This document shows positions 1 through 6,299 of a stretch of DNA of 6,299 nt, one piece after another. The stretch comes from a virus. Each line of letters opens with the position of its first letter. The stretch's first letter is position 1. The position numbers and the translations under genes were made by a program. Under the pieces are notes generated by a model. It made no database searches, had not been told where the DNA came from, and worked only from the letters and a program-made list of their open reading frames with translations. Location: the IMG/VR virus record IMGVR_UViG_3300034037_000063, positions 1 to 6,299 of that record; one strand, given 5' to 3'.

Positions 1-94
1 TCACTCCAACAATTGTTCATGTTCCCAAGGGAAATAAATATAAAAGGATCGAAGCGCCTTGTGGTTATTGTTGGGCTTGTCTCAAAAATAAACA
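1..94. repeat. Terminal direct redundancy (left copy), identical to 6206-6299. This is the signature of a circular genome or contig of 6205 nt.
   Basis: Base-by-base comparison shows tcactccaacaattgttcatgttccc...ctcaaaaataaaca at both window ends. The copies are direct, not inverted. A single ORF reads through the junction. Confidence 0.95.
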
Positions 95-977
95 AAACGA
101 CCTGGTCGCCAAAGTTCTTATGGAACTCCAAACCTGCGACTGGTCGTTCGTCGCTACTTTCACCTACGACGACAAAAAATTACCGCAAGGCGACAAATCC
201 GCCCAAAACATTAACAAGTACCACTTTAAAAAACTCTGTGCGCACATGAGAAAATTCTCTAATTTCAGATATCTTGCGGCCGGAGAATACGGCAAACGCA
301 AACGCCGCGCGCATTTCCATGCCGCATTCTTTGGCGTCGGTCAAAAACCGGATATCCTCACACTAAAAACCCGTGGCCAATGGAAATACTGGCCGCACGG
401 GTTCTCATATTTCGACGAACTCGATGCCCGAAGCGTCGAATATATCGCGAAATATCTAACAAAACAACGGCGGGCAAAGACCGACGAACATCAAGAGACA
501 GAGTGGGTTACTTACTCAAAATACCCACCGCTTGGAATAAATTTCATTTTAAAACTAGCTGACCAATACGTGGACGAGAGAGTGTTCCCCAGAACATTCC
601 GAGTAAATCCACAGGGCTCTAATCTCTTAAACCGCCGCATGCAAATCAGCGGCGTATCACAAAATCTCTTTCTCGAACGTATTTTCACACAATGGCCAGA
701 AGCCATAAACCATCAAAAAACAGAATGGATGCAAAACGCTCAATCTCGTTGGGCGAAATGGCGGGCTAAAGAAAATTGGGCAAAAATGACCAACAAGGAA
801 CAAATCGAGGAACTAAAAGCGTCTTTTAGGACGCTACCCTACAGAGAACCCTTGACAGAGAAAGAAAAACAATGGGAAGAATACAAATATACCGATGAAT
901 ATTGGGATTGGGCAAAATGGCTAGACGGAATCAACAAAGAACGCGCAACCCAAGAGCGCCCGAACCGCGTCCAGTAA
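3..977 (+). CDS. Replication initiation protein (Microviridae VP4 / phiX174 A-like HUH endonuclease). This is the part downstream of the linearisation point. The true start is the ATG at 6199 and the full protein is 327 aa.
   Basis: The frame is open from base 3 and in frame with the track ORF 120-977. The N-terminal sequence MCITPTIVHVP...APCGYCWACLKNK is the typical microvirus Rep Cys cluster. Motif 1 is FVATFTYDD. GEYGKRKRRAHFHAAFFG holds the HUH motif, with HFH at nt 312-320. VEYIAKYLTK is the YxxxY catalytic tyrosine motif (TAT at 441-443 and 453-455). AGGGA lies 6 nt upstream of the ATG at 6199. Confidence 0.93.
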   Translation, partial: TPTIVHVPKGNKYKRIEAPCGYCWACLKNKQNDLVAKVLMELQTCDWSFVATFTYDDKKLPQGDKSAQNINKYHFKKLCAHMRKFSNFRYLAAGEYGKRKRRAHFHAAFFGVGQKPDILTLKTRGQWKYWPHGFSYFDELDARSVEYIAKYLTKQRRAKTDEHQETEWVTYSKYPPLGINFILKLADQYVDERVFPRTFRVNPQGSNLLNRRMQISGVSQNLFLERIFTQWPEAINHQKTEWMQNAQSRWAKWRAKENWAKMTNKEQIEELKASFRTLPYREPLTEKEKQWEEYKYTDEYWDWAKWLDGINKERATQERPNRVQ

Positions 978-1243
978 CATCAGCCGCGAAGCGCCACCAA
1001 ACCCCAACTCGTTCTTCCACTAAACAAATTCAGGGAACCTATCGCAAGATCGGTACCGTGAATAAATCAACACTATCGACCGAGTTGACTATCTCGGAAC
1101 CGATAGAGAGGGGTGGCCCAAACAAAGCTGTAAAAACAGCGACCGCGACAACTCCCGTCACGCGAAAAAAATGTAAGGGCCGCCCCAAGTCAAACAAATC
1201 GAAAGGGGGCGGTTCACGCTCCTTTGTAAAATGGTGTTCATAA
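917..1243 (+). CDS. Highly basic, low-complexity 108-aa protein. It is a candidate ssDNA-binding/packaging protein (functional analogue of phiX174 J / gokushovirus VP8) and overlaps the 3' end of rep in another frame.
   Basis: It is the only open frame across the 978-1230 gap. The ATG is at 917; the track start at 902 is a TTG. By my count it has 26 K/R against 4 E and no D in 108 aa, and it is rich in T/P/S/N. Its stop at 1241-1243 lies 2 nt before the ATG at 1246. There is no convincing SD, and no homology is recognisable by eye. Confidence 0.45.
   Translation: MARRNQQRTRNPRAPEPRPVTSAAKRHQTPTRSSTKQIQGTYRKIGTVNKSTLSTELTISEPIERGGPNKAVKTATATTPVTRKKCKGRPKSNKSKGGGSRSFVKWCS
1073..1106. other. 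Imperfect stem-loop, CTATCG-a-CCGAG / loop ttgactat / CTCGG-aac-CGATAG, lying inside the basic ORF.
   Basis: Inverted repeat read directly: 6 + 5 bp with a small internal loop. Confidence 0.3.
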
Positions 1244-1245
1244 AA

Positions 1246-1434
1246 ATGCCCGACGAAAAAAGTCTTACCCTCTTAGGGGGGCTGATCGCCATTGGCTTAT
1301 TGACTTGGAACACCTCGACGACTTATGACCTGTCAATTGACATAGCGTCATTAAAAGCGGACCTTATGGGCCGCGTAACTCGCCTAGAAACTACAACCGA
1401 AAAACATCTAAACCGGAAGGAACATCAACAATGA
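1246..1434 (+). CDS. Small membrane protein (62 aa from the ATG at 1246, or 67 aa from the ATG at 1231). It has an N-terminal TM helix and a charged C-terminal helix. Function unknown; holin-like or virion/entry accessory candidate.
   Basis: The hydrophobic segment SLTLLGGLIAIGLLTW is followed by the amphipathic, charged SLKADLMGRVTRLETTTEKHLNRKEHQQ. The stop TGA (1432-1434) overlaps the next ATG (1431) as ATGA. Confidence 0.55.
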   Translation: MPDEKSLTLLGGLIAIGLLTWNTSTTYDLSIDIASLKADLMGRVTRLETTTEKHLNRKEHQQ

Positions 1435-1604
1435 AAGCAATCTTATCCCCGATAGCTCGCCGTATAGGAACCTTATCAGGCGGCTTGCTACTTGGCGTCG
1501 GAATGACCGAAAGCGACGCTTCGTTAGCCGTCGCAGGAATAACCGCCGTTGCACTCTTTGCAATGGACCTGGCACTGTCACGCTTCAACTTTTTGAGGTT
1601 CTAA
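1431..1604 (+). CDS. 57-aa protein with two predicted TM segments (MKAILSPIARRIGTLSGGLLLGVGMTESDASLAVAGITAVALFAMDLALSRFNFLRF). It is not in the supplied ORF track. Holin-like or membrane accessory candidate.
   Basis: Hand translation of 1431-1604 gives an open frame of 57 codons plus TAA at 1602-1604. GGAAGGAA lies about 10 nt upstream. It has an ATGA overlap with the preceding ORF, and its stop is 1 nt before the pilot-gene ATG at 1606. There are two hydrophobic stretches. The reverse-strand ORF 1391-1588 is its mirror image. Confidence 0.55.
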   Translation: MKAILSPIARRIGTLSGGLLLGVGMTESDASLAVAGITAVALFAMDLALSRFNFLRF

Positions 1605-1605
1605 A

Positions 1606-2472
1606 ATGCTAGGCGCAATTATTGGTGGACTAGCGTCTGTCGCTGGTTCAATCCTCTCGAAACCTTCTAGGGTTTCAGGACAACAATCTACTCTTGAAGC
1701 CGCCGCTGGCGCTGTCGAAGCACAGGAAAAATACGGCATTAACGCGCTTGAACTTATTCGAGCCGGTTCCGCCGGAATGTCCTCCGGCTCGAAACCGCGT
1801 GTCGGGTCAACTGCAATGCTTCAACAAGGCTTCGACCAAATATCAAACGTCCTGACAGGACGCGAAGCGCAACAAAATGCAAGGGACGCCGTTCAGGATG
1901 AACTTGCAAAAATAACACTCGAACAAAAAAAAGCGGATCTGGCCATAACAGGCAATCGGCTTTCGAGAATGGTATCACCCACAGCCCAAAATATGGGGCT
2001 TGGACAAAGACACATCAACACCGATCAAGGCCAAAAACATCTGGCCGAAATTGCAAAACCAACACCCATTAAACTCAATGCAGAAGGACAAACTGTCATT
2101 GATACCGATGTAACCGACGGAGGCACAGGAAAAACAATAAAACCAATCGAAAGCGTAGTCGTTAAAAGCGGGCGCACTGTCGACGTAGTAGCAGGCCCCG
2201 AACTCGACGAAATGATCACTGGTGCCGCTATCAGCGCAATAGACAACACCCGTGAAAACGGGCTGAAAAGTATGCGTCTGCCAGGTTTCCATCCAAAAGA
2301 ACTTTGGCACGGTAAAAAGGACTTTGAAAAAATCAAAGAATACGATGCCATGCCACCCGTGGAATGGCCAAGCAGTTTCAGCCACAGAAAACCACTAGGA
2401 TGGGACAACTGGTCAAATACCAAAAAAATGAACCATATTATGATTTTCAAAAAAACAACGACAAGGAAATAA
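1606..2472 (+). CDS. DNA pilot / minor capsid protein (VP2 / phiX174 H-like), 288 aa.
   Basis: The Gly/Ala-rich hydrophobic N-terminus MLGAIIGGLASVAGSIL is followed by a Q/A/E-rich predicted coiled coil (REAQQNARDAVQDELAKITLEQKKADL). Both are typical of microvirus pilot proteins. GAGG lies 8 nt upstream. The gene is adjacent to the MCP gene. Confidence 0.75.
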   Translation: MLGAIIGGLASVAGSILSKPSRVSGQQSTLEAAAGAVEAQEKYGINALELIRAGSAGMSSGSKPRVGSTAMLQQGFDQISNVLTGREAQQNARDAVQDELAKITLEQKKADLAITGNRLSRMVSPTAQNMGLGQRHINTDQGQKHLAEIAKPTPIKLNAEGQTVIDTDVTDGGTGKTIKPIESVVVKSGRTVDVVAGPELDEMITGAAISAIDNTRENGLKSMRLPGFHPKELWHGKKDFEKIKEYDAMPPVEWPSSFSHRKPLGWDNWSNTKKMNHIMIFKKTTTRK

Positions 2473-2475
2473 ACA

Positions 2476-4125
2476 ATGTCAAACACAATTCGGCAATCTC
2501 AAGCACCAATGCCATATTCAAGAACTCGACGCATGGACAATTGCTCGGTTCTAACCTCTGGCGACGCTGGCGTAATTATTCCAGTATCAATCGCTCCGCT
2601 TCATCGCGGCGATAGCGCCTCTGGCCGCATTATGATCAACATGGAATTGGCAGAAATGCCACGGCCACTTGAAAACGCAGTCGTCGGACGGGTACAAAGC
2701 TGGTTTATCCCGCGCCCGTCACTGCCGCACTTTAGCGGACTAGACGAATACACTCACGCTTTCCATGGCAAAAATATCACTCAACTCGGAGCCGCTGGCC
2801 GAACTCCCCCGTCTCTTTACGATACGGTTGGCACTGGCGCTATTGCCGCCGCCCAATCCTCGGAGTTTTTCAAATCTCTCGGAATTTCATTGGTTGCTTC
2901 AACTGCAATCAATACCGATTACATTGACGCGTACAACGTCGTCTGCAATTTCCGCCGCGCGGCATATTCTAGCAAAACCACGCGTTACGATTATTACCAA
3001 GAAAACGCCACAACGGCGCTCGAACTTAAACCCGCGTTCTGGCCCAGAAACCGGATGCACAATGTCGTGCCCGACTATGAACAAGCTCTTGTTATCGGGT
3101 CACTCGACCTCGATGTGACCTCTGGGTCAATTCCGGTTTCCGGTTTGGGCGTATTCTCTGGTTCCAACGCCTCGACCAATGCAAATATCAAAAAAACTGG
3201 CGGCGTTACCCAAGCCACTGGCGAATGGTTCGGCGGCACTGCACTGACCGCCGAAGAAGACCCAGACAATGCCAACTTCCCGAAGATCCTAGTGGAAATG
3301 GCTGGCGAGGTTATCGGCACATCTCTAGCCGATATCGACAAGGCCAGAACCACTCAAGCCTTTGCAAAAGCTCAAGCCGCTATGGCTGGTAATGATTATT
3401 CCGGCTTCAACAATGACGACGTGATAATCTCCGAACTAATGCAAGGCTTCGTTGTACCGGAAGAACTCTTTAACCGTCCGTGGTTGCTCGACAATAAAAC
3501 GGTGCAATTCGGCATGCAGGAACGCCACGCAACCGATGCCGCGAACCTTGACGATAGCGTCACAATCGGACGCGCCTCTACATCGCTTTCAATCAACGTA
3601 CCTCGTGCGGAATATGGCGGCGTTATCCTCACAACAATTGAGGTTATGCCGGAACGGCTCTATGAACGCCAATCCGACGAATACATTTACTGTACGACGG
3701 TCGACGACCTTCCAAACGCTCTGCGCGATCTTCAACGAACGGAGCCAGTCGATATTGTTATCAATCGACGCATGGATACTGCTCACACAACTCCAGCCGG
3801 CACTTTCGGCTATGAGCCAATGAACTCCAAATGGCAGAGAGAATTTACCCGCCTCGGCGGCGAATTCAGGCAACTAACACCCGGCACACCGTCAACAATT
3901 GCGCGGACGGCAATTTGGCAACCAGATATCGTTGACCCTGCGTTTACGTCGGACCACTACGAATGCCCACACCCGTTCCCACAGGACGTCTTTAGCGTCC
4001 CATCAAACGACATTGTAAATATTTCTGTTGTTCAACAGATCACAATTGTCGGTCACACCCAATTCGGCGACGAGCTTGTCGAGGATAACGGCGAATTTCT
4101 AGCCATAGAAGCGGAGCAACTATAA
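2476..4125 (+). CDS. Major capsid protein (Microviridae VP1 / phiX174 F-like), 549 aa.
   Basis: The N-terminal signature SVLTSGDAGVIIPVSIAPLHRGDS...MPRPLENAV...WFIPRPSL follows the conserved microvirus F/VP1 pattern (G-x-hydrophobic-hydrophobic-P ... PGD-like ... FxP-R). The size is typical. AAGGAA lies 7 nt upstream. It is the largest ORF in the genome. Confidence 0.93.
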   Translation: MSNTIRQSQAPMPYSRTRRMDNCSVLTSGDAGVIIPVSIAPLHRGDSASGRIMINMELAEMPRPLENAVVGRVQSWFIPRPSLPHFSGLDEYTHAFHGKNITQLGAAGRTPPSLYDTVGTGAIAAAQSSEFFKSLGISLVASTAINTDYIDAYNVVCNFRRAAYSSKTTRYDYYQENATTALELKPAFWPRNRMHNVVPDYEQALVIGSLDLDVTSGSIPVSGLGVFSGSNASTNANIKKTGGVTQATGEWFGGTALTAEEDPDNANFPKILVEMAGEVIGTSLADIDKARTTQAFAKAQAAMAGNDYSGFNNDDVIISELMQGFVVPEELFNRPWLLDNKTVQFGMQERHATDAANLDDSVTIGRASTSLSINVPRAEYGGVILTTIEVMPERLYERQSDEYIYCTTVDDLPNALRDLQRTEPVDIVINRRMDTAHTTPAGTFGYEPMNSKWQREFTRLGGEFRQLTPGTPSTIARTAIWQPDIVDPAFTSDHYECPHPFPQDVFSVPSNDIVNISVVQQITIVGHTQFGDELVEDNGEFLAIEAEQL

Positions 4126-4592
4126 TGCAAAAAATCAATCCAGCCGAACGGCTAAACTTTGCCTCTGGCAAAACAAACGGGTTTCTACCGGAAACCCAAA
4201 TCAACACGGTTTACCTGGAAGCCCCTGCGGCTCTCTACGTAACCTACGGCGACACAACACCGGAATTAATCGGTTACGGAACCGAATTCAAATTCCAACT
4301 CGACCGCATAGAAGCGGTTCGTATCTGGTCAACTGTCAAAGGTGTCGCAATCGTCAAACCAATCGACGTCTACGAAAGTGCTGGCGAGGTGTTTACCAAC
4401 TTCGACAAACGACCGTCAATGTCGCCACTTGAGCAAAGTGTCACACTGGCTCTGCGACGTCTGAAACAGAAGGAGCGCGAACTTGACAAACGCCTGACCA
4501 CACCAAAACCGCAAACAACACCGGAACCAACACCGGAACCAACACCGGAACCAACACCGGAACCAACACCGGAAACAACACCGGAAACATAA
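4125..4592 (+). CDS. 155-aa hypothetical protein with a beta-rich N-terminal domain, a basic helix and a C-terminal (TPEP)n tail. Candidate structural (spike or decoration) or scaffolding protein.
   Basis: It is coupled to the MCP stop by a TAATG overlap (4123-4127), with GGAG 9 nt upstream. The ORF is clean. Its C-terminus reads TTPKPQTTPEPTPEPTPEPTPEPTPETTPET. Confidence 0.75.
   Translation: MQKINPAERLNFASGKTNGFLPETQINTVYLEAPAALYVTYGDTTPELIGYGTEFKFQLDRIEAVRIWSTVKGVAIVKPIDVYESAGEVFTNFDKRPSMSPLEQSVTLALRRLKQKERELDKRLTTPKPQTTPEPTPEPTPEPTPEPTPETTPET
4518..4589 (+). repeat. In-frame 12-nt tandem repeat: 4 perfect copies of acaccggaacca (TPEP) and 2 copies of acaccggaaaca (TPET), running to the stop codon.
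   Basis: Units counted directly: 4518-4529, 4530-4541, 4542-4553, 4554-4565, 4566-4577 and 4578-4589. TAA is at 4590-4592. Confidence 0.95.
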
Positions 4593-4599
4593 TTAAAAA

Positions 4600-4620
4600 G
4601 GGCGGCGATCGCCGCCGCCC
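4600..4620. other. GC-rich stem-loop 8 nt after the stop of the 155-aa gene. Possible terminator-like or ssDNA structural element.
   Basis: GGGCGGC (4600-4606) pairs with GCCGCCC (4614-4620). Alternatively there is the perfect 16-nt palindrome GGCGGCGATCGCCGCC (4601-4616). No T-tract follows on the + strand; an A5 run precedes it. Confidence 0.5.
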
Positions 4621-4641
4621 TAACAACTGACGGGAAAAAAC

Positions 4642-5250
4642 ATGAAACATATAAAAACGACAATCGCCGCACTAATGGCTCGGGCACGAGCATCTCGCGG
4701 CTATAAACCAGAAATCAATTTTTTCGACGACATGCCACAACAAGGCATGATCTTGGACGAGATCAAACAGTACAAAGTCCATAAAGACTTTTTCACTTCA
4801 ACAAGACAATTGCGCTACCATGAACGCGCAAATTGGGCAGGAACGGACCCACACATTAAAGCCTTCGCGGGTTATCTCTGCGAGGCACTGCGGGAAAAAG
4901 AAATTCCTATGTACTGTCATACCGCCTATCGCTCGCCTGCTCTGCAAAAACATCTAAAAGCCTCTGGCAACTCAACCCTAAATTCAGGACCTCATCAAAG
5001 AGGTGCCGCCGTGGACATAGTCCACAGCCTCTATCACTGGCGCATGTCGAAGGACATGTGGCAATACATAGGCGATCTGGGTCATGAAATAATTAGCCGC
5101 AAATCCCTACCCATGGAATGGGGCGGCAATTTCAAATCTCTCTATGACCCTGCTCACTGGCAACTTAAGGAGTGGCGGCAAAAGCCAATAATCGACCCGA
5201 TTATTCCTGAGCAAATCACGCCCTATTCACTTAAAAAAGGAGCGCGTTAA
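4642..5250 (+). CDS. Zinc D,D- or L,D-peptidase of family M15 (VanY / phage endolysin type), 202 aa. Putative peptidoglycan hydrolase.
   Basis: The motifs are collinear. YRSPALQ is the substrate-binding Arg motif. GPHQRGAAVD is H-x6-D, with His CAT at 4993-4995 and Asp GAC at 5014-5016. WGGNFKSLYDPAHW is D-x-x-H, with His CAC at 5155-5157. This is the standard M15 zinc-ligand arrangement. Confidence 0.85.
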   Translation: MKHIKTTIAALMARARASRGYKPEINFFDDMPQQGMILDEIKQYKVHKDFFTSTRQLRYHERANWAGTDPHIKAFAGYLCEALREKEIPMYCHTAYRSPALQKHLKASGNSTLNSGPHQRGAAVDIVHSLYHWRMSKDMWQYIGDLGHEIISRKSLPMEWGGNFKSLYDPAHWQLKEWRQKPIIDPIIPEQITPYSLKKGAR

Positions 5251-5459
5251 TGTATAACCGCGAAAAACAAAAACTCGATTTTATCGATTTAACCGCCAAA
5301 ATGGACCTAAAACTACTCGTTCACTGTCAAGCGATGCTTGCCGACCATATAAATAATGTCGTGCAATATATGTTATTGCAACACAACAGGAACGTGAAAA
5401 ACAATGGTGACAATACTCTACACAAAAAAGAACAGCCTCTACCTACAACTAGGCTGTGA
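5250..5459 (+). CDS. 69-aa hypothetical protein, predicted helical.
   Basis: A strong AGGAG lies 7 nt upstream. It has a TAATG overlap with the peptidase stop (5248-5252). Its 3' end overlaps the next ORF by 56 nt. No motif is recognisable. Confidence 0.5.
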   Translation: MYNREKQKLDFIDLTAKMDLKLLVHCQAMLADHINNVVQYMLLQHNRNVKNNGDNTLHKKEQPLPTTRL

Positions 5460-5928
5460 TTGCTACGACGAAACACGGGATGCACGAACATTTAAAGGTT
5501 CTAATCCTGTAATTGCGCACCCGCCCTGTAGGGGGTGGGGACGCCTTCGTCATTTATCAAATCACAAACCAAGCGAACTTCTCTTGGCGTATCATGCTTT
5601 AGGCGTGGTACGCAAAAACGGTGGAGTGCTCGAACATCCTAACGGCTCTATACTATTTAGAGAGGCAAATCTCCCCTTACCTGGGGGATTGCCGGACGAA
5701 TATGGTGGCCGAACAATACAAGTATATCAAGGCCACTACGGGCACCGAGGCCCAAAAAATACACTGCTCTACATCGTTGGATACAACGAACTATCACATA
5801 ACAAAAGAGCGCCTCCTGTAATAAAAAATGTGGCTAACATGTCAAAAGCAGAACGAGAGGCAACGCCTCTTGAGTTCTGCAAATACCTAATAAACATTGC
5901 TTCAAAATGCTGCACTACGGTTGAGTAA
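5404..5928 (+). CDS. 174-aa protein resembling a minimal C5-cytosine-methyltransferase catalytic core. It has PPC, LEHP and YGHRGPKNTLLYIVG segments but lacks the FxGxG SAM loop and a target-recognition domain. Function unknown.
   Basis: An in-frame TGA at 5395-5397 fixes the start at the ATG at 5404. VIAHPPCRGWG (Cys TGT at 5527-5529) resembles motif IV GxPCQxFS. VVRKNGGVLEHPNG (Glu at 5632-5634) sits 35 residues after the Cys and resembles the motif VI ENV context. QVYQGHYGHRGPKNTLLYIVG resembles motif VIII (DYGxPQxRxRxxxxG) at the expected distance. The C-terminal ATPLEFCKYLINIA resembles a motif X helix without the GN. Confidence 0.8.
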   Translation: MVTILYTKKNSLYLQLGCDCYDETRDARTFKGSNPVIAHPPCRGWGRLRHLSNHKPSELLLAYHALGVVRKNGGVLEHPNGSILFREANLPLPGGLPDEYGGRTIQVYQGHYGHRGPKNTLLYIVGYNELSHNKRAPPVIKNVANMSKAEREATPLEFCKYLINIASKCCTTVE

Positions 5929-6057
5929 ACGAAACCAAACCTTGAGCTGCATCTTCTAAGCAAATTCTGGACGCCATCGGTGCAAGGAAATGCCAGACCG
6001 CCACAATCGGTGCCGGAGGCACGGACTATACGGAACAATCCCAAAAACAGTCGTTAA

Positions 6058-6103
6058 ATAACCACTCAGCCGGTTATACCGTCACTTCGTGCGCGGTGGT
6101 TAT
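6058..6103. other. Weak stem-loop: ATAACCAC (6058-6065) pairs with GTGGTTAT (6096-6103) around a 30-nt loop. GGTTATA occurs twice (6072-6078 and 6098-6104).
   Basis: Read directly from the sequence. The stem is short and the loop is long. Confidence 0.3.
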
Positions 6104-6120
6104 AAAACAACGACCTATCA

Positions 6121-6161
6121 CTGACCAACCAAAAAATTCTTGCAATTTTTTGGTTGGTCAG
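6121..6161. other. Perfect 18-bp stem with a 5-nt loop in the main intergenic region, 38 nt upstream of the rep ATG. Candidate origin-associated element (complementary-strand priming or Rep recognition) or transcription-attenuating element.
   Basis: CTGACCAACCAAAAAATT (6121-6138), loop cttgc (6139-6143), AATTTTTTGGTTGGTCAG (6144-6161). The reverse complement was verified base by base with no mismatch. Confidence 0.85.
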
Positions 6162-6198
6162 ACACTACCTTGTTACCGTGTCTATATTAGGGAAACTC

Positions 6199-6299
6199 AT
6201 GTGCATCACTCCAACAATTGTTCATGTTCCCAAGGGAAATAAATATAAAAGGATCGAAGCGCCTTGTGGTTATTGTTGGGCTTGTCTCAAAAATAAACA
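6199..6299 (+). CDS. 5' end of the replication initiation protein gene, with the true ATG. It continues into the duplicated bases 6206-6299 (= 1-94) and on to the stop at 977.
   Basis: ATG at 6199-6201, then TGC ATC ACT CCA..., giving MCITPTIVHVPKGNKYKRIEAPCGYCWACLKNK. This is in frame with 3-977 once 6206 is mapped to 1. AGGGA is at 6189-6193. Confidence 0.9.
   Translation, partial: MCITPTIVHVPKGNKYKRIEAPCGYCWACLKNK
6206..6299. repeat. Terminal direct redundancy (right copy), identical to 1-94.
   Basis: Exact 94-nt identity with the window start. Confidence 0.95.

Follow-up and report, generated by a model that had tools for sequence, protein, structure and literature searches.

The open reading frame at positions 5404–5928 (+ strand) of the window, as we call the whole 6,299-nt stretch of viral DNA analysed here, is a genuine accessory gene of a microvirus of ~6.2 kb, and its 174-aa product is predicted to share its fold with DNA cytosine-C5 methyltransferases (C5-MTases). 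We tentatively favour the reading that this product is a minimal orphan DNA cytosine-C5-modifying enzyme, a plausible assignment that is nonetheless slightly more apt to be wrong than right. A preliminary description, made from the sequence, had presented the protein as a degenerate half-size C5-MTase of no described family; that interpretation is partly supported by the present analysis, whereas its novelty was overstated.

The gene, its genome and its relatives

The frame opens with an ATG at 5404, a start codon backed by the N-termini of homologues, and all the motif strings quoted in the preliminary description are present in the encoded 174 aa. The source gene call (P0001) comprises 107 aa and begins at the internal Val68, so that it lacks Cys42, the presumed nucleophile. 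Because the ends of the window are duplicated over 94 nt (1–94 = 6206–6299), the genome is a circle of 6,205 nt, and the Rep frame is continuous across the junction, since position 6199 is equivalent to −6 and lies in frame with 120. The gene and its neighbours are the following:

4642–5250, + strand: M15-family peptidoglycan peptidase (lysin), the upstream neighbour (PF13539, E 6.1e-5; phrog_465 endolysin, E 9e-14)
5404–5928, + strand: MTase-like gene, ATG start, 174 aa, pI 9.25; phrog_12600 member and Ebor Gp8 homologue
6121–6161, + strand: perfect hairpin with an 18-bp stem (inverted repeat; DNA fold −19.4 kcal/mol, z = −7.4)
6199–6299, + strand: true 5' end of the rolling-circle Rep gene (MCITPTIVHVPKGNKYKRIEAPCGYCWACLKNK..., from translation), crossing the circular junction into 95–977
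1–977, + strand: remainder of Rep (PF23343 REP_ORF2-G2P); bases 1–94 duplicate 6206–6299

The hairpin sits in the 270-nt intergenic region that leads from the MTase-like gene to Rep. A promoter-like site was noted at 6159–6188; the number of such sites is not above the shuffle expectation.

The 174-aa protein is matched by phrog_12600 at E 3.4e-49 (residues 1–129 and a second stretch), a group labelled 'unknown function' in PHROGs. Homologues numbered 316 at E<=1e-3, and a profile search retrieved representatives of at least 2,284 clusters formed at 50% identity (E<=1e-30 for 821 of these); as judged by these similarities, phrog_12600-like proteins are a large phage and prophage family, with a median pI of 9.36. 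Among them is Gp8 of the Rhodobacter microvirus Ebor ('Tainavirinae'), which is 41% identical over residues 2–164 (E 6e-39) and shares the HPPC, GGVLEHP, GH..K.T and RE.TP motifs; it comprises 163 aa, the beta5–beta6 loop being slightly longer in the window protein, is in all essentials alike, and was annotated via HHpred as a 'putative DNA methylase' by its authors. The family had thus already been catalogued (phrog_12600) and annotated (Ebor Gp8). That the motif resemblance arose by chance in a non-coding or spurious ORF has next to no probability: the short source call and the empty Pfam, NCBIfam and PDB sequence searches described below would fit this explanation, but it is ruled out by the thousands of homologues with invariant motifs, and a confident AF2 model and synteny kept in microviruses also stand against it.

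The order lysin, MTase-like gene, Rep is found in the window, in Ebor, in a Mesorhizobium microvirus prophage and in the closest metagenomic microvirus, and in a second metagenomic microvirus the lysin lies upstream and the contig stops after the MTase-like gene. Microviruses with this gene have only ~8–10 genes. Beyond them, neighbouring ORFs were classed by Pfam scans and jackhmmer, BLAST seeds having classed only 41 of 160 loci. A rolling-circle initiator lies just downstream in about half of the sampled loci, mostly inovirus prophages, an association that is partly a sampling effect of the ssDNA-phage relatives. Among 97 ORFs that come first downstream at a length of at least 200 aa, 7 encode DNA MTases; one close relative has a D12 MTase gene directly 3' of the MTase-like gene, and upstream neighbours include NinB, Lar and Dam. 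The MTase-like protein also occurs in fusions, with D12 N6-adenine MTase domains in which EPFAG/DPPY are intact (P0157, P0171) and with ParB_N (P0133). Canonical C5-MTases fill comparable genome slots in P2-like phages and are a known inovirus accessory family, canonical DNA_methylase families being recognisable in the tables of Roux et al. 2019; accessory methyltransferases of microviruses have been noted as well (PMC9239249). The survey of homologues and their neighbours that the preliminary description proposed returned at least 2,284 clusters and a replication-module context. Among 72,556 plasmids, 0 homologues of the protein were found, in contrast to ordinary orphan MTases; an analogy to plasmid leading regions is therefore without direct support.

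Fold, motifs and conserved residues

The AF2 model of the 174-aa protein has a pLDDT of 92.8 and a pTM of 0.89. When it was compared with the PDB using Foldseek, the best 50 matches were DNA cytosine-C5 MTases without exception (50/50; best E 1.6e-4, probability 1.00), with M.HaeIII ranked first at E 1.6e-4 and followed by M.HhaI, DNMT1, DNMT3, ZMET2 and DIM2. Because the best 50 PDB matches are only DNA cytosine-C5 MTases, the C5-MTase-like reading holds at the fold level, the model showing the C5-type version of the class I Rossmann-like MTase fold; TM-scores to the solved MTases are modest (0.45–0.53 on the query). Nearly all annotated matches in BFVD were likewise C5-MTases, the best of them small viral (cytosine) MTases. 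There the top match is an unnamed protein of 210 aa (TMq 0.66), the best E among the matches is 4e-7, and the close folds include viral proteins of 218–249 aa annotated as (cytosine) methyltransferases; these small proteins of 210–249 aa (for example, Tetraselmis virus A0A2P0VN45 and phage phiH Q38204) are the best structural matches, at identities of 11–18%.

The searches run here with sequences and profiles gave nothing significant. Pfam, NCBIfam and PADLOC scans of the 174-aa protein had no match, a Pfam scan of 120 homologues at E<=10 gave 0 matches and thus none to PF00145 (DNA_methylase), a single-sequence search of the PDB found nothing, and a profile search of the PDB gave spurious matches only (designed helical repeats, pol eta). 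As the canonical reference we used A4, a diverse 14-member C5-MTase alignment; hhalign with the family profile was not significant against either M.HhaI alone (E 0.57) or A4 (0.34), nor was a run of the 266-member family alignment against A4 (E 0.095), which aligned PPC to PC and paired the motif VIII block with 'dyGvPQnReRiyiig'. The published HHpred search with Ebor Gp8 reached E 2.3e-8 to UniProt Q67472, a probable DNA methylase according to the Ebor authors, over Gp8 residues 37–160, the cofactor half being excluded.

The segments of the protein that can be set beside canonical motifs are the following:

5410–5442, + strand: beta1 (TIL), the loop replacing FxGxG (YTKKNS) and Y13; residues 3–13, by AF2 secondary structure
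5458–5484, + strand: beta2 and the acidic/basic patch D19, D22, R25, D26, A27 at the motif II position; residues 19–27
5509–5541, + strand: VIAHPPCRGWG, beta4 and the putative Pro-Cys catalytic loop, motif IV equivalent; residues 36–46, with Cys42 as presumed nucleophile
5620–5649, + strand: GGVLEHPNGS, beta5 running into the motif VI equivalent with Glu77; residues 73–82
5728–5781, + strand: beta6–beta7 hairpin, motif VIII equivalent (Q109, G113, H114, K118, T120, Y123); residues 109–126
5782–5853, + strand: variable low-confidence linker at the position of the target-recognition domain (TRD); residues 127–150, pLDDT down to 66 at 131–140
5854–5904, + strand: REATP (R151, E152, T154, P155) and the C-terminal helix; residues 151–167, helices at 148–152 and 156–167

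The model and the alignment retain beta1, beta2 and beta4–beta7, the Pro-Cys loop H39-P-P-C42, E77 and the hairpin that corresponds to motif VIII, together with a REATP helix resembling motif IX. Throughout the family the glycine-rich AdoMet loop and a TRD are lacking, and beta3/motif III and motif X appear to be lost as well. Conservation was counted over 266 diverse family members with mutual identity <50%. P40, C42, G74, E77 and P79 occur in all 266, P41 in 265, and H39 and H78 in 264, so the lack of conservation of Cys42 and Glu77 that the preliminary description named as grounds for rejecting its reading was not found. The Cys-to-Glu distance is 35 residues in the window protein, as had been described, and in 242/266 members; in M.HhaI, whose sequence was checked against PDB 10mh, it is 38 (C81 to E119), the value given in the preliminary description being right. 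The distance from the Glu to the R165 position is 46 in M.HhaI versus 42–43 here. In M.HhaI and M.HaeIII (PF00145), the Pro-Cys of motif IV, the Glu of motif VI and the hairpin of motif VIII follow one another in an order and spacing that agree with those of the family; the 'LFA' at the end of beta1 is also common to both, as is an aromatic side chain at the third position beyond the Cys (W45 in 251/266 members). P80-C81 (M.HhaI numbering) is invariant in A4, with the consensus GFPCQxFS, and one family member reads PPCQRWG.

FxGxG, beta3/motif III, the TRD and GNxV are all found in M.HhaI and M.HaeIII and all absent from the family. Residues that are invariant in C5-MTases have changed as well: the family has R/K at the position of M.HhaI G20, H at that of N120, K at that of R163 and T at that of R165, and EHP stands for ENV. 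At the AdoMet-loop position, residues 5–16 are LYTKKNSLYLQL; the loop in place of motif I has the family consensus F-A-R-x-D-S and reads (F/Y)-(A/V/T)-(R/K)-x-(D/N)-S, and when the family 'LFA' is aligned with the LFA of M.HhaI motif I, G20/G22/G23 of the latter correspond to R/D/S. No Gly occurs at positions 7–11 in 248/266 members, so that the glycine-free loop first seen in the window protein is family-wide, and motif I FxGxG is absent. In the motif II/III region, D19 (227/266 members) and D22 (245/266) follow beta2, R25 and A27 are found in 261/266 and 260/266, respectively, and the AF2 model has no beta3 strand; the distance from the beta1 aromatic to the Cys is 36–37 residues versus 63 in M.HhaI, ~26 residues shorter. 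Glu77 lies in ELLLAYHALGVVRKNGGVLEHPNG (residues 58–81) and is followed by His-Pro in place of the Asn-Val of motif VI, E119-N120-V121 being invariant in A4; S82 is present in 263/266 members. The motif VIII region, YGHRGPKNTLLYIVG (residues 112–126), has the conserved hairpin G113-H114-x-x-x-K118-x-T120, with K118 and T120 at the positions of M.HhaI R163 and R165, which are invariant in A4; QxRxR is replaced by xxKxT. The linker at the TRD position measures 24 aa in the window protein and a median of 36 aa (range 4–61) in the family, in agreement with the earlier observation that there is no room for a TRD. REATP (T154 in 257/266, P155 in 254/266 and the following L162 in 254/266 members) resembles motif IX 'RE(C/A)A', for which the A4 consensus is TPRECARLQGFPD...GNxV; no motif X GN(A/S)V follows REATP in the aligned sequences.

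Nothing in C5-MTases corresponds to the near-invariant histidines at positions 39, 78 and 114. It is highly improbable that these residues mark a metal-dependent hydrolase or deaminase, with zinc bound by H39, C42, H78 and H114 at the C-terminal edge of the sheet and Cys42 a ligand and not a nucleophile. It would account for near-invariant His and Cys at the ends of the adjacent strands beta4, beta5 and beta6–7, and none of the three positions is His in A4; however, the inference is purely positional, no metallo-hydrolase fold was matched by Foldseek in the PDB or BFVD, and the PPC(Q/R)xW(G/S) loop is close to the motif IV consensus.

At 174 aa versus 327 aa, the window protein is about half the canonical length. 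The statement that it is half the size of the smallest known C5-MTases was overstated, because viral C5-MTases of 214 aa exist: the cytosine DNA methyltransferase of ranaviruses FV3/STIV (214 aa, COG0270) is small, stand-alone and viral, like the members of this family. Q67472 may be this ranavirus enzyme. Split C5-MTases, of the M.AquI type or as in mycobacteriophage Severus (gp77, 179 aa, with gp76, 139 aa), also have a half-size polypeptide with the Pro-Cys and the core of motifs VI and VIII, but they keep LFSGVGG, ENV and KRER and have motifs IX–X supplied by the second subunit, whereas the MTase-like family carries its own motif IX-like C-terminus. No conserved partner gene adjoins the MTase-like gene across the microvirus and inovirus contexts examined, which makes the earlier suggestion of a split-enzyme subunit unlikely.

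Cofactor, substrate and function

The in silico evidence shows that the gene is real, how large its family is, which fold and conserved residues the product has and in what genomic setting the gene lies; catalysis, cofactor, substrate and biological role we infer. In the reading that we favour, the product would be a pared-down DNA cytosine-C5 methyltransferase catalytic domain, an orphan enzyme that modifies C5 of DNA pyrimidines without a partner. Cys42 would add to C6 of cytosine while Glu77 holds the N3/N4 face, and a one-carbon (or other) group would move to C5 from a cofactor in a remodelled N-terminal pocket, for which F/Y6, S11, Y13, D19, D22, R25 and D26 are the proposed residues; the simplest cofactor candidate would be SAM, bound in a non-canonical pose. 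Because there is no TRD, specificity would be low, or set by the state of the DNA (single-stranded, replicating). The gene belongs to the replication module and immediately precedes Rep, and the likely pay-off would be progeny DNA marked against host restriction or defence.

The fold, the invariant P-P-C42 and E77 at fixed spacing, the DNA-directed fusions and neighbours, the comparable slots of canonical C5-MTases, the accessory methyltransferases noted in microviruses, the basic pI and the published HHpred match suggest an enzyme of this sort; the missing sequence link to PF00145, the three novel histidines, the low 5mC of Ebor, the absence from plasmids and the modest TM-scores count against it. 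Ebor is the only cultured carrier, and nanopore sequencing of its DNA gave 5mC at only 1.58% in any context, none of which the authors could attribute to Gp8. Canonical SAM binding and base-flipping recognition are doubtful, as follows from the replaced invariant residues and the missing motifs III, X and TRD. Yet the remodelled N-terminal pocket could still bind SAM: it keeps an aromatic where M.HhaI has F18, beta2 is followed by acidic residues, and Y13 and R25 are invariant. The sole published view of a homologue is that Ebor Gp8 is a putative DNA methylase. The earlier suggestion of a selected function other than ordinary methylation is not established.

A possible but unlikely variant keeps the same Cys/Glu chemistry on a DNA pyrimidine and changes the donor, for example to carboxy-SAM or a folate/aldehyde-type one-carbon unit, or dispenses with it, so as to give another C5 adduct or cytosine deamination through a 5,6-dihydro intermediate. 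Such a SAM-independent or alternative-cofactor enzyme on a C5-MTase scaffold would act through Cys42/Glu77, the new histidines and the pocket around Y13 and R25, and its targets for modification or deamination would be cytosines exposed in single-stranded or rolling-circle replication intermediates; because the substrate base would already be unstacked, no TRD would be needed. The replacement of the G-loop, consistently by R/K-x-D/N-S, the invariant Y13 and R25 in the cofactor half, the loss of motifs III and X, the new polar groups that H39, H78 and H114 place around the active site and the background level of 5mC in Ebor DNA all agree with this variant. A precedent is CmoX, a phage DNA cytosine C5-carboxymethyltransferase that is often ParB-associated and uses Cx-SAM via an Arg contact; it is a C5-MTase homologue with an (S)PPC motif, as in the MTase-like family. 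However, CmoX is full-size, acts on GC sites, keeps the canonical adenine and ribose contacts (Phe/Glu/Asp to the adenosine) and the TRD, and is co-encoded with CmoA, none of which applies to the MTase-like family, and the MTase-like gene has no CmoA or other cofactor-supplying gene beside it.

It is distinctly unlikely that there is no turnover at all, the protein serving as a DNA-binding, covalent-trapping or decoy protein whose core grips a flipped or single-stranded cytosine and which regulates replication next to Rep or blocks a host defence. Proximity to the rolling-circle initiator in about half of the sampled loci, the restriction of the family to phages (0 plasmid matches), the basic proteins and the lost SAM loop would all suit such a role. 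Sampling of ssDNA-phage relatives accounts for part of the link to Rep, however, there is no PADLOC match and no known anti-defence homology, and the invariance of P-P-C, E-H-P, Q109, K118 and T120 across 266 members is more typical of an enzyme. In DNMT3L, a degenerate C5-MTase-fold protein, part of the canonical motif set is gone; having lost its catalytic residues, it serves as a regulatory subunit. Its degeneration is the opposite of that seen here, where the Cys and Glu are kept and the cofactor loop and TRD are lost.

Very unlikely, finally, is a substrate other than DNA. The protein would then be a minimal C5-MTase-fold enzyme for RNA, as DNMT2 is for tRNA, or for free pyrimidine nucleotides, and with either substrate a TRD would be unnecessary. 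The absent TRD and the little 5mC in Ebor DNA are consistent with this, and the invariant R25, K118, S82, T120 and T154 could hold phosphate. Against it, the fusions and adjacency to DNA methyltransferases and ParB_N and the DNA replication modules point to DNA, no nucleotide-metabolism neighbours were seen in the sampled loci, and the best folds are DNA MTases and not DNMT2/TRDMT1 specifically.

Consequences for single-stranded DNA phages

If the protein is an active methylase, as in the reading that we favour, no smaller self-contained DNA C5-methyltransferase core (~135–200 aa) would be known, and the family would indicate how little enzyme suffices without sequence reading, which bears on minimalism and engineering as well as on restriction evasion by ssDNA phages with genomes of 5–7 kb. 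If SAM is not used, the family would represent a second natural diversion of the C5-MTase scaffold after CmoX and would point to a DNA modification so far overlooked in the filamentous and microviral prophages that Proteobacteria carry; a SAM-independent enzyme would imply a DNA-modification chemistry not yet described, mainly in ssDNA phages (inoviruses and some microviruses). In both cases, a testable annotation could be offered for at least 2,284 clusters that are now 'hypothetical', and a cultured, genetically tractable carrier exists in Ebor on Rhodobacter capsulatus.

The gene and its genome

The first and last 94 nt of the window form an exact direct repeat (1-94 = 6206-6299). The assembly is therefore circularly closed, and the 6,205-nt circle is a complete microvirus genome.

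Features of the window
4490-4601, within the ORF 4125-4592: 12-nt tandem repeat, seven copies
4642-5250: M15-family peptidase (lysin; PF13539, phrog_465 endolysin)
5250-5459: 69-aa ORF beginning at the lysin stop (ATGA overlap)
5404-5928, + strand: methyltransferase (MTase)-like ORF, ATG start, 174 aa
6121-6161: hairpin, perfect 18-bp stem and 5-nt loop (CTGACCAACCAAAAAATT / AATTTTTTGGTTGGTCAG)
6159-6188: sigma-70-like site, after the hairpin
6199-6299 joined to 95-977: Rep (PF23343), true start ATG 6199, reading across the junction

The preliminary description saw in the MTase-like gene a half-size protein resembling a cytosine-C5 methyltransferase (C5-MTase) but lacking a SAM loop and a target-recognition domain (TRD). 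The gene is genuine, and the observation holds. The quoted segments occur in the product at residues 5-16 (LYTKKNSLYLQL), 36-46 (VIAHPPCRGWG, including Cys42), 58-81 (ELLLAYHALGVVRKNGGVLEHPNG, including Glu77) and 112-126 (YGHRGPKNTLLYIVG), and the Cys42-Glu77 spacing is 35 residues, as claimed, versus 38 for C81-E119 of M.HhaI (reference sequence identical to PDB 10mh_A; positions read from an alignment of 14 diverse C5-MTases). The database gene call (P0001, 107 aa) begins at internal Val68, thereby excluding Cys42; the N-termini of homologues (MVAALF and MVSVLY, for example) back the ATG at 5404. The 69-aa ORF, which shares 56 nt with the start of the gene in a different frame, has no significant family match and seems to be missing from relatives.

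Read from 6199, Rep comprises ~327 aa (the mechanical ORF list gives only 120-977, 285 aa), with a Cys-rich N-terminus (MCITPTIVHVPKGNKYKRIEAPCGYCWACLKNK) as in the Rep proteins of a Mesorhizobium prophage and of the Rhodobacter microvirus Ebor. The capsid protein is distantly related to that of Ebor, and the lysin occupies the position of Ebor Gp7, whose annotation goes no further than 'peptidoglycan hydrolytic enzyme' and which, according to its authors, is the first experimentally verified peptidoglycan hydrolase from an ssDNA phage (PMC11980548). Located in the 270-nt gap preceding Rep, the hairpin (ssDNA fold of -19.4 kcal/mol, z = -7.4) might serve as an origin, prime the complementary strand or act in regulation. 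The 12-nt repeats code for the (TPEP)n tail of a 155-aa protein directly after the capsid gene.

Family, fold and motifs

A word-indexed search yielded 316 homologues, the best 120 of which, the source's own 107-aa fragment aside, are 42-55% identical to the window protein and 174-295 aa long, with all named entries labelled 'hypothetical'. When 1.84 billion cluster representatives were searched exhaustively with a profile, 2,284 matched at E ≤ 1e-3, and 821 of these reached E ≤ 1e-30. The window protein had no match in Pfam, NCBIfam, PADLOC or PDB sequences; in PHROGs it matches phrog_12600 ('unknown function', E 3.4e-49). Ebor Gp8, 41% identical to it (E 6e-39), has been called a 'putative DNA methylase' from an HHpred match to UniProt Q67472 (E 2.3e-8, residues 37-160; PMC11980548). 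The matched part extends only from the Pro-Cys loop onward, and the annotation lends independent support to the C5-MTase link. The family, catalogued and with one published HHpred-based annotation, is not undescribed. Nor does the protein have about half the size of the smallest known C5-MTases: the ranavirus cytosine DNA methyltransferase has 214 aa, and in the split canonical enzyme of Mycobacterium phage Severus (L180:838-1831) gp77, carrying fully canonical motifs I-VIII, has 179 aa, with motifs IX-X on the adjacent gp76 (139 aa). The Severus pair adjoins a SprT-like gene.

Across 266 diverse members, 50%-identity representatives included, P40, C42, G74, E77 and P79 are invariant; P41, Q109 and K118 are kept in 265, H39 and H78 in 264, and Y13, R25, A27, G73, S82, D98, G113, H114, T120, Y123, T154 and P155 in at least 95%. 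In 242 of the 266, Cys and Glu lie 35 residues apart. Since Cys42 and Glu77 are conserved throughout, the refutation that the preliminary description named, their non-conservation, fails.

An AlphaFold2 model built on a 120-sequence alignment (pLDDT 92.8, pTM 0.89) has the following elements.

Secondary structure of the model
Beta strands: residues 3-5, 19-21, 36-38, 74-79, 102-108, 119-125
Alpha helices: residues 12-15, 56-72, 83-87, 148-152, 156-167

The C5-MTase fold was recovered: all 50 best Foldseek matches among 350,542 PDB chains are DNA cytosine-C5 methyltransferases, led by M.HaeIII (E 1.6e-4) and including M.HhaI, DNMT1, DNMT3A/B, ZMET2, DIM2, DNMT5 and a prophage MTase; TM-scores against these chains, taken on the query, run from 0.45 to 0.53. 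Among predicted viral structures, the top matches are small proteins or domains with a cytosine-MTase annotation, including one of 210 aa that has no name (TMq 0.66, E 4e-7) and entries from a Tetraselmis virus (218 aa) and from phage phiH (245 aa). The similarity is to the C5 class specifically rather than to a generic Rossmann fold. Profile comparison gave no sequence-level link: none of 120 members matched PF00145 even at E ≤ 10, and hhalign against the 14-member C5-MTase profile was non-significant, its best run (E 0.095) pairing PPC with PC and GH..K.T.LY with GvPQnReRiy.

Retained from C5-MTases are the LFA ending of beta1 (compare IDLFAGLGG in M.HhaI), acidic D19 and D22 after beta2, the motif VI glutamate, the beta6-beta7 hairpin and the Pro-Cys loop with an aromatic at +3 (PPC(R/Q)xW(G/S) versus the consensus GFPCQxFS; one member has PPCQRWG); a RE(A)TP helix resembles motif IX. 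In contrast, loop positions 7-11 are devoid of glycine in 248 of 266 members, M.HhaI G20, G22 and G23 being replaced by R/K, D/N and S. The beta1-to-Cys stretch is ~26 residues shorter, beta3/motif III and the motif X GNxV are absent, and the segment at the TRD position measures 24 aa (family median 36 aa). His-Pro stands in place of the otherwise invariant Asn-Val of ENV, and K118 and T120 in place of the invariant arginines R163 and R165. The structural description (no SAM glycine loop, no room for a TRD, divergence at normally invariant positions) is therefore accurate. The N-terminal half, which may still bind a cofactor, is more than a scaffold, its polar residues (S11, Y13, D19, D22, R25 and D26) being too conserved for that. 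The near-invariant histidines 39, 78 and 114 have no equivalent in the C5-MTase alignment; a His/Cys metal site is nonetheless highly improbable.

Full PF00145 membership was set aside. Motif I, the motif VIII arginines, the TRD and an HMM match all fail, and the family is therefore filed as an uncharacterised C5-MTase variant.

Genomic context

The Mesorhizobium prophage and the closest metagenomic relative (54% identity) share the order capsid, ~200 aa, M15 lysin, MTase-like gene and Rep; a second 54% relative keeps it through the MTase-like gene, where the contig ends. Ebor, too, has the MTase-like gene between its lysin and Rep, and in Tortoise microvirus 37 the gene immediately precedes Rep. 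The family is chiefly an accessory of inoviruses, Zot occurring in 38 of 160 sampled loci and a microvirus capsid in only 2, with the ssDNA-phage share probably inflated because sampling took in the nearest relatives of a microvirus protein. In Thauera and Rhodocyclaceae prophages and Xanthomonas phage fSU1 the gene lies upstream of the replication initiator, either directly or with one small ORF between. Two Rhodocyclaceae contigs (L009, L010) hold two to three tandem inovirus prophages, whose complete copies each repeat a 101-aa/MTase-like/Rep/coat/Zot block.

When the first downstream ORF of at least 200 aa was scored in 97 loci, about half had a rolling-circle initiator and 7 a DNA methyltransferase.

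Downstream initiators in 97 loci (counts may overlap)
REP_ORF2-G2P: 20
Rep_trans: 9
Phage_GPA: 7
RepSA: 7
Rep_1: 2
Other rolling-circle families: 3

Upstream neighbours include NinB (7), Rep genes, Lar and Dam. In dsDNA phages the gene stands beside ParB, primase or helicase genes, and in a Mu-like phage it adjoins packaging genes. Two proteins (P0157, P0171) fuse a complete N-terminal Dam-like D12 methyltransferase (EPFAG, DPPY) to the family domain, a third (P0133) fuses it to ParB_N plus a long tail, and in a 53%-identical relative a D12 MTase gene starts 4 nt after it. A search of 72,556 plasmids (PLSDB) gave no homologue, although the family is common in prophages from the same groups of bacteria; for an orphan methylase this is unusual. 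Neither the family-wide glycine-loop loss, nor the three gained histidines, nor the rolling-circle link is mentioned in the consulted Ebor, microvirus-methyltransferase and inovirus papers.

Possible activities

The simplest reading is a putative orphan enzyme, working alone, that modifies C5 of cytosine in DNA and has been pared down to its catalytic core, because the fold, the invariant Cys and Glu, the basic charge (family median pI 9.36) and the DNA-methylase, ParB and replication context fit. SAM-dependent methylation or a close equivalent would protect phage DNA, a proposal to which we give slightly under even credence; it matches the literature view of microvirus accessory methyltransferases and the canonical C5-MTases carried as accessories by inoviruses and P2-like phages. 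Against methylation speak the substitutions at invariant positions, the loss of cofactor motifs, the absence from plasmids and the 5mC of Ebor virion DNA, which is at background level (nanopore calls of 1.58% 5mC of C calls and 11.53% 6mA; PMC11980548). The 6mA, whose source its authors left unnamed, seems more than host CcrM alone would account for, and part of the signal may be model error.

Alternatives to methylation, the metal site included, were therefore retained. Altered chemistry on the same scaffold, for which CmoX, a phage C5-MTase homologue using carboxy-SAM, is a precedent, is unlikely but the strongest of them; a DNA-binding or decoy role without turnover is distinctly less likely, and an RNA or nucleotide substrate slightly less likely again. 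The preliminary interpretation gains partial support. The window protein is real, widespread and mechanistically ambiguous, and its most probable reading is the minimal orphan methylase already guessed, as putative, in print.
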